A stretch of DNA of 64,000 nt. It comes from Bacteroidota bacterium. Its GTDB lineage: Bacteria > Bacteroidota > Bacteroidia > AKYH767-A > OLB10. Shown here in pieces: positions 1 through 64,000 of the stretch (positions are counted from its first letter, which is position 1; every line of letters starts with the position of its first letter). The position numbers were made by a program, and so were the translations under genes. The notes beneath the pieces are model-generated. The model was not told the DNA's origin and searched no databases. It saw nothing but the letters and a program-made list of their open reading frames with translations. The stretch lies in assembly GCA_046340555.1 (NCBI GenBank), contig JBKDSL010000006.1:21480-85479 (forward strand). Direction: 5' to 3'.

Positions 1-119
1 GGTCGGGATAAGGTTGTGCCCGATAGATTTATGCTAGTACAAAGGAACGGAATTTTATCCAATCAGCCAAGACTTTTTTATGTGGAGTCAGTTCATTTTT
101 AATTCGTTGCGTCTAGCTT

Positions 120-482
120 TTGAGTGCGATAAATTGTGCGGATTTTATGGGTTTTGATTTCATTAAACCTTATATTTGTATAAACTATTTTCAATTGCAG
201 GGTATGATCAAGTTTAATGCGCAGTTCCAATCAAAATTGGAGGATGTTTTTGAAGAGAACGGATACAAGGTCCGTTATGAAAAGGGTAATTTCAAATCCG
301 GTTTCTGCATAATTGAAGACCGCAAGTTGATTGTGCTTAACAAGTTTGCCGTACTTGAAGCGAGGATTAATTCCATGGTGGAAATCATGCGTCAACTCAG
401 TAATCAGGATTTGTTGCAGGGCGAGAAATTCGAGCAGATAAAACCATCGCTAGCCCAACAACAAACACTACAAGTGGCTTAG
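120..482 (+). CDS. Hypothetical small protein. The true start may be the internal Met at about 207 (MIKFNAQ...). Stop overlaps the GTG start of the downstream MBL hydrolase.
   Basis: ORF-track ORF with no recognisable motif. It is read as coding only because it is compactly coupled to the next gene. Confidence 0.35.
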   Translation: MSAINCADFMGFDFIKPYICINYFQLQGMIKFNAQFQSKLEDVFEENGYKVRYEKGNFKSGFCIIEDRKLIVLNKFAVLEARINSMVEIMRQLSNQDLLQGEKFEQIKPSLAQQQTLQVA

Positions 483-1243
483 TGGAAATCGTTTTTCTTG
501 GAACCGGCACTTCGCAAGGCGTACCTCTTATCGCTTGTACATGCGACGTTTGCCATTCCGACGATCCAAGAGACAAAAGGCTTCGGACATCAATTTTGAT
601 TCGTAAAGGATCTACTAATGTGGTCGTCGACTCCGGCCCTGATTTCCGTCAGCAAATGCTTCGTGAAAATGTAGGGCATTTAACGGGTTTGGTGTTTACG
701 CATGAGCATAAAGACCACATCGCCGGCATGGATGACATTCGAGCTTATAATTATGTAAACCAATCCAAAGTTGATGTATATGCTACAAATCGTGTGCAGG
801 ATTCGCTTCGGAGGGAGTTTCCATATGTTTTCGAGGATTTGAAATATCCTGGAGTGCCAGAGATAAATTTACATACCATTGAAAACACGCCTTTTCAGGT
901 TGGCGAGTTGGTGTTGCAACCACTCGATGTGCTTCATTACAGGTTACCTGTTACCGCTTTTAGGATAGATGATTTCTCCTATGTTACGGATGCAAATCAT
1001 ATACCTGAATCAACTTATGAGAAACTGAAGGGAACGAAGGTTTTGGTCATAAACGCTCTTCGTTTTGATAAGCATATATCACATTTCAACTTCGATGAGG
1101 CATTGGAGGTTATAGAGCGTGTGGCTCCTATAAGGGCATACCTGACTCATATTTCGCACCAATTAGGCAAAACCATCAATGTTGATGCCATGCTCCCTGC
1201 CCACGTGAAGTGCGCCTATGATGGACTTTCAATAAAAATCTGA
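482..1243 (+). CDS. MBL-fold metallo-hydrolase (PhnP/GPMO-like small beta-lactamase-fold protein)
   Basis: GTG start. Motifs: VFLGTGTSQGVP near the N-terminus, HxHxDH metal-binding motif (THEHKDHIAG), and a downstream YLTHISH motif. Confidence 0.75.
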   Translation: MEIVFLGTGTSQGVPLIACTCDVCHSDDPRDKRLRTSILIRKGSTNVVVDSGPDFRQQMLRENVGHLTGLVFTHEHKDHIAGMDDIRAYNYVNQSKVDVYATNRVQDSLRREFPYVFEDLKYPGVPEINLHTIENTPFQVGELVLQPLDVLHYRLPVTAFRIDDFSYVTDANHIPESTYEKLKGTKVLVINALRFDKHISHFNFDEALEVIERVAPIRAYLTHISHQLGKTINVDAMLPAHVKCAYDGLSIKI

Positions 1244-1552
1244 TCAGGTCAAGCCAGGGAATCCCGGAAACATGCCTTGGCCTACAGCACGCATTTCCGT
1301 TTCCATGATATTCCTTGATTGCTCGATTGCCCTGCTGATGGCCAACTCGGTCAACTCTTCAAGTTCTTCTTTCCTAGAAGGGTCCATAAGCCTATCATGG
1401 ATTTCCACGGCTTTGACTTTCATGTTACCGGTCATCGTGACCTTTATTTGTCCCTCTCCGGCTTCTCCGATTACAGTGATATGGTCGAGCCTACCTTTGA
1501 CTTCTTCCATGGCCTTTTTCATCTGGCCCATTTTGCCTAGCATGTCAAACAT
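1244..1552 (-). CDS. ybaB: YbaB/EbfC family nucleoid-associated DNA-binding protein
   Basis: 102 aa. Starts MFDMLGKMGQMKKAMEEVKGRLD..., has the GEAG...G.IKVTMTG core, and ends in the Gly/Pro-rich tail typical of YbaB. Confidence 0.85.
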   Translation of the reverse strand: MFDMLGKMGQMKKAMEEVKGRLDHITVIGEAGEGQIKVTMTGNMKVKAVEIHDRLMDPSRKEELEELTELAISRAIEQSRNIMETEMRAVGQGMFPGFPGLT

Positions 1553-1565
1553 TGTTTTTGGGAAT

Positions 1566-2399
1566 TTAAATCAAGGATTTAAGTAATTCTAAATTCTCTC
1601 GATCCCATTCATCAGACTTCTCTGTCTCGATGACTTTAGGGATTTTTGGAAAGTTATTCATGATATAACGAAAGGGCTCTAAGCCAAGTTTGCCTTTACC
1701 GATATGTTCGTGGCGGTCGAGATGAGACCCTAAATCCCCTTTGCTGTCATTCAGGTGGAACGCCTTCAGGTTTTCCAAACCCAAAATGCTGTCGAAAGCG
1801 GCAAATGTTTCTTCGCATCCTTTTTTGGTTCTGATATCGAATCCAGCTGCAAAAGCGTGACATGTGTCGAAACAGTACCCAATTCTTTTTGAATTGGTAA
1901 GATCTGATATTTGTTTCAAATTCTCAAACGGACCACCTACGCTGGAACCTTGACCTGCGGTGTTTTCGAGCAATATCATCACATTGCTGCCGGAAGATTT
2001 GTCTAATACTTGTCTTAGGCCGTCGGCGATTTTTTTGATTGCAGTCTCCTGGGTTTGAGAGCCGGCAGCGCCTGGGTGCAGTATGCAAAAACTAAGGCCC
2101 AGAAGTGTGCATCTTTCAACCTCCAAAATCAGCGCTGCTATTGATTTTTCACGGGTCTCATCCGATTCAGCGGCCAAGTTTATTAGGTAGGAGCAGTGAG
2201 AAAAGGCCACTTTTATCTGGCTGGATTTCCAAGTGTCCTGGAAGGCAATGCGTTCTTCATCCGATATCGGTTTGGCATTCCATTGGCGCTGGTTTCGCGT
2301 AAAAACCTGCATCACATCAATATGCAATCCATTGGCCTCACCAAAGGCGTTTTCAAGTCCGCCTGAAACGGAGCAGTGTACTCCTAAAAAATGTTCCAT
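1566..2399 (-). CDS. nfo: Deoxyribonuclease IV (endonuclease IV, AP endonuclease family 2)
   Basis: 277 aa. TIM-barrel AP-endonuclease-2 motifs: HCSYLINLA, ILHPG, LLENTAGQG, YCFDTCHAFAAG, FHLNDSK, HEHIGKG. Confidence 0.85.
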   Translation of the reverse strand: MEHFLGVHCSVSGGLENAFGEANGLHIDVMQVFTRNQRQWNAKPISDEERIAFQDTWKSSQIKVAFSHCSYLINLAAESDETREKSIAALILEVERCTLLGLSFCILHPGAAGSQTQETAIKKIADGLRQVLDKSSGSNVMILLENTAGQGSSVGGPFENLKQISDLTNSKRIGYCFDTCHAFAAGFDIRTKKGCEETFAAFDSILGLENLKAFHLNDSKGDLGSHLDRHEHIGKGKLGLEPFRYIMNNFPKIPKVIETEKSDEWDRENLELLKSLI

Positions 2400-2483
2400 T
2401 TTTTTTGTTGCTAATTTACTTCAAAGGTTTTGAACCCCAATCCCGATTTCGTTTACATTTGTGTGAATTCGAAATCATTTATC

Positions 2484-3884
2484 GTGAAAATCAAATTTTG
2501 TGGCGCCGCTGGTACGGTAACAGGCAGCAAGCATCTGATCACCACCGATTCCGGCTTGAACATCTTATTGGATTGCGGTTTATTCCAAGGAATGGGATCC
2601 GAAACTGATCCGCTGAACCGAAATTTCGGCTTCGACCCTCTGGTTGTCGATCATCTGATTCTGAGCCATGCACATATAGACCACTCCGGATTGATACCCA
2701 GACTGGTTCACGAAGGATTTAGAGGAACTATACATTGCACCCCTGCGACTTATGATTTATGCGAGTTAATGCTCCGCGATAGCGCTTCCATTCAAGAATC
2801 GGATATTGAATACATAAATCGGCGACGTAAAAACCGCGGACAAACATTGTTGAAACCATTGTATGATTCGGATGATGCCGAGAAATCCTTCCCGTTTTTC
2901 AAAACACTACCTTATGGAGACTGGCGTGATTTAGGCGGAGGCGTTTCGTTTTGTTTTACTGATGCAGGACATGTATTAGGAAGCGCATGTGTTAGTCTTC
3001 GATTTCACGAGGATGGTGTTAAAAGCCTGTTTTTTACAGCTGACATCGGGCGGCCCGGTGATCAGATTTTGCGTTCGCCTCAAGCTGTCCCCCAGCCTGA
3101 CTATATTATTTGCGAATCCACATATGGCGATAGGTTACACGAGCCCATAGAAGGTTCTGAAGCTCGACTACTTGAGATTGTTCTTCAAACTTGTGTTAAA
3201 AGAAGCGGTAAGCTGATTATACCTGCTTTCAGTCTAGATCGTACTCAGGAGTTGATATACGCCTTGGATCGTCTTGAGCATTTAGGACACCTGCCGCCGG
3301 TTAAAGTGTATATCGACAGTCCATTGTCTGTCCATACTACACGAGTTATTCAGAAGCATATCGATTGTTACAACGACACCATTCGTGATTACATGTTGGA
3401 GGGTGATCATAATCCATTTTATTTCCGGAACCTTCACTTTATCACAGACGTTGAGCAGTCTAAGAAGTTAAATCATTCCAAAGAGCCTTGCATTATTATT
3501 TCTGCAAGTGGCATGGCAGAGGCAGGACGTGTCAAGCATCACATCAAGAATGCCATTGGTGACACAAACAACACAATTCTGCTGGTGGGATATTGTACGC
3601 CATCCAGTTTGGGCGGGCGTTTAGCTTCGGGTCAAAAAAATGTCAGGATTTTTGGAGATGAACACCACGTTAGGGCCCAGGTGGTTACCATGGAATCTTA
3701 TAGTGCTCATGCCGATTATTCGGAAATTTTGGATTTCTTAGGTCATGCAGACCTTCACAAAGTGAAGAAAGTTTTTCTAGTACATGGAGAGCCGCCCGGA
3801 TTTGAGAATCTCAGGAGGTTGTTAGGTGATAAAGGAGTAAAAAGCGTAGTGGTTCCCGAGCTTGGCGAATCATTTGAAATCTGA
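2484..3884 (+). CDS. MBL-fold beta-CASP RNA-metabolising hydrolase (RNase J / CPSF-like)
   Basis: N-terminal KIKFCGAAGTVTGS, HAHIDHSG metal site, and C-terminal beta-CASP motifs (ESTYGDR, YSAHAD, LVHGE). The ORF track starts at ATG 2430. An in-frame GTG at 2484 gives the typical M-KIKFLGAAG N-terminus, so the start is uncertain. Confidence 0.75.
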   Translation: MKIKFCGAAGTVTGSKHLITTDSGLNILLDCGLFQGMGSETDPLNRNFGFDPLVVDHLILSHAHIDHSGLIPRLVHEGFRGTIHCTPATYDLCELMLRDSASIQESDIEYINRRRKNRGQTLLKPLYDSDDAEKSFPFFKTLPYGDWRDLGGGVSFCFTDAGHVLGSACVSLRFHEDGVKSLFFTADIGRPGDQILRSPQAVPQPDYIICESTYGDRLHEPIEGSEARLLEIVLQTCVKRSGKLIIPAFSLDRTQELIYALDRLEHLGHLPPVKVYIDSPLSVHTTRVIQKHIDCYNDTIRDYMLEGDHNPFYFRNLHFITDVEQSKKLNHSKEPCIIISASGMAEAGRVKHHIKNAIGDTNNTILLVGYCTPSSLGGRLASGQKNVRIFGDEHHVRAQVVTMESYSAHADYSEILDFLGHADLHKVKKVFLVHGEPPGFENLRRLLGDKGVKSVVVPELGESFEI

Positions 3885-3893
3885 AGATTTAAG

Positions 3894-4280
3894 TTATTTG
3901 TAATCTCGATTTATCTCATCATCTGTTGGGAAAACAATGCTTTTGTTTCCTGTGGGCCTTGACCAGGTTACAAATTTACCAGTGCCATCACAAGCATATC
4001 CCGATACAGTGTCTCCTGGAGAGATGTTCAGGTGATTGAAAACCCTCCAGCGATTTGATTTCTCCTGTATGGCTAGTTTGATATCCACCGACTTTCCACA
4101 TTGATTTACAAAGTAAGCTTTATAGGTGTTGTTGGAGTTGATGCAATTTCCAACGGGATTGCTCCACTCCGAATTCACCTTTACGATACAGCCTTCATTG
4201 TTTGACTGCGCTATTGAACTGTAGTTGGAAACCAATACGGAGGCTGTAATCAATACCAAAATTTTAATCGATGTTTTCAT
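3894..4280 (-). CDS. Hypothetical secreted Cys-containing protein (signal peptide MKTSIKILVLITASVLVS...)
   Basis: N-terminal signal peptide and six Cys. No family recognised. Confidence 0.45.
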   Translation of the reverse strand: MKTSIKILVLITASVLVSNYSSIAQSNNEGCIVKVNSEWSNPVGNCINSNNTYKAYFVNQCGKSVDIKLAIQEKSNRWRVFNHLNISPGDTVSGYACDGTGKFVTWSRPTGNKSIVFPTDDEINRDYK

Positions 4281-4294
4281 TCTGATTATCTCTA

Positions 4295-4813
4295 TTATTT
4301 ACAGTAATTGTTTTTTAGTATGATAGGTGCTTCCTTGTTGCCTAGTTTTTTTGATTTTTTCCAGTCGTCGCAAGCTCCGCTCGAGTCGCCTAACTCCTTT
4401 TTGGAGAATCCTCGGTTATTGTACGCCTCCTGATCGCTAGGGTCAAGCTCTAATACCTTATTGAAATCATCAATGGCAGATTCAAATTGACCTGTTTTGT
4501 TTTTTGCACTTCCTCTTGAAAGGTATGCGAACTTGTTGTCTGGAATCAGCATTATGGCAGCAGAAAAATCCGCTATAGCCTCCTGGTGTTTTTTTAGAAT
4601 ATTGAAGCAAAAACCCCTTTTGAGAAAGAAGTTGGGGTCGGAAGCATCCAAGGATATGGCCTTTGAAATTTGGACAACAGCTAATTCATAGTCCGCATTG
4701 GCTACAAGGTATTCCCCTTTTTTAAAATAATCAATTGCGGTACTGTCTTGGCCAAATACAACACAATTCGAATGGATCAGGATTATGGCTGTTATAAATA
4801 GTGTTATTTTCAT
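4295..4813 (-). CDS. Tetratricopeptide-repeat protein, secreted or periplasmic
   Basis: Signal peptide followed by three TPR-like 34-aa units (AxxxYxxAxxxxxKAIxLDP pattern). Confidence 0.6.
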   Translation of the reverse strand: MKITLFITAIILIHSNCVVFGQDSTAIDYFKKGEYLVANADYELAVVQISKAISLDASDPNFFLKRGFCFNILKKHQEAIADFSAAIMLIPDNKFAYLSRGSAKNKTGQFESAIDDFNKVLELDPSDQEAYNNRGFSKKELGDSSGACDDWKKSKKLGNKEAPIILKNNYCK

Positions 4814-5274
4814 TCGAATGGTTCTGATGATTTGTATTTTGGATCCATAACCAAATTGACCATGTGTTTAAGTGCTTTTTGCAGTCCGGATGCTGATTTA
4901 GGATCCAATTTTACAGGAAATGAAATCCTACCGTAGTCACGTTGGATTTTGCGCACAAACATTTGCCTATCCACACATTTGCTTCCTGTTTTACAGTTAA
5001 TAGAGAGAATACCTGCCTGACTGTCGTAATTAACGGATGACATATTCAAGTCCTTGCACATTACTTGATCCTCACGGACGATTTGACCGTTATTGAAGTA
5101 GCGAGAAACAATAATCCCCCTGTCGACTGTTAATTCTGAAACAGGTCTCAATTTACCGTTTATGTAATTAAGCGTTTGCTCCATATCTATATCCTGTGAC
5201 TTGATATCTTTTGGCAAAAAAACCGATAGGCAGGCCATGAGAAAGATAAATTTGTAGTGAATCATATTATTCAA
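4810..5274 (-). CDS. Hypothetical secreted protein
   Basis: Signal peptide MIHYKFIFLMACLSVFL. 4-bp overlap with the downstream TPR gene suggests an operon. Confidence 0.45.
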   Translation of the reverse strand: MNNMIHYKFIFLMACLSVFLPKDIKSQDIDMEQTLNYINGKLRPVSELTVDRGIIVSRYFNNGQIVREDQVMCKDLNMSSVNYDSQAGILSINCKTGSKCVDRQMFVRKIQRDYGRISFPVKLDPKSASGLQKALKHMVNLVMDPKYKSSEPFE

Positions 5275-5406
5275 AAATAATAAACTGCTTGTGCTCCTTT
5301 GGTCGAAATTCCAAATTCATTTGTTGTGTACGTTCGTTATTGTGTTTATCTTTGATAACATCGTGAGCCAAGCTTAAGTATTTGATAAATAGCTTTTTGC
5401 GACAAT

Positions 5407-6720
5407 TTGAAATCGATAATCAGGCATATTGAGTTCACTTTTAAGGTTATAGCCATAACCGTGCCTATTTTTTTATGTGGCAATGTACTGTTCGCGCAAT
5501 CAAGGGTCAGCGTGCCTGTGAAGATCAAGGTTGAAGATGGGGATATCAATGATGTAACGGTTATTTTGCGCAACCTGACTTCTGGCGAGAATATCGAGAT
5601 ACCTGGTCAACAAAGGATGGATTTGGAACTGCGTTTAGACAACAATTACATCATATCGTTTACCAAGCAAGGATATATAACCAAAAGGATTGCATTCGAT
5701 GCGCGAATGCCTGGCGATCGGGCCATGCAAGAGTTGTATCCTTTCAACTTTGAAGTCATTTTGTTTCCCCAGTACGAAGGTTTGAATGTTGTGGTGTTTA
5801 ATCAACCTGTAGCCAAAATATTTTTCGACCCATTGTTGGATGATTTCGACTATGATACCGATTATACTAAGCAAATACAGTCTGCATTGAAAAAAGTAGA
5901 GGAGGAATTGGTTCAAAGGCAGAAGGAAGAGCGGAAGTTGGTCGAGGAAAAAAAGAAACAGGAACAGCAGCAGTTGGTAATTGAGGATAAGCAAAAGAGG
6001 GAAGATGAGCGTAAAAAGCGCGAAGAAGAAAGAATTTTGAAAGTCGAAAACGAAAGGAGGGTGGCTGAGGAACAAAAGTTAAAGAAGGTTGAGGAGGAAA
6101 AGCGTCGACTGGAAGCAAGGGCTTCTCAAGGAATGGACAGTCGTGGGCAATCTTCAAGTTCAGGGCAGGAAATCAATTCAAAGTCTTCCATTGGTTATCC
6201 AGGAAATGAAGGACGGAATCCCATTATAGGCAATAGTGGTGCTGATACATCTTCAGGAGTTCTTGGAAATGGGAATGGGTTATCGTCAAAGAACCCTGCT
6301 TCATTAGGAGAGGGTAGTGACGTACGTGGAGCTGCAATTCAAGAAGGATCAGGTTCTGATAGTCGTAATGAGGTTCTTGAATCAGGTAATGGAAAAGATG
6401 TGAAACGGGCTGAAAAGGCATTTGAAACTCGAGGAAGTGAAAGTAAGTCCGACACTATGATTAATAAATCTGCAACCAATACTTATTCCAAGGAATCAGT
6501 TTCATATCCTAGTTCACCAGCTACGAATCTTGTGCGGTCTGACATGAAGATTGAGGAATACCAAGAGAATGGTAAAAAGGTCACAAAAGTGAGTTTTGAA
6601 AATGATGCGCTAGGAAGGGTTTTCATGAAAGTGAGATACGATTGGGGAGGTGTTTACTATTTTGAATCAGGTAGATATATATCCCAAGCCTATTTCTTTT
6701 CCGTCACGAACATTCAGTGA
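5407..6720 (+). CDS. Hypothetical secreted protein with a globular N-domain, a charged E/K/R-rich coiled-coil segment, an S/G-rich disordered region and a small C-terminal domain
   Basis: TTG start with a signal-peptide-like N-terminus (...ITVPIFLCGNVLFAQS). About 90 aa of EEKKRQ-type heptad-like repeats are followed by a Ser/Gly/Asn-rich low-complexity stretch. Confidence 0.5.
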   Translation: MKSIIRHIEFTFKVIAITVPIFLCGNVLFAQSRVSVPVKIKVEDGDINDVTVILRNLTSGENIEIPGQQRMDLELRLDNNYIISFTKQGYITKRIAFDARMPGDRAMQELYPFNFEVILFPQYEGLNVVVFNQPVAKIFFDPLLDDFDYDTDYTKQIQSALKKVEEELVQRQKEERKLVEEKKKQEQQQLVIEDKQKREDERKKREEERILKVENERRVAEEQKLKKVEEEKRRLEARASQGMDSRGQSSSSGQEINSKSSIGYPGNEGRNPIIGNSGADTSSGVLGNGNGLSSKNPASLGEGSDVRGAAIQEGSGSDSRNEVLESGNGKDVKRAEKAFETRGSESKSDTMINKSATNTYSKESVSYPSSPATNLVRSDMKIEEYQENGKKVTKVSFENDALGRVFMKVRYDWGGVYYFESGRYISQAYFFSVTNIQ

Positions 6721-6778
6721 AGCAGATTTGCTTGATGAAAGTAAACCGGTCCAAGAGGTCAATTCAAATTAATAAAAA

Positions 6779-6803
6779 AGCCAACCCTTTTTCGGGGTTG
6801 GCT
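6779..6803. terminator. Bidirectional rho-independent terminator between two convergent genes
   Basis: GCCAACCC-TTTTTC-GGGGTTGGC hairpin flanked by A6 upstream and T6 downstream, so it reads as hairpin plus U-tract on both strands. Confidence 0.75.
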
Positions 6804-6822
6804 TTTTTGATTTGAATAGCTA

Positions 6823-7554
6823 CTATTTCTGAGTTTCTATGGATAGAAGTTCCACTTCAAAAACCAAGGTTTCACCAGGTCCGATGGTGGGAGGGCTTCC
6901 TGCATCTCCATAGGCCAAATCAGATGGGATAAACAACTTCCATTTAGATCCAACAGGCATGAGTTGAAGCGCCTCTACCCATCCTTTGATTACACCATTA
7001 ACTGGGAAGGTTGCGGGTTCTTTTCGATCAACAGAGCTGTCAAAAACGGTTCCGTTGATTAGAGTTCCGTGGTAATGGGTTTTCACCATGTCCGTTTCCT
7101 TTGGCTTTGGACCTTTGCCTTCTTTGATAACAGAATATTGAAGTCCGGAAGGGAGTGTTTTCACTCCGGATTTTTTTCCGTTCTCACTAAGAAATGCAGC
7201 GCCTTTATCTTTGTTTTCCTTGAGCTTCTTGCCAGATTCTTCTTGCTTCTTTTGCTGCAAAGATTGGATGTATTCGTTAATTACCGATTGACACTGTTGC
7301 TGACTCATAGTTGATTCTTTGCCGCTAAAAACATCCCGCATTCCGGCAGCCATGAGTTCAATGCTGATATTGTCGAGTTCACTCATTTTCAAATTCCTTC
7401 CTATGTCACCACCGATGGCGTAACTAAGAGAGTCAAGTTTGGTTTTCATAACGGGTTTACCGCCTTGTTCGCTGGCGCTCTGGCTCTGACCTTCACAAGA
7501 GGTAACCAATGTGAGTGCCATGCAAAATACTGATGCTTGAATGATGGATTTCAT
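6823..7554 (-). CDS. FKBP-type peptidyl-prolyl cis-trans isomerase (FkpA/FklB-like), lipoprotein or periplasmic
   Basis: Signal peptide with lipobox-like LTLVTSCEG. C-terminal FKBP domain with YHGTLINGTVFDSS...GVIKGWVEALQLMPVGSKWKLFIPSDLAYG. Confidence 0.85.
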   Translation of the reverse strand: MKSIIQASVFCMALTLVTSCEGQSQSASEQGGKPVMKTKLDSLSYAIGGDIGRNLKMSELDNISIELMAAGMRDVFSGKESTMSQQQCQSVINEYIQSLQQKKQEESGKKLKENKDKGAAFLSENGKKSGVKTLPSGLQYSVIKEGKGPKPKETDMVKTHYHGTLINGTVFDSSVDRKEPATFPVNGVIKGWVEALQLMPVGSKWKLFIPSDLAYGDAGSPPTIGPGETLVFEVELLSIETQK

Positions 7555-7772
7555 GTTGATTATTTAAGTTTCGACAAAGATACTTTTTTAAAATATGATG
7601 AGTTTGTTTTGTGAACGATACATGATTTAAGTGGTTGTTTATAAATTATTTACGAATTAAAAGGTTGCTCGGGCGATAGTAAAATCGAGTATTTGGGAAG
7701 CTGTTTTTAAATTCATTTGATTCTGCGGCACGCCTTATAACTATATTTGGAGCGGTTGGGACAGAGTTTGAA

Positions 7773-9122
7773 ATGAGTTATTTCTCGATAATCGATCTTT
7801 TTTATGGGCCGCTGTTTTTGATGGCCTTGATTGTTTATGCCCGTGTCACAAAGTACAGTCGAGTTGAGAAGATGCCCGAGTTCGAATATTTCTCATGGGG
7901 ATTGTATTGTAAAATTGTAGGCGGTCTCTCACTTTGCTTTATCTATGCGATCTATTATGGTGGTGGCGACACTTTGAATTATTTCCGTGATGGCTCCATC
8001 GTTGCCAAGCTGTTGTTTTCAAATCCTGCAGGTTTCTTCACCATTATGACGGAGGGTAATACACCTGAAACTCGATATGTGTTTAATGCCGAAACCGGTT
8101 TTCCAATTTACAGAGATGCCCCTACTTTCTTTGTGGTTCGTGTAGCAGCTCCCATTATCCTGCTTTCGGGTGGCAGTTTTGTGGTTACCACTATGATGTT
8201 CGCACTATTTTCTTTTTTTGGCAATTGGCGTCTTTACAAGGTTTTCATTGCCGAGTTTCCCGCAATGAAGAAAGAGATGGCCATTGCATTCCTTTTCATA
8301 CCAAGCGTCTTTTTCTGGGGTTCTGGTCTGTTAAAGGATACCATCACTTTGAGTTGTATTGGCTTTTTCACCTATTCGTTCTATAAGATATTCATTCAGC
8401 GAGAGAAGTTTGCTGGCAATATTTTTACAATTATTCTAACCAGCTATTTGATTTTGATGATCAAACCCTACATCATCTTCGCCCTTTTGCCAGGTTCAAT
8501 AATATGGATTATCAATAAACAGGTTATTGAAATGCAGAACAAGGTGATCAAGTTTTTAACGGGCCCCTTTTTGCTTGCTGTGGGAGTTGGCGGAGGTTAC
8601 TTATTATTGGCCAACATGGGAGATTTATTGGGTCTATATTCCTTGGATAGTGTATTGGATCGTGCAGTTATCACTAACAACGATTTGAAAGCTGATTATT
8701 ACAAAGGGAACAGTGTGGATATTGGAGAATTCGAAGCAACTATTCCCAGTATGCTCTCCAAAGCCCCTGTCGCAATCAACTTGGCACTATTCCGTCCCTA
8801 TTTATGGGAGGCAAACAACCTTGTAATGCTCTTATCGGGATTAGAGTGCTTTATCATGTTGATTTTCACTGTCCGCGTCCTCATAAAAACACGTTTTTTA
8901 GCTGCGTTTCCTATTATATACAAAAATCACCTGCTTTCGTTCGCCATGATTTTTAGTATTTTCTTCGCTTTCTCAGTGGGCATATCAACTAGCAACTTTG
9001 GTAGTCTCGTACGTTACCGAATCCCTGTTTTACCCTTCTTCATCGCTTCAATATATTTGATTCAATATATTTATTCGAAAGGAAAAGAAGAGCCAGTTGT
9101 TGACGGAAAGAAATCTGAATAA
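7773..9122 (+). CDS. Polytopic integral membrane protein (about 12 predicted TM helices), first gene of a polysaccharide cluster; possible polymerase, ligase or EpsG-like function
   Basis: 449 aa, highly hydrophobic with regularly spaced helices. No soluble-domain motifs. Placement next to the Wzm/Wzt/GT genes is the only functional clue. Confidence 0.55.
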   Translation: MSYFSIIDLFYGPLFLMALIVYARVTKYSRVEKMPEFEYFSWGLYCKIVGGLSLCFIYAIYYGGGDTLNYFRDGSIVAKLLFSNPAGFFTIMTEGNTPETRYVFNAETGFPIYRDAPTFFVVRVAAPIILLSGGSFVVTTMMFALFSFFGNWRLYKVFIAEFPAMKKEMAIAFLFIPSVFFWGSGLLKDTITLSCIGFFTYSFYKIFIQREKFAGNIFTIILTSYLILMIKPYIIFALLPGSIIWIINKQVIEMQNKVIKFLTGPFLLAVGVGGGYLLLANMGDLLGLYSLDSVLDRAVITNNDLKADYYKGNSVDIGEFEATIPSMLSKAPVAINLALFRPYLWEANNLVMLLSGLECFIMLIFTVRVLIKTRFLAAFPIIYKNHLLSFAMIFSIFFAFSVGISTSNFGSLVRYRIPVLPFFIASIYLIQYIYSKGKEEPVVDGKKSE

Positions 9123-9155
9123 GGTGATCCTGCTAAATGGGTTTCAGAGCAATGG

Positions 9156-11084
9156 TCACCTCTTGCCTGAATGGAATTTTTCCAGCCACATTTGAAGTAC
9201 TATCAACTGCCAAAGTCGGTTGTACATGAATTCAGAACCTGAAAAATAGGCATCGCGGCACGCTTTGACCGCGCTGAATTCCAAAACGCCATATTTATTT
9301 ACCGTATCTTCCGATAGATAATAGTCAATAAGGTATTTCAAGGAGGTTTGCAACCATTTGTTCAGTGGGATGGCAAAGCCTTGTTTGGGTTTGTCAAAAA
9401 GGTGCTTTGGCACATATTGGTATAAAACCTTTTTAAGGATGTATTTTGAAATACCGTTTCTATACTTGAGGTTAGGCGATATGTTTAGTGCCATTTCCAC
9501 TATCCGGTGGTCGAGGTATGGAACCCGAGTTTCTATGGAGTATTTCATACTTGCCCGGTCTACCTTCGTTAGCAAGTCGTCTTGCAGGTAGTTTTCTACA
9601 TCATACAAAGCTTGCAGTTCGATGGCTTTCAGTCGACGCTCTTGAACATCAATACCTCCTTCAGCATCAGTATTAGTAACCAAACGCTTATAGTTGCCTG
9701 AGAAAAAGGCCTCCGACTCAGATATATCCACTTCTGTTTGGTTTTTGAGCAGCCCCGGTATTTCCTTTTCTGCAAACAGGTATTGCTCTTGAGAAAAGAT
9801 GTGGCTTCTGAGACTTCGTGGGTTGTCGTAATCCAAAAGCCTGGAAATTCGTTGGTAGCGGGATGACATTCTTCCCAGGATGTTGCTTGCTGGCTTCCTG
9901 AGTAAATTTATGATTGGATTTGATAATCTGTTGGCCCAAACATAGGAGCCATATCCGAAAAACAATTCATCGCCACCTTCACCTGACAAGGTTACTCTTA
10001 CATATTGACTAGCCAACTTGGATACAAGCATAGTAGGAATACACGACGAATCGGCAAACGGCTCATCATATGTATCTGTGATCGTATCAATCAATTTGAG
10101 CGCATCCTTGTATGAAATGATAAATTCATGGTGTGTAGTTCCTAGAAAGTTGGCAACCGCTTTGGCATACTCCGATTCATTGTGGCTGTTCTCTTCAAAT
10201 CCTATGGAAAAGGTGTTGACCTTGATGCTTGAGAGCATAGTTGCTTGGGCGGAAATCAAGCTTGAATCAATTCCGCCGCTTAGAAACACTCCAAAAGGAA
10301 CGTCACTTTTTAATTGATATTGAACGGAACTGATCATCAAGTCGCTGATCTTCACCATGGCTTGGTCATCACGAACAATGAGATTACTGGAAATTTTATT
10401 GTGAATGCTCCAGTATTTCTTGGTTTCAATACCTGTGGCACTGATTTTCATCATTGTGCCACTATTCATTTTGTAGATATTCTTGTAGATGGAGTAGGGG
10501 GCTGGAACATATCCGAAATGCAGATATCTGTTGATGGCGGCATGGTTTATTTCCAGAGGAATCTGCTCTAGACTTGTAAGGCTCTTAAGTTCTGAAGCAA
10601 ATGCGAAGTTTTTCCCATCCCAATAATAATACAGCGGCTTGATTCCTAGTCGGTCCCGGTAGAGGTAAAGTTCATTTTTACTTCGGTCGTAAATGGCAAA
10701 TGCAAACATGCCATTCAGCTCTTGAACAAAGTCGGGTCCATATTTTGCAAATGCCTCTAAGAGCACTTCAGTATCCGACGATGATTTGAAAGCAAAGTCC
10801 GATGTGCCTTGGGTGATTTTTCCGAACCGTGCTCCGATTTCACGGTAATTGTAAACCTCTCCGTTGTAAACAATCACATATCTATCATTGGCTGAGTACA
10901 TAGGCTGTGAAGCCCTTGTAGAAAGGTCAATGATACTAAGCCTTCGATGTCCAAGAGAACATGGGCCGTCATGGAATTCTCCACCCGAATCCGGACCTCT
11001 GTGCTGCAAACGGTCGGTCATGACCTTTATTTGGTCCTGTCGGAAAAAACCGCTGGTTGAATAATATCCCGCTATGCCACACAT
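9156..11084 (-). CDS. Asparagine synthase (glutamine-hydrolysing) family amidotransferase, AsnB/WbpS-like
   Basis: MCGIAG N-terminal nucleophile of class II glutamine amidotransferases, plus the SGGIDSS PP-loop in the synthetase domain. 642 aa. Confidence 0.85.
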   Translation of the reverse strand: MCGIAGYYSTSGFFRQDQIKVMTDRLQHRGPDSGGEFHDGPCSLGHRRLSIIDLSTRASQPMYSANDRYVIVYNGEVYNYREIGARFGKITQGTSDFAFKSSSDTEVLLEAFAKYGPDFVQELNGMFAFAIYDRSKNELYLYRDRLGIKPLYYYWDGKNFAFASELKSLTSLEQIPLEINHAAINRYLHFGYVPAPYSIYKNIYKMNSGTMMKISATGIETKKYWSIHNKISSNLIVRDDQAMVKISDLMISSVQYQLKSDVPFGVFLSGGIDSSLISAQATMLSSIKVNTFSIGFEENSHNESEYAKAVANFLGTTHHEFIISYKDALKLIDTITDTYDEPFADSSCIPTMLVSKLASQYVRVTLSGEGGDELFFGYGSYVWANRLSNPIINLLRKPASNILGRMSSRYQRISRLLDYDNPRSLRSHIFSQEQYLFAEKEIPGLLKNQTEVDISESEAFFSGNYKRLVTNTDAEGGIDVQERRLKAIELQALYDVENYLQDDLLTKVDRASMKYSIETRVPYLDHRIVEMALNISPNLKYRNGISKYILKKVLYQYVPKHLFDKPKQGFAIPLNKWLQTSLKYLIDYYLSEDTVNKYGVLEFSAVKACRDAYFSGSEFMYNRLWQLIVLQMWLEKFHSGKR

Positions 11085-11245
11085 TAGATGAACTCCTTAT
11101 TTCTTGATTAAATGTAGATTTATCGGCTTAATCGATGCACTATGGTTTCACTTATAAGCAGTGTGCGACTCTATTTAATTGTTAATCAACACGAAAGGTA
11201 TATTATTGCAGTGTTGGAAAATGCTAAATTACACATTAACCTCAT

Positions 11246-12133
11246 TTGGGCACTTTTAGGTTATTTTTGCCAACCAATCGATTTGCCCACCAAATCATGC
11301 CAACGAACAAAGTAATTTACGAAGAAATCAAGCCGTTCTCCAAATTTGGCTTGGGACTAGAGGAACTATGGCGATTTAGAGAGCTCTTTTATTACTACAC
11401 ATTAAGGTACATAAAAGTCCGTTACAAGCAAACTGTCCTCGGTTTCGCATGGGCGGTAATGCAGCCGATGCTGATGATGGTACTTTTCACCTTTTTCTTT
11501 GGGAAAAAGTTGGGGGTGCCTTCCGGTGATTTACCTTATCCGGTGTTTGTATTGACGGGGCTATTACTATGGAACATATTCTCCACCGGACTTACTTCCG
11601 CTAGCAATAGTATTCTGGATAATGCCCATATCATTAAGAAAATATACTTCCCTCGCTTAATAATACCGGTTTCCGCTGTTATGGTTTCGCTGTTTGATTT
11701 CCTGATGGCTTTTATAATTTACATCGTGGTGTTATTGATATATCAAGTTCCTGTTGATATTGTGGCTTTCGTTCCCGCCTTGCTTGCAGCGGTATTAATA
11801 ACCACATTAACTACGCTTGGATTAGGTTCCTTTTTGTCGGCTTTGAACATCAAATTCAGGGATTTCAAATATGTAATTCCTTACTCTGTTCAAGTATTGT
11901 TGTTTTTAACGCCGGTTATTTATCCTGCCAGTATTGTTACAGATGGCTTGGTCAGAGTGGTAATGGCTTTGAATCCATTGACAGGTGCCATTGGTTTGGT
12001 TAGACATGCATTAGGTGGGCCACCTGTTGAAGGGACCATTTTGATGGTAAGCTGCATTTGTTCCGTAGTTTACCTGGTTTTCGGAATGTATTATTTCAAA
12101 AAATCGGAATCTTATTTCGCTGATAACGTCTAG
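11246..12133 (+). CDS. ABC-2 type polysaccharide/O-antigen export permease (Wzm/KpsM/TagG family)
   Basis: ELWRFRELFYYYTLRYIKVRYKQTVLGFAWAVMQP signature followed by six TM segments. The alternative start at 11297 (MPTNK...) gives a more typical 278-aa product. Confidence 0.8.
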   Translation: MGTFRLFLPTNRFAHQIMPTNKVIYEEIKPFSKFGLGLEELWRFRELFYYYTLRYIKVRYKQTVLGFAWAVMQPMLMMVLFTFFFGKKLGVPSGDLPYPVFVLTGLLLWNIFSTGLTSASNSILDNAHIIKKIYFPRLIIPVSAVMVSLFDFLMAFIIYIVVLLIYQVPVDIVAFVPALLAAVLITTLTTLGLGSFLSALNIKFRDFKYVIPYSVQVLLFLTPVIYPASIVTDGLVRVVMALNPLTGAIGLVRHALGGPPVEGTILMVSCICSVVYLVFGMYYFKKSESYFADNV

Positions 12134-12161
12134 TGATTATCTAAATAGCCTGAACCGAACT

Positions 12162-13415
12162 ATGTCAAATTCCTTGCATGAGCCCGTTATCGAGATCGCG
12201 AATGTCTCAAAGATGTTCAACATCCGACATAATGACTCAGGTGGTTATCTTTCGTTACGCGACAAGCTTCTAGGTTTTTATAAGAAGCGCAAATCCAACG
12301 ACGAGGAGTTTTGGGCCTTGCGTGATGTTTCTTTCAGTGTAAAAAGGGGCGAGTCTCTTGCGGTTATAGGCCGAAACGGATCTGGAAAATCGACGCTACT
12401 TAAGATATTGTCCAAAATAACCCCTCCTACAACAGGCAGTATTATCACTCGCGGACGTATGGCAAGTTTATTGGAAGTTGGTACTGGATTTCACCCGGAG
12501 TTGACGGGTTCTGAAAATATCTACTTCAATGGGTCCCTTTTGGGCATGACCAAGGCTGAAATCGATTCCAAGTTCGATGAGATTGTTGATTTCAGCGGGG
12601 TTGAGAAGTTTCTTGACACACCACTAAAATGGTATTCAAGCGGGATGCAATTACGATTGGCCTTTTCTGTTGCTGCATTCCTTGATTCAGAAATCCTGAT
12701 CATAGACGAGGTGCTCGCCGTCGGGGATATCGATTTTCAGAAAAAGTGTTTGGATAAGATGGAGCACGTTACCAAAAGCGGCCGAACCATTTTGTTTGTT
12801 TCCCATAACATGCCTGCTGTTCGTTCATTGTGCAAATCCGTTGTGTTACTGGACAAAGGCGTAGTAAAATACCAAGGCGAAGTCACCGAAGGGATTGATC
12901 GATATATGAGTATCGCAACATCCTGGAACGACTCTCCTGGTACGTATGATTTCACAAAGCATCCAGCAAGAAAGGGCGTATCAACTGGAATCCATACTGC
13001 AAGATTGATGCGTAATGGTAAACCTTCTTATCTTTTCTTTGCCGGGGATCCTTTCCTAGTCGAGTTCGATTACACTGGAGTAAAAGCCTCTAGTGAGTTG
13101 GATGTAACCGTCACCATCAAGGATAGTTATTTCCAGCCCTTGGTTACCATCGGAATTCAAGACCTTGGTAAAAGATTGCAGGATAAAGGCAAGGGCCAGG
13201 GAACTGTTTCATTCATCATGGATCAACTTCCACTGTATGGCGATGGCACTTATTATATGGATGTGAAATTTGTTGAGGAAAATTCTAATCCGGTGTTTTT
13301 TGAAAATGTCATAAGTTTCAAGTTGGAGCCTAAAGATGTTTTCGGAACTGGTAAATTCATCAGCCCACAATTAAACAGTGTTTTTCCCGGCAAAGTGGAC
13401 CTGGTTATTGGTTGA
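12162..13415 (+). CDS. ABC transporter ATP-binding protein (Wzt/TagH family) with a C-terminal glycan-binding extension
   Basis: Walker A GRNGSGKST, signature YSSGMQLRLAF, Walker B ILIIDEVLAVGD, H-loop SHNM. An extra C-terminal beta-rich domain of about 165 aa resembles the Wzt C-terminal domain. Confidence 0.85.
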   Translation: MSNSLHEPVIEIANVSKMFNIRHNDSGGYLSLRDKLLGFYKKRKSNDEEFWALRDVSFSVKRGESLAVIGRNGSGKSTLLKILSKITPPTTGSIITRGRMASLLEVGTGFHPELTGSENIYFNGSLLGMTKAEIDSKFDEIVDFSGVEKFLDTPLKWYSSGMQLRLAFSVAAFLDSEILIIDEVLAVGDIDFQKKCLDKMEHVTKSGRTILFVSHNMPAVRSLCKSVVLLDKGVVKYQGEVTEGIDRYMSIATSWNDSPGTYDFTKHPARKGVSTGIHTARLMRNGKPSYLFFAGDPFLVEFDYTGVKASSELDVTVTIKDSYFQPLVTIGIQDLGKRLQDKGKGQGTVSFIMDQLPLYGDGTYYMDVKFVEENSNPVFFENVISFKLEPKDVFGTGKFISPQLNSVFPGKVDLVIG

Positions 13416-14578
13416 ACCAATACAATCAAATTAATAAAAGAATGGACCGATATCTTGGATTTGAAGATCAACGTCCAGTGGTGGTGGTTACGTCAGACGA
13501 GCCGTGGTGTGACATATGGCATACGCAGATTCACTTTGCGGCTCAACTTTCAAGGTTTTTCAATGTCGTTTTTCTAGGCCCGCCTAAAAAGTGGAGTATA
13601 AGTAATTGTTTCAAGCTTCAAACCGGCGTCAAAGTCATTAATAAAAACTTAATTTCTTTAACTTATTTCAACTGGATGCCTGCCTTCATAGGTAGTATTT
13701 CAGTTTGGATTAACGACTTGGTCAATTGTTTCCTGTTGAAAAGGTCAATTGGGGTAAGGAAAGTAGTAGCCGTATGGCATTTCGACCGATATAGGGGCGT
13801 GTATTTTTACAGAGGTGATAAGTCTACAAAACATATCTATCATGTTATTGATCCCGTAGCCAATTTAAACTACGATAATTATTTGGCTCGAAATGCTGAC
13901 TTGGTGGTTTCAGTAAGCCAACGATTCATGCAACACTATTTGAAGTTGAATTCAAATGTGGTTTTTGAAGGGCAAGGATGGGACGCTGATTCGGTCAAAT
14001 TATCTAAGCCAACTTCAAATAATGGAAATCTTCATAGTGGATCCATTTTATTGTTGGGTTCATTTCTAGATGATGTGGATTATGAATTGTTGATTCAATT
14101 GAGGGAAGAATTGCCTGGGCCGCCGATAGTACTTATCGGACCAGACAAGACCGGTTTGGTTGGGCGTAAAGAGTTGTTCAAACAATTGCTGGGTCTACCC
14201 AATGTTATTTGGTTGGGTGCTCTACCGCCTGAGAAACATATTCCCTATATCGCCTCTTCTAGTGTTTGCCTGATAGCATATGAGCTCACTGGCAAAGTTT
14301 TTAATCGTAAAAGGGTGTTCGGTACGCCTTTGAAAGTGTTATCTTATCTTGGCTGTCATAAAAACGTGGTTAGCAATATCGATTGTGAGATACCTGTTTT
14401 AGAGGGGAAAGTCATCCATTACGAGAAAACGCCTGAAGGATTTATTCTTCGAGTAAAGGAGTGTTTAGAAGGGGAGTTTGTGGTAGATCGCAATTTGATT
14501 GATCAATATCTGGACTATGTGGATTATGGCAAGATCATACGTAGAGTGTTTCAAGTATTAGGGGTTCGAATCGACTGA
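13412..14578 (+). CDS. Putative divergent glycosyltransferase or polysaccharide-modification protein (hypothetical)
   Basis: 4-bp ATGA overlap with the Wzt gene indicates coupling. Only weak GT-B-like features (GxLPPEK...); family not identified. Confidence 0.4.
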   Translation: MNQYNQINKRMDRYLGFEDQRPVVVVTSDEPWCDIWHTQIHFAAQLSRFFNVVFLGPPKKWSISNCFKLQTGVKVINKNLISLTYFNWMPAFIGSISVWINDLVNCFLLKRSIGVRKVVAVWHFDRYRGVYFYRGDKSTKHIYHVIDPVANLNYDNYLARNADLVVSVSQRFMQHYLKLNSNVVFEGQGWDADSVKLSKPTSNNGNLHSGSILLLGSFLDDVDYELLIQLREELPGPPIVLIGPDKTGLVGRKELFKQLLGLPNVIWLGALPPEKHIPYIASSSVCLIAYELTGKVFNRKRVFGTPLKVLSYLGCHKNVVSNIDCEIPVLEGKVIHYEKTPEGFILRVKECLEGEFVVDRNLIDQYLDYVDYGKIIRRVFQVLGVRID

Positions 14579-15727
14579 ATGAAAGCTAAGATTTTAGTCA
14601 TAGTATATAACCTGGATCGTGCTTTGGAGCATGAATGGTTTGTTCAGCTGATGGACCGTACGATTTATGATATCCATTTTGCTTTGATTCGAAAAGGTGA
14701 CGGCTTTTTGGCTGGTTTCTTGGAAAAAGAAGGCATACCGGTTTATCGATTCGGCTATTCAGGTAAAAAAGATTTGCCAATGCTTTCATGGCAATTATTT
14801 AGGTTAATCAAGCGTGAGCGTTTTCAAATCGTACATGCACATTTGTTTGAAGCTTCCATAACAGGGATTTTGGGTGCATGGATGGCAAGAACACCCATTC
14901 GTATAGTTACTCGGCATCATTCGGATTTTCATCACGTCAACAGTCGATTAGCGGTTTTGTTGGATCGGATGGTTAATAAACTAGCTACGCATATTGTTGC
15001 TGTTTCCAAAAATGTGCAGCGAATCCTGATTGATTGGGAGGGAGTCAATACCGAAAAGGTAATTTGTATTCCACATGGTGTTAATTTGTCGACCTTCGGA
15101 CATAAGGCGGTGTCGTCAGAACGAATTGACGCAGTCCGTTCCAAATTGAAAATTGGCTCTGATTTTAAAGTGGTTGGTGTTGTTAGCAGGTTCATTGAGT
15201 GGAAGGGAGTGCAGTACATTATTCAGGCATTCAAAATGTTGCTAAATGCAAAACCGGATACCGTCTTGGTATTGGCAAATGCTTTAGTTCCATTCAAGGA
15301 GGATGTTTTGGAGCTTTTGAAGGAGCTTCCCGTGTCATCTTATCGTTTGGTTGAGTTTGAGAAGGATATACCGGCCCTTTATTTGAATTTTGACTGCTTT
15401 GTACATGTGCCAGTTTCCGCTACTTCGGAAGCTTTCGGTCAAACGTACATTGAGGCATTGGCCTCGGGAATTCCATCAGTCGTTACCATCAGTGGCGTTG
15501 CGTTGGAATACGCTCAAAACCGAGTCAATTGCCTTGTGGTGCCCCATAGGGATGCTGAGGCTGTTTATAAGGCTGTTTGCTCAATTTTTGACAATACAAT
15601 TGATGTGATGGGGATGGTGGAAGAGGGGGGCAAAGTGGCTGAAAAGGGGTATGACTACCGCAAAAAATACGATTCTTTGGATAAACTCTATTCAGATTGT
15701 TTGCGGCATTTGGAGAGCAAAATGTAA
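14579..15727 (+). CDS. Glycosyltransferase family 4 (GT-B, Glycos_transf_1)
   Basis: Motifs VVGVVSRFIEWKGVQYII and EAFGQTYIEALASGIPSVVT (the E-x7-E region). Its start abuts the stop of the previous gene. Confidence 0.8.
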   Translation: MKAKILVIVYNLDRALEHEWFVQLMDRTIYDIHFALIRKGDGFLAGFLEKEGIPVYRFGYSGKKDLPMLSWQLFRLIKRERFQIVHAHLFEASITGILGAWMARTPIRIVTRHHSDFHHVNSRLAVLLDRMVNKLATHIVAVSKNVQRILIDWEGVNTEKVICIPHGVNLSTFGHKAVSSERIDAVRSKLKIGSDFKVVGVVSRFIEWKGVQYIIQAFKMLLNAKPDTVLVLANALVPFKEDVLELLKELPVSSYRLVEFEKDIPALYLNFDCFVHVPVSATSEAFGQTYIEALASGIPSVVTISGVALEYAQNRVNCLVVPHRDAEAVYKAVCSIFDNTIDVMGMVEEGGKVAEKGYDYRKKYDSLDKLYSDCLRHLESKM

Positions 15728-15739
15728 TTTTGAGGGTAA

Positions 15740-16825
15740 ATGTCAGGAGCAGCACAATATGGCCATACAAATGGGAGTCAGCCTTTGGTTTCCGTCCTGA
15801 TGCCGTGTTATAATGCTGAGGCGTTTCTTGTTGAAGCACTGGATTCCATATTGAGTCAAACCTACCGGAATTTGGAGGTTTTATTGATAGACGACGGATC
15901 CAAGGATCAAACGAAGCATATTATTTTGGATTACGCGCAACGAGATTCCCGCATCAAACCTGTTTTTAATGAGTCAAACATGGGATTGATACGCACTTTG
16001 AACAAAGGCTTGGACTTTTCTTCAGGTGAGTATGTTGCCCGTATGGACGCAGATGATGTGTCGCTTCCAAACAGAATCGAAACATTGGTTAATGTTTTAG
16101 AAGGCGACAAGTCCCTTGACCTTGCCTCTGCGGGGTGTTATTCATTGTCTGAATCGGGTCGCAAAATGTCGCGCGTATACCCTAAGGCTTGCACCCCAAT
16201 GGGTTTGAAATTCGTTTGTTTTTTCAGTACTCCTGTGTTGCACCCATGTGTTGTTTTTCGCAGATCATTGATGATTGACGATCGTTTTGATGAGGAATAC
16301 CTGCATTCGGAGGATTATGAGATTTTCAGCAGGTTGCTGCTTAAAGGGAAGCGTTTCGTGAATATTGATGAGCCGTTGTACATGCTTCGCAAAAACTTCC
16401 AAAGTGTTTCTCATAAATTCGAATCCATTCAGATATCGACTCATAATCGAATTTCTTTCAGGAACCTACACGATTATTTTTCCTGTCAATATGATTACTT
16501 CGTTCAACGGGTAATGATAAATCGAATCAACTTCAGCGTTACTCCTGAATTGCTTCGCTGTTCCATAACAAACCTTCGTAAGTTGCGTGATGAGTTTATT
16601 AAACGTGAAAATCCTACAGTAGAGGAGGTTTCTGATATTGACGGCTTTTTGACTGAACAGTTCATAGACGTCCATTTGCAATCACTTAAAAACTCGCATG
16701 GTCTTCTTAAGCTATTCCATATGGTAAGCTGTATAGCCAATGCCCGAGTTTTTCTTACTCTAAGAGGAAGACGTTATATGGGATCCAAAACCTGGATCAA
16801 AAGGAAGCCAAGTCAATCCAGCTGA
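15740..16825 (+). CDS. Glycosyltransferase family 2 (GT-A)
   Basis: VSVLMPCYNAE, LLIDDGSKD and a DADD motif, followed by a C-terminal extension of about 120 aa. Confidence 0.8.
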   Translation: MSGAAQYGHTNGSQPLVSVLMPCYNAEAFLVEALDSILSQTYRNLEVLLIDDGSKDQTKHIILDYAQRDSRIKPVFNESNMGLIRTLNKGLDFSSGEYVARMDADDVSLPNRIETLVNVLEGDKSLDLASAGCYSLSESGRKMSRVYPKACTPMGLKFVCFFSTPVLHPCVVFRRSLMIDDRFDEEYLHSEDYEIFSRLLLKGKRFVNIDEPLYMLRKNFQSVSHKFESIQISTHNRISFRNLHDYFSCQYDYFVQRVMINRINFSVTPELLRCSITNLRKLRDEFIKRENPTVEEVSDIDGFLTEQFIDVHLQSLKNSHGLLKLFHMVSCIANARVFLTLRGRRYMGSKTWIKRKPSQSS

Positions 16826-16827
16826 TC

Positions 16828-17427
16828 ATGTCAAATGTTGAACTGATTTTTTGCAGTGGGAACAGCCATAAGGCTTCGGAAATGCAATTATTGATGCCCC
16901 CATGGCTGCAAGTAAAATCGATGCGAGAAGTTGGCGTTGTTGAGGAAATCATAGAAGACGGATTAACCTTCACCGAAAATGCTTTGATAAAGGCCAGGTA
17001 TGTGGCTCGTAAAACAGGACTTTCGGTTTTCTCTGATGATTCGGGGTTAGTAGTTGATGCGTTAAATGGTGGTCCAGGAATTTTTTCAGCCAGATTCGCT
17101 GGTGAAAACGCCTCCTCCGCTGCAAATGTCCAAAAGCTTTTGAAGGAGCTTAATGATGAAACCAATCGAAAGGCTCATTTTATTTGTGTTATAGTATTGA
17201 TATACAAAGGGAAAGAAGTGGTGTTTGAGGGGAGGGTTGATGGGGTCATCGCACAAGCAGTAGCGGGCGCAGGTGGATTCGGTTATGACCCTGTTTTCAT
17301 CCCTGATGGCAATCATCTAACCTTTGCTGAGCTGGATGCGGCTGTAAAAAATAAGATCAGCCATAGGGCTCAAGCCGTAAAAAAGATGATTGATTGGCTT
17401 GTATTGGCACGGGTTGAAAAAGCATAG
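16828..17427 (+). CDS. rdgB: Non-canonical purine NTP pyrophosphatase (dITP/XTP pyrophosphatase, RdgB/HAM1 family)
   Basis: Starts ELIFCSGNSHKASE; has FSARFAG, GFGYDPVF and C-terminal SHRAQA, the Ham1 family signature. Confidence 0.85.
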   Translation: MSNVELIFCSGNSHKASEMQLLMPPWLQVKSMREVGVVEEIIEDGLTFTENALIKARYVARKTGLSVFSDDSGLVVDALNGGPGIFSARFAGENASSAANVQKLLKELNDETNRKAHFICVIVLIYKGKEVVFEGRVDGVIAQAVAGAGGFGYDPVFIPDGNHLTFAELDAAVKNKISHRAQAVKKMIDWLVLARVEKA

Positions 17428-17519
17428 TATTGGGCGTCGACACCAACGTGTTTATATCTTGAATTTTCAGAGGTGGGCTGGGCCTGTAAACACCTGCTTT
17501 TTGTTAACTTTGTTGCAGG

Positions 17520-20228
17520 ATGAAAATCAGAGTAGGAGTCGTTTTTGGAGGTACATCAATGGAGCGGGAAATCTCCTTTGCTGGAGGGCGTACGGTTTAC
17601 GATAATCTTGATAAGTCCCTTTTTGAAGCAATTCCGATTTTCATTGACTCATTCAATAATCTGATTATCCTTGATTGGGAGTATATTTACAAAGGAAGTA
17701 TTCGGGATTTTTATCCGCCTTTTAACAAGGTCGAGCATTCGTCAAATGGTTATCAGGTTTATGCCGAATCTTTAGGCGATTTGGATCCGCCATCACAATT
17801 GAGTCTTACATCAAAACTAGGTACTCGTATTGAGCCCTCGACATTGACTTCTTTGATCGATTTTGCATTCCTGTGCTTGCATGGAACAAATGGAGAAGAT
17901 GGTCGCATTCAAGGAATGTTAGAGTTTTACGGAGTGCCTTATTCTGGCACTGGAATTTTTTCCTCGGCTGTTGGGATGAATAAGCATTTGCAAAAGGACT
18001 TGATGGCTAGGTATGGTTTCAAGGTGCCTGAATTCACTTCAATCGACCGACAAACTTGGCTGTCGATTTCCGACCGTGATTCGATGATGAAGTTAATTGC
18101 AGGTAAAGTTGGAGCTCCTTTTGTTGTCAAGTCTGCTAACCAAGGTTCATCCATTGGAGTCTCTTTTGTTGATGGGTTGGACGCCGATGCCTTTGGAAAC
18201 GCTGTAGATCGATCCTTCTTCATAAGGAGAATTAAAAGATCTTTCTGGACAGAACTCAACCATCAGCAAAAGGTTGAATATGTCAGGACTCTTTCAGATA
18301 TACGCGAAGGAATCGGATTGCCGTTGATTATCTCCGGTAAGGTGATTTATCATCCTGAAGAGCTGTTATCGAATTTGAATCAACTATTCTCAGAGCAAGG
18401 CGATGAATACCTGTTGGAGGCTTTGGATAGTGAGCAGACGGTTTTGTTCGAGCGGTTCATTAAAGGCAAGGAGTTTTCATGTATTGTAATTGATGGTTTG
18501 CAAGGTGAGCCAATAGCATTGCCACCAACAGAGATCAGAAAGGGCTCGGAGGTTTATGATTACAGATCCAAATATCTACCTGGGCTTTCTCGTAAGATTA
18601 CACCAATAGATCTGCCAACGGAATCCATTGGGCAAATCAGGGAATCTTGCTGCAGGCTGTTTGAGTCATTGGGCTTTGGTGTTTATGCTCGCATAGATGG
18701 ATTTTTCTCTGCTGAAGGAGAAATATTCTTAAACGACCCAAATACTACATCCGGGATGCTTCCATCATCCTTCTTTTTCCATCAGGCGGCAGAAATCGGA
18801 TTGACTCCATCACAGTTTATCACTTTCATCATACACCGATCATTGCGGCGTAGGGAAGTTGGTTCAAATGATTTGAGGAAAAGTCTTGGTTTAATTCAAA
18901 GTCTGGAAAGGTCTTTGCATGAATGCAAAAAGTCCTCCAATTCGAAAAAACGTATTGCGGTGATTTTGGGTGGCTACTCTTCTGAAAGGCACATCTCTGT
19001 TGAAAGCGGGCGGAACATATTCGAGAAACTATCTTCATCTGAAAAATACACGCCGATTCCTTTGTTTCTTTCAGGCGATAGTGCATCTCATAAGCTTCAT
19101 GTTATTCCAATTAACATTTTGCTCAAAGACAATGCAGACGATATAAGGGAGAAGGTTTTGCATTTTGACAGGCATCCTGTGTTGCAGGATATCATAGATG
19201 AGTGTAATGAGATCACTGAATTGTTTTCTGACGGCAACGCGTTGAAGCCTCCTTTTGAGATTGCCTATGCAGAGCTTCCTAGCATGGTTGATGGTGTTTT
19301 CATCGCATTGCATGGTAGACCTGGTGAGGATGGTGAAGTTCAATCCCATCTTGATCGCGTTTGTCTACCTTATAACGGGTCTGGACCTGCTTCATCAAAA
19401 ATCACCATTGACAAATTTGAAACCAATGAGATTTTGATGTCTAATGGGGTTCATGCTGCCAAGCATATGGTTCTTCTTGGCAACGATTGGCGCAAAGACC
19501 CTTCTCGTTTCGAGGATATCGTTTTGGAGTCATTCAATTATCCGATAATCGCTAAACCTGTTGATGATGGTTGTAGCTCTGCTGTCAAGATCATCCGCAA
19601 TAGCGCCCAATTGCACGCGTTTTGCGAGTTGATTTTCAGGGAAGTTGATGAACTGCTGATTCCGGCATCAGAAATTCTGAAAATCAAGCCTAAAGAGGAG
19701 TTCCCAAGAAAAGATCGCTTCCTTGTTGAAGAATTGATTTCAAAATCTGAAGCAGATAGGTTTTTGGAGATTACGGGAGGACTGATGACCTTCTATGCTG
19801 CCAATGGAGAACTTCGATACGAGGTGTTCGAGGCTTCCGAGGCATTGTCTGAAGGAGATGTGTTGTCTTTGGAGGAAAAGTTTCTTGCGGGTCAAGGTCA
19901 AAATATCACTCCTGCACGGTACAGTTCAGATCCGATTGAAAACAAAAGAATTTCAGCTGAAGTAAAAAAAGTTCTTGAACATACTGCAAAAGTGTTGAAT
20001 GTTGAAGGGTATGCTCGAATAGACGCTTTTGTCAGGATATTTCGAGATGGGAAAGTGGAGGTTTTGGTCATCGAGGTAAATTCATTACCAGGAATGACGC
20101 CAGCCACGTGTATATTCCATCAGGCGGCAATCAATGATTATAAACCATTCGAATTTATCGACAAACTTATTGATTTCGGCATACAACGCAATCAGCGACT
20201 CCCCAATCAAACGGGTTCCAGGAAATGA
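17520..20228 (+). CDS. ddl: Tandem-duplicated D-alanine--D-alanine ligase-like protein (two complete Ddl/ATP-grasp modules in one 902-aa ORF)
   Basis: Module 1: KIRVGVVFGGTSMEREIS, FVVKSANQGSSIGVSF, ARIDGFF...IFLNDPNTTSGM. Module 2 from about aa 480: KKRIAVILGGYSSERHISVESG, IIAKPVDDGCSSAVKI, ARIDAFV...VIEVNSLPGMT. One uninterrupted reading frame. Confidence 0.8.
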   Translation: MKIRVGVVFGGTSMEREISFAGGRTVYDNLDKSLFEAIPIFIDSFNNLIILDWEYIYKGSIRDFYPPFNKVEHSSNGYQVYAESLGDLDPPSQLSLTSKLGTRIEPSTLTSLIDFAFLCLHGTNGEDGRIQGMLEFYGVPYSGTGIFSSAVGMNKHLQKDLMARYGFKVPEFTSIDRQTWLSISDRDSMMKLIAGKVGAPFVVKSANQGSSIGVSFVDGLDADAFGNAVDRSFFIRRIKRSFWTELNHQQKVEYVRTLSDIREGIGLPLIISGKVIYHPEELLSNLNQLFSEQGDEYLLEALDSEQTVLFERFIKGKEFSCIVIDGLQGEPIALPPTEIRKGSEVYDYRSKYLPGLSRKITPIDLPTESIGQIRESCCRLFESLGFGVYARIDGFFSAEGEIFLNDPNTTSGMLPSSFFFHQAAEIGLTPSQFITFIIHRSLRRREVGSNDLRKSLGLIQSLERSLHECKKSSNSKKRIAVILGGYSSERHISVESGRNIFEKLSSSEKYTPIPLFLSGDSASHKLHVIPINILLKDNADDIREKVLHFDRHPVLQDIIDECNEITELFSDGNALKPPFEIAYAELPSMVDGVFIALHGRPGEDGEVQSHLDRVCLPYNGSGPASSKITIDKFETNEILMSNGVHAAKHMVLLGNDWRKDPSRFEDIVLESFNYPIIAKPVDDGCSSAVKIIRNSAQLHAFCELIFREVDELLIPASEILKIKPKEEFPRKDRFLVEELISKSEADRFLEITGGLMTFYAANGELRYEVFEASEALSEGDVLSLEEKFLAGQGQNITPARYSSDPIENKRISAEVKKVLEHTAKVLNVEGYARIDAFVRIFRDGKVEVLVIEVNSLPGMTPATCIFHQAAINDYKPFEFIDKLIDFGIQRNQRLPNQTGSRK

Positions 20229-21049
20229 ATGACCTACGAGCTTTCATATCTTCAAAACACTTTGGAAGGCTTTTGCTTTACGGTATTGGCGCATTAGTGC
20301 TTTTTTATGGTGGCATTTATCTGTGGCTTGGTATATATACCCGGCATGGGGATTTCATCAAAGTTCCTGATTTGACAAACAAAAGCCTTGCCGATATTAG
20401 AGACCAATTGGAAGATGAGGGCTTTAAAATCGAAATAAGTGATTCTTCCACGTATGACTCAAAAAAGCAACCTGGGATAATATTGGATCAAGATCCAGCA
20501 CCAGGATCACTTGTGAAAGAAGGTCGGAGGCTATATTTTACCATAACTCGCAAAAATCCGCCGGAGGTAATGTTGCCGGATTTAATCGATAACTCCTTGC
20601 GTCAGGCGGAGTCCACGTTACGTTCATTCGGCTTGGTGCGTGGCGAATTGATTCCTAGGCCTGATATTGCCGAAAATGCTGTATTGGAAATGCAGATCAA
20701 CGGGAAAAAAGCAGAGGCTGGAACTAAGGTAGACAAAGGAACTGTCGTAGATTTGGTAATTGGCCAAGGTCTTGAAATTAGTCGAGTGCTTTTGCCAAAC
20801 TTATATGGCCTTACGTTTCAGGAGGCTTTGTATGTTTTGCAAACATCAGGTTTAAAGCCCGGCCTTACCTTGTTCGATGCTTCAGTGGTAGACTCCATGA
20901 ATTGCAAAGTATACAGGCAAAACCCGCAGTTTCGCATACAAGAATCAGTGCTGAGTGGTGAATCCGTTGATTTGTTTATGACCGAGTCTGAAGATATCCT
21001 GAATTCAAATTACATTAATCCCAATGCCGATGAGGAAGAAATTGAATAA
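20225..21049 (+). CDS. PASTA domain-containing membrane protein
   Basis: N-terminal TM helix followed by three roughly 65-aa PASTA-like repeats (VPDL/LPDL/LPNL...G). 4-bp overlap with the upstream ddl-like gene. Confidence 0.8.
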   Translation: MNDLRAFISSKHFGRLLLYGIGALVLFYGGIYLWLGIYTRHGDFIKVPDLTNKSLADIRDQLEDEGFKIEISDSSTYDSKKQPGIILDQDPAPGSLVKEGRRLYFTITRKNPPEVMLPDLIDNSLRQAESTLRSFGLVRGELIPRPDIAENAVLEMQINGKKAEAGTKVDKGTVVDLVIGQGLEISRVLLPNLYGLTFQEALYVLQTSGLKPGLTLFDASVVDSMNCKVYRQNPQFRIQESVLSGESVDLFMTESEDILNSNYINPNADEEEIE

Positions 21050-22967
21050 ATCGCTTTTATCGTTTTTTGTTACATTGGCTTTTATCCTGCCTCACACCGC
21101 TTTTGCTCAACAGGGTATTGCCAAGAATGAGCGTATCGTCCCACTCAAAGGGAATGGCGTATTACAACGATTGACCTATGATGCCAGCGTTTTGCGAACA
21201 TCCACCTCAGTCTTGGATACATTGGAGCTGCCATTCTTTGATGATTTTTCAAGGGAATCAGCTTGGCCTAATTCAACAATGTGGAGTGACAGCAGTGTGT
21301 ATGTCAATTATGGATTCGGGATAAACCCACCCACAGTTGGATGTGCTACCTTCGATGGCTTGGATAAGTTTGGAAATGCATACAATAATGTGAATGCGGG
21401 TGCGGCTGGATTGTGTGACGTGTTTACATCCAAGCCGTTGGATTTGTTTGATGACGAGAATGGGGTTCCCTATCTTTCCAGCGATAGTCTGTTTTTTGTG
21501 TTTTATTATCAACGTAAGGGTAGGGGTGACAACCCCGAGGCTACAGACTCTTTGTCTCTTCAGTTTTTTAATGTTGCAAACCAAACTTGGCAATCTGTTT
21601 GGTCCGCTAATGGCACTTCAGCCGGTGATACTGTTTTCACAAAAGTTAGGATATCCATAAACAATCCAGTATTTCGTCAAACAGGTTTTAAGTTCCGATT
21701 CAGGAATTTCGGGTCACAAAATGGAATGCTCGATATTTGGAATGTCGACTATGTATATCTGAATAAGTTTCTACCTCCAGACTATGATTTGATACGGGAT
21801 TACGCTTTCGTTAATCAGGGTTTTTCTTTGATCAATGGTTATTCTGCCGTGCCATGGGTTCATTATAATGGTCTTTCATCTAGCCAAAAAATAAATTTGA
21901 TCGACAATTCAGCCCAGTTATTGGTTCGAAATAATAATGATGGAAGTCCCTTTCCTTTAAGTGTATCAGGTAAGATCGTGAGCCGAACTGGAAATCAAAC
22001 ACAGCTTTTTGGAGGTGGAGGAGCCAACAGTATCATTATTCCTTCAAATACCAATACGGTACCCCCTTCCAGTTACACTCCATCAGTTTTTTTTGATGAT
22101 TTAAGTGCTGTTGATCAAACTTATTTTGATGCGGTTTATTCGCTTGGTCAAACATCAGGAGGTATTCCTGACGATTTTACTATCAATGACACACTCGTTC
22201 ATAGGCAACATTTTTACGATTACTATGCCCACGATGATGGTTCAGCCGAACTTGCTTACGGTATCAATGGAATAAATGCCAAACTTGCTTATCGCTTTGA
22301 TTTGCTTCAAGGCGACACATTACGTGGGATCAATATGTTTTTTGCCCAATCCGGCACAAGCGTTGCTTCTCAACAATTTCGCTTAGCCATATGGTCTGGC
22401 AACGCTTCAGGACCCCAGGGAAACCCTGTTTATGAGAAATTCAATCAAACACCAATGTACGTCGATAGTTTGAATAAGTTCAAAACCTATATAACCGATC
22501 CGGTTTATTTGACTGCCGGCACTTGGTATTTTGGCTTTATTCAAAACAACTCGGTTTTATTAAATATTGGCTTGGATATTAATACACTAGCCGATCCTTC
22601 CAAAAAATACTTCAACACATCAGGGAATTGGGTGCAGTCGCAATTGCCAGGTATGTGGATGATTCGTCCAGTTTTCAGTGGCCTAGAGCTTTACACGTCC
22701 AATACTTCGGTGGTGGAGCAGATAACTCCATTGAATATATATCCAAATCCTGCTGATGATTATTTTCTTGTTCAATCAACTCTATCAACTTGCTGTAGTT
22801 CTATGTTGGAAATCATGGATATTTCAGGACGCTTGGTTTACAAAACTGATAATATTGTTAGTCCTGTAATTGTTTCGGATCTGGCCAATGGCACTTACAT
22901 GGTTCGTGTTTCCGATTTTGGGAATGGTACGATTCGATTAGCAAGGCTTGTAGTGCAACATCCTTGA
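21024..22967 (+). CDS. Hypothetical secreted protein with a T9SS (Por) C-terminal sorting domain
   Basis: Signal peptide (KLNKSLLSFFVTLAFILPHTAFAQQ). C-terminal roughly 80 aa: LNIYPNPADDYF...DISGRLVY...LANGTYMVRV, typical of the TIGR04183-type C-terminal domain. Start at ATG 21024 or 21030. Confidence 0.65.
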   Translation: MPMRKKLNKSLLSFFVTLAFILPHTAFAQQGIAKNERIVPLKGNGVLQRLTYDASVLRTSTSVLDTLELPFFDDFSRESAWPNSTMWSDSSVYVNYGFGINPPTVGCATFDGLDKFGNAYNNVNAGAAGLCDVFTSKPLDLFDDENGVPYLSSDSLFFVFYYQRKGRGDNPEATDSLSLQFFNVANQTWQSVWSANGTSAGDTVFTKVRISINNPVFRQTGFKFRFRNFGSQNGMLDIWNVDYVYLNKFLPPDYDLIRDYAFVNQGFSLINGYSAVPWVHYNGLSSSQKINLIDNSAQLLVRNNNDGSPFPLSVSGKIVSRTGNQTQLFGGGGANSIIIPSNTNTVPPSSYTPSVFFDDLSAVDQTYFDAVYSLGQTSGGIPDDFTINDTLVHRQHFYDYYAHDDGSAELAYGINGINAKLAYRFDLLQGDTLRGINMFFAQSGTSVASQQFRLAIWSGNASGPQGNPVYEKFNQTPMYVDSLNKFKTYITDPVYLTAGTWYFGFIQNNSVLLNIGLDINTLADPSKKYFNTSGNWVQSQLPGMWMIRPVFSGLELYTSNTSVVEQITPLNIYPNPADDYFLVQSTLSTCCSSMLEIMDISGRLVYKTDNIVSPVIVSDLANGTYMVRVSDFGNGTIRLARLVVQHP

Positions 22968-22973
22968 TTTGTT

Positions 22974-24029
22974 TTGATGGATTCTGATTTCGACAAGGAA
23001 CAAAACGAGCAAGATGAGCTTTATGAGCATCATCGAATATTGGTCGACAAGGGTCAATCGTTATTAAGGATAGACAAGTTTCTGATGATGCGTTTGGAGA
23101 ACGTTTCCAGAAACAGAATACAAAACGCATCTGAAGCAGGAAGCATTTTGGTAAATGCAAAACCGGTTAAGTCAAGTTATAGGGTTAAACCTGGAGACTT
23201 GATTACCATCGTTCTTGCCCATCCGCCTCGTTTGGTAGAGGTAATTGCACAAGATATCCCAATCGACGTGGTTTACGAGGATGAGGATCTCGTTATCGTG
23301 AACAAGCCTGCGGGAATGGTAGTTCATCCAGGTTACGGAAACTACACAGGCACTTTGGTGAATGCTTTGGCTTACAAGTTCCATCCAGATAAGTTAGGTC
23401 AGTCAATTGAATCTGAAACGGAACGTCCGGGATTGGTACACCGCATAGATAAAAACACTTCCGGATTGGTAGTGGTTTCACGCAATGAGAGGGCCATGAC
23501 GCATTTGGCGAAGCAATTTTTTGACCGAACCATTAAGCGGCGTTATATGGCTTTGGCTTGGGGGGATTTTTCTGAAGATAATGGAACGGTTGTTGGACAT
23601 ATTGGCAGAAACCAAACTGACCGGAAATCCATGGAGGTATATCCTGAGGGCGACCATGGTAAGCACGCTGTTACACATTTTTCGGTCTTGGAAAGGTTCG
23701 GTTATGTGACTCTGATCGAATGTCGTTTAGAAACAGGTCGAACACACCAAATCAGGGTGCATATGAAGCATATCGGTCACCCACTTTTCAATGATGAAAC
23801 GTACGGAGGTAAAAGGATTTTGAAAGGCACCACTTTTTCCAAATACCAGTCTTTTGTCGAGAATTGTTTTTCCTTGATTCCCGGTCAAGCTCTGCACGCC
23901 CGTTCATTAGGTTTTATCCACCCATCTACAGGCAAAGAGTTGTATTTTGAAAAAGACCCTCCGGCGGGGTTAAATGCTATTCTGGATAAGTGGCGTGCCT
24001 ATACCTCTTCGAGAGGTACAGAAGGTTGA
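22974..24029 (+). CDS. rluD: 23S rRNA pseudouridine synthase, RluA family (RluD-like) with N-terminal S4 domain
   Basis: S4 region (LLRIDKFLMMRLENVSRNRIQ), catalytic HRIDKNTSGLVVVS motif, and a TGRTHQIRVH C-terminal motif. Confidence 0.85.
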   Translation: MMDSDFDKEQNEQDELYEHHRILVDKGQSLLRIDKFLMMRLENVSRNRIQNASEAGSILVNAKPVKSSYRVKPGDLITIVLAHPPRLVEVIAQDIPIDVVYEDEDLVIVNKPAGMVVHPGYGNYTGTLVNALAYKFHPDKLGQSIESETERPGLVHRIDKNTSGLVVVSRNERAMTHLAKQFFDRTIKRRYMALAWGDFSEDNGTVVGHIGRNQTDRKSMEVYPEGDHGKHAVTHFSVLERFGYVTLIECRLETGRTHQIRVHMKHIGHPLFNDETYGGKRILKGTTFSKYQSFVENCFSLIPGQALHARSLGFIHPSTGKELYFEKDPPAGLNAILDKWRAYTSSRGTEG

Positions 24030-24031
24030 TT

Positions 24032-25156
24032 TCAGATATCAACTTCTTCGAATGTTCTAACAGTATTGTACAACGTGTCACGCTCTACAGGTGTTTTACC
24101 AGCATCACGAATTAACTTGACAAGTTCCTCTGTGGTCAAAGTTGGATTTTGTTCTTCAGATCCGGCCATTGAGTAAATCTTCGTTGAGTCGTCGATTGTG
24201 CCGTCTAAATCATCCACACCGAATGAAAGACTCATCGCTGCCGTTTCCCTTCCAATCATCGGCCAATATGCTTTTATGTGGGGGAAGTTGTCCATGAAAA
24301 TCCTGGATACTGCATAGTTTTTCAAGTCTTCCACCATGGTGGTTTCCGGGATGTTTGACATGTCATTGTCTTTGTTCCGGAATTTCAGTGGAATGAACGT
24401 GTTGAACCCTTTGGTACTGTCTTGTAAGCTGCGAAGCCGTTCCATGTGAAGAGCTCGATGTCTATAACTTTCAATGTGGCCGTAAAGCATGGTGGCATTA
24501 GATGCCATGCCAAGTTCATGTGCCGTTTGATGGATTTCAAGCCATTCATCAGAATTGCATTTGTCGGCACATATTTGATTACGGATTTCGTTATCGAAAA
24601 TTTCAGCTCCTCCACCCGGCAACGAATCCAATCCGGCTTGATGGAGCATGGAAAGTCCGGTCTTGTAATCTACTCCAGCTTTACGAATCATATAATGCAG
24701 CTCAACTGCAGTAAATCCTTTAATGTGCAAATCGGGCCTTATGGCTTTGATTGAGCTCAGAAGGATTTTGAAAAATTCCAAATCCATTTTAGGATGCACG
24801 CCTCCAACAATGTGTACTTCAGTGATAGGTTGGCCTTCGTAAGCTTTGACCTTTTCAACCATTTGGTCTATACTGAGCTCCCAGCCATCTTCCCTGTTTT
24901 TATACTGACGTGAGTAGGAGCAGAAATTGCAAGAGAAGACGCAAACGTTAGTTGGTTCGATGTGAAAGTTACGATTGAAAAAGGTGTTTTTACCATGTCT
25001 ATTCATTCGAATATCATCGGCCAACTGCCCTAAGAAGCCAATATCGCCAAGTTCATATAATGCAACGCATTCATCAACATTGATTCTTTCTCCACGCAGC
25101 ACCTTTTGGCTGATGGCATTCAATGTTTCATTTTCGTGTATGATTTCTCGATTCAT
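24032..25156 (-). CDS. Radical SAM enzyme of the MqnC/MqnE/CofH family (futalosine-pathway menaquinone biosynthesis type)
   Basis: CVFSCNFCSY CxxxCxxC cluster about 70 aa from the N-terminus. The 374-aa length and overall architecture are typical of MqnE/MqnC. Assigning the specific member would need a search. Confidence 0.65.
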   Translation of the reverse strand: MNREIIHENETLNAISQKVLRGERINVDECVALYELGDIGFLGQLADDIRMNRHGKNTFFNRNFHIEPTNVCVFSCNFCSYSRQYKNREDGWELSIDQMVEKVKAYEGQPITEVHIVGGVHPKMDLEFFKILLSSIKAIRPDLHIKGFTAVELHYMIRKAGVDYKTGLSMLHQAGLDSLPGGGAEIFDNEIRNQICADKCNSDEWLEIHQTAHELGMASNATMLYGHIESYRHRALHMERLRSLQDSTKGFNTFIPLKFRNKDNDMSNIPETTMVEDLKNYAVSRIFMDNFPHIKAYWPMIGRETAAMSLSFGVDDLDGTIDDSTKIYSMAGSEEQNPTLTTEELVKLIRDAGKTPVERDTLYNTVRTFEEVDI

Positions 25157-25236
25157 ATAAATGATTAAACAACGGTTGACAGCTATTGTTTTTCCTACGC
25201 AAATTTACAAATGATAGCAGACCTAAAGGCATAAAA

Positions 25237-25258
25237 AAAGCCCTGTTTCCAGGGCTTT
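25237..25258 (-). terminator. Rho-independent terminator downstream of the M43 protease gene (minus strand)
   Basis: On the minus strand, AAAGCCCTG-GAAA-CAGGGCTTT hairpin followed by TTTTTTAT. Confidence 0.7.
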
Positions 25259-25276
25259 AACTTTAGTGAATTCCGA

Positions 25277-26524
25277 TTATTTGTTGAGAACGATTCTCTC
25301 GACAGCCATTTTACGATCGGATGAAATCTCCACCATGTAAATGCCGTTTTTTAGAGAACTCAGGTCTATGGAGTTGGTGCCGCTGAAATCACTGATCTGG
25401 TGAATAGCAACTACTTGTCCAACGGAATTAAGAACCCTAACCATGGCCGACTCTCCGTAATTATATAGGTTGTCAATGTTCAGGATTCCATCGGTAGGAT
25501 TTGGGTAAATGAAAATACCAAGATCTTGTGGCTCACTAAGCCCTACTGGTACACAGCCAAGGGAAGCACTTAATGCCGCACGTGTTGAGGTTAGGCACGT
25601 GTTCATGCGAATGCCCTGACCCTCTGTGAACATGTACATACAGGCATCATTGGTATAATCCATGTAATTCATAGTCATCATTTGAGGGCTTCCTGAACAA
25701 TTGGTAGCCAGGGTAGGGAATGCTGGACAACCAAAATTAGAAGTAGTATGAAGCGGGGTGTCGGTTACGAAATCGTTACCGCAATTTGAATCGCCCCAGA
25801 TATGGCGTAAGTTCAACCAATGTCCCACTTCATGAGTGGCTGTTCTTCCTCTGTTATAGGATGAGGTAGTTCCCAGAGCTCCTGGTCCCCCAACAGAACC
25901 ATTCAGCAAAACAACACCATCTGTAGCAGCAGCTCCACCTGGGAATTGGGCATACCCCAAAAGGCCGCTTCCTAGGTTTCCTACCCAGATATTTAGATAT
26001 TGTGTGGCAGGCCAAGCATCGTCGCCACCTTGAGCATTGAACTTGATACCATTATTAGTGCTGAATGAAGTGACCGTAGTTTGTTTACGGATAATGCCAT
26101 CGGTTGGATTTCCTTGCGGATCGCGCTGGGCTAGACAAAACTGGATTCCTGTGTTTGCCTTCAATGGTTTGAAAACTGTTGGTATCAAACTGGTGTCTGA
26201 GTTCGTTGCAGCATAATCGCTGTTGAGTACATTCAATTGCGCTTGAATACGGGCATTGGATATGTTTTGTGTGGTAGAATTGGTGCTATAGAGAACGTGA
26301 AAAACTACAGGAATCGTAACAATGCCTGTTGTTTTCCAGCTAGGGTCGTTTTCCATGCTGTTGAGCATAAGCTGGTCTATCACCTGCTGTCTTGATTCGT
26401 AATTTGGATCTACTGTTTTTAAGTATTCATGATGTTGCATGGTGCCGCAGCGATCATGTTGGGCCAAAACAGATTGGTTGAACAACAAAACCAATGATAG
26501 TAATGAGAGTAATTGTTTTTTCAT
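25277..26524 (-). CDS. Secreted zinc metalloprotease, M43 (cytophagalysin/pappalysin-like) family, with T9SS C-terminal sorting domain
   Basis: HEVGHWLNLRH zinc-binding motif. C-terminal IYPNPTDGILNI...LKNGIYMVEI T9SS domain. The ORF track extends to 26611, but the signal peptide MKKQLLSLLSLVLLF begins at 26524. Confidence 0.75.
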   Translation of the reverse strand: MKKQLLSLLSLVLLFNQSVLAQHDRCGTMQHHEYLKTVDPNYESRQQVIDQLMLNSMENDPSWKTTGIVTIPVVFHVLYSTNSTTQNISNARIQAQLNVLNSDYAATNSDTSLIPTVFKPLKANTGIQFCLAQRDPQGNPTDGIIRKQTTVTSFSTNNGIKFNAQGGDDAWPATQYLNIWVGNLGSGLLGYAQFPGGAAATDGVVLLNGSVGGPGALGTTSSYNRGRTATHEVGHWLNLRHIWGDSNCGNDFVTDTPLHTTSNFGCPAFPTLATNCSGSPQMMTMNYMDYTNDACMYMFTEGQGIRMNTCLTSTRAALSASLGCVPVGLSEPQDLGIFIYPNPTDGILNIDNLYNYGESAMVRVLNSVGQVVAIHQISDFSGTNSIDLSSLKNGIYMVEISSDRKMAVERIVLNK

Positions 26525-26754
26525 GCTAGAAGGATTTCTTTTCTTAAATGGTTTTATAGTGTAAATATAATAGTCTTTAACCATATTTGGTATATTATTG
26601 ATATTCATCATTTTATGATTTTTTTACATGTTCTTTGTCCACGTAATCTTAATATAGCAGACTCTTGATGCTAAGCATGTAAACCAACTTGATATTAAAG
26701 TGTTATTGAATCAGTAGCATTCGCTCAGGTAAAATTTAGACTTTAATTAGGCCT

Positions 26755-27450
26755 ATGAAATATCGAATATTGTTGGCGGAGGATGAGCCTTCTTTGAATG
26801 AAACAATTCGCTTGAACCTTGAATTGGAAGGTTATAAAGTCAGTGCCGTATCTGATGGTAAATCCGCACTTAAAACTTTTAAATCCGAGCGCTTCAATCT
26901 GGTTATTCTAGACGTAATGATGCCCGAAATGGATGGATTCACCGTTTGTGAATCCATACGGCTAGAGAATAACTCTGTTCCAATTCTGTTTTTAACAGCT
27001 AAGAACACTGGCTCTGATCGCGTAATGGGCTTAAAGCTTGGCGCAGATGATTACCTGAGCAAACCTTTCAATCTAGAGGAATTGCTATTGCGCGTTCAAA
27101 ATCTCCTAAAAAGGTCAACCAATGCTGTTGTTTCTCTTCCCACTAAAATCACCATTGGAAACAATTCTGTTGACTTCATCTCTCAGGAGATAACATCCAA
27201 AGACGGAAAGAAGACGCCACTCACAAAAAAGGAATTCATGCTTCTAAAGTTGTTGGTGGAACGCAGGAACGAGGTGGTTTCAAGAGAGCATATTTTGGAA
27301 ACGGTTTGGGGTTATGATGTCTATCCTTCAACTCGGACCATAGACAATTTCATTGTGTCGTTTAGAAAGTATTTTGAAGTTGACCCCGCCAACCCGGAAT
27401 ATTTTATTTCTGTAAGAGGCGTGGGTTACAAGTTTGTAGACAATGACTGA
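26755..27450 (+). CDS. Response regulator transcription factor, OmpR/PhoB family (receiver plus winged-helix domains)
   Basis: ILLAEDEP...D(52)VMMPEMDGF...K receiver signature, and C-terminal winged-helix domain (LTKKEFMLLKLLVER...VWGYD...TRTIDNFI..LRKK). No histidine kinase within several kb. Confidence 0.85.
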   Translation: MKYRILLAEDEPSLNETIRLNLELEGYKVSAVSDGKSALKTFKSERFNLVILDVMMPEMDGFTVCESIRLENNSVPILFLTAKNTGSDRVMGLKLGADDYLSKPFNLEELLLRVQNLLKRSTNAVVSLPTKITIGNNSVDFISQEITSKDGKKTPLTKKEFMLLKLLVERRNEVVSREHILETVWGYDVYPSTRTIDNFIVSFRKYFEVDPANPEYFISVRGVGYKFVDND

Positions 27451-27473
27451 TCTTTTTAAATGACTTTGGCAGT

Positions 27474-27848
27474 ATGAATCGTTTAGCTGTTTTTTTAGCA
27501 CGTTTGGTGACAATGACCTTGGCGGTCATCATCACTGATTGGATGCTTTCAGGTATAAGTGTGAGTGGTGTGCCAGCTGCAATAATAATTTCCTTGGTCT
27601 TATCGATTTTAAACCTGATAGTTAAGCCACTTTTGATTTTCTTGACACTTCCAATCACGGTTTTCACATTTGGCATTTTCCTTTTTTTTATAAATGCCTT
27701 GATTGTTCTGATTGCGGCTTGGATGGTGCCCGGATTCCAAGTTGATAGCTTCTGGTGGGCTTTGGCTTTTAGTATTATACTCTCACTAACATCCTCCGTC
27801 TTGGAAACTCTTGGCTCAAAAGGATCTACAGCAAGAAAGCACTACTGA
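27474..27848 (+). CDS. DUF360 / phage-holin family IV-like small membrane protein (YvlD-like, 4 TM helices)
   Basis: 124 aa, four hydrophobic helices, GISVSG...LLIFLTLPITVFTFGIF pattern typical of the family. Lies 24 nt downstream of the response regulator. Confidence 0.65.
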   Translation: MNRLAVFLARLVTMTLAVIITDWMLSGISVSGVPAAIIISLVLSILNLIVKPLLIFLTLPITVFTFGIFLFFINALIVLIAAWMVPGFQVDSFWWALAFSIILSLTSSVLETLGSKGSTARKHY

Positions 27849-27850
27849 TT

Positions 27851-29503
27851 TTACCGTTTACAAAGTTCTGTGTAAGGGCAATACTGACATCTTGACAAAT
27901 CGTGCGTTTGCAAAAAGGGGATGTCAGGATTATAAATTTGGTTAAGTAATTCAACTAGTCGGCTCTTAAATTCCTTCATTTTTTCAGAGTCAATTCCATG
28001 TTTTGGGAAGGATACCCCATCTTTCAACTGCCTGACTGCATAAAACCCGGCTTTTACATTTCTTTCAGGATGAATGCTTTCATAAAGCAATTTATAAAGA
28101 TGTAGTTGGAAAAGTGTTTTCTTTTTAGGATTCTTGAAAAGTTCGATAATGCCGGCTGATTCGAGTTCCACATTGCCCGTCTTATAATCGATAATACGAT
28201 AGCCATCATTCACCAAATCGACGCGATCGAAAATTCCTGTCAAATTGATTTCTTCCTGCCCGATTTCAATAGATGTATTGAATCTTCCTTCGGTTTTTTC
28301 AATGGTGAAAGGCGTTGATTTTTGATCTGCCTTTAAAATCTTTACCACCATGGTTTTTATCACTTCTCCCGTCAGTATATCGGTTCCTTGAAGTTGATTG
28401 TATTTTGTTGAAAACTCATCATCAACCACGTCTTCTACCAACCGATTGCTTTTTAACAACATCTCATTCACGTCGTCATTCGCAACGAATTTTACTTGGA
28501 ATGGAGCATAAAGCAATTCCATGACCTTATGCAGGATATTTCCAAATCCTGCAGCATCAATTTTTTCTGAATCTTCTTGTTCTTCACGAAGCCCCGCAAC
28601 ATGTTTAAAATAGAATTGTAAGGAGCAATTTATATAAGTAGAAATTGCCGTGCTAGACAATGCACCTCGTTTTTCCGTTTCTGCCCCTTTAATAAAGTAC
28701 TGTAGGGTCTCCATTACTGAAGCGTCCTTCGTTATGGATATGGGTTCATATGACGGTGAACCCAAAGAAGCTGCAACCGATCGTTGATTTATTTTTATGT
28801 TAGGAGATGACTTTGGACCGACTTCGCGAATTAATTGTTGGATATATCTTGAAGGCTCGCCACCGCCAGTTGCCCCGGCTTCCGAATTGTATGTTAGGTA
28901 TATCCGTTTGGCTCTATGCAGTAATCTATAGAAATGATACGCGTAGGATGATTCACGCTCCAAATAAGTTGATAAACCGAAAGCCTTCCGTAGAGCGAAT
29001 GGGATAAACGAGTGGTGCTGGCCATCTGCAGGCAATACTCCCTCGTTTACATTTAGTAAAATGATGTTTTCAAAATCCAACCCCCGGGTTTCTAAAAAAC
29101 CCATTACTTGTAGTCCTTGAACGGGCTCGCCAGAAAACGGTATTCTTAATGCATTAACCAAGTCTCTGATGATTGTCCAAGCTGTTTCTGTGCGAATTTC
29201 GGTTAAATGGTTTTTTAAAAGATTCTCCGCTTTTTGAATTTCTGCTGCCATGAAACGCAATATGTCATTTTCAAAGCCAGGCCTATTTGTGCCGTTTTCG
29301 ACAATCAGCAATAACAAGTTTGATACATTTTGAAAAGTACTTGAAGAGTCTTCTGCACCTTTAAATACCTTTACCGCATCTTCAAATCCGAATAAATCTG
29401 AAATTTGATTACTGTTCAACCTCCATTCATGTATTTTCGGATCGGGTCTTTGGATTGAAAATGATGATGCAATGAGTGGGTGAGCTATGGTCTGTTTTAC
29501 CAT
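27851..29503 (-). CDS. PD-(D/E)XK nuclease family protein (AddB-like), C-terminal fragment with RecB-type nuclease domain and Cys cluster
   Basis: IIDYKTG nuclease motif and terminal CQYCPYTELC. Lies in the same frame as the upstream 29525..30637 ORF, separated from it by a single TGA. Confidence 0.7.
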   Translation of the reverse strand: MVKQTIAHPLIASSFSIQRPDPKIHEWRLNSNQISDLFGFEDAVKVFKGAEDSSSTFQNVSNLLLLIVENGTNRPGFENDILRFMAAEIQKAENLLKNHLTEIRTETAWTIIRDLVNALRIPFSGEPVQGLQVMGFLETRGLDFENIILLNVNEGVLPADGQHHSFIPFALRKAFGLSTYLERESSYAYHFYRLLHRAKRIYLTYNSEAGATGGGEPSRYIQQLIREVGPKSSPNIKINQRSVAASLGSPSYEPISITKDASVMETLQYFIKGAETEKRGALSSTAISTYINCSLQFYFKHVAGLREEQEDSEKIDAAGFGNILHKVMELLYAPFQVKFVANDDVNEMLLKSNRLVEDVVDDEFSTKYNQLQGTDILTGEVIKTMVVKILKADQKSTPFTIEKTEGRFNTSIEIGQEEINLTGIFDRVDLVNDGYRIIDYKTGNVELESAGIIELFKNPKKKTLFQLHLYKLLYESIHPERNVKAGFYAVRQLKDGVSFPKHGIDSEKMKEFKSRLVELLNQIYNPDIPFLQTHDLSRCQYCPYTELCKR

Positions 29504-29524
29504 TCTGAGGTCGAATAAACATTC

Positions 29525-30637
29525 TCAATTTGCGCTTTTAACACCTGCTTCTGCTAGCCTCTTTAGTGTTACTATAAAACTGGCGAATTGCGATTGCTTC
29601 AATGGAAATCCCATCGTGACATTGAGGGAGTTTATTTCCTCAGGTATTGCGAAAAGCACAGGTAGCAAGGTCTTTTCATCCGGCAGAATGACGGCAGTCC
29701 GTTGAATGGATTCAGGAGATTCCTTGCAAATGTCTTTCAGTAATTGACCTGTTAGTTTTGCTTGACCAGCCAACAATGGTACGGATATGATATCGATTAC
29801 TTTTGGTTTTGTTGATATTCGATCAGTTGGTTTTGTTGGATGTGTCTTGAGGATTTCCGATTCACGGAAGTAGGCGCCAGCTTCATGCAATGGGTCTTTC
29901 ACATAAAGGTCATCCGTATCCCATTTTATTTCAGTTTTGGTCAGTTTGCCTAACTCTGAAATCATCCTTTCTTCAATTAATGAAAACCCATGAAAACCCG
30001 CGAATACTATCTTTTCGTGATTAGGCTTGTAATTCCCCTCCTTCAGATCTTTGAGGAACAGTCGGTAGCTTCTGCCCTCGTAAGATAGGTTTCTCTTGGT
30101 TAGCTCCTGTTGGAATCCCTCGTAAATAGATCTTAGGTTGTTCCAGTTTTCGGCAAATTCCTTTTGTAGCTTGGTGAGACTGCCCACGTCCATGGTTTTG
30201 ATGAAACCAGTAAGGAATTTCAATGATTCTGCATCAGGAAGAAATTTAGCATCAATCAACTTAAGTTCAGCGATGTTCCTAAACATAAATACGGGGTCTT
30301 CCACTTGTTTGTCGGCTTCATCAAAATCACCAAGCAACATTCTTCCCCAAGGGTAAAATTTTCCAAAGTCATGCTGCGGCCAATGGATTTTGTACACATC
30401 GTAAAGCGTGGTTAACAATTCCATTTCTTCGCTTACGGGGTAGCCTGAACTGGTTGAAACAAAATCGGCAATCGACATTACCTTCGGCGCCCATACAGGT
30501 TTTCCAATATGATGGGCAAAACGGTTTCTGAAAATAAGACATGCCCTTCTTGTTGGGAAGACCACACTCACCTTACTTGGGTCCGACAATCCCTGGGCAA
30601 TTAATTCTTTTGCTATTTCATCTATGAAAGTATCCAT
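29525..30637 (-). CDS. PD-(D/E)XK nuclease family protein (AddB-like), N-terminal fragment with degenerate helicase-like domain
   Basis: VVFPTRRACLIF N-terminal motif of the Bacteroidota AddB-like family. Ends at the in-frame TGA at 29525-29527. Confidence 0.7.
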   Translation of the reverse strand: MDTFIDEIAKELIAQGLSDPSKVSVVFPTRRACLIFRNRFAHHIGKPVWAPKVMSIADFVSTSSGYPVSEEMELLTTLYDVYKIHWPQHDFGKFYPWGRMLLGDFDEADKQVEDPVFMFRNIAELKLIDAKFLPDAESLKFLTGFIKTMDVGSLTKLQKEFAENWNNLRSIYEGFQQELTKRNLSYEGRSYRLFLKDLKEGNYKPNHEKIVFAGFHGFSLIEERMISELGKLTKTEIKWDTDDLYVKDPLHEAGAYFRESEILKTHPTKPTDRISTKPKVIDIISVPLLAGQAKLTGQLLKDICKESPESIQRTAVILPDEKTLLPVLFAIPEEINSLNVTMGFPLKQSQFASFIVTLKRLAEAGVKSAN

Positions 30638-30705
30638 TATTGTAAAGTTGGCAAAAATGAAGGGTAGTTCTAACTTTAAATTAAATTTTTGCGCAATTTT
30701 AGCAA

Positions 30706-31272
30706 GTGTGTCGTAACATCCTCAAATACACGATTTTCATTTTTTTTGTTGCATCGATTTCGCCGGGATGTAATAGGAGGTTTTCTGATTTACAGACAGA
30801 ACCTGACAATTCAAATCCTTCCCTTGGGGCATTTTGGGAAGTATCAGAGGAAAAACATGGTGGTTTCCCGTGCCAGTCTGATGTTTCTGTTCCAAATCGT
30901 TATCGACTAGTTCAACCAGACACTTCTTACGTTTTTGGTCAATTACGGAATTCAAAAGGGTTGACCGATACAATAACAGTTCAATTGCCTATGTCGGACG
31001 GCTCCTTGGTTTTCGCAAGACTTTCCCGTTCAGCATCTGTTCCTTTGGAGTTTGATTCCAAGTATGGGATTTCTGCTTATTCAGGGAAGGTTTCTGGATT
31101 GGATGGTTCAATGGTCAGGCTAGAGAAGGATCCGAAAAAGGGACTTCGACTTATGGTATTGGTTAAGTCTTGGACTAGCATATTGCTTCAGGTTTGCAAT
31201 CAAGAGCCATGGCATTATGTGGTCTTTGAAAAGAATGATTTGCCCACCGGAGCTAAAACCGGATTCGAATAA
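30706..31272 (+). CDS. Hypothetical lipoprotein
   Basis: N-terminus MCRNILKYTIFIFFVASISPGC is lipobox-like. No family recognised. Confidence 0.45.
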   Translation: MCRNILKYTIFIFFVASISPGCNRRFSDLQTEPDNSNPSLGAFWEVSEEKHGGFPCQSDVSVPNRYRLVQPDTSYVFGQLRNSKGLTDTITVQLPMSDGSLVFARLSRSASVPLEFDSKYGISAYSGKVSGLDGSMVRLEKDPKKGLRLMVLVKSWTSILLQVCNQEPWHYVVFEKNDLPTGAKTGFE

Positions 31273-31326
31273 ACTTTAATTCATAATATTGGTTTCTAAA
31301 TTTCCAACCGTAATACTCCCAATAAA

Positions 31327-33540
31327 ATGAGAAAATCATTACTTCTATTGGTTTTTGCGCTGATTAACATTGGACACATCCATGCTGAAACGTGGAAACC
31401 AATAGATATAAGCGCCGTTAGACTTAATGGGAAGCGTTTGATTAAACCTGTCCAATTTAGAGCCTACCAAATAGACCCAAACAAATTTAAGTTGCTTTGG
31501 GGCCAAGCTCCGATATTGGATGGCGCTAATTCTCGCTCCCATTCTATGGTAATCAGCATCCCTTCACCTGATGGAGTCATGATGGAGTTTGCTGTTTTCC
31601 AAAATGAGGTTCTACCAGTTCAGTTGAAACAGAAATATCCAAGCTTATCCACATACTCTGGTCAAGGTATCACAGACCCCAACTCTTTCGCTGTATTTGA
31701 TTTTACCGAGCAGGGGTTTCATGCCATGGTCCTTTCTCCCAATGGAACTTATTTTATCGATCCCGTTACGTTGTCTGACCCTGATTACTATCTGGCTTAT
31801 TACAAGAAGGACTTTATAACCGATAAAAGATTTGAATGTCTTACCGAAACATTGCGTCCCGTAACCGACGCACACCAGCCGTGTTCCCCTGGACAAACAT
31901 TGAATCGATCAGTAGGAACGCAACTAAAAACTTATCGTTTGGCAATGGCTGCCACGGGAGAATATTCTGCCTTTCATGGTGGTACTGTTGCAGGAGCTCT
32001 TTCTGCCATTGTAACATCCGTTAATCGAGTTTCCGGTATCTATGAAAGGGACTTGGCTATCCGTTTCAGCCTTATCCCCAATACTGATACATTGATTTAT
32101 TTGAATCCCAATAATGACCCATACACCAACAGCATTGGAGGTACTATGCTTGGTCAAAATCAGACTACAGTTAACAATATCATCGGTGGGTTCAATTACG
32201 ATATCGGACACGTATTCAGTACGGGTGGAGGAGGTATAGCCGGACTCGGAGTAGTTTGCAATTTCTCCAACAAGGCTCGTGGTGTAACAGGCTCACCTTC
32301 TCCAGTGGGAGACCCCTTCGATGTTGATTATGTTGCCCATGAAATCGGTCATCAATTCGGAGGAAATCATACTTTTAATTGTGAAGTTGGTTCTTGTTCG
32401 GGTAATCGAGCATTCAATGCAGCATATGAGCCGGGAAGCGGAAGTACTATTATGGCTTACGCTGGAATTTGTGGTAACAACAATTTGCAGACCAATAGCG
32501 ATGACTATTTCCATGCCAAAAGCTTTGACGAAATCATCATTTACACCACCACAGGCTTCGGTTCCAATTGCCCTCAAGTCACTGCAACTGGCAATACGCC
32601 ACCAGTAATAAATCCCATTCAAACTCGCATTATTCCTTATTTGACTCCTTTCAGGATGACAGCTGATGCCTATGACCCTGATGGCGACCCATTAACTTAT
32701 TGTTGGGAGCAGTATGATTTGGGTCCAGCTGGTACCTGGAGCGCACCCATAGGGAATGCACCAATTTTCCGTTCATTTGATCCCACCTCCTCCCCAACAA
32801 GGTTGTTCCCTCGATTGTTGAACATCTTGAATAACAGCCAAACAATAGGAGAGGTCAAGCCTGCCTACGCACGAACGCTGAACTTCAGGTTGACTGTACG
32901 CGATAATCGTTTGAATGGCGGTGGAGTCACTAACAATGATACTACCTTTCAGGTTCAGGTGATTAATACGGGCCAGGCTTTCTCAATTACCTCTCAAAAT
33001 GTAACTGGGGTGGTTTGGGCAGCCGGTTCTACCGAGACTATCACATGGGATGTAGGTGGAAGCGATTTAGCTCCAATTAGCACGCCTTTGGTTAATATTC
33101 TGTTATCAACGGATGGCGGGCAAACATTCCCGATTGTATTGGCTTCCCAGGTTCCTAATAATGGATCATTTCAAGTTCAAGCGCCTTTTGTAAACACTTC
33201 TACCGCACGCGTGATGGTTGAAGGCGATGGTAATATATTCTTTGATATTAACGACCGCAATTTCACTATAGGCATTACTTCCGTATACGAGATGCAGGCT
33301 GCTTTTCCAGTTTCTGTATCTCCCAACCCTGCAATTGGTTCGTTTGAAATTCAGCTCGCTGAATCACGGTTCGAACATGTTTTGCAGTTGTTAGACCTTA
33401 AAGGAAAATCCGTTTTGGAACTTCCACTTGTGGGTTCATCCAACTATGTAGATGTATCCAGGCTTTCGAGGGGCCTATACTTTTACAGGGTTTTGCGTAG
33501 CGATGGTGCTTTAGTAAACGGCAAACTGGTGGTCCAATAA
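31327..33540 (+). CDS. Secreted metzincin zinc metalloprotease (reprolysin-like) with T9SS C-terminal sorting domain
   Basis: Signal peptide, HEIGHQFGGNH (HExxHxxGxxH), and a C-terminal VSPNPAIGSF...LSRGLYFYRV...KLVV T9SS domain. Confidence 0.75.
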   Translation: MRKSLLLLVFALINIGHIHAETWKPIDISAVRLNGKRLIKPVQFRAYQIDPNKFKLLWGQAPILDGANSRSHSMVISIPSPDGVMMEFAVFQNEVLPVQLKQKYPSLSTYSGQGITDPNSFAVFDFTEQGFHAMVLSPNGTYFIDPVTLSDPDYYLAYYKKDFITDKRFECLTETLRPVTDAHQPCSPGQTLNRSVGTQLKTYRLAMAATGEYSAFHGGTVAGALSAIVTSVNRVSGIYERDLAIRFSLIPNTDTLIYLNPNNDPYTNSIGGTMLGQNQTTVNNIIGGFNYDIGHVFSTGGGGIAGLGVVCNFSNKARGVTGSPSPVGDPFDVDYVAHEIGHQFGGNHTFNCEVGSCSGNRAFNAAYEPGSGSTIMAYAGICGNNNLQTNSDDYFHAKSFDEIIIYTTTGFGSNCPQVTATGNTPPVINPIQTRIIPYLTPFRMTADAYDPDGDPLTYCWEQYDLGPAGTWSAPIGNAPIFRSFDPTSSPTRLFPRLLNILNNSQTIGEVKPAYARTLNFRLTVRDNRLNGGGVTNNDTTFQVQVINTGQAFSITSQNVTGVVWAAGSTETITWDVGGSDLAPISTPLVNILLSTDGGQTFPIVLASQVPNNGSFQVQAPFVNTSTARVMVEGDGNIFFDINDRNFTIGITSVYEMQAAFPVSVSPNPAIGSFEIQLAESRFEHVLQLLDLKGKSVLELPLVGSSNYVDVSRLSRGLYFYRVLRSDGALVNGKLVVQ

Positions 33541-33546
33541 CAAATA

Positions 33547-35958
33547 TCAGAAATCCAGTATAACACCGATTGTCGGTAAAACCGTTCCGCTTTCATCATT
33601 GATGAAAAATGTTTTGTAGCGGGTTGGATCTGCTGGATCTTCAACTGGTTTTCCATTTGCATCGGTCCTGACAAATAGAATATCGGGTTCTTCGGATTTG
33701 AAATTGTACAGGTTTTCAATATCCAAATAAAGATTCAATGACCATTTGTTGAAGAACCACGATTTGTCTACTCGAACATCTAGCTGATGGAAATCGGGAA
33801 CACGTTGTGTATTTAACTTTCTGTAATCGAGAATGCCCACACCTGTTGCATCCCAATTGGATTTGATGGATGATGTAGCCACGTCATAAGGTGTGTATGG
33901 TCGGCCTGTTACATATCTCCATTTGAGACCGGTTTCCCAATTTCGAGACCACTTTTTACCGGCTGTAATAGTGGTAAATAGGTTGTTGTCCCAGGAGGAT
34001 GCAACGAATTTGTTGTTTCCTGAATCGAATTCGCTGTTGACCAAGGTTAAGGAAACAATGCCATAAATGCCGGATGCGGATCTTCGCTGAGCCATCAGCT
34101 CGATTCCTTGTGCCCTTCCAGAGGAAACAGGAACAACCGATTCATTTCCTACTACTCCGAAATCTGATCCTAGGTTGGCGAGGCTTATGCCTTTTTGTAT
34201 GGATAATGGATAATTCGAATAGTTTTTGGAAAATGCCTCAAGGGTGATTTTGGATGATTCATCCGGGTTGTACTGAAAACCGCCAATTATTTGATCACAT
34301 CGAATATAACGTGACTGACTTTTGTTCTGCAAGTTGCCGAAACCGTCTGCAAACCCAAGTATCGTATAAGAAGGCAGCTGGTGGTAAATACCTGCATTTG
34401 CGTTTAAACTCAGCTTTTTGGTTAGTTGATAGGATAATGCAGCACGTGGAGAAAACTGCTCCAAAGGGTTGCTTGTTTTTTGGGAGTAGCCTGTGGCATC
34501 AGTTCGAACGCCACCTGTGATGCGTGCTTTTGAGTCTAAAAACTCTCGACTAACTGAAATGAAACCAGCGTATTTTATGAAATCTATAGCCGATTTATAG
34601 GATATCTTGGCGGAACCGTTAGGGGTTTGGATGCTGTTGAATCCGTTAAGATCGAAGGAGACATATTCTAACCCTACTCCTGCTAAAATCTTATAGGGGC
34701 CGGCAAATAACACACGCTCAACGCGGAGTTTGGTCTCCGACTCTCCCGATTCATATTCCGCAGTTTTAAGGCTTGGGTCTTCGTTTCTGTTTTCGAAGTA
34801 TTTCCCTGATTCATTGAAAAGCTTATTGGTGCTCAATACCACACTGGAGAATCCATTTTTACCATAACGTTTGTAATTAACACCGGTAGTGTAATTCCAT
34901 TGGCTGTTTTCGGGAATCGAGCTAAGGAAAAAATCATTTCGCTCTTTTGTTTCTATGTCCTCAACTCCTTCGTTAACGGATTCATTCAATACGAATACAT
35001 CATAAGCTGCCAGTCCTAGCCAGGTGATTTCGTTTTTCTCATCAAATCTATGTGTCAATTTGAATTGCATGTCGTTGAACGTCGGCAGAAACGGCAATTT
35101 GAAAACTTTGAAAAGGAATTGTAAATAGGAGCGTCGCGCCGAAAAAAGGTAGGTGGTTTTAGGGCTTATTGGTCCATCAAAAGTTATTCCTGTTTCTGAT
35201 GAACCGATGGAGAACCTAACGCCATGTTTCTCCCTGTTACCTTCGATCTGTTTGAAGTCCATGACTGAGCTTAGTGCGTTTCCCCTTGAAACGGGAAATG
35301 CTCCCGAGTAAAAGTCTACCTCACGTAGGAAATCCACATTGATGATTCCAACAGGTCCACCTGTGGAGCCTTGGGTTTGAAAATGGTTAATTACGGGGAT
35401 TTCAATTCCATCCAAAAAGAATTTGTTTTCTGCAGGCGAACCTCCTCTGATGATGATATCGTTTCTGAAGCTAGGTGACGAGGCTACTCCGGGCAATGAG
35501 CGTATTACCTGGGAAATATCTCGGTTACCTCCCGGATTTCTTTCTATTTCCCTGATGCCTATGGTTTGCAAGGATACTGGGCTTTCTTCCTTTTTGACAA
35601 ATTGAGGTGCTTTGATTTCTACTTCTGTAAGTATGGTAGACGCGGATTCGAGTGATATTTCAATGTAAGGGGATTTCTCTTTGGTTACAAAAATATCAGA
35701 CGAAACAGCGGGCTTATAACCTACGCAGGAAACTAGCAGGCGAATGTATCCCTCTTGTTTGGTAATGATGGTGAATTTCCCTTCAGTATCTGTAGTTGTG
35801 CCTAATGAGGTGCCTTCAATGGCAACTGAAGCAAACGGTATTCCTATGCCGGTTTTAATGTCCGTTACTTTCCCCGTGATTGTTCCGTCAGCGACAAGCA
35901 AGGAAGGATAAAAAAAAGCCAATATGGCTAGAGAGATAAAGAGTGTTTGGTTTTTCAT
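33547..35958 (-). CDS. TonB-dependent outer-membrane receptor with N-terminal carboxypeptidase-regulatory-like domain
   Basis: Signal peptide, then GKVTD...GIPFASVAIEGTSLGTTTDTEGKFTI (CarbopepD_reg), a plug domain, a long beta-barrel, and a C-terminal aromatic residue (terminal F). Confidence 0.85.
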   Translation of the reverse strand: MKNQTLFISLAILAFFYPSLLVADGTITGKVTDIKTGIGIPFASVAIEGTSLGTTTDTEGKFTIITKQEGYIRLLVSCVGYKPAVSSDIFVTKEKSPYIEISLESASTILTEVEIKAPQFVKKEESPVSLQTIGIREIERNPGGNRDISQVIRSLPGVASSPSFRNDIIIRGGSPAENKFFLDGIEIPVINHFQTQGSTGGPVGIINVDFLREVDFYSGAFPVSRGNALSSVMDFKQIEGNREKHGVRFSIGSSETGITFDGPISPKTTYLFSARRSYLQFLFKVFKLPFLPTFNDMQFKLTHRFDEKNEITWLGLAAYDVFVLNESVNEGVEDIETKERNDFFLSSIPENSQWNYTTGVNYKRYGKNGFSSVVLSTNKLFNESGKYFENRNEDPSLKTAEYESGESETKLRVERVLFAGPYKILAGVGLEYVSFDLNGFNSIQTPNGSAKISYKSAIDFIKYAGFISVSREFLDSKARITGGVRTDATGYSQKTSNPLEQFSPRAALSYQLTKKLSLNANAGIYHQLPSYTILGFADGFGNLQNKSQSRYIRCDQIIGGFQYNPDESSKITLEAFSKNYSNYPLSIQKGISLANLGSDFGVVGNESVVPVSSGRAQGIELMAQRRSASGIYGIVSLTLVNSEFDSGNNKFVASSWDNNLFTTITAGKKWSRNWETGLKWRYVTGRPYTPYDVATSSIKSNWDATGVGILDYRKLNTQRVPDFHQLDVRVDKSWFFNKWSLNLYLDIENLYNFKSEEPDILFVRTDANGKPVEDPADPTRYKTFFINDESGTVLPTIGVILDF

Positions 35959-36011
35959 TAGATGTAAAACAAAAAATGACAGGTTATGGTTTTCTGTCAG
36001 TACAATTCATT

Positions 36012-37097
36012 TCAGAACCTGTCTCGCAGGTCAGTCATTGGTTTTTCAAAATGCTTGTACAACAGGGTGGAGGCGGTTACAACTATGACCCAGTAAGAAA
36101 TGTAGATTGTTATCGATTGCAATGGGTTTTGCGGCATAAAATGTTTCTCCAAAACCATGGCTACCAGTCCAAGGTTTATCAGGTACATCGAATAGGAGAT
36201 GAGCGATATGTGGCGAATGGCTTTGCCAAATAAATTCCTGCAGGATTTCCAGCTCGCTGCTAGCGGTAGCATCATAGATGAGCCCAAGCCCATAGATGAA
36301 AAGTGCCATGTCATGGCATCGAAACCGGTCGGGTCCATGCTAATGAACCGCTTTGTCAAAATAAAAACCAAAACTCCTGTGATGAACAATGGCCATCTCC
36401 ATTTTTGGATGATGCTCTCGTAATAAAAGCAGAGCCATGCCATCAAAACTCCGTACATGATTGCATCTAACCTGGTGATAACTGTTTTTCTAAAGGTTAC
36501 ATCGAACCAAAATGCATCAAGTTTGGTTTCAGAGATCGAATATCTATACATCAATGGAAGAAACAATAGCAAGACGATTACTGAAAAGGTAATATGTTTG
36601 GGTTTTGCTTTTTTGCTTACGATGTATGATATGAAAACAATAAGCGCAGGTGTGATAAGGTAAAACCATTCTTCGACGGATAGGCTCCATGATTCCCAGA
36701 AGAAGTCGGTGAACGGATTGATAAGATTCTGGCAGAAAAAAACAAAGTTCCAGTTGAAATTATCGGTGTTTGCGTTGTTGAGTCCCCAATATGCAAATGC
36801 CAGGTTAAGTATCAAAACCAGGTAATATGCTGGAATAGTGCGGAACCACCTTCGTTTCCAAAAGTTTAAAAGTTCCGGGATCGATTCTATTTTGGAGGAT
36901 TCTTTAAGTCGGATCAGCATGCCCCCGATCAGGAAACCACTTAATACAAAAAACAACTCCACACCATCTGGAACACTGAAGCCAGGGAATCCTGGGATTG
37001 CTTTGTTAATAATGAATCCGCCATGGACGGTAACCACGCAAAGAATTGCAATGGCTCTGAATAAGTCAAGTCCGAAAATTCGCTCTTGCGTACTCAT
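36012..37097 (-). CDS. Acyltransferase family 3 (OafA/NolL-like) integral membrane protein
   Basis: N-terminal GLDLFRAIAILCVVTVHG motif followed by about 10 TM helices. Confidence 0.8.
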   Translation of the reverse strand: MSTQERIFGLDLFRAIAILCVVTVHGGFIINKAIPGFPGFSVPDGVELFFVLSGFLIGGMLIRLKESSKIESIPELLNFWKRRWFRTIPAYYLVLILNLAFAYWGLNNANTDNFNWNFVFFCQNLINPFTDFFWESWSLSVEEWFYLITPALIVFISYIVSKKAKPKHITFSVIVLLLFLPLMYRYSISETKLDAFWFDVTFRKTVITRLDAIMYGVLMAWLCFYYESIIQKWRWPLFITGVLVFILTKRFISMDPTGFDAMTWHFSSMGLGSSMMLPLAASWKSCRNLFGKAIRHISLISYSMYLINLGLVAMVLEKHFMPQNPLQSITIYISYWVIVVTASTLLYKHFEKPMTDLRDRF

Positions 37098-37115
37098 GGC
37101 AATTCTATTGATTTA

Positions 37116-38207
37116 TCACTTAGGTGCTTTTACGTAAAGTATGATTGCGATAATGCCGAAAACAATATTCGGTATCCAAACTGCAACAGCAGCATGTAAG
37201 TTGCCATTGGTAGCAAAGGTGGTGGTAACCTGCATGAACATTATATAGGTAAAGCTTAAAAGTATGCCGGCGCCGATTTGAATTCCAATTCCCCCTCTAA
37301 CTTTTTTAGAGGATAAGGAGACCCCAATCAGCGTCAATATGAAAGTAGCGAATGGGAAGGAGCTTCTTCTGTAGCGCTCCACCATGTCGAATTGTATTCC
37401 CTCAGCACCTCTTGCCCGCTTATCGGCAATAAATGCGTCCAATTCTTGATTGTCAAATGTAGTGATGTTGTTGTCTCGAGTCGAGAATTCTTCCGGGAGG
37501 AATCCAAATGTGGTATCCTTGATGGTTCCGGAGCTGAAGGTTTCCTGGTCTTTCTGAATTGTCCTGATGAACCAGTTTTCAGCTCTCCACTTGTTTCCCG
37601 TGCTGTCCCAAACCAAACGATTGCTGCTGAACTTGTACTTCAGCTCTAGATTCTCGAATTTCTCGTATGTGAATCGAAATCCTGATTTTTCTATGGTGTT
37701 AAAGCTTTCAAAATAAATGAATTCTCCGGGTTTGATTTGCCTGTGGATATTTCTGGCCTTAAGCACGTAAGGGTTTTTAATGTAGGTGTTTTCGAATGCA
37801 AGCCTTTTTTTATTTGCATCGGGAATCACCCAGCCGTTCAGGTAATATGAAGTGCATGCCAAAAGCGCTGCCACCGCCATGTAAGGCATCAGCATTCTGC
37901 GAAAACTAATGCCACTAGATAGTATGGCGACTATTTCAGTCTGAGCCGCCATTTTTGAAGTGAAAAAAATCACTGAAATGAATATGAAAAGCGGTGAAAA
38001 CAGGTTTGCGAAATAGGGTATGAACTTCAAATAGTAATCGAATACGATAGACTCAAAAGGCGCTTTCCTTTCAATGAAGTCATCTATTTTTTCGGAAATG
38101 TCAAAAACTATTGCAATCATGATGATGAGTGCGATAGCGAAAAGAAAAGTCGTTAGAAACTTCTTGACAATATACAGGTCCAAAATATTCAGTCCTTTTT
38201 TCAGCAT
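37116..38207 (-). CDS. LptF/LptG family LPS export permease (YjgP/YjgQ)
   Basis: MLKKGLNILDLYIVKKFLTTFLFAIALIIMIAIVFD N-terminus, a periplasmic beta-jellyroll region, and C-terminal TM helices. The ORF track extends to TTG 38252 (MEKQYDSKIRQETLR). The internal ATG at 38207 removes the overlap with tgt. Confidence 0.75.
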   Translation of the reverse strand: MLKKGLNILDLYIVKKFLTTFLFAIALIIMIAIVFDISEKIDDFIERKAPFESIVFDYYLKFIPYFANLFSPLFIFISVIFFTSKMAAQTEIVAILSSGISFRRMLMPYMAVAALLACTSYYLNGWVIPDANKKRLAFENTYIKNPYVLKARNIHRQIKPGEFIYFESFNTIEKSGFRFTYEKFENLELKYKFSSNRLVWDSTGNKWRAENWFIRTIQKDQETFSSGTIKDTTFGFLPEEFSTRDNNITTFDNQELDAFIADKRARGAEGIQFDMVERYRRSSFPFATFILTLIGVSLSSKKVRGGIGIQIGAGILLSFTYIMFMQVTTTFATNGNLHAAVAVWIPNIVFGIIAIILYVKAPK

Positions 38208-38209
38208 TC

Positions 38210-39340
38210 TCAAAGTCTCCTGCCTAATTTTTGAATCATATTGTTTTTCCAATCGCGGAAAGTGCCGTCTGTGATTTTTGACCTTGCTTCTCTTAGTAGG
38301 TTAACATAGAAACCGATATTGTGCAAAGTAGCGATTTGTGCGCCAAGCATTTCTTTGGATATCATCAAATGGCGCAAGTAAGCTTTTGAATAATCGTTGT
38401 CGACATAACTCACTCCATAAGGGTCGATAGGTGATAGGTCGTCTTTCCATTTTTCGTTCCGGATGTTGATGATTCCCTCCGAAGTGAATAACATGCCATT
38501 TCTTGCGTTTCTGGTTGGCATCACACAATCGAACATGTCTACTCCGAGGGAAATGCATTCCAATAAGTTTACCGGAGTGCCTACGCCCATTAAGTACCTT
38601 GGCTTGTCTTTTGGAAGGATATCGCAAACCGCTTCGGTCATTTCGTACATATCCTCCGCCGGCTCTCCGACTGAAAGTCCGCCGATGGCGTTCCCCGGGC
38701 AATTTGCTGAAGCAATGAATTCGGCTGATTCTTTCCTTAAGTCGGGATAGGTGCTGCCTTGGACAATAGGGAAAAGATATTGTTCGTATCCATATAGCGA
38801 TGGGGTTGAATCCAGATGTGTGATACATCGCTTTAGCCATCGATGGGTCATTTCCATGGATTTCCGAGCTGTTCTTTTTTCGCAAGGGTATGGAGTACAT
38901 TCATCAAATGCCATGATGATGTCTGCGCCTATGGCCCGTTGGATATCCATGGAGGTTTCTGGAGAGAGAAACCTTTTGGATCCGTCAATGTGCGAGCGGA
39001 AATAAACGCCTTCTTCCTTTATTTTGCGGGTATCGGCAAGGGAATATACTTGGTAACCACCGCTGTCTGTAAGAATAGGCCTATCCCAATTCATGAATCC
39101 GTGAAGTCCTCCCGCTTTGATGAGTAAGTCTGTTCCGGGGCGAAGATTCAAATGGTAAGTGTTTCCAAGTATGATATAGGCATTCGTGTCAGCTTTCAAA
39201 TCTCGTTGCTGTACACCTTTAACTGTTCCGGCTGTTCCAACGGGCATGAATACGGGAGTTGGTATTTCTCCGTGGTGGGTTTTGATGACTCCCGCCCGGG
39301 CCTTGCTGTTATTGTCAACTTGTTGGAGGCTGAAAAACAT
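38210..39340 (-). CDS. tgt: Queuine tRNA-ribosyltransferase (tRNA-guanine transglycosylase)
   Basis: GVIKTHHGEIPTPVFMPVGT, LGNTYHL, DSGGYQV, and the C-terminal zinc site CxC...C...H (CDILPKDK...). Confidence 0.9.
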   Translation of the reverse strand: MFFSLQQVDNNSKARAGVIKTHHGEIPTPVFMPVGTAGTVKGVQQRDLKADTNAYIILGNTYHLNLRPGTDLLIKAGGLHGFMNWDRPILTDSGGYQVYSLADTRKIKEEGVYFRSHIDGSKRFLSPETSMDIQRAIGADIIMAFDECTPYPCEKRTARKSMEMTHRWLKRCITHLDSTPSLYGYEQYLFPIVQGSTYPDLRKESAEFIASANCPGNAIGGLSVGEPAEDMYEMTEAVCDILPKDKPRYLMGVGTPVNLLECISLGVDMFDCVMPTRNARNGMLFTSEGIINIRNEKWKDDLSPIDPYGVSYVDNDYSKAYLRHLMISKEMLGAQIATLHNIGFYVNLLREARSKITDGTFRDWKNNMIQKLGRRL

Positions 39341-39439
39341 GATACTACGTGTGGGATTGGCGAACGTGTTAATATCTTGTCAAAAGTAGAAATTTATATT
39401 CTTGACTGCCTTTTTAGTTTTGCATCTCGATTTTACGTG

Positions 39440-40564
39440 ATGATGAATTTTGAATTTTCCTGGCAGTGGTGGGTAGTTGCAATCGGAGCTATTGCGTTAT
39501 TGGTACAATTTGGGCATTTGTTTTTCAGGTTTGCTTTGGTTGCTTTCCATAGGCCCTCCAATCAATTTGACTCAAAAGAGCCTGTGTCGGTCATAATTTG
39601 TGCCAGGAATGAGTTGCGAAACCTGCAGCAGTTTCTGTTGTCGGTCTTGACTCAGAATTATCCGGATTATCAGGTTGTGGTAGTAAATGATTGTTCTTGG
39701 GATGAAAGTGAGAAGTATTTGGATGAAATGGCTCTGAATTATCCCCATTTGAAGGTCGTAACCATCCGTGAGCAAGAAAAATACATTCATGGAAAGAAGT
39801 TTGCCGTATCCTTGGGCGTGAAGGCTGCCTCCCACGATTTGCTATTGTTGACAGATGCGGATTGCAAGCCGGTTTCATCTGATTGGATTAGTCGGATGAC
39901 TTCGTCCTACAGTCCTGGAACTGAAATAGTGGTAGGCTATGGGGCATACATGAAATCAGGCGGTCTTTTAAATCGACTAATTCGATTCGACACTGTTTTT
40001 AGTGCCATTCAGTTTTTATCAGCCGCCCTGGCTGGTAAGGCATATATGGGCGTTGGCCGTAACCTTTCTTATCGAAAATCATTGTTTTTTAAAAATAAAG
40101 GATTTGCAAAACACAATCACGTTCTTTCGGGCGATGATGACCTTTTTGTAAACGAAACCGCTAGAAAAGATAATGTTAAGGTTCAGATACACCCTGATTC
40201 TTTCACTTTGTCTGTTCCTCAAAAGACCTTTGGAGGATGGTTTCGTCAAAAGCGAAGGCATCAAAGTACGTCTGCTTATTACAAGCCTGGTCATCGTTGG
40301 CAAATTGGCTCCATGTTTTTTTCTCATCTGATTTACATGTTGGCCACAGCATTTTTATTGGTTGTGTGGTTTCAGCCATATTGGGTTTTAGGTGTGTTTG
40401 GCTTTTGGTTGTTAGCCCGATTGATTATATTTGGCATGTCAATGAAGAAGCTGGGAGAGCTCGACAATCTCTGGATGCTGCCGCTTTTTGACATCGTAAT
40501 TTGGTTTCTTTATCCTGCCTTAGCCCTTTCCAATTCAATTAGCAAGCCTAAAACCTGGAGATAA
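39440..40564 (+). CDS. Glycosyltransferase family 2, membrane-anchored
   Basis: N-terminal TM helix, VSVIICARNE, VVVNDCSWDES, and a TDADC DxD-type motif. The ORF-track N-terminal extension (39152-39439) overlaps tgt and has no support. Confidence 0.7.
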   Translation: MMNFEFSWQWWVVAIGAIALLVQFGHLFFRFALVAFHRPSNQFDSKEPVSVIICARNELRNLQQFLLSVLTQNYPDYQVVVVNDCSWDESEKYLDEMALNYPHLKVVTIREQEKYIHGKKFAVSLGVKAASHDLLLLTDADCKPVSSDWISRMTSSYSPGTEIVVGYGAYMKSGGLLNRLIRFDTVFSAIQFLSAALAGKAYMGVGRNLSYRKSLFFKNKGFAKHNHVLSGDDDLFVNETARKDNVKVQIHPDSFTLSVPQKTFGGWFRQKRRHQSTSAYYKPGHRWQIGSMFFSHLIYMLATAFLLVVWFQPYWVLGVFGFWLLARLIIFGMSMKKLGELDNLWMLPLFDIVIWFLYPALALSNSISKPKTWR

Positions 40565-41199
40565 TGTCAGATGAACAGCAAGTCGGTTCGGCCGAAGTGA
40601 ATCCTAACTTGAGTGAAAAGGCGGTTAAAGACTATGCCTTGGTCCGCGATGCAGTTGATCATGGAGACCAGAAGGCTTATGCTGAATTGATGTCTCGATA
40701 CAAGGATTCGATTTACTTCATGCTCTTGAAAATGGTCAATAACCGTGACGACGCCGACGACTTGACCATAGAGGCTTTTGGTAAGGCCTTTCGAAATCTT
40801 AAGCAATACACACCCGATTACGCTTTCAGTACCTGGTTATTCAAGATTGCCACCAACAATTGTATCGATTTCATCCGCAAAAAGCGCAAAATGACCCTTT
40901 CCTTGGATAGGGGATTTGATACTGAAGACGGAGGAGAAATCACCTTGGAGGTGAAATCCAACACCCCTGATCCAGAGGAGCACATGATGAAAAAACAAAA
41001 TGTGATCCTGATGCGGGATGTTGTTGAGAGGTTAAAGCCTCGTTATCGCCGATTGGTGGAGCTAAGGTATTTCCAGGAGCGCTCCTACGAAGAGATTTCA
41101 GATGAGCTCAAGCTTCCTTTGGGAACGGTAAAGGCACAGCTTTTCAGGGCTAGGGAATTCTTGTACCAGATTATGAAGAGCTCTGGACACAAATTGTAG
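40564..41199 (+). CDS. RNA polymerase sigma-70 family sigma factor (ECF-type region 2 plus region 4)
   Basis: Region 2 FKIATNNCIDFIRKKRK and region 4 SYEEISDELKLPLGTVKAQLFRAR. Its start overlaps the GT2 stop in a TAATG arrangement. Confidence 0.8.
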   Translation: MSDEQQVGSAEVNPNLSEKAVKDYALVRDAVDHGDQKAYAELMSRYKDSIYFMLLKMVNNRDDADDLTIEAFGKAFRNLKQYTPDYAFSTWLFKIATNNCIDFIRKKRKMTLSLDRGFDTEDGGEITLEVKSNTPDPEEHMMKKQNVILMRDVVERLKPRYRRLVELRYFQERSYEEISDELKLPLGTVKAQLFRAREFLYQIMKSSGHKL

Positions 41200-41231
41200 T
41201 ATCCATCATTTTCCAAAATAACTAGTTCAGC

Positions 41232-41861
41232 ATGGAAGGTGTTTCCGTTATAACCAAGTATTTTAAAAACTTGGACGACCTTCAATTGCAACGGTTTACC
41301 CAACTTGGGGCATTGTACGCAACATGGAACGAGCGCGTGAATCTGGTCTCACGAAAAGACATAGAACACCTATATGAACGGCATATTTTGCATTCGCTGT
41401 CAATTGCCAGGTTTATAAAATTTAAGCCGGATGTTAAGGTGATGGATTTAGGCACAGGAGGCGGGTTTCCCGGTATTCCTTTGGCTATTTGTTTTCCCGA
41501 AGTTCAGTTTACCTTGATAGATTCTATTGCCAAGAAAATGCGGGTGGTTGAAGATTTGGTTCAAGTGTTGGGTCTAAAGAATGTGAATACCATTGTGGGC
41601 AGAGCCGAGAACATAAAAGGTAGTTTCGATTATGTAGTGAGTAGGGCCGTTGCTCCTTTGTCTGAAATTTATGCTTGGACTGGAAAGTCAATAGCTAAAA
41701 AGCAGCAACATGCCATGCCAAACGGCATCATTTGTCTTAAAGGAGGTGATTTGAGAGATGAGCTAATGCCCTTCAAAAACAGGGTTGAGGTGCACGAAAT
41801 CCACGATTGGTTCGATGAAGAATTCTTCGAAACCAAGAAGTTGGTGTACTTGCCTTGTTGA
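41232..41861 (+). CDS. rsmG: 16S rRNA (guanine527-N7)-methyltransferase
   Basis: SAM-binding MDLGTGGGFPGIPLAI, plus the GidB-family arrangement. Confidence 0.85.
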   Translation: MEGVSVITKYFKNLDDLQLQRFTQLGALYATWNERVNLVSRKDIEHLYERHILHSLSIARFIKFKPDVKVMDLGTGGGFPGIPLAICFPEVQFTLIDSIAKKMRVVEDLVQVLGLKNVNTIVGRAENIKGSFDYVVSRAVAPLSEIYAWTGKSIAKKQQHAMPNGIICLKGGDLRDELMPFKNRVEVHEIHDWFDEEFFETKKLVYLPC

Positions 41862-41951
41862 AAATCAGGTGTTTAAGAAATTAATTCGGTGTAATTGCTT
41901 TCGGATGATTTTTATCCTTATTTTTGCACTCCGTTTCAAATAGATACAGTC

Positions 41952-42116
41952 ATGAAAAGGACATTTCAGCCATCAGCAAGAAAGAGAAGAAATAAGCACG
42001 GATTTCGTGAGCGTATGGCGTCTGCCAACGGTCGTCGCGTGCTAGCAGCTCGCAGAGCAAAAGGACGTCACAAGCTTACCGTGTCTGATGAGGATACGAT
42101 GCGCCGCCACCATTGA
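41952..42116 (+). CDS. rpmH: 50S ribosomal protein L34
   Basis: [44 protein letters not shown] is near-identical to the L34 consensus. The ORF-track ORF begins upstream at 41895. Confidence 0.85.
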
Positions 42117-42136
42117 TTCTAACCTAAAAACATATT

Positions 42137-42168
42137 AAAGCCGTCGGGTTTACCTGACGGCTTTTTTA
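42137..42168 (+). terminator. Rho-independent terminator after rpmH
   Basis: AAAGCCGTCGGGT-TTACC-TGACGGCTTT hairpin followed by TTTTATTTTT. Confidence 0.7.
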
Positions 42169-43005
42169 TTTTTCACAGTTTAGGATAATCGTTACCAATT
42201 CGCTTTTTCGCTCGTAAAGCCGATGCCCTGAATCCAAAACATGCAAACGGCCAAATGGTTGGATTCTATTCATGAATCTTTCACCTTGGGAAACTGGTAT
42301 AACCGTATCATTATTGCCGAAAACCAAATGGGTTATGATCCCCTTTTTTCGAATGTTTATAGCGATTTGTGCTAGGTTAGGAATGGTTTTCCTGTGCGAC
42401 ATCCAGCTTAGGTATACCAATTCCCGGGATTTTTCATGCGTGATTTGATGGATGAAATAGTCAGAGGTCCGTTTCGTATAAATACCCAACTTTGCGAATA
42501 ATCGTATCAACGCCACAACCCTGGTTGGGTTTTTCCTGAAGTTGCCCATCAAGTATCGTCCAAGTTGCGTTGCTGTTACGAAACGGTATCCGGGATGGTA
42601 TCGAAGCGCATCAGGAGCCATCAAATACAAATTGTCTATTCTATTAGGAACCAGTTCCACCATATTCAAAGCCAATCGCCCTCCAAAACTGTGAGCCATC
42701 ACCGAAAAGGATTCAATATCCAAGGCCTTAATCAACTCGATAAAAGCGTTTTTCAGTTCAATCGTATTGAATGCGTCTTCGGCATTTGTAGCAGCGAAAT
42801 TACTGCCGTGATGGATTAGGGAAACGGCTGCGACTCTGAATTTGCCCTCCAACTTGGAGCCCAGATCCAAGAGGTCTTGATAGCTCCTGTTGAATCCATG
42901 AAAAGCAATCAGTGTTTCTGGGCCATATCCATAAACATGAATCTGCCAAGTAATCCTACCTGAATCCACAGAAATGCGTTTTGGTTTATCCACGATAGCC
43001 CTCAA
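42166..43005 (-). CDS. Alpha/beta-fold hydrolase
   Basis: HGFNRS oxyanion region, nucleophile elbow AHSFGG, and a C-terminal His-containing motif (DSGHR). Confidence 0.7.
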   Translation of the reverse strand: MRAIVDKPKRISVDSGRITWQIHVYGYGPETLIAFHGFNRSYQDLLDLGSKLEGKFRVAAVSLIHHGSNFAATNAEDAFNTIELKNAFIELIKALDIESFSVMAHSFGGRLALNMVELVPNRIDNLYLMAPDALRYHPGYRFVTATQLGRYLMGNFRKNPTRVVALIRLFAKLGIYTKRTSDYFIHQITHEKSRELVYLSWMSHRKTIPNLAQIAINIRKKGIITHLVFGNNDTVIPVSQGERFMNRIQPFGRLHVLDSGHRLYERKSELVTIILNCEK

Positions 43006-43141
43006 TATTGTGAAAAAATACTCCTTCTTTATTTATCCACAGGGCTATTCCCCATTTTTTTTAATGGTATTTTTACCCTTAGACCAGTCTTGTAGCCCCT
43101 TCCCACGTGGACTGGTTTACTAATCTAATAACCAGTATTTT

Positions 43142-45991
43142 ATGCCAAAAGATCCGTCAATAAAATCGGTCCTCATTATCGGAAGCGGTCCAATCATAAT
43201 TGGTCAGGCTTGCGAGTTCGATTACAGTGGTTCACAAGCATCCCGTTCTCTGAAGGAGGAGGGTGTTGAGGTGTCTCTGATCAATTCCAATCCGGCTACC
43301 ATAATGACCGACAAGGTTACGGCAGATCATATTTACCTGCTGCCTTTGACCACTGATTCCATCGAGAAAATATTACAGGAGCGCAAGATCGATGCGGTAT
43401 TGCCAACTATGGGCGGTCAAACTGCTTTGAATCTTTGCAAAGAGGCAGATGAGCGTGGTATTTGGAAGAAATACGGTGTTCGCATAATCGGTGTGAACAT
43501 TGCAGCTATTGAGACCACCGAGAATCGTGAATTGTTCAGGCAACTCATGGTGGATATTGGTGTTGGGGTAGCTCCCTCCAAAATCGCAAACTCATTCCTC
43601 GAAGGGAAGGAAATCGCACAGAAACTAGGTTACCCATTGGTGATACGTCCTTCCTACACATTGGGAGGTACAGGTGCCGGCTTTGTTTACAAAAAGGAGG
43701 AGTTCGAAGAAAAGTTGATGCGTGGATTACAGGCCTCCCCAATTCACGAAGTACTGATTGAAAAGGCTGTCTTCGGTTGGAAGGAATTCGAGTTGGAGTT
43801 ACTGCGCGACAATAAGGATAACGTGATCATCATCTGTTCGATTGAGAATTTCGATCCGATGGGAATACATACCGGCGACTCCATCACGGTAGCCCCTGCC
43901 ATGACCTTGAGCGATAAAACCTACCAACACATGCGCAACTTGGCCATCAAGATGATGCGTTCCATTGGTGAGTTTGCAGGTGGATGCAATGTGCAGTTCG
44001 CCGTCAATCCGGAGGATGAGTCCATCATCGCTGTCGAAATCAATCCGCGTGTTTCCCGCTCCTCTGCATTGGCGTCCAAGGCCACCGGCTACCCGATTGC
44101 CAAGATTGCAGCCAAGATGGCAATAGGTTACAACCTTGACGAATTACAAAACCAGATTACGGGCTCTACATCCGCTTTTTTCGAGCCTACTTTGGATTAT
44201 GTTATTGTAAAAATTCCACGTTGGAATTTTGATAAGTTCCCAGGGGCGGATCGTTCACTAGGCTTGCAGATGAAATCCGTTGGCGAAGCCATGGGTATCG
44301 GTCGCAGTTTTGCCGAAGCACTTCAGAAGGCCTGCCAGTCACTCGAGATAAATCGATTGGGATTGGGCGCCGATGGAAAAGGTTGGACCCGTGTAGACGA
44401 TATTGTTCACAGCATGGAACATCCCTCTTGGGATCGTCTTTTCCACATTAAGGAGGCACTTCGCCTTGGTGTCCCTATTCAATCTGTGCATAATCTTACC
44501 AAGGTAGATAAGTGGTTCCTGAATGAAATACAGCAGTTGGTGCAGATTGAAGCTGAATTGCGTCGCTATCAACTCAACAATATACCAGCCGACCTGATGC
44601 TTGAAATCAAGCAGAAGGGATATGCGGATGCGCAAATCGCACATTTGCTTGGCAACGTAAACGAGGACGAGGTTTATCAGCGAAGAAAAGAAATTGGAGT
44701 AAGAAGGGTTTACAAAATGGTTGACACTTGTGCCGCCGAGTTCCCATCGCATACACCATATCTCTACTCCACATTTGAGGCGGCTTATCGCAAAGCGGAT
44801 GGAGAACTTGCTGCGGAAAATGAATCGGTTGTGTCAGATAAGAAAAAAGTCATCGTTTTGGGCTCTGGTCCGAACCGGATCGGGCAAGGTATCGAGTTCG
44901 ATTATTCCTGTGTACATGGCATCCTAGCGGCTCGAGAGTCGGGCTTTGAAGCTATTATGGTAAACTGTAATCCTGAAACTGTTTCAACCGATTTCGACAT
45001 AGCAGACAAGCTTTATTTCGAACCGGTTTTCTGGGAACATATCTATGAGCTCATCGAATATGAGAAGCCTGAAGGAGTTATAGTGCAATTAGGTGGACAA
45101 ACCGCGCTGAAGTTGTCTGAACGTTTACATCAGAACGGTATCAATATCATCGGCACTTCATTCGATAGTATGGATCTCGCTGAAGACCGTGGTCGATTCT
45201 CTGATTTGTTGAAGAGCTTGGAAATCCCATATCCACTTTACGGAGTTGCTGAATCAGCCGAAGAAGCGCTAGTGGTTGCCAATAAAGTCGGTTACCCTGT
45301 CTTGGTTAGACCATCTTACGTTTTGGGCGGTCAAGGCATGAGTATTGTAATCAATGACGAGGAGCTGGAAATCGCTGTAATCAAATTGCTTAAAAACCTT
45401 CCAGGAAATCGCGTATTGATCGACCACTTCTTGGATAGAGCTGAAGAAGCTGAGGCGGATGTGATTTGCGATGGAGAGAACATACAGTTTATTGGATTGA
45501 TGGAGCACATTGAGCCTGCTGGAATCCATTCGGGCGACTCCTACGCTGTATTGCCTCCATTCAGTTTGTCGGAATCTGTATTGGATCAGATGAAAGAATA
45601 CGCTCGCAAAATTGCTTTGGCTCTTAATGTGCGCGGACTACTCAACATCCAATATGCTATCAAAAAGGAAAAGGTTTATGTGATTGAGGCCAATCCACGT
45701 GCCTCCAGAACAGTTCCTTTCATTGCCAAAGCCCATCAGGTTCCTTATATCAACATTGCCACTAAGGTGATGTTGGGAGCCAAGAAGCTTTCCGATTTCA
45801 AAATAGCTCCGGCTTCATTTGGTTATGCCATTAAGGAGCCCGTTTTCTCATTCGACAAATTCCCGAATGTAAACAAGGAGCTTGGTCCTGAGATGAAATC
45901 CACCGGTGAAGCCATTCGTTTCATCGACACCATTGAAGATCCATATTTCAGAAACCTCTACAAGGAGAAGTCCATGTATCTGAGCCGTTAA
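43142..45991 (+). CDS. carB: Carbamoyl-phosphate synthase large subunit (949 aa; two ATP-grasp halves, no C-terminal MGS-like domain)
   Basis: Starts [26 protein letters not shown]. The second half repeats [26 protein letters not shown]. Unmistakable CarB duplication. Confidence 0.9.
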
Positions 45992-46004
45992 TCAGAACAA
46001 TCCC

Positions 46005-46241
46005 ATGTTGAAATTCCTACTGATAATCCTTTGTGTTTTCCTTCTGCTTCGCATGTTTACGCGAAACATGGTAGCATCATCATTTGCCGACATGCAACAA
46101 AAGATGCGGGATGAGATGCATCGTCGAAATAAGGCTTCCAATCCACAAAAGCCCGAAGGACATGTTTCCATTAGTGGTGACAGTAAACCATCCGCCACCG
46201 AAAAGGGAGGCGAGTATGTTGACTACGAGGAAATCAAATAA
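46005..46241 (+). CDS. DUF4834 family small membrane protein
   Basis: N-terminal TM helix (MLKFLLIILCVFLLL), a charged middle, and the C-terminal GEYVDYEEIK typical of the family. Confidence 0.6.
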   Translation: MLKFLLIILCVFLLLRMFTRNMVASSFADMQQKMRDEMHRRNKASNPQKPEGHVSISGDSKPSATEKGGEYVDYEEIK

Positions 46242-46266
46242 ACCAATTCTAAGTAAATCATAGCCT

Positions 46267-48696
46267 ATGAAAACGGATTACAAAAAACTGCTTCCGCATT
46301 TGTATGTGGTGTTGTTTTTCATTGCCATCTGCGCCGTTTATTTCAATCCGGTGCTGCAAGGCAAAGGTTTGAGCCAACACGATACCGAACAGTGGGAGGG
46401 AATGGCCAAGGAAATTGCCGATCACCGAGATAAGTTCGGAGAAGAGCCTCTTTGGACTAGGTCCATGTTCGGCGGCATGCCGGCCTATCAAATTTCGGTT
46501 CTTTATCCAAACAATTTAGTTTCTTACGTCAACAAGGTCCTGCTTTTGGGATTTCCGGAACCATACGGCTATGTGCTGCTCTCTTTGTTGGGATTTTATC
46601 TTTTATTGCTTTGTTTCAAATTGGACTGGCGTATGGCGGCTACAGGTGCCATAGCTTACGCGTTTTCTTCATACAATTTCATCATTTTGATGGCTGGGCA
46701 TAATTCCAAATTACATGCTATCGCCTTGATGCCATTTGTTGTGGCAGGTGTGGTGATGGTGTTTAATGGAAGATACCTTTTTGGTGGAGCCGTTACATCC
46801 ATGGGTCTTGCTTTACAGATTTATGCCAATCACTTGCAGATCACCTATTATTTGGCCATAGGGTTGGTCATATTAGGGGTAGTGCAGTTTTTCAAGCATT
46901 TGAAGGAAGGTTTGCTAGGTTCATTTATGAAAGCGGCCATCACACTTGTAATAGCTGCAGGGTTAGCCATCTTACCCAACATTACCAGTCTTTGGGCCAC
47001 AATGGAATATGGCAAGGATACCACACGCGGTCCATCCGAGTTAACCGATAAAAAAGTTTCAAAAGGCCTTGACCAAGATTACGCTTTCGCATGGAGTTAT
47101 GGTATTGGAGAATCAATTACCATGCTTATACCGGATTACATCGGTGGTCCATCTAGCTCTGATATTGGTAAGAACTCCGAGACCTATAAAGCTATGCGCG
47201 ATAACAATGCGGGTATGCAAGCCGATGCTTTCGTAAAGCAAGTGCCTTTGTATTGGGGTAGCCAATCATTCACAGCCGGGCCAGTATACATGGGTGCCAT
47301 TGTGATTTTCCTATTCGTTTTGGGATTGATGTTGGTTAGATCGGAATACCGGATTTGGATGGTTATCGCTACGTTGTTGTTCCTATTCATGTCATGGGGT
47401 AAACATTTCATGGTTTTCAATGATTTTCTTTTCCATTATCTGCCCGGATACAACAAGTTCCGAACCGTTTCCATGTCGTTGGTGTTTTGCGGATTAACAT
47501 TCGTACTGTTGGCGGCATTAGCCTTGAAGGAAATGTTCAATGACAAGCAGGATTTGGAAAGACGTAAGAAGGCGCTTTTGTGGTCGTATTATATAGTTGG
47601 AGGATTGTGTTTGTTATTTGCAACCATCGCTCCTTCGTTCATGGATTTCAGTGCTGAGGTTGATAAGCAATTGGCAGGTGCTGATGGAAAACCCATTCAA
47701 TGGATCATAGATGCTATTCATCAGGATAGGGCATCCGCATTGAGAACAGATGCGTTTAGGTCTTTCGCTTTTATTTCAATCGCATTCGGTTTGATTTGGG
47801 TTTCCTTAAAGGGAATGTTGAAGTCACAGAACGCTGTATTGCTTTTAGCATTATTCATTTTGGTTGACCTATGGGTGGTCGACAAGCGCTATCTGGATGA
47901 CCGCAACTTTGTTTCCAAATCCAGGTTGAAGCAACCTTTTGAGCCCACAGAGGCCGATCAGGCCATCTTACAGGATGCAGAACTTGGGTATCGTGTTTTG
48001 AATACTTCTGTAAGTACTTTCAACGATGCCAGTACTTCATACCTCCATCACAGCATAGGAGGATATCATGGGGCCAAATTGAAACGTTACCAGGAATTGA
48101 TCGAGTACCAGATCAGCGAAAACAATTTGTCTGTTATTGATATGTTGAATACCAAGTACATCATCGGTAACTCGCGCGAAACGGGAGCGCTGATGGTTCA
48201 ACCAAACCGCCAAGCTTGTGGCGCCGCGTGGTTTGTGAAAGAATTCAGGATGGTTGCCAACGCTGACAGTGAAATGACAGCGCTCACCAACTTTAATCCT
48301 GCTCAAACAGCTATCATCGACAAACGATTCGAAGGCAAATTGGAAGGCTTGCAAATGCAATATGACAGTACCGCTACTATTAAGCTTGTTGATTACCGTG
48401 CCAACAGGCTTCAATACCAAACCAGTGCCTTATCAGAACAGTTAGCCGTATTCTCGGAAATCTATTACGACAAAGGTTGGAAAGCCTATGTGGATGGTAA
48501 AGAAGTTCCGCATATCAGAGTGAATTATGTGTTGCGCGCCATGCGGATTCCCGCTGGTCAGCATAAGGTCGAGTTCAAATTCGAGCCCGAGGTATATTAC
48601 ACAGGAGAGAAAATCGCTTTGGCGGGTTCATTGCTTTTGATACTGGCTTTTGTGGGTATCTCGGTTCGTGAGTTTCGAGGACAATCACAATCATAA
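46267..48696 (+). CDS. YfhO family membrane protein (GT-C-like fold)
   Basis: 809 aa with 12 or more TM helices and a C-terminal extracytoplasmic beta-rich domain. N-terminus ...YFNPVLQGKGLSQHDTEQWEGMAKE is typical of Bacteroidota YfhO. Confidence 0.75.
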   Translation: MKTDYKKLLPHLYVVLFFIAICAVYFNPVLQGKGLSQHDTEQWEGMAKEIADHRDKFGEEPLWTRSMFGGMPAYQISVLYPNNLVSYVNKVLLLGFPEPYGYVLLSLLGFYLLLLCFKLDWRMAATGAIAYAFSSYNFIILMAGHNSKLHAIALMPFVVAGVVMVFNGRYLFGGAVTSMGLALQIYANHLQITYYLAIGLVILGVVQFFKHLKEGLLGSFMKAAITLVIAAGLAILPNITSLWATMEYGKDTTRGPSELTDKKVSKGLDQDYAFAWSYGIGESITMLIPDYIGGPSSSDIGKNSETYKAMRDNNAGMQADAFVKQVPLYWGSQSFTAGPVYMGAIVIFLFVLGLMLVRSEYRIWMVIATLLFLFMSWGKHFMVFNDFLFHYLPGYNKFRTVSMSLVFCGLTFVLLAALALKEMFNDKQDLERRKKALLWSYYIVGGLCLLFATIAPSFMDFSAEVDKQLAGADGKPIQWIIDAIHQDRASALRTDAFRSFAFISIAFGLIWVSLKGMLKSQNAVLLLALFILVDLWVVDKRYLDDRNFVSKSRLKQPFEPTEADQAILQDAELGYRVLNTSVSTFNDASTSYLHHSIGGYHGAKLKRYQELIEYQISENNLSVIDMLNTKYIIGNSRETGALMVQPNRQACGAAWFVKEFRMVANADSEMTALTNFNPAQTAIIDKRFEGKLEGLQMQYDSTATIKLVDYRANRLQYQTSALSEQLAVFSEIYYDKGWKAYVDGKEVPHIRVNYVLRAMRIPAGQHKVEFKFEPEVYYTGEKIALAGSLLLILAFVGISVREFRGQSQS

Positions 48697-50020
48697 TCCC
48701 CCAAAATCCATCATTTTGGCTCGGAAAAGGGTTCTGATCATTACCTATTATTGGCCACCCGGTGGAGGCGCTGGCGTTCAGCGTTGGCTGAAGTTTGTTA
48801 AGTATCTTTCTAAGTTTGGATGGGATCCGATTGTTTATACGCCTTCCAACGGTGAGATGCCGGTAATTGATTACTCTTTGGAGCGGGATGTGCCTAAAGG
48901 CGTGACAGTGATCAAAAGGCCCATTTGGGTGCCATATCAATTGTACAAGGTTTTCATTGGTGCCAAAAAAAGTGAAAAAATCAACACGGGATTTTTGACG
49001 GAGAAAAAGCGACCTGGCCTGGCTCAGCGGCTATCTGTATGGTTGCGTGGTAACATATTCATACCGGATGCAAGGTGTTTTTGGATTCGGCCATCGGTGA
49101 GCTACCTTTCCAAATGGATCAAGGAGCATCCTGTAGATGCAATAGTGAGTAGTGGTCCGCCCCACAGCATGCATTTGATTGCACAAAAACTTGCTTCCAA
49201 AGCCAAGCTACCTTGGTTAGCGGATTTTCGCGACCCATGGACGAACATTGATTATTATAATCAGCTAAAACTTTCCGCTTGGGCTGACAAGAGACACCAT
49301 CAGCTGGAGCATTCCGTGGTGGTCAGTGCCAATCGAGTGGTAGTTGTTGGTTCCGGAATGCGCGATGAGTTTTTGCATAACCATGGTATTGATTCAATTG
49401 TGATAACCAACGGCTATGATGCAGATGATTTTCCTGTCTTTTCTGAGGTGGCTAGTACTGGCTTTGTGGTTTCTCATGTTGGTACCTTAGTCCCATCCCG
49501 CAATCCTTTGCAGTTATGGGCTGCTTTGGGCGAACTTGTCAAAGAGCATCATGATTTCGGCCGCTTGTTCAGATTGCGATTAACCGGTAAGGTAGACATT
49601 TCTATTGTCGATGCAATCCAAGCAAATGGGTTGGCCAATCATGTTGAATACGTTGAATATCTTCCTCATGAAAAGGTGGCTGGTGAACTCTCAACCTCCA
49701 CATTGCTGCTTCTGATATTGAATGACACCCCTAATTCCAAAGGGATTCTTACAGGTAAATTGTTCGAGTATCTGGCTGCTAAGCGACCTGTGCTTTGTTT
49801 AGGTCCTACGGATGGCGATGCGGCCAAGATATTAACCGATACAGGATCGGGGTTCACAGCTTCTTTCCACGACAAGCAATCATTAAGGAAACTTTTGCTT
49901 GAATTGTTCAGCCGTTACCAAGCAGGGAAATTGCAGGTAAACATTAGCTCTGTTGAACAGTACTCCCGGGAACAATTGACTCGCAAGTTGGCCGAGGTTT
50001 TAGATGAAATGACAAGTTAA
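48650..50020 (+). CDS. Glycosyltransferase family 4-like (GT-B)
   Basis: Starts RVLIITYYWPPGGGAGVQRWLKFVKYL, with an EYLAAKRPVL C-terminal region. An alternative TTG start at 48716 (LARKRVLII) would remove the 47-nt overlap with yfhO. Confidence 0.65.
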   Translation: MWVSRFVSFEDNHNHNPPKSIILARKRVLIITYYWPPGGGAGVQRWLKFVKYLSKFGWDPIVYTPSNGEMPVIDYSLERDVPKGVTVIKRPIWVPYQLYKVFIGAKKSEKINTGFLTEKKRPGLAQRLSVWLRGNIFIPDARCFWIRPSVSYLSKWIKEHPVDAIVSSGPPHSMHLIAQKLASKAKLPWLADFRDPWTNIDYYNQLKLSAWADKRHHQLEHSVVVSANRVVVVGSGMRDEFLHNHGIDSIVITNGYDADDFPVFSEVASTGFVVSHVGTLVPSRNPLQLWAALGELVKEHHDFGRLFRLRLTGKVDISIVDAIQANGLANHVEYVEYLPHEKVAGELSTSTLLLLILNDTPNSKGILTGKLFEYLAAKRPVLCLGPTDGDAAKILTDTGSGFTASFHDKQSLRKLLLELFSRYQAGKLQVNISSVEQYSREQLTRKLAEVLDEMTS

Positions 50021-50032
50021 ATAATTTCTAGC

Positions 50033-51190
50033 ATGATAAAGATAATCACAGTAATAGGAGCCAGGCCACAATTCATTAAGGCCGCTGCCATTTCAAGGGC
50101 GATTCGTACTTCCTATGCTGATCGCGTTAAGGAAGTGATCGTTCATACGGGTCAACACTATGACCGGGATATGTCTGAAGTGTTTTTCGAACAGCTGGAG
50201 ATTCCCAGAGAAGATTACAACCTTGGAATCGGTTCTGGCTCACACGGTGTTCAGACTGCGGGAATCATAGTAGCTTTGGAGGAAGTCATGCTCAAAGAAA
50301 TGCCGGATGCCGTTATCCTGTATGGTGACACCAATTCAACATTGGCTGGTGCCGTAGTTGCATCGAAATTGCGGGTGCCCATCATACACATAGAGGCTGG
50401 CATGCGTTCATTCACAAAAGAAGTGCCGGAAGAAATCAATCGAATAATGTGTGACCATGTATCCACCTTGCTTTTTACCCCGACTCAAACGGGAGCTGAG
50501 AACCTCTATGCAGAAGGATTCAAAAGGGATAACGTGGGGCCATACCATGTGGATAATCCCAAGGTGATACCTTGTGGTGATATCATGTATGATAACAGCC
50601 TTTACTTTAAGGATGTGGCAATTGCAAACTCTGACATTCTCGGGAAAGTCGGAGTTAAAAAGGATGCGTATGTTCTGGTAACCATACATCGCAACAACAA
50701 TACCGACGACACCGATCGTTTGCGTGACATATTTGAAACCCTGGATCGTTTGTCGGAAGTAAACCAGACGCCCTTTGTTATACCTCTGCACCCTCGCACT
50801 AGAAAGATGTTGGGCTCAATGAGTGACTTGGAGGCTCGTATTTCAGCCAATAAAATCCTGCATATCATTCCACCTGCTTCTTATTTGGATATGATTTGTT
50901 TGGAAGCTAATGCAGAAATGGTTGTTACGGATTCAGGTGGAGTACAGAAGGAGGCTTATTATTTTGAAAAACCATGCGTGATACTTCAAGGTGAAACACC
51001 TTGGGTTGAATTGGTTTCCAATGGCTGTGCCGAGTTGGTAGACGCGGATCCGAACCGAATCGAAGCGGCATTTTATTATTTCAGGAAAAACAGGAATACT
51101 TTGCGATATGCTCCCGTATTTGGAGACGGCAACGCCGCTGAGTTCACCATTGCCAAAATATTGGAATATCTCCCAGTCAATAAGGCTTAG
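50033..51190 (+). CDS. wecB: UDP-N-acetylglucosamine 2-epimerase (non-hydrolysing)
   Basis: MIKIITVIGARPQFIKAAAI, VHTGQHYD, and the DSGGVQKEA motif. Confidence 0.9.
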   Translation: MIKIITVIGARPQFIKAAAISRAIRTSYADRVKEVIVHTGQHYDRDMSEVFFEQLEIPREDYNLGIGSGSHGVQTAGIIVALEEVMLKEMPDAVILYGDTNSTLAGAVVASKLRVPIIHIEAGMRSFTKEVPEEINRIMCDHVSTLLFTPTQTGAENLYAEGFKRDNVGPYHVDNPKVIPCGDIMYDNSLYFKDVAIANSDILGKVGVKKDAYVLVTIHRNNNTDDTDRLRDIFETLDRLSEVNQTPFVIPLHPRTRKMLGSMSDLEARISANKILHIIPPASYLDMICLEANAEMVVTDSGGVQKEAYYFEKPCVILQGETPWVELVSNGCAELVDADPNRIEAAFYYFRKNRNTLRYAPVFGDGNAAEFTIAKILEYLPVNKA

Positions 51191-51240
51191 GATAAATGTT
51201 CGGTAAAACTTTCAATCACCCATTGATTATCAACTAAACC

Positions 51241-53085
51241 ATGTGCGGTATCGCTGGAATATTGGATTTTGAAATGGGGTTAGACGCCTCCAGGCAATTG
51301 ATGGAAGGTATGCTTCGCACACAAGCCCATCGTGGACCAGATGCTACTGGAATATGGAGTGGTGATGGAGTCGTCTTAGGACATAACCGACTTTCAATAA
51401 TTGATTTGTCTGATGCCGCCAACCAACCTATGGAATTCGATGGGTTGGTGCTGGTTTTTAATGGTGAGGTTTACAATTATATCGAGATAAGGAAGGAGCT
51501 GGAACTGCTCGGGCATGTATTCAGCACCTCTTCAGACACAGAGGTGGTTATACATGCGTATCGAGAATGGGGTGGGGGATGTGTCAACAGGTTTATGGGA
51601 ATGTGGGCTTTTGCTATTTGGGATGAGAAAAAACGGGTTCTTTTTGCTAGTCGCGACAGGTTTGGAATCAAGCCCTTTCATTATATCCGATCTGGCAACC
51701 GAATGCATTTCGCCAGTGAGGTTAAATCACTTAAACGATCACCGCTTTTTACCAACGAACTAAATTTGAATCAGGTCTCACGTGGTTTGCAGATGGGATG
51801 GATGAGCTATGGTGAGGAAACTTATTTCAATGCTGTAAAAAACATTCCAGCTGCACATAATATGTATTGCGGTGCAGATGGAGTTCGACTTGAGCGTTAT
51901 TGGGACTTATCCTCATCTGTTAAAACAGATGAAAGTTATGAGGGTAAGGTTGATCGGTTTCGAGAGAAATTTCTTGAAAGTATTAGTCTTCATCTTCGAA
52001 GCGACGTTCCTGTCGCTAGTTGTTTGAGTGGTGGTATTGATAGCTCTTCCATCGTTTCGGCCGTTCAACACGGCGGTCATAAGGGGGCATACAAGACTTT
52101 TAGTATATATTATGAGGGTAAAGGTGATGTTGATGAGCGTTCCTTTGTAAAGGATGTAGTTTCAAGGTATCCACAATTGGAGCCTCATTATTACAGTCCT
52201 ACGGATAATGAGATTTCCGATTCTTACGACCGAGCGCTATATCATTGTGATTTTCCAGCCACAGGAAGCTCGTTCATGTCACAGTACTTCCTGATGCAAT
52301 TGATTTCTCAGAATGGCATTAAGGTTGTTTTGGATGGTCAGGGAGCCGATGAGTATTTGGGAGGATACATGCATACATACTACCGTTTGATAGGGGATAT
52401 GCTCGGGACTTTTGGTTTTGGAAATGCCATAAGTGCTACTCGCTCAGTGACCAATAATATTGGACTTGGCACTGCTGGTAAGTTGGCGCATTTGGGTAAA
52501 AGCTTTTTGAACGTAGTGCTGTCTGAACAGCAGTTGTATGGACTGGAATACAAAAAGTACTATCCATTCCTATCAATAAACAAATCCGATACGGTACCTT
52601 TTAATCTGCAAGCAGACGGTCAAACGCGCGTAGATAAATTTTTATACAACTTGTTGTTCAGTACAAGTTTGCCAACATTATTGCATTTTGAGGATCGTAA
52701 TTCAATGGCATTCTCTATAGAATCTCGCGTTCCATTCCTGGATCATCGATTGGTGGAATATGCATTTTCTTTGAATGATGCGGATCGAATAACTCCAGAG
52801 AGGACCAAGAGGATATTGCGGGATGCTATGCGCGGTATTATACCCGATTCCGTATATAACCGAAAAGACAAAAAAGGTTTTGTCACCCCAGGTGAAAGCA
52901 AGTGGCTTCGTGGTCCGCTTTCCAGACTGGTTTCATCTGATATGAAAATACCTGATTTTTTAGATAAGGAGCGTGTAGGTAAGTTGTTAACTGACTATCG
53001 TAACGGCGACAATTCCAAAGCAACAATGGTTTGGAGGCTTGCCGTGTTGGTGGATTGGATAGGCAAAGGAAATGGTCATCCTTGA
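51241..53085 (+). CDS. Asparagine synthase (glutamine-hydrolysing) family amidotransferase, second paralogue
   Basis: MCGIAG N-terminus and SGGIDSS PP-loop. 614 aa. Confidence 0.85.
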   Translation: MCGIAGILDFEMGLDASRQLMEGMLRTQAHRGPDATGIWSGDGVVLGHNRLSIIDLSDAANQPMEFDGLVLVFNGEVYNYIEIRKELELLGHVFSTSSDTEVVIHAYREWGGGCVNRFMGMWAFAIWDEKKRVLFASRDRFGIKPFHYIRSGNRMHFASEVKSLKRSPLFTNELNLNQVSRGLQMGWMSYGEETYFNAVKNIPAAHNMYCGADGVRLERYWDLSSSVKTDESYEGKVDRFREKFLESISLHLRSDVPVASCLSGGIDSSSIVSAVQHGGHKGAYKTFSIYYEGKGDVDERSFVKDVVSRYPQLEPHYYSPTDNEISDSYDRALYHCDFPATGSSFMSQYFLMQLISQNGIKVVLDGQGADEYLGGYMHTYYRLIGDMLGTFGFGNAISATRSVTNNIGLGTAGKLAHLGKSFLNVVLSEQQLYGLEYKKYYPFLSINKSDTVPFNLQADGQTRVDKFLYNLLFSTSLPTLLHFEDRNSMAFSIESRVPFLDHRLVEYAFSLNDADRITPERTKRILRDAMRGIIPDSVYNRKDKKGFVTPGESKWLRGPLSRLVSSDMKIPDFLDKERVGKLLTDYRNGDNSKATMVWRLAVLVDWIGKGNGHP

Positions 53086-53154
53086 TCGCTTTTTATTATC
53101 GACATTATAGTATGCACCCTGTAAGTATGTGTTGTTTAAATTATAATAGTAGAG

Positions 53155-54315
53155 TTGACTAAAAGGATTAAAATATTGGCTATCCCCAGTTGGTATCCAT
53201 CGGATTCTAATCCGGGTTTTGGCATTTTTGTAAAGCGTCACTTGGTTGAAGTTTCAAGGTTTTGTGAGGTCCATGTTTTATATTTTAATCTTAATCTTAA
53301 TCAGGGATTGATTGAATCAGGGACTCGATATGAAACTAAAAAAGTTGATGGCGTCCTTGAACATACGGTTCATGTAGCTTCTTCACGAGGTAAGCTTTTT
53401 TCGATATTGCTCATTTGGTATTGGTATGCTCGTTTGGTGTTGTTTGGCCCACTTGGAAATCACGATATCAAGCATATGCACGTTCCATATCATATGGCTG
53501 TTTTTTTAGCACCCTTTCTATTGTTTTCAAGGAAGCCGATGGTGATAACAGAGCATTGGTCGGGTTTTTTTGCAGAGGATGGTCGTTTTGCCAGGCTTCC
53601 TGAACTGTTTCAAAGGACACTGAAGGCGGTATTTAGAAGGGCAAATACTATTACAGTAGTCAGCGAGGCGCTTGCCTCAGCCATCCGTAAGGCCTTTAAT
53701 ATGGATACAGGAATGCAAATCATCCCAAATGTGGTTGATTTGGGTATTCAAGTTAGGAGCACAGAAGGAATTAAGCCCGACAATTTCTTGATGATAGCAA
53801 ATTTCAATAATGTTGAGAAAAACATTACCGGCGTTATTGATGCTTTCGTCGAATTTAGAAGAAGTCACATCAAAGCTACATTGACTATTATAGGAACAGG
53901 CCCTGATTTTGATATGATTCGAAATTATGTTCTAGGGAAAGGTGTTGACAGCAGTTCCATTGATATGCCGGGATATGTGTCTCCTAAAAACCTGATATCT
54001 TATTTTTCGGGTGCTACATGTTATGTATTGAATAGCAATTTCGAGACCTTTTCTATTTCAACTTTGGAGGCCTTGCTTCACGGTGTTCCGGTTATTGTTA
54101 CGAAATGCAAAGGTCCCGAATCATTTGTTAATAGTAAAAACGGAATTTTGGTCGATATTGGATCTGGGGCTCAACTATTATCGGCCATGGAATTGATGTC
54201 GCAAACTTACCTCCATTATAATCCATTGGATATTCGTAAATCAATTCCTGAACAGGTTATAGCCGATACGGGAGAGTCTTTTTATTCTATTTACCGCAAT
54301 CTTATATCTACTTAG
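53155..54315 (+). CDS. Glycosyltransferase family 4 (GT-B)
   Basis: TTG start; E-x7-E region (FETFSISTLEALLHGVPVIVT). Confidence 0.7.
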   Translation: MTKRIKILAIPSWYPSDSNPGFGIFVKRHLVEVSRFCEVHVLYFNLNLNQGLIESGTRYETKKVDGVLEHTVHVASSRGKLFSILLIWYWYARLVLFGPLGNHDIKHMHVPYHMAVFLAPFLLFSRKPMVITEHWSGFFAEDGRFARLPELFQRTLKAVFRRANTITVVSEALASAIRKAFNMDTGMQIIPNVVDLGIQVRSTEGIKPDNFLMIANFNNVEKNITGVIDAFVEFRRSHIKATLTIIGTGPDFDMIRNYVLGKGVDSSSIDMPGYVSPKNLISYFSGATCYVLNSNFETFSISTLEALLHGVPVIVTKCKGPESFVNSKNGILVDIGSGAQLLSAMELMSQTYLHYNPLDIRKSIPEQVIADTGESFYSIYRNLIST

Positions 54316-54324
54316 AATCATAGC

Positions 54325-55173
54325 ATGCTTATAAAAACGATTATCTGCAATATACTAAGGCTTTATGTGCGATATTTCCCGGTTCGCAAGGGTAAGGTTC
54401 CGTTATTGGGATTGTTCGAGCGATTAGGTGTTTTTCAAAACATGGAATTAAACACTAGAATAGCCAATCATACTCGCGTTTTATTGAGTGTTGATGATTG
54501 GGTGCAACGACTGGTTTATTTTTTTGGTGTTTATGAGTATGAAAAAGTTGAAACAGAATTATGGATGGAATTTGCTAAAAAGTCAAATTACATCTTAGAT
54601 ATAGGTTCAAACTTCGGATATTACTCTCTCTTGGCATCCGACGCGAATCCTCAAAGCAAGATTTTAGCATTTGAACCTGCGCCTGCGATGTTTAAAAGAC
54701 TTACTCATAATCTGCATCTTAACGCATATGCCAATGTGGTTCCTATGAACCTAGGGATATCAAACGAAAAAGGTGTGTTCGATTTTTTTGTTGCCGACAG
54801 CAAACACAGCGGTATGTCCGGACTTTCCATGCCAGATGGTGTGGGCGGTCAAAAGATACAAGTTGAAATAGCTACCGTTGACCAAATACTTGCGGATCAA
54901 GGACAATTCAGGCCTGATTTGATTAAAATTGATGTTGAAGGAAATGAGTTGAATGCTTTATTGGGAATGGAGCAAATGTTCGGCTTGGTAAAGCCTGTTT
55001 TTTTTATTGAGATATATGATCGTAACCTGGCAAAGTTTGGGCATAGCAGGCAAATGGTTTTCGATTTTTTCAAACGATTCGGCTACTCCATAATGGAGGT
55101 TGGGCCCCAAAAAAGTCTCCTGAAAATTGAAATCCCAAAAGATATTGGATTGGCTATTTGTATTCCAGATTGA
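54325..55173 (+). CDS. FkbM family SAM-dependent methyltransferase
   Basis: LDIGSNFGYYSL SAM-binding motif I and an AFEP motif, typical of FkbM family members found in glycan loci. Confidence 0.8.
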   Translation: MLIKTIICNILRLYVRYFPVRKGKVPLLGLFERLGVFQNMELNTRIANHTRVLLSVDDWVQRLVYFFGVYEYEKVETELWMEFAKKSNYILDIGSNFGYYSLLASDANPQSKILAFEPAPAMFKRLTHNLHLNAYANVVPMNLGISNEKGVFDFFVADSKHSGMSGLSMPDGVGGQKIQVEIATVDQILADQGQFRPDLIKIDVEGNELNALLGMEQMFGLVKPVFFIEIYDRNLAKFGHSRQMVFDFFKRFGYSIMEVGPQKSLLKIEIPKDIGLAICIPD

Positions 55174-55357
55174 TTCATTTTTTTGAGTTTACCCTCTTGG
55201 TCTTTTCCTAAATAATTGAAATATAGCGCTTTGTGATTTTAAGTCCGCTAATATCATTTTGTAAGAAAATGGTAACAATTGTTTGGGTTTTGGCGTAAAC
55301 AACTGCATTCTCACGGAAATATTGAGCACTGTTGGGGTATCGCCGAAAGGCTAATAA

Positions 55358-58300
55358 ATGTTGTCATTGAGTACTAAAACTAATCACGTAATGAACAGGC
55401 TTCCATTCAATTGGATACTGGGGTTGATGCTAATAAGCATCGGGTCGGTATATGGTCAGGTCAATTTTTCGGCCTCCCAACAAATTGGGTGTATACCCTT
55501 CAACGTGCAATTTGAAAACCTAACTCCTGGCGCAACCAACTGTACCTGGCGATTTACCGAGACATCAACCGGAATAACCTCAACAATAGATTCAACCTTT
55601 AATCCATCTAAGAGCTTTATCGCACCAGGTCATTATGATGTCAAGCTAATTGTCAATTATTCAAACGGAACTATTGATTCCTTGACAAGGAATACGTTTA
55701 TAACCGCCAAGAGTGCTCCACAGCCTTCTTTCTCAGCACCGGTTTTATCTGCATGTTTTCAAAACAATCAGATATCATTCATTAATTCAACATCTGCCAC
55801 ATATGACTCCTTATTGTGGGATTTCGGAGATGGTACTACAAGCAATGTTTCTAACCCTGTGCATGGATATACAGCTTCTGGCTATTTCGATGTAACATTG
55901 ATTGTTTACGCGAATGGTTGCAGCAGTGCACTCACCAGAAACTCATATATTAATATATTAAATAATCCGCCAACAGCATTTTTTGCCGATACCCTGGTTA
56001 CATGTAACGCATCACAGCCGATTTCTTTTACTTCCCAAACAGTTGGAACTTCTAACTATATATGGAATTTTGGTGATGGAACTAGCAGTACTCAAGCCAA
56101 TCCTCAGCATACATATGCTGGTCCTGGTGTTTACGATGTTACTTTGATAACCATAAACTCACTAGGATGTAGGGATACTGCGTTCATGCCTGCTTACATA
56201 AATGTTTTAAATAATCCTGTACCGGTGATTTCAGTATCTGGTGGATTAAACAGGTGCGTACCTGTATACGCAACTTTTTCAACTACCACTAGCAACATCC
56301 AGTCATGGACATGGAATGTTGGTAGTAATACGTTCTCAACGCCCTCCTTTCAGCAGAACTATTTTGCTCCAGGAACTTATCCAGTCACACTTACTGCCAA
56401 TTATACCAATGGGTGTACAAACAGCAAAACAGTTGTATTAAACGCGCGTCCATTGGATATAGCATATTTTACCGCCTCCACGTATAATGCCTGTGCACCC
56501 GTTACGATCGCATTGAGCCATCAAACAACTTCATCCAACCTAACTTACAGTTGGCAGTTGGGAAATGGAACCACATCAACTACGGGCCCCAATGTAAATG
56601 TTGCCTATAATTCGCCTGGCACTTATCTTCCATCCTTAACTGTTACTAATTCTTATGGATGTAGCAACACCCAATATGCGACTAATCCAATAACGGTAAC
56701 TGCTGTGGATGCGCAATTCACAGCTGATGACATAAACGGCTGCCCTCCCCACGCTGTAAACTTCAGTCACCCTGGAGGAGCTGGCTATTCTTATCTGTGG
56801 AATTTCGGTGATGGAAGGTCATCTACCCAACAGAACCCTTCCCATACTTATGTAAATCCGGGTTCTTATCCAGTTAGTTTAACCGTTACAAATCAAAGCG
56901 GATGCATGCATACATATAGCATGCCATCTCCTGTATTGGTAAACAACGGGGTTAATAATTTTGTACCAGGCGATACCATTTATGGGTGTGCCCCGTATAC
57001 AGCAAACCTTTATGATAACTCATCTAGTTCTTCAAGCTGGCTTTGGAGTTTTGGCGATGGCGCGACTTCTACAAGTGCCAATGCCATTCACACCTATAAC
57101 CAAGCAGGTGTTTATAATGTGACACTACAAACCCAGTCAAACGGAAGCTCGTGTTCGCAGTTTGTTAATCCATTCATTACTTATGTGTTGACCGAAGGGG
57201 AAGCCAATTTTTCTGTTACCAATACATTGTGTCCTCCTTATACATCTACATTCATTGATTCATCCATTAATGCAGTATCATGGTTTTGGGATTTTGGTGA
57301 TGGTACCACATCTACCCTTCAAAACCCATCTCATGTTTATACCAATGGCGGTTCTTACAATGTGTCGCTTACTATTACCACATCAGCAGGATGTACCTAT
57401 ACAATGGTTCAGAATTTTGCTGCCAATTTCAATCCGTTGAATGCAAGTCCTACAGGATTTGTGGTTACACTGATTCCTCCAACAGTCCAATTCAATGCCA
57501 ATAGCACAGGTGCTACGGGATGGTTGTGGAACTTTGGCGATGGAACAACTTCTTCGCTTCAGAATCCGCTACACATATATCCCACCTCCGGCGGACCGTT
57601 TCCATTAAGTTTGATCATATTCAATAATGGATGTGCAGACACCTTGTCTTTCGCACCTCCTGCTTCAAGTGGACCTCCTATCGGCTCCCCAATTGATCCA
57701 CCCGTTGGGCCACCAGGTGGAGGTCCGATAAACACTCCTGATCCGATTGCTGGATGCGCCCCATTCAATATGGGATTCAACAACCCGGTTCAAGGTGCGA
57801 TTTCCTCTGTTTGGCATTTTGGTGATGGTAACACATCATATTTGAACAGCCCTGATCATATTTATACTGCTGCAGGACTTTATACTGTAACACTCATAAC
57901 GGTGAACAGTGCTGGATCAACAGATACTCTTCAATGGTTGAATGCGGTACGTGTGAATGCGGTTTCGGCCGATTTCAATTATACTTCCTCGTCAGGCTGT
58001 ACAGGATCAACTATTACCTTGAATAACAACTCTACCACTGGTGCAACATATAGTTGGGCTTTTGGTGACGGAACACAATCAAGCCTTTTCGAGCCCACTC
58101 ATCAATATGGGTTGAGTGGCATGAATCATCTCATTACGCTCAATGTGACCGATTCAATGGGCTGCTCAGCATCCAAAAGCATCACCTATTATGCATCTGG
58201 TACCAATCCTATTTCCGCAAGCAAGAAAAAGGTCTGCAAAAACGAACCGATATCCTTTTTTAACAATAACCCGGGATATGCGACTTATTTATGGGATTTT

Positions 58301-61204
58301 GGTGATGGAAATACTTCTTCATTACCAAATCCAGTTCATTCCTATACGGCCGGAGGTGTATTCAATGTAGTACTTACAGTGGTGGATGTAGCACAATGCA
58401 CAACGGTGTTCAATATGCCCTATCCAATCGAGATCTATGCTCCAAATGCTGATTTCTCCTTCGCTTTGATTCCTGCCAGTTGCAACTCTCCATCTGTCAA
58501 TTTCACTAACCTATCGACCGGCGCCACATCTTATTTGTGGGATTTTGGCAATGGACTTATGAGTAGTGCAGTGAGCCCTTCCATCACGCTGAATACATAT
58601 GGTTCACACAATGTGACTTTGATAGCTGCTTCTGGTTCTTGTGTTGACACCATGACACTTACCGGTTATGCGGTAAGACCTAATATCATCGCCAATTTTT
58701 CTTACACGCAAGACAGGATCTGTTTCCCGATCACCATCACGGTTACCAATACGAGCATTGATGGATCAACTTATTTGTGGGATTTTGGTGATGGTACAAC
58801 TAGCACAACCACCGATTCCGTATTTACGCATGTGTTCACATCACAACCTCAAAATCCTATCACTCTATCAGCTTGGAATTCTTTGGGATGTTTGAACGTG
58901 GCGTCCAAGCCCAACATTCAATCTATGCAGGTGTCTTTCAATGTGGCTGACTCAGTCGGATGTGCGCCCTTTGCATTCCAGATAAGTGGAACATCCAATC
59001 TTAATGCTTCATGGTATTTCAACTATGGCAATGGTTTAACCTCATCCATTCCAAACACTCAGCATGCCAATGCTTCCACAATTTTCAACCATAATGGAAA
59101 TTATGTGGTGAATGCTGTTGTTACGGCTCCTACCGGTTGTATTCAGCGTTTTGATAGTTTGGTTACGGTTTCGGCTACAGGGCCCTCTGCATCCTTTAAT
59201 TTAACGGCAGACTCCTCCTGTGCTCCAACTATTGTTACGTTCCAAGACGGAAGCTATGGCGCACAATCATGGTTCTGGACCTTTGGAAACGGTAACCAAT
59301 CCGCTTTGCAAAACCCTACGCATGTGTACAATGTGCCAGGTACATACGACATCACTTTGGTAGTGACCGACTCTTCAGGTTGTACCGACACCCTTACGCA
59401 AACTGAAGCAGTACAAATAACAGGTACTTATTCACATTTCACTTCAACCGATCCGACAGGATGCGCTCCTTGGACCGTTGCATTCAGCGATTCATCTGTA
59501 AATGCCTCTACATGGCTGTGGGATTTTGGCGATGGAAATTCTTCTTCTGACCCTAATCCTGTTCACACCTATACACAAGCTGGGGTTTATGCGGTGATTT
59601 TGATTACTTACGAGAGTTCTGGATGTTCATCAGCTTACCAGCTACCAGATTCGATCCGGGTAAGTGAGATACCTGAGGCATTGTTCACAATATCAGGAAC
59701 CAGTGGTTGTGCGCCTTATCTCGTTACGTTCAGCAATCAAAGCACTGGAGCGGTTAGTTATGACTGGGATTTTGGTGACGGTTCTCATTCCAATAGTGTA
59801 AATACATCCCATTCCTATGTGTCATCTGGAACCTATTGGGTGACGTTGATAGCAAATTCCCTCAATGGATGTTCCGATACCTTCACGTATCAGATGCCTG
59901 TTGTTGTTGGTGAAATACCCCTGGGTAGCATCATTGCTTCAGCTACTTCAGGCTGTGCTCCATTGAATGTTGTTTTCACATCCAATATTTCCAACGCGGA
60001 TTCCACTGCATTATATTCATGGAATTACAATGGAAACAACTATAGTGGCTCCAGTCTAAATTTGACATTTGCGCAAAATGGAACACATCAGGTTCAATTA
60101 TCAGTTACCAATCAGTCCGGTTGTAGTGCCACATTCAGCGCTACTGCAACTACCCATGGTGCCGATACCCTTGGTCCTGTTGTAATGCGAAGTGCTAGTG
60201 TTTTGGGTCCGAATAACGTAGAAATTAAATGGGCAGACATCATTGATCCGGAATTGGCTTATTACCGAATTTACCGAATGGATAATTCCACTGGTAATTT
60301 CAATCTTATTCACACCTCATACAGCATCATTCCGGTAAACCCAGATGTGTATCAGGCTTGGGTAGATCATGCTACCACCACATCCTCGAAAACCAATACG
60401 TATTTAGTTCAGGCTGTTAATACTTGTGGCTTAGCTGCTCCGCTAAACGCCCACACACCTCATACCACAGTAAACTTGGAGGTGAATACGGCATCTAGCA
60501 CTCCGACTTTGCAATGGAATAGCTACGGTGGAGCTTCTACTTCAGGATATCTGGTTCAACGTATGGACGAGCCAAATGCACCTTGGACTAACTTGACAGT
60601 TGTTCCTGCTTCGGTCAATATGTATGTTGACAGCTCCGTTTATTGCTCTGATAGTGTTTCTTACCGCATTACCGCACTTGATTTGAACGGGCTGCCCATA
60701 TTCGATGCATTCTCCGATATTGAGAACATATTGGCTCCAGGCTCATTGTTGATTCAACGCGTGGACATGGTTCGTTCAACCGTGGAAGACGACTCTTGGG
60801 TATTAACGGAATGGTCAATGCCAACATTGGCTCCTCAATTGGTTACAGGATTCGAACTTTTCCGTTCAACCGACAACATCAATTTTACCCGAATCGCTGT
60901 TTTACCTCCTGTTCAAACCAGTTATGAGGATCGAAATGTTTCAGTTAAATCGCAGGAGTATTTTTATAGGGTCAAGGTGAGTAACACCTGTTCGTTGGAA
61001 GCATCTTCAGGATATGAAAGCTCTTCGATTTTGCTGCTGGCTAATCCAGACCAGCGATACGGTGTGAACTTACGCTGGACTCCCTATGTGAATTGGGATA
61101 CTGGTGTGGAAGAATATGTAATCGAGGAGTGGAATCAGGCTACTGGGACATGGGACTATGTCAAAAAAGTTGACGGGTCGACCACTGAAACAGGAGTGCA
61201 ATAA
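55358..61204 (+). CDS. Giant secreted PKD-domain array protein (about 19 tandem PKD domains, a Pro-rich linker, and C-terminal Fn3-like modules)
   Basis: Signal peptide; the W(D/N)FGDGTTS...NP.H.Y...G.Y.V.L...N..GC unit is repeated about 19 times. No T9SS C-terminal domain was recognised at the C-terminus. Confidence 0.8.
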   Translation: MLSLSTKTNHVMNRLPFNWILGLMLISIGSVYGQVNFSASQQIGCIPFNVQFENLTPGATNCTWRFTETSTGITSTIDSTFNPSKSFIAPGHYDVKLIVNYSNGTIDSLTRNTFITAKSAPQPSFSAPVLSACFQNNQISFINSTSATYDSLLWDFGDGTTSNVSNPVHGYTASGYFDVTLIVYANGCSSALTRNSYINILNNPPTAFFADTLVTCNASQPISFTSQTVGTSNYIWNFGDGTSSTQANPQHTYAGPGVYDVTLITINSLGCRDTAFMPAYINVLNNPVPVISVSGGLNRCVPVYATFSTTTSNIQSWTWNVGSNTFSTPSFQQNYFAPGTYPVTLTANYTNGCTNSKTVVLNARPLDIAYFTASTYNACAPVTIALSHQTTSSNLTYSWQLGNGTTSTTGPNVNVAYNSPGTYLPSLTVTNSYGCSNTQYATNPITVTAVDAQFTADDINGCPPHAVNFSHPGGAGYSYLWNFGDGRSSTQQNPSHTYVNPGSYPVSLTVTNQSGCMHTYSMPSPVLVNNGVNNFVPGDTIYGCAPYTANLYDNSSSSSSWLWSFGDGATSTSANAIHTYNQAGVYNVTLQTQSNGSSCSQFVNPFITYVLTEGEANFSVTNTLCPPYTSTFIDSSINAVSWFWDFGDGTTSTLQNPSHVYTNGGSYNVSLTITTSAGCTYTMVQNFAANFNPLNASPTGFVVTLIPPTVQFNANSTGATGWLWNFGDGTTSSLQNPLHIYPTSGGPFPLSLIIFNNGCADTLSFAPPASSGPPIGSPIDPPVGPPGGGPINTPDPIAGCAPFNMGFNNPVQGAISSVWHFGDGNTSYLNSPDHIYTAAGLYTVTLITVNSAGSTDTLQWLNAVRVNAVSADFNYTSSSGCTGSTITLNNNSTTGATYSWAFGDGTQSSLFEPTHQYGLSGMNHLITLNVTDSMGCSASKSITYYASGTNPISASKKKVCKNEPISFFNNNPGYATYLWDFGDGNTSSLPNPVHSYTAGGVFNVVLTVVDVAQCTTVFNMPYPIEIYAPNADFSFALIPASCNSPSVNFTNLSTGATSYLWDFGNGLMSSAVSPSITLNTYGSHNVTLIAASGSCVDTMTLTGYAVRPNIIANFSYTQDRICFPITITVTNTSIDGSTYLWDFGDGTTSTTTDSVFTHVFTSQPQNPITLSAWNSLGCLNVASKPNIQSMQVSFNVADSVGCAPFAFQISGTSNLNASWYFNYGNGLTSSIPNTQHANASTIFNHNGNYVVNAVVTAPTGCIQRFDSLVTVSATGPSASFNLTADSSCAPTIVTFQDGSYGAQSWFWTFGNGNQSALQNPTHVYNVPGTYDITLVVTDSSGCTDTLTQTEAVQITGTYSHFTSTDPTGCAPWTVAFSDSSVNASTWLWDFGDGNSSSDPNPVHTYTQAGVYAVILITYESSGCSSAYQLPDSIRVSEIPEALFTISGTSGCAPYLVTFSNQSTGAVSYDWDFGDGSHSNSVNTSHSYVSSGTYWVTLIANSLNGCSDTFTYQMPVVVGEIPLGSIIASATSGCAPLNVVFTSNISNADSTALYSWNYNGNNYSGSSLNLTFAQNGTHQVQLSVTNQSGCSATFSATATTHGADTLGPVVMRSASVLGPNNVEIKWADIIDPELAYYRIYRMDNSTGNFNLIHTSYSIIPVNPDVYQAWVDHATTTSSKTNTYLVQAVNTCGLAAPLNAHTPHTTVNLEVNTASSTPTLQWNSYGGASTSGYLVQRMDEPNAPWTNLTVVPASVNMYVDSSVYCSDSVSYRITALDLNGLPIFDAFSDIENILAPGSLLIQRVDMVRSTVEDDSWVLTEWSMPTLAPQLVTGFELFRSTDNINFTRIAVLPPVQTSYEDRNVSVKSQEYFYRVKVSNTCSLEASSGYESSSILLLANPDQRYGVNLRWTPYVNWDTGVEEYVIEEWNQATGTWDYVKKVDGSTTETGVQ
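55500..60150 (+). repeat. Tandem array of roughly 240-nt coding repeats (PKD domains) inside the giant ORF
   Basis: TGGGATTTTGGTGATGG-like cores recur at about 55817, 56068, 56799, 57041, 57285, 57525, 57815, 58057, 58296, 58540, 58780, 59277, 59519 and 59765. The repeats are diverged and protein-coding, not a CRISPR array. Confidence 0.7.
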
Positions 61205-61243
61205 AATAAATGACTTAACAGTCGTTCGCTGCTGATTCAGCCA

Positions 61244-62206
61244 TTACAAAACCTGGTGCGTCTTTTCCGACTTTCCAACAGCTTTTAATTTAGCATTTTC
61301 AATGGATGCGTTCAATTCAAAGCCTACAATCAATTGAAGTGTGTTGAAGTTGATGTAAAGCAGAATCACTATAAGTGTTCCGATAGATCCGTAAAGTTTG
61401 TTGTATTGGCCGAAGTTGCTAATGATATAGTTGAACGCGAATGTTGTGATAAGGAGCAACACTGTGGCGGTAACAGATCCAACAGAAATGAAAGGGCGTT
61501 TATTCTTTTTTGATGGACCGAAATAGTAAAGCGATGATATCGAGGTTAGCGCCATGGTTACCAATATAAACCAGGTTCCCGCTTGTATTAACAGGAGGCT
61601 AGGGCCGTTTTTGATAACATCATGTTCGGTTAGGTATCGGGAAGTGATTTCAGTAAAGGTGATGAGCGCAATGGATGCAAGAACGATGATTGCCAGCATA
61701 AGCGTCAAGAATAGCGAGACCAAGCGTTGCTTGAATGCAGATCGTACATCAATTCCGTGATAGCTTTTGTTGAATCCATCAATCAGGTAATATATGCCAT
61801 TTGTGGATACAAGCAACGCGAAAACAAAGCCAAAGGATAGCAATCCGCCGCGAGGTTGCTTGAGTATGTCTTCAATGGTGGTTTTGGTAGCTTCAAATGC
61901 GCTATGCGGCAGCGCTTCGCTCATCAAGAGCATGATGCGGTCTTGGATACCGGGGACTGGTAGGTAGGGGATAAGGGTAAAAAAGAAAATAATGGCTGGG
62001 AAAATTGCCAGGAAAAAGTCGAAAGACGCAGCACTCGCTCTAGAACGAATATCACCTTTTTGTAGGCCTATGACAAAGAACTTGAGAATATCGAGCAGGC
62101 TGATGTGTTCTTTGCCAGGATATCGAACACGTTTCAATATCGTTAAAACAGGGTCGAGAATCCTTTCGCGTATTACTTGTTTGAGTTTTGCAGCTTGCTC
62201 CTTCAC
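61244..62206 (-). CDS. YihY/BrkB (virulence factor BrkB / ribonuclease BN-like) family inner-membrane protein
   Basis: Six TM helices and a YGSIGTLIVILLYINFNTLQLIVGFELNASI C-terminal motif. Confidence 0.8.
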   Translation of the reverse strand: MKEQAAKLKQVIRERILDPVLTILKRVRYPGKEHISLLDILKFFVIGLQKGDIRSRASAASFDFFLAIFPAIIFFFTLIPYLPVPGIQDRIMLLMSEALPHSAFEATKTTIEDILKQPRGGLLSFGFVFALLVSTNGIYYLIDGFNKSYHGIDVRSAFKQRLVSLFLTLMLAIIVLASIALITFTEITSRYLTEHDVIKNGPSLLLIQAGTWFILVTMALTSISSLYYFGPSKKNKRPFISVGSVTATVLLLITTFAFNYIISNFGQYNKLYGSIGTLIVILLYINFNTLQLIVGFELNASIENAKLKAVGKSEKTHQVL

Positions 62207-62215
62207 GTACTTTGT

Positions 62216-63058
62216 TTAATGGCGAGAGGCTTTGAGACTGAGGTCCAATGATACTGCTGAGTGCGTCAATGCTCCAACGGAAATGTATTGAACGCCGGTA
62301 GCCGCATATTCTGATACGTTTTGGATATTGATTCCACCAGAGGCTTCTGTTTCATACTTGCCATCCACTGCGGCAACAGCTTGATGCATCAAATCTGGTG
62401 TGAAATTATCAAACATGATTCGATTGATCTGGCCATTTTGAATGGCTTCCCGAACTTCCTCCATGTTTCGAGTTTCTACTTCAATAGGTATATCCAATCC
62501 ATGGGTTTGTTTGTAGTCTACCGCTCTGCTAATGGCATTGGTGATGCTGCCGGCGAAATCAACATGATTGTCTTTGATCAGAATCATGTCATATAAACCC
62601 ATTCTATGGTTTTGGCCACCACCTAACCGTACTGCAAGCTTTTCCAGGTTGCGCATCAAAGGAGTTGTTTTTCTAGTGTCTAGAATTGTGGTGCCATAAG
62701 GTGCGGTTTTTTCAACGAATGCTTTAGTAAGGGTGGCTATTCCACTCATTCTTTGCATGCAGTTCAAAGCTAGTCGCTCACAGCCGAGGAGTGTGTGGAT
62801 GCTTCCGTGCACTTTGAATGCCAACGTGCCTTTTTGCACTGAGGTTCCGTCATCCAGTATTTTTTCAAAAGTGATTTCCGGATCAAATTGCTTGAAAATG
62901 GAACAAGCCAAGTTAACTCCTGCAAGTACTCCATCCGCTTTTACCAATAATTCTGCGGAACCAGTTGAACCTTTTGGAATACAAGAAAGTGAAGTGTGGT
63001 CGCCTGAGCCGAAATCTTCTTCCAATGATAAGCGAATGAATTCTTGCAAGTCCAGCAT
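62216..63058 (-). CDS. nadC: Nicotinate-nucleotide pyrophosphorylase (carboxylating), quinolinate phosphoribosyltransferase
   Basis: N-terminal EDFGSGDHTS. The rest of the 280-aa protein also matches QPRTase. Confidence 0.9.
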   Translation of the reverse strand: MLDLQEFIRLSLEEDFGSGDHTSLSCIPKGSTGSAELLVKADGVLAGVNLACSIFKQFDPEITFEKILDDGTSVQKGTLAFKVHGSIHTLLGCERLALNCMQRMSGIATLTKAFVEKTAPYGTTILDTRKTTPLMRNLEKLAVRLGGGQNHRMGLYDMILIKDNHVDFAGSITNAISRAVDYKQTHGLDIPIEVETRNMEEVREAIQNGQINRIMFDNFTPDLMHQAVAAVDGKYETEASGGINIQNVSEYAATGVQYISVGALTHSAVSLDLSLKASRH

Positions 63059-63124
63059 ACTCAGATATAAATCAATCAGTAAATGTTTAGCAAACTATGG
63101 TAGCCTTACGAAACAGGCCACTTA

Positions 63125-63559
63125 TTATTCCTTTTCAAATCGGATTTCCTGAAGGGATTCACCCGATGTGGTTATTCTTACATAAAAATACACCCTGAAA
63201 GAGCCGCCTTGAGAAGTATTCATTGTTCCGATTGCGAACTTGGCGCCTTCCTTGGAAACACCTTTGTGAATGATATTGAAACTGCGTGGGGTGTTTTTCA
63301 AGAAGAAATCACGAAGCACCTGCTCTGCTTGGGCTTTGCTGTATTGGTCTTCTTGATTAATGATCGTTAAGTTGATAGTATTGCCACAATAGCGGGTGAT
63401 GGCTTTGGCCTCTCCGGATCGAATGGCATTGGCAATGTCTCCGAAAATATCCAATGACATCGCCGTAGTGGCAACAAAAATAACCGGGATTAAAAGGAGT
63501 TTGATGTACTTGGACAATTGGATGTTTATTTGAAGGTAAATTTGCAAAAACCAAGCCAA
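63125..63559 (-). CDS. DUF4783 domain protein, secreted
   Basis: Signal-like N-terminus, then FGDIANAIRSGEAKAITRYCGNTINLTI...YSKAQAEQVLRDFF...LQEIRFE. Start codon uncertain. Confidence 0.55.
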   Translation of the reverse strand: MAWFLQIYLQINIQLSKYIKLLLIPVIFVATTAMSLDIFGDIANAIRSGEAKAITRYCGNTINLTIINQEDQYSKAQAEQVLRDFFLKNTPRSFNIIHKGVSKEGAKFAIGTMNTSQGGSFRVYFYVRITTSGESLQEIRFEKE

Positions 63560-63671
63560 AGTTGATGATTGATATCAGCAAACTGTGTAAATTTAAAAAG
63601 CCCTGCGATTGTAAACTCAGTTCCTGCAAACAATCTATCAACATTTGTAACTACTTGTAAAACAAATTTAT

Positions 63672-64000
63672 ATGCGAATTAGGGTTCTGGTGATTGGAAA
63701 AACAGTACCATCTTTCATGTCTGATGGTGTTGAGGAGTACTGGGGTCGTATTCGTCATTATTGCAATTTTGAATGCGAGGTATTGACGGATGTTAAGCGT
63801 TCACCTGCTGTAACCGCTGATAAATTATGCGAAATGGAGTCGGATGCCTTTTTGAAAAGATTGAAGCCGACTGATTTTGTGGTTTTATTGGATGAAAGGG
63901 GAGTTCTTCAGGACTCTGTAAAATTGGCTCAATCCTTGGGGCAATGGATGAACTCTGGCGCATTGAATCCGGTTTTCATAATTGGTGGTGCATACGGTTT
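63672..64000 (+). CDS. rlmH: 23S rRNA (pseudouridine1915-N3)-methyltransferase RlmH, 5-prime partial (runs off the window)
   Basis: MRIRVLVIGK...EYWGRI...VVLLDERG...FIIGGAYG matches SPOUT RlmH. ATG at 63672. Truncated by the window end. Confidence 0.8.
   Translation, partial: MRIRVLVIGKTVPSFMSDGVEEYWGRIRHYCNFECEVLTDVKRSPAVTADKLCEMESDAFLKRLKPTDFVVLLDERGVLQDSVKLAQSLGQWMNSGALNPVFIIGGAYG

Follow-up and report, generated by a model that had tools for sequence, protein, structure and literature searches.

In the DNA analysed here, a 64-kb stretch referred to below as the window, two open reading frames (ORFs) follow one another in the same frame on the minus strand and are parted by a TGA codon and seven sense codons, which raises the question of whether they are two genes or the remains of one. 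An earlier note on this DNA had named three options: the stop could be a nonsense mutation of recent date, it could be a sequencing error, or the gene could truly be split. The first two both remain after the present analysis, while the third fell away since the orthologues are single ORFs.

One reading frame, two annotated proteins

The description of the locus in that note is borne out by the sequence, by its translation and by a program-made list of ORFs, in which the same two ORFs appear at 29525..30637 and 27851..29503. Read as a whole, the minus strand at 27851..30637 is one reading frame with a single internal stop, and joining both ORFs gives a 928-aa protein, that is, a gene of 928 codons plus stop that is broken at codon 371; its identity as a whole gene is supported by the translation, the alignment to a full-length orthologue (P0001), the Pfam family PF12705 and Foldseek. 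The interrupting TGA lies at 29527..29525 and is followed by GAA TGT TTA TTC GAC CTC AGA (ECLFDLR, 29524..29504), a spacer that itself holds two substitutions private to the window (29519, W373C; 29508, R377L), and then by an ATG at 29503..29501. Upstream of the TGA, the N-terminal ORF (30637..29528, minus strand) encodes 370 aa with VVFPTRRACLIF at codons 25-36 and corresponds to a degenerate SF1-helicase-like lobe without a Walker A motif. The C-terminal ORF (29503..27854, its stop codon extending to 27851) encodes 550 aa comprising the remaining helicase-like fold and the nuclease, and holds both the IIDYKTG motif (28195..28175) and the stretch CQYCPYTELC (27889..27860), so that all three motifs quoted in the note are present. 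The NCBI annotation lists the N-terminal ORF as a hypothetical protein (MFN9595219.1, ACK560_00365) and the C-terminal ORF as a PD-(D/E)XK nuclease family protein (MFN9595218.1), both encoded on a 94,739-bp contig of a MAG named 'Bacteroidota bacterium'. That TGA is a normal stop elsewhere in the window also proved correct; it is the commonest genuine stop and ends 19 of 40 Pfam-supported or long ORFs, including the one closed at 1241-1243. On its 3' side, the nuclease gene converges with a gene of the Phage_holin_4_2 family (27474-27848, plus strand), with 2 nt between the two stop codons, and this convergent arrangement (27846-27853) is kept in all conspecific contigs.

Relatives of the window carry the gene in one piece. 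The orthologue P0001, a 928-aa protein from another sample, matches at 99% identity across both ORFs with no gap, which shows that the ORF pair is no chance juxtaposition, and the 90%-identity cluster of both ORFs contains full-length 928-aa proteins from other samples. At the DNA level, the contig L001 (JGI 3300032050) shows 99.48% identity and not a single indel over 5027 nt, L015 (JGI 3300008108) is 99.2% identical, and L005 (NCBI GCA_046302435.1, 18.6 kb), L006, L007, L008 and L009 are 96-97% identical; the shorter conspecific contigs L010, L011 and L018-L022 were also compared. A contig scan of genomes returned relatives at 77-80% identity only, and looking for exact matches to proteins of the window in a contig index gave nothing useful. 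Codon 371 is covered by L001, L005, L006, L007, L008, L009 and L015, which come from independent samples at 96-99.5% nucleotide identity, and it reads GGA (Gly) in all seven, with the 928-aa frame open in each. The synteny is likewise the same in all conspecific contigs, running from a response regulator through the holin-family gene, the nuclease and a 188-aa gene to an M12B protease. Among the best 120 matches out of 586 homologues, none of the 119 longer than 850 aa is split. A conserved two-gene arrangement, which the earlier note had suggested looking for at orthologous loci, therefore finds a counterpart in none of the seven contigs and none of the 119 homologues and was rejected as an explanation; judged by these sequences, the locus is one gene, not two.

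Disrupted genes are also seen in other assemblies. In L006 (6900-6910; window 23258-23462), about 200 nt are missing from an RluD-like gene, which is called as pieces of 177 aa and 99 aa, and a further 258 nt are missing (8062; window 21847-22104) inside a T9SS-tailed 647-aa gene, so other assemblies of this population carry gene disruptions or deletions of their own. A broken gene is found in another assembly of the same species as well: in L018 (153-847; NCBI GCA_031545195.1) the response-regulator gene is called as a 145-aa Response_reg piece and a 70-aa Trans_reg_C piece. Within the same 90% cluster, the protein P0127 (NCBI, 4047-bp contig) begins with about 45 unrelated residues that replace everything upstream of about residue 516, as would be expected if, in another MAG, the nuclease gene had been rearranged internally or chimerically assembled.

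An AddB-like protein without a helicase neighbour

The note had expected the joined product to be a PD-(D/E)XK nuclease of roughly 930 aa that is common in Bacteroidota, in agreement with what a search with the joined sequence returned, namely 586 homologues that are nearly all single Bacteroidota proteins of 912-1007 aa, named 'PD-(D/E)XK nuclease family protein' or 'RecB family exonuclease'. Its description of the gene as AddB-like is upheld by the PF12705 match in the C-terminal ORF (E=6.5e-38), by the pattern of cysteines and by the best fold match, the AddB of Bacillus subtilis. The residues D804, D817 and K819, which do not vary among 81 homologues, are also found in the window, the latter two within the intact IIDYKTG nuclease motif, whose Y818 is also invariant in the family. 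Of the cysteines, C671 (28625-28627) is invariant, while C917, C920 and C926 (the C-x2-C-x5-C of CQYCPYTELC) are at least 90% conserved in the family; the upstream cysteine and the C-terminal triplet together make up the predicted four-cysteine Fe-S ligand pattern of AddB type. In the window's gene, catalytic and Fe-S residues are all intact.

For the N-terminal part, the evidence comes mainly from the predicted structure. The Pfam family ADDB_N reaches 21.6 bits on the N-terminal ORF, under its cut-off of 26.6. When the intact orthologue P0001 was modelled with AlphaFold (mean pLDDT 87.8) and the model compared by Foldseek, the best match was chain B of B. subtilis AddB (4cej_B), aligned over the whole length with E=1.7e-26 and a TM score, normalised to the query, of 0.57-0.59; RecC (8b1t_C, E=5e-19) and AdnA (7sjr_A, E=3e-18) follow. 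According to this model an SF1-helicase-like fold is present in the N-terminal part. Firmicutes-type AddB has a Walker A ATP-binding motif in its N-terminus. In the family studied here, by contrast, the pattern [AG]x4GK[ST] is absent from the first 80 residues of 120 out of 120 members and from P0001 altogether, where the corresponding stretch is VVFPTRRACLIF.

Among known systems, the AddB of B. subtilis AddAB (PDB 3U4Q, 4CEH, 4CEJ chain B) is thus the closest in whole-length predicted fold, and it has in common with the window's protein a C-terminal RecB-type PD-(D/E)XK domain (PF12705), an upstream cysteine with C-x2-C-x5-C and a degenerate helicase-like N-terminal part. The two differ in length (928 aa here, about 1160 aa in AddB), the identity is only about 12%, and the scores with the NCBIfam AddB/RexB models are 40-61 bits against cut-offs of 486-904; the curated AddB models TIGR02773, TIGR02774 and TIGR02786 give 40.6, 46.4 and 61.3 bits where 903.7, 718.35 and 486.5 are required, so that the protein passes none of them. 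The NCBIfam matches, to TIGR03623, addB_alphas, rexB and addB_Gpos, are all below threshold. The best of these profiles, the 'probable DNA repair protein' TIGR03623 (98 bits against 299.6) and the alphaproteobacterial AddB TIGR02786 (61 against 486.5), match residues 477-892, from the middle of the helicase-like part through the nuclease, and leave the N-terminal 470 residues unmatched. RecC (of RecBCD) and AdnA (of AdnAB), the next-best folds, are alike in architecture, with an inactivated helicase and a nuclease-like domain, although RecC is not known to have an active nuclease or Fe-S cysteines, and AdnA retains helicase motifs. A sequence search of the PDB and a literature search on AddB in Bacteroidota returned nothing useful.

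AddB usually has its partner AddA, a UvrD-like helicase-nuclease, encoded in the same operon. The absence of an adjacent UvrD/AddA-like helicase gene, which the note had pointed out, extends to the whole 64-kb window. No addA/UvrD-type partner was found within 10 kb of P0060 either, a distant orthologue at 34% identity, which makes this further difference from AddB the norm of the family rather than a peculiarity of the locus. Taken together, the 928-aa protein is AddB-like, with a degenerate SF1-helicase-like N-terminal part and a RecB-type nuclease with a four-cysteine motif. Because of the PF12705 match, the fold match and the conserved Asp, Lys and Cys residues, it probably works like an AddB-type nuclease subunit, even though it passes none of the curated AddB models and has no addA neighbour.

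Repeated domains were also noted in two other ORFs of the window. A 902-aa ORF (17520-20228, plus strand) contains, according to Pfam, two N-terminal and four C-terminal stretches of D-Ala-D-Ala ligase, as if two Ddl modules had been fused in tandem, and is followed by a PASTA-domain gene. The other, of 1948 aa (55358-61204, plus strand), carries about 15 PKD-domain repeats and a stretch resembling the N-terminus of chitinase A.

Private G>T changes in the nuclease gene

Within the nuclease gene, the window differs from L001 at 14 positions. The stop itself arose from the glycine codon GGA by a G>T transversion, and this substitution does not stand alone. Together with four other G>T changes private to the window it forms a strand-coordinated cluster on the coding strand (C>A on the plus strand), at 29527 (G371*), 29519 (W373C), 29508 (R377L), 28494 (G715V) and 28489 (V717F). 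Three of them fall within 20 nt and the other two within 6 nt about 1 kb downstream (28489..28494), where 11 conspecific contigs carry the ancestral bases, so that all five span 1,039 nt. The only other changes in the gene that are private to the window are two synonymous ones, at 29555 and 29204. When 10 changes are placed randomly in the gene, a triple within 20 nt together with a separate pair within 6 nt is obtained with p~1e-3.

Several further changes that at first appeared private are real shared haplotypes, as seen from alleles held in common with L010, L011 and L015. The allele at 28315 is common to these three contigs, those at 28196, 28056 and 28027 (including A861V and M871L, which lead to residues common in the wider family) are shared with L015, and a cluster in the response-regulator gene (27087-27136) is shared with L011. 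An initial count of 8 non-synonymous against 3 synonymous private changes had pointed to a long-standing pseudogene under relaxed selection, an explanation that was dropped once L010, L011 and L015 showed A775T, A861V, M871L and the response-regulator cluster to be such haplotypes. The five G>T changes, in contrast, are found in no other sequence, including L015, which shares the haplotype of the window in the 3' half of the gene.

Over the 9.2 kb for which a relative more than 99% identical is available, the window has 27 private changes. While the five G>T changes are all non-synonymous, the other 22 comprise 19 synonymous and three conservative changes (Y6F, E98D and Q72H), and the difference between the two sets (non-synonymous to synonymous 5:0 against 3:19) is significant (Fisher's exact p=7e-4). 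The spectrum is skewed as well, since G:C>T:A makes up 11% of the differences between the window and L005 but seven of the nine private changes in 27488-29555 (p=7e-6). The five changes hence form a class apart: they are clustered, share one type and one strand, and show no filtering by selection. Apart from them no decay following inactivation is visible in the gene, where the two synonymous changes are all that is otherwise private; as no other unfiltered change has accumulated, there is no visible period of pseudogene drift. The lesion is therefore either evolutionarily very young or not real, because the five G>T changes are private and non-synonymous while the other private changes have been filtered by selection. 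A generally error-prone assembly was discarded as an explanation, as neither indels relative to L001 in 5 kb nor other broken genes in the 64 kb were found, and the window-lineage changes in 12 neighbouring genes are 103 synonymous against 21 non-synonymous.

About 4 kb away, in the gene of the M12B/T9SS protease (31327-33540, plus strand), the window carries two C>A changes at 33443 and 33446 (T706N and S707Y) relative to L005 and an outgroup, of the same type and on the same strand as the changes in the nuclease gene. The doublet was considered as a third private cluster and rejected as such, since it is a real haplotype that is also present in the assemblies P0130 and P0131, though not in P0141; being shared, it indicates that this lineage does undergo clustered G:C>T:A events in vivo. 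Another cluster, of eight private changes within 90 nt of which seven are synonymous, lies at 23258-23348 in the RluD-like gene (22974-24029, plus strand), where two comparator contigs are available, and has the look of a short tract recombined in from a lineage outside the sampled ones.

Two templated routes to the changes were also tried and rejected. Around the stop an imperfect inverted repeat is present (29514-29529 and 29621-29636), in which the derived T residues at 29527 and 29519 raise the complementarity from 11/16 to 13/16. A quasi-palindrome templated mutation is nevertheless weakly supported (permutation p~0.03), given that the central mismatch is unconverted and that the change at 29508 and the second cluster are left unexplained. 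Nor does the window contain another copy of the derived 29-mer (up to 3 mismatches) that could have served as an ectopic template or as a donor in gene conversion.

A young lesion or an error in the sequence

The reading that we favour, at about an even balance of probability, is that the strain sampled carries a genuine loss-of-function lesion of very recent origin in evolutionary terms. The five changes, among them the one turning Gly371 from GGA into TGA, would then go back to one or two events that each hit several sites, of the G:C>T:A type associated with oxidised guanine. Translation would then end after residue 370 and leave a 370-aa fragment lacking the nuclease, while the 550-aa fragment could be made at best by re-initiation at the ATG at 29503. 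The AlphaFold model places the break in a loop that links helix 350-364 to strand 373-376, a position that we take, by analogy to the domain boundaries of UvrD, to be the 2A/2B junction; as this is inside the second RecA-like lobe, an active protein appears unlikely. We infer the in vivo origin of the lesion, the chemistry of the damage and the loss of function alike. A real lesion is supported by the surrounding sequence, in which the other 22 private changes resemble selection-filtered variation, the neighbouring genes show the same preponderance of synonymous changes and no indel or other broken gene occurs, and the length of the contig, 94.7 kb, argues against a very poorly covered assembly. 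Against it stand the five G>T changes themselves, which occur in no other sequence, are of one type and on one strand and are all damaging; moreover, selection in a large free-living population would be expected to act against the loss of a resection nuclease.

The same features make it a substantial possibility, if one somewhat short of even, that the organism keeps an intact GGA gene and that the TGA is an artefact of sequencing, library preparation or assembly, or else a variant of a single molecule, outside the consensus, that the assembler took up, with the five calls arising from oxidised guanines or low-quality stretches in one or few template molecules at locally thin coverage. G>T / C>A is the classic signature of guanine oxidation in vitro (8-oxoG) during library preparation (Costello et al., 2013; PMC3616734). 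Such an origin would fit five changes that are clustered, non-synonymous throughout and seen in none of 7 to 11 conspecific contigs, not even in L015, whose haplotype is the nearest, as well as a spectrum that departs from natural variation and a gene that shows no other decay, its catalytic and Fe-S residues being all intact. However, the remaining assembly looks error-free, the source contig is long, the clusters are spread over 1,039 nt, beyond the reach of one short read pair, and the C>A doublet nearby in the same lineage is real. Nor does the typical substitution bias of Illumina sequencing, with errors after GG-ending motifs and toward G, explain G>T particularly well (PMC4787001). The locus resembles ordinary nonsense pseudogenes and 8-oxoG library artefacts in having a single premature stop private to one assembly and made by a G>T among further G>T changes on the same strand, but library artefacts in the literature are usually at low allele fraction, whereas here the change is in the deposited consensus. 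Doubtful, though still conceivable, is a narrower form of the in vivo origin in which the five G>T changes over 1,039 nt would be the footprint of a single event, a kataegis-like strand-coordinated mutation shower during replication or repair synthesis across single-stranded DNA with several oxidised guanines.

Readings in which the interrupted gene still functions fare worse. A functional nuclease of two polypeptides, in which 370 aa and 550 aa are made separately, the second by re-initiation at the ATG at 29503, and reassemble, could draw on this in-frame ATG lying 21 nt past the stop, on the two CDS of the source annotation and on the intact catalytic and Fe-S residues of the C-terminal ORF. 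It is nonetheless very improbable, since the arrangement recurs in neither the seven conspecific contigs nor the 119 homologues, the predicted fold is broken within a RecA-like lobe and the radical changes W373C, R377L and G715V accompany the stop. The continuation of the frame past the TGA is the sole point in favour of recoding, whether as selenocysteine, as programmed read-through or through a code in which TGA is a sense codon, and such recoding is scarcely credible. Selenocysteine and read-through were rejected because the orthologues have Gly (GGA) at codon 371, neither Cys nor Sec, because the window contains no tRNA, and because the SECIS-like element that the earlier note had proposed to look for is not found, the 100 nt downstream folding like shuffled sequence (z=-0.08). 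An alternative code was rejected on account of the 19 of 40 genes in the window that end in TGA, genes with full-length Pfam matches.

All in all, the interruption is an ordinary event of a known kind, a young nonsense mutation or a sequence error, in which the strand-coordinated clustering of five G>T changes alone is mildly unusual. Its biological import is small and its main use lies in annotation: MFN9595219.1 and MFN9595218.1 are fragments of one AddB-like gene, not two proteins, and their entries call for a flag that marks the gene as disrupted or the sequence as possibly in error. The comparison of private changes with conspecific contigs, which sorted selection-filtered variants (19 synonymous, 3 non-synonymous) from unfiltered ones (0 and 5), also offers a means of spotting doubtful bases in MAGs when no reads are at hand. 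Only if reads bear out all five sites would the locus document a modestly interesting natural clustered mutation event of oxidative type, and if this was indeed a mutation shower, its target would have been a Bacteroidota strain living wild in freshwater, which would thereby have lost its own AddB-like nuclease for end resection.

What the first reader, a model, noticed from the sequence alone, without database searches (positions are those of the whole stretch)
55358..61204. 1948-aa protein of about 19 tandem PKD domains with no recognisable T9SS sorting domain
The protein has a signal peptide followed by about 19 PKD units (W-x-FGDG-T-S...NP-H-Y...G-Y-V-L...N-x-GC). A Pro/Gly-rich linker (PPASSGPPIGSPIDPPVGPPGGGPINTPDP, nt about 57640-57740) divides them into blocks of 9 and 10. 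Three Fn3-like beta-sandwich modules follow.
In this lineage such PKD giants normally end in a T9SS type A or type B C-terminal domain. The other three secreted proteins in this window carry clear type A domains. This one ends ...WDYVKKVDGSTTETGVQ, with only 40 nt before the next convergent gene. How it is exported and anchored is therefore unclear: a divergent C-terminal domain, a lost C-terminal domain, or another route.
The Cys pair in each unit (C...GC) suggests disulfide-stabilised modules. The protein sits directly downstream of glycan cluster 2.
Basis: partly seen in the sequence, partly recalled or inferred. Interest (0 to 1): 0.55.

Follow-up and report, generated by a model that had tools for sequence, protein, structure and literature searches.

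The report
Split secretion substrate: tail encoded elsewhere
This giant surface-type protein really has no secretion tail of its own, because an ancient gene split moved the last two strands of its final domain and the type IX secretion signal into a separate 143-residue protein encoded elsewhere in the genome, which suggests that the signal is supplied in trans.

Summary
ORF 55358-61204 (more likely starting at 55391) encodes a signal peptide, 19 PKD units (9 + 10 around a Pro/Gly linker) and Fn3-fold modules. It has no T9SS type A or B domain, even at E<=10.

The end is not an artefact. About 50 genomes and 56 cluster representatives stop at the same residue, and the tail is under strong purifying selection (dN/dS about 0.02).

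The C-terminus is three Fn3 modules plus a conserved partial fourth that ends after strand E. Unsplit relatives complete this fourth Fn3 and add a canonical type B CTD (TIGR04131). All truncated forms make one clade.

The missing piece is a separate small gene: signal peptide, strands F-G (KYRVTAYK...SxSN) and a type B CTD. I found 230 clusters at 90% identity. In many lineages it lies 8-30 nt upstream of the giant. In a relative with an 86%-identical giant it lies 236 kb away on the same chromosome. In the window's own MAG it appears to be MFN9595832.1 (giant: MFN9595239.1).

Best explanation: the small protein completes the giant's half domain by strand complementation and supplies T9SS targeting and anchoring in trans. 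The fission and co-occurrence are shown. Complementation and co-secretion are inferred. My literature searches found no precedent.

The parts
55358..61204 (+). Gene for the CTD-less PKD/Fn3 giant. It is 1948 aa from the first ATG. The likely true start is 55391, giving 1937 aa (= MFN9595239.1).
   Evidence: orthologue P0387 aligns from aa 12
55391..55456 (+). Sec-type signal peptide MNRLPFNWILGLMLISIGSVYG|Q. It has no lipobox Cys.
   Evidence: Read directly from the sequence. The same layout is seen in about 35 full-length orthologues. No signal-peptide predictor was available.
55457..57652 (+). PKD units 1-9
57656..57745 (+). Pro/Gly-rich central linker. Its position is conserved in most of the family; its sequence is variable.
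57734..60142 (+). PKD units 10-19
60176..61036 (+). Three complete Fn3-fold modules (aa 1607-1700, 1701-1788, 1789-1893). No Pfam fn3 sequence hit.
61037..61201 (+). Partial fourth Fn3 (through strand E). It lacks strands F and G and ends in ...VDGSTTETGVQ. This is the proposed docking site for the small F-G + type B CTD protein.
   Evidence: Collinear alignment with unsplit relatives. The same end is seen in about 50 loci. dN/dS 0.019. Low pLDDT (45-68) when modelled alone.
61244..62206 (-). Convergent BrkB/YihY-family gene that bounds the 3' end. It leaves no room for a CTD-coding continuation.
   Evidence: six-frame HMM scans of the whole window for F-G + type B CTD are negative

Best explanation
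The gene is an intact, conserved member of a large clade of roughly 1,700-2,000-aa PKD/Fn3 proteins. The clade arose from T9SS type B CTD proteins by one gene fission inside the last Fn3 domain, in the loop between strands E and F.

The giant keeps the signal peptide, 19 PKD units, three Fn3 modules and the first part of the fourth. The missing strands F and G and the type B CTD are made as a separate secreted protein of about 145 aa. In the window's MAG this is most likely P0328 (MFN9595832.1), encoded on another contig next to the lpxD-lpxC/fabZ-lpxA cluster.

Proposed mechanism:
1. Both proteins enter the periplasm through Sec.
2. The N-terminal F-G hairpin of the small protein completes the giant's open beta-sandwich by strand complementation.
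3. The small protein's uncleaved type B CTD is recognised by the T9SS and a PorP/SprF-type shuttle.
4. The giant is carried out and held on the cell surface, as a roughly 19-PKD-long fibre, by a non-covalent joint.

Shown: the truncation is real and conserved; the fission is collinear; the small gene is present, widely distributed, and either linked or on the same chromosome; it has a type B CTD.

Inferred: physical complementation, co-translocation, surface anchoring, and an adhesin or fibre role.
For: 1. No cis CTD.
2. Conserved end: about 50 loci stop at the same position, as do 56 of the top 150 cluster representatives.
3. Selection: the half domain is as conserved as the rest of the protein. 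dN 0.040 against saturated dS gives omega about 0.02.
4. Unsplit relatives (P0099, P0111, P0128, P0132, P0143, P0078 and others) continue with ...YCYRVxA...SLSNExC plus a type B CTD. P0099 scores 48 bits on TIGR04131.
5. All truncated forms make one clade in an NJ tree.
6. Small genes encoding signal peptide + KRYRVTAYK..SLSN + TIGR04131 domain (60-62 bits against a cut-off of 35) lie 8-30 nt upstream of the giant.
7. Giant tail plus mature small protein aligns collinearly with unsplit proteins, with no overlap and 0-4 extra residues at the seam.
8. There are 230 small-protein clusters at 90% identity, nearly all 124-209 aa and all carrying PF13585.
9. The AF2 model of the small protein shows a confident CTD (pLDDT 92-97) preceded by a two-strand hairpin of lower confidence, about 69. 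The half Fn3 modelled alone has low confidence.
10. Window lineage: chromosome CM128552.1 carries the 86%-identical giant in the same gene context, and the small gene 236 kb away.
11. Window's own MAG: giant MFN9595239.1 and small protein MFN9595832.1 lie 593 accession numbers apart.
12. Literature: type B CTDs are not cleaved and hold proteins on PorP-like proteins (PMC9143113). Orphan type B substrates use unlinked shuttles (PMC12618676). The T9SS moves folded proteins (PMC9251779).
Against: - No experiment and no complex model.
- Transport of a non-covalent two-chain cargo by the T9SS has no precedent that I could find.
- In the window's lineage the two genes are unlinked, so co-regulation is unknown.
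- The assignment of P0328 to the window's own MAG rests on an accession block and on a similar divergence from CM128552.1 at the two loci. It does not rest on a shared record.
- No PorP/SprF-like shuttle gene was seen next to any small gene.
- A second small accessory gene (signal peptide plus one complete Fn3) sits next to many giants, and its role is unexplained.
- I could not test whether every genome with a truncated giant has a small gene.
Confidence: 0.6

Rival explanations
1. After the fission the two products became independent. The giant is a periplasmic or vesicle-lumen protein, or is released by an unknown route. The small protein is just a minimal type B CTD surface protein, like PG1035, which caps PorP.
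For: The genes are unlinked in the window's lineage. PG1035-type proteins with no obvious cargo role exist (PMC9143113). No T9SS trans-cargo precedent was found.
Against: An orphan five-strand half domain would not be expected to remain under omega of about 0.02, or to be among the best-conserved parts of the protein, across clades only 30-45% identical. The F-G motif of the small proteins is nearly invariant. The two genes are tightly adjacent, 8-30 nt apart, in many lineages. A 19-PKD chain is an unlikely periplasmic resident.
Confidence: 0.15
2. Complementation happens outside the cell. The small protein is exported and anchored by its CTD with its F-G hairpin exposed, and it captures giants released by another route, by lysis, or by neighbouring cells. 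This would make a cell-cell or matrix link.
For: It rests on the same sequence complementarity as the main model. Type B CTD proteins stay anchored on PorP-like proteins (PMC9143113).
Against: It needs a second, unknown outer-membrane export route for a 200-kDa protein that has only a Sec signal peptide. No such system is encoded near any of the loci.
Confidence: 0.1
3. The conserved Fn3 region, including the half domain, is itself a new kind of T9SS (or other) sorting signal that the machinery recognises directly. An alternative version has it pairing with the other small accessory protein (signal peptide plus one complete Fn3).
For: The tail is conserved and always terminal. F. johnsoniae ChiA uses a CTD that matches neither TIGRFAM model (from memory, not checked here). 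The Fn3 accessory gene is adjacent to group B giants and lies between the small gene and the giant in L027 and L094.
Against: The same Fn3 modules occur internally, upstream of a normal type B CTD, in the unsplit relatives, so they are not a signal there. The accessory Fn3 is a complete domain with no free strands to donate. No CTD-like hit was found.
Confidence: 0.08
4. Sequencing or assembly frameshift, or a pseudogene: the true ORF once continued into a CTD.
For: None beyond the absence of a CTD.
Against: The same stop position occurs in about 50 independent assemblies, two paralogue groups and 56 cluster representatives. There is strong purifying selection. The convergent gene lies 39 nt away. 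No CTD-like coding is found in any frame of the window. The protein is an exact match to an independently annotated NCBI protein.
Confidence: 0.01

Closest known systems
T9SS type B CTD surface proteins (F. johnsoniae SprB and Fjoh_3952; P. gingivalis PG1035)
   Same: The unsplit relatives have the same overall plan: Sec signal peptide, long array of Ig-like repeats, terminal TIGR04131 domain. The small partner carries a bona fide type B CTD. Type B CTDs stay attached and anchor proteins through PorP/SprF-like proteins (PMC9143113, PMC12618676).
   Different: Here the CTD is on a different polypeptide from the cargo, and the break runs through the middle of a folded domain. No porP/sprF-like gene is adjacent, so this resembles the 'orphan' type B substrates of PMC12618676.
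Donor-strand complementation in pili (chaperone-usher pili; Bacteroidota type V pili FimA/Mfa1)
   Same: An incomplete Ig-like sandwich is completed by strands from another polypeptide, giving a stable non-covalent joint. This is established knowledge, recalled from memory; Mfa reviews appeared.
   Different: No polymerisation, usher or protease step is implied. Two strands (F-G) are donated rather than one. The relation is by mechanism only, not by homology. No family membership is claimed.
Tat 'hitchhiker' co-export (a signal peptide carried only by a partner subunit)
   Same: The concept of a secretion signal supplied in trans to a folded partner. This is established knowledge, recalled from memory.
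   Different: A different machine, membrane and signal. In Tat the partners are distinct subunits, not two halves of one domain.
F. johnsoniae ChiA and other T9SS cargo with CTDs that match neither TIGRFAM model
   Same: A T9SS-era precedent that the absence of a TIGR04183 or TIGR04131 hit does not exclude T9SS export. Recalled from memory, not checked here.
   Different: ChiA has its own cis-acting C-terminal signal. The window protein ends in a truncated Fn3 that is internal in its relatives.

Membership tests
PKD-domain repeat proteins (PF18911 / PF00801) | Significant matches to the PKD profile | tested here: met
   19 stretches, 658 bits against a cut-off of 27; 19 units by self-HMM
T9SS type A substrate | C-terminal TIGR04183 / PF18962 domain | tested here: not met
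   No hit in the full protein, the last 348 aa or the last 120 aa at E<=10. As a positive control, three other window proteins do hit.
T9SS type B substrate (in cis) | C-terminal TIGR04131 / PF13585 domain on the same polypeptide | tested here: not met
   a custom F-G + CTD HMM against the six-frame window gave nothing
T9SS type B substrate (in cis) | N-terminal Sec signal peptide | tested here: inconclusive
   A typical n-h-c region with VYG|Q is visible in the sequence and in the orthologues. No predictor was available.
Proposed split type B substrate (giant + small F-G/CTD protein) | The giant ends after strand E of a terminal Fn3 that is complete in unsplit relatives | tested here: met
Proposed split type B substrate (giant + small F-G/CTD protein) | The same genome encodes a small protein with signal peptide, F-G strands and a TIGR04131 domain | tested here: met
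   Shown on one chromosome for the 86%-identical orthologue (CM128552.1). For the window's own MAG it is inferred from the accession block MFN9595239 / MFN9595832. P0314, 94% identical to P0328, scores 62 bits on TIGR04131.
Proposed split type B substrate (giant + small F-G/CTD protein) | Physical complementation and T9SS-dependent co-export | not testable with these tools
No multimer predictor and no experiment were available.
Type B CTD / PorP-SprF cognate pair | porP/sprF-like gene directly downstream of the CTD-bearing gene | tested here: not met
   None among the called neighbours of the small genes. Orphan type B substrates with unlinked shuttles are known (PMC12618676).
Fibronectin type III fold | Seven-strand beta-sandwich of Fn3 topology | tested here: met

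The most novel reading that the evidence does not exclude
This would be the first two-piece T9SS substrate. A secretion and anchoring signal (type B CTD) is delivered in trans to a 200-kDa cargo through complementation of a split Fn3 domain. One small adaptor may serve two paralogous giants in the same genome, and the joint may give the cell a non-covalent, possibly releasable, attachment. It would imply that the T9SS can export non-covalent complexes.
Probability: 0.5. Interest if true: 0.85.

Novelty: new variant of a known kind. Interest (0 to 1): 0.72.

Why it matters
T9SS cargo is currently recognised, in genome annotation and in mechanistic models, by a CTD on the same polypeptide. A widespread and conserved family in which the CTD and two strands of the cargo's last domain sit on a separate small protein has three consequences:
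1. CTD-based censuses miss a class of very large surface proteins.
2. The many roughly 145-aa 'gliding motility-associated C-terminal domain' proteins in metagenomes get a role as adaptors.
3. The question of whether the T9SS can carry non-covalent complexes, and how much of the cargo must be covalently joined to the CTD, becomes directly testable with a natural system.

It is also a clean natural example of gene fission through the middle of a beta-sandwich domain that has been kept for a long evolutionary time.

Tried and rejected
1. Profile search of 1.84 billion representatives with A1. The profile unintentionally kept the PKD columns (529 positions), so the hit counts are meaningless. The top 150 hits were still useful once re-scored with a C-terminus-only HMM.
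2. Search for the partner inside the window, using tblastn with tails of unsplit relatives and two HMMs on six-frame translations. Nothing was found. This is explained later by the 236-kb separation in the relative.
3. AF2 on chimeric giant-tail + small-protein sequences.
4. Neighbourhood clustering for a conserved export partner. It found only housekeeping synteny (BrkB-nadC-DUF4783), or a two-component system plus a 483-aa helical putative regulator at the paralogous locus. There were no outer-membrane components.
5. Linking the unlinked small gene of L089 to the window's lineage through shared neighbours. There was no overlap.
6. Foldseek of the small-protein model against the PDB. Only generic Ig-like hits came back; according to PMC12618676 no type B CTD structure has been solved.
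7. Literature searches for trans-acting or piggyback T9SS cargo and for strand complementation in the T9SS. No precedent was found.
8. The idea that the adjacent small protein of group B (signal peptide + Fn3) is the strand donor. Rejected because its Fn3 is complete, and because it coexists with the F-G/CTD gene in L027 and L094.

Full report
**1. Observation**

The ORF 55358-61204 (+) is real and encodes 1948 aa. Pfam finds 19 PKD_4 stretches. A self-HMM resolves 19 units of about 81 aa: nine before and ten after the linker PPASSGPPIGSPIDPPVGPPGGGPINTPDP (aa 767-796, nt 57656-57745). Each unit has two Cys at fixed positions, except units 9 and 10.

The N-terminus reads as a Sec signal peptide with no lipobox. 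The start used in NCBI and by orthologues is M12 (nt 55391). That 1937-aa form is an exact match to MFN9595239.1, whereas the 1948-aa form is not on record.

The last 348 aa (nt 60158-61201) have no Pfam or NCBIfam match. Neither TIGR04183 nor TIGR04131 is detected at E<=10, in this region or in the last 120 aa. Three other proteins in the window do carry type A CTDs, so the organism uses the T9SS. The stop codon is followed after 39 nt by the end of a convergent BrkB/YihY gene.

**2. The end is genuine and conserved**

A search with the C-terminal 348 aa found six relatives. Every one that includes its C-terminus stops at the same place. A scan of one genome per species found 102 relatives. 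In about 50 loci from uncultured Bacteroidia and Flavobacteriales MAGs the ORF ends 0-9 residues after the match. The proteins are remarkably uniform, mostly 1,835-1,945 aa, each with a signal peptide and a PKD array.

These loci fall into syntenic groups:
- Group A includes the window. Its neighbours are giant - BrkB(-) - nadC(-) - DUF4783(-).
- Group B lies next to a histidine kinase and iPGM.
- Group C is the same locus as B, with the cassette inverted.

Several MAGs carry one A copy and one B copy.

The last 55 residues are as conserved as any part of the protein. Against L003, dN is 0.040 with saturated dS, giving omega of about 0.02. A frameshift, assembly error or pseudogene is therefore excluded.

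**3. What the C-terminus is**

**4. Relatives that are not truncated**

I re-scored the top 150 representatives of the 1.84-billion-protein library with a C-terminus-only HMM. Of these, 56 end exactly like the window protein. Another 29 continue, most of them for 123-131 more residues.

These extensions first finish the fourth Fn3 (...YCYRVxAxExGG...SLSNExC). Most then carry a recognisable T9SS type B CTD motif (PNAFTPNGDGxND ... RWG ... WDG ... VTLIR). P0099 scores 48 bits on TIGR04131 against a cut-off of 35.

In a neighbour-joining tree of the shared module, all truncated forms make one clade beside the extended ones. Groups A and B are sister clades deep inside it, and group C and L027 branch earlier. 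One truncation event, followed by a long radiation, is the simplest reading. This is an NJ tree without support values.

**5. The missing piece is a separate gene**

tblastn with the 135-aa tails of unsplit relatives hit small ORFs immediately upstream of group C giants and of L027. These ORFs are 146-171 aa. They consist of:
- a signal peptide;
- about 5-12 residues;
- 'KRYRVTAYK ... SLSNIAEAxP', which is strands F and G;
- a type B CTD.

Their stop codon lies 8-30 nt before the giant's ATG. P0157, P0215 and P0314 score 60-62 bits on TIGR04131.

I concatenated the giant tail and the mature small protein for nine natural pairs. Each concatenation aligns collinearly with 15 unsplit proteins, with no overlap and only 0-4 extra residues at the seam (alignment A3). 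This is the signature of a gene fission in the E-F loop.

Two searches found 230 clusters at 90% identity of such small proteins. Nearly all are 124-209 aa, all carry PF13585, and the F-G motif is nearly invariant. Contexts sampled from metagenomes repeat the trio small gene - giant (1,922-1,940 aa) - 483-aa helical protein.

AF2 on P0314 with 123 homologues gives a very confident CTD (pLDDT 92-97). It is preceded by a two-strand hairpin at residues 27-34 and 41-50, of lower confidence (about 69). This fits a hairpin that needs a partner sheet.

**6. The window's own lineage**

Neither the window nor any group A or B locus has the small gene nearby. But unlinked copies exist elsewhere. L089 has one. 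L095-L099 have them at a conserved site after lpxD-lpxC/fabZ-lpxA-ABC.

Cluster membership gave the link:
- The window-type giant cluster holds P0387 (MGR6086989.1) on the 2.99-Mb chromosome CM128552.1.
- The small-protein cluster of P0314 holds P0390 (MGR6087169.1) on the same chromosome.

On CM128552.1 the giant is 86% identical to the window protein over aa 12-1948. It sits at about 562-568 kb in exactly the window's context: AsnB - GT4 - FkbM - giant - BrkB - nadC - DUF4783. The small gene sits at about 804 kb, after the lpx cluster, 236 kb away.

For the window's own MAG:
- the giant is MFN9595239.1;
- its neighbours are MFN9595238.1 and MFN9595240.1;
- the small protein P0328 is MFN9595832.1, which is 593 accession numbers further on.

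P0328 lies on JBKCIF010000153.1 in the same lpx context. That contig is 84.5% identical in nucleotides to CM128552.1, against 80% for the window's giant locus. This is compatible with one genome pair. The accession-block argument is strong but indirect.

**7. Mechanism (inferred)**

Both proteins have Sec signal peptides. An Fn3 lacking F and G has lost two of the strands of the sheet that contains strand C, and with F the conserved tyrosine, so it should not be stable alone. The small protein offers exactly those two strands, followed directly by a type B CTD.

According to the literature:
- type B CTDs are not cleaved and hold their proteins on PorP/SprF-like outer-membrane proteins (PMC9143113);
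- orphan type B substrates use unlinked shuttles (PMC12618676);
- the T9SS transports folded proteins (PMC9251779).

The simplest model is periplasmic strand complementation. The T9SS then exports the complex through the small protein's CTD, and the giant is displayed on the surface as a long PKD fibre held by a non-covalent joint. One adaptor might serve both the A and B paralogues.

I found no published case of a CTD acting in trans.

**8. Rivals**

- The two products may have become independent after the fission. The constraint on the half domain and on the F-G motif, and the tight operons in many lineages, argue against this.
- Capture of the giant outside the cell needs another export route, and none is visible.
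- The Fn3 region acting as a new signal is contradicted by the same modules being internal in unsplit relatives.
- An artefact is refuted.

**9. Limits**

- There is no complex model and no experiment.
- Phyletic co-occurrence was not tested genome-wide.
- No shuttle gene was identified.
- The role of a second accessory gene is unknown. It encodes a signal peptide plus one complete Fn3, is adjacent to group B giants, and lies between the small gene and the giant in L027 and L094.
- The function of the PKD array (adhesin or fibre) is inferred from architecture only.

**10. Verdict**

The protein is a new variant of the T9SS type B substrate class, namely a split substrate. I am highly confident in the fission and the co-occurrence, and moderately confident (about 0.6) in the mechanism of trans targeting through complementation.

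Noticed in passing
L011 3395-3973, L013 4985-5455, L020 1399-1986, L027 5415-5978, L094 5161-5607 and about 15 other loci: A second small accessory gene of about 150-195 aa (signal peptide or TM segment, one complete Fn3-like domain, short acidic tail, no CTD, no Pfam or NCBIfam hit). It sits directly upstream of group B giants. In L027 and L094 it lies between the F-G/CTD gene and the giant. Its role is unknown. It is absent from the window.
   Followed up: partly
L011 1577-3034 (-), L082 14364-15815, L085 14357-15811 and about 25 loci: A 483-aa all-helical protein with an HTH-like N-terminus and no Pfam hit is always next to the group B/C giant cassette, together with a histidine kinase and a receiver-only response regulator. 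This is probably a dedicated regulatory module. The cassette is inverted between groups B and C.
   Followed up: partly
L101 9437-10189, L106 7394-8146, L105 1325-2077: In the window's lineage the unlinked small F-G/CTD gene is followed after 44-47 nt by a conserved 250-aa protein with a signal peptide, an Fn3-like domain and a type A CTD.
   Followed up: no
window 17520-20228 (+): A 902-aa ORF that matches D-alanine--D-alanine ligase models twice (about aa 1-445 and 477-884). It looks like a tandem fusion of two Ddl copies.
   Followed up: no
window 55358 vs 55391: There are two in-frame ATGs. Only the 1937-aa product from 55391 is on record in public collections, and orthologues align from there. 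The 11 extra N-terminal residues are probably not translated.
   Followed up: yes
window aa 689-860 of the giant (nt about 57422-57937): PKD units 9 and 10, which flank the central linker, each keep only one of the two otherwise conserved Cys (C759 and C800). A G/P/S-rich insert at this position is shared by most of the family, but its sequence is not conserved.
   Followed up: partly
L018 / L020 (P0010, 2994-3010 aa); L011 (2339 aa): Some group B giants are much longer, with extra PKD units. Most of the family keeps a strikingly uniform length of about 1,835-1,945 aa, which hints at a length constraint.
   Followed up: no
CM128552.1 (GCA_052906025.1) and the CAMBYJ01, CALQOD01, CAMCXT01 records: NCBI organism labels on these MAGs ('Arcticibacter sp.', 'Chitinophaga pinensis') look unreliable for this uncultured lineage. 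I did not verify the taxonomy.
   Followed up: no
window 9156-11084 (-) and 51241-53085 (+): Two asparagine-synthase-type amidotransferases sit in glycan-type gene clusters. The first resembles the XrtA/PEP-CTERM-associated amidotransferase model TIGR03108 but scores below its cut-off (517 against 817 bits).
   Followed up: no
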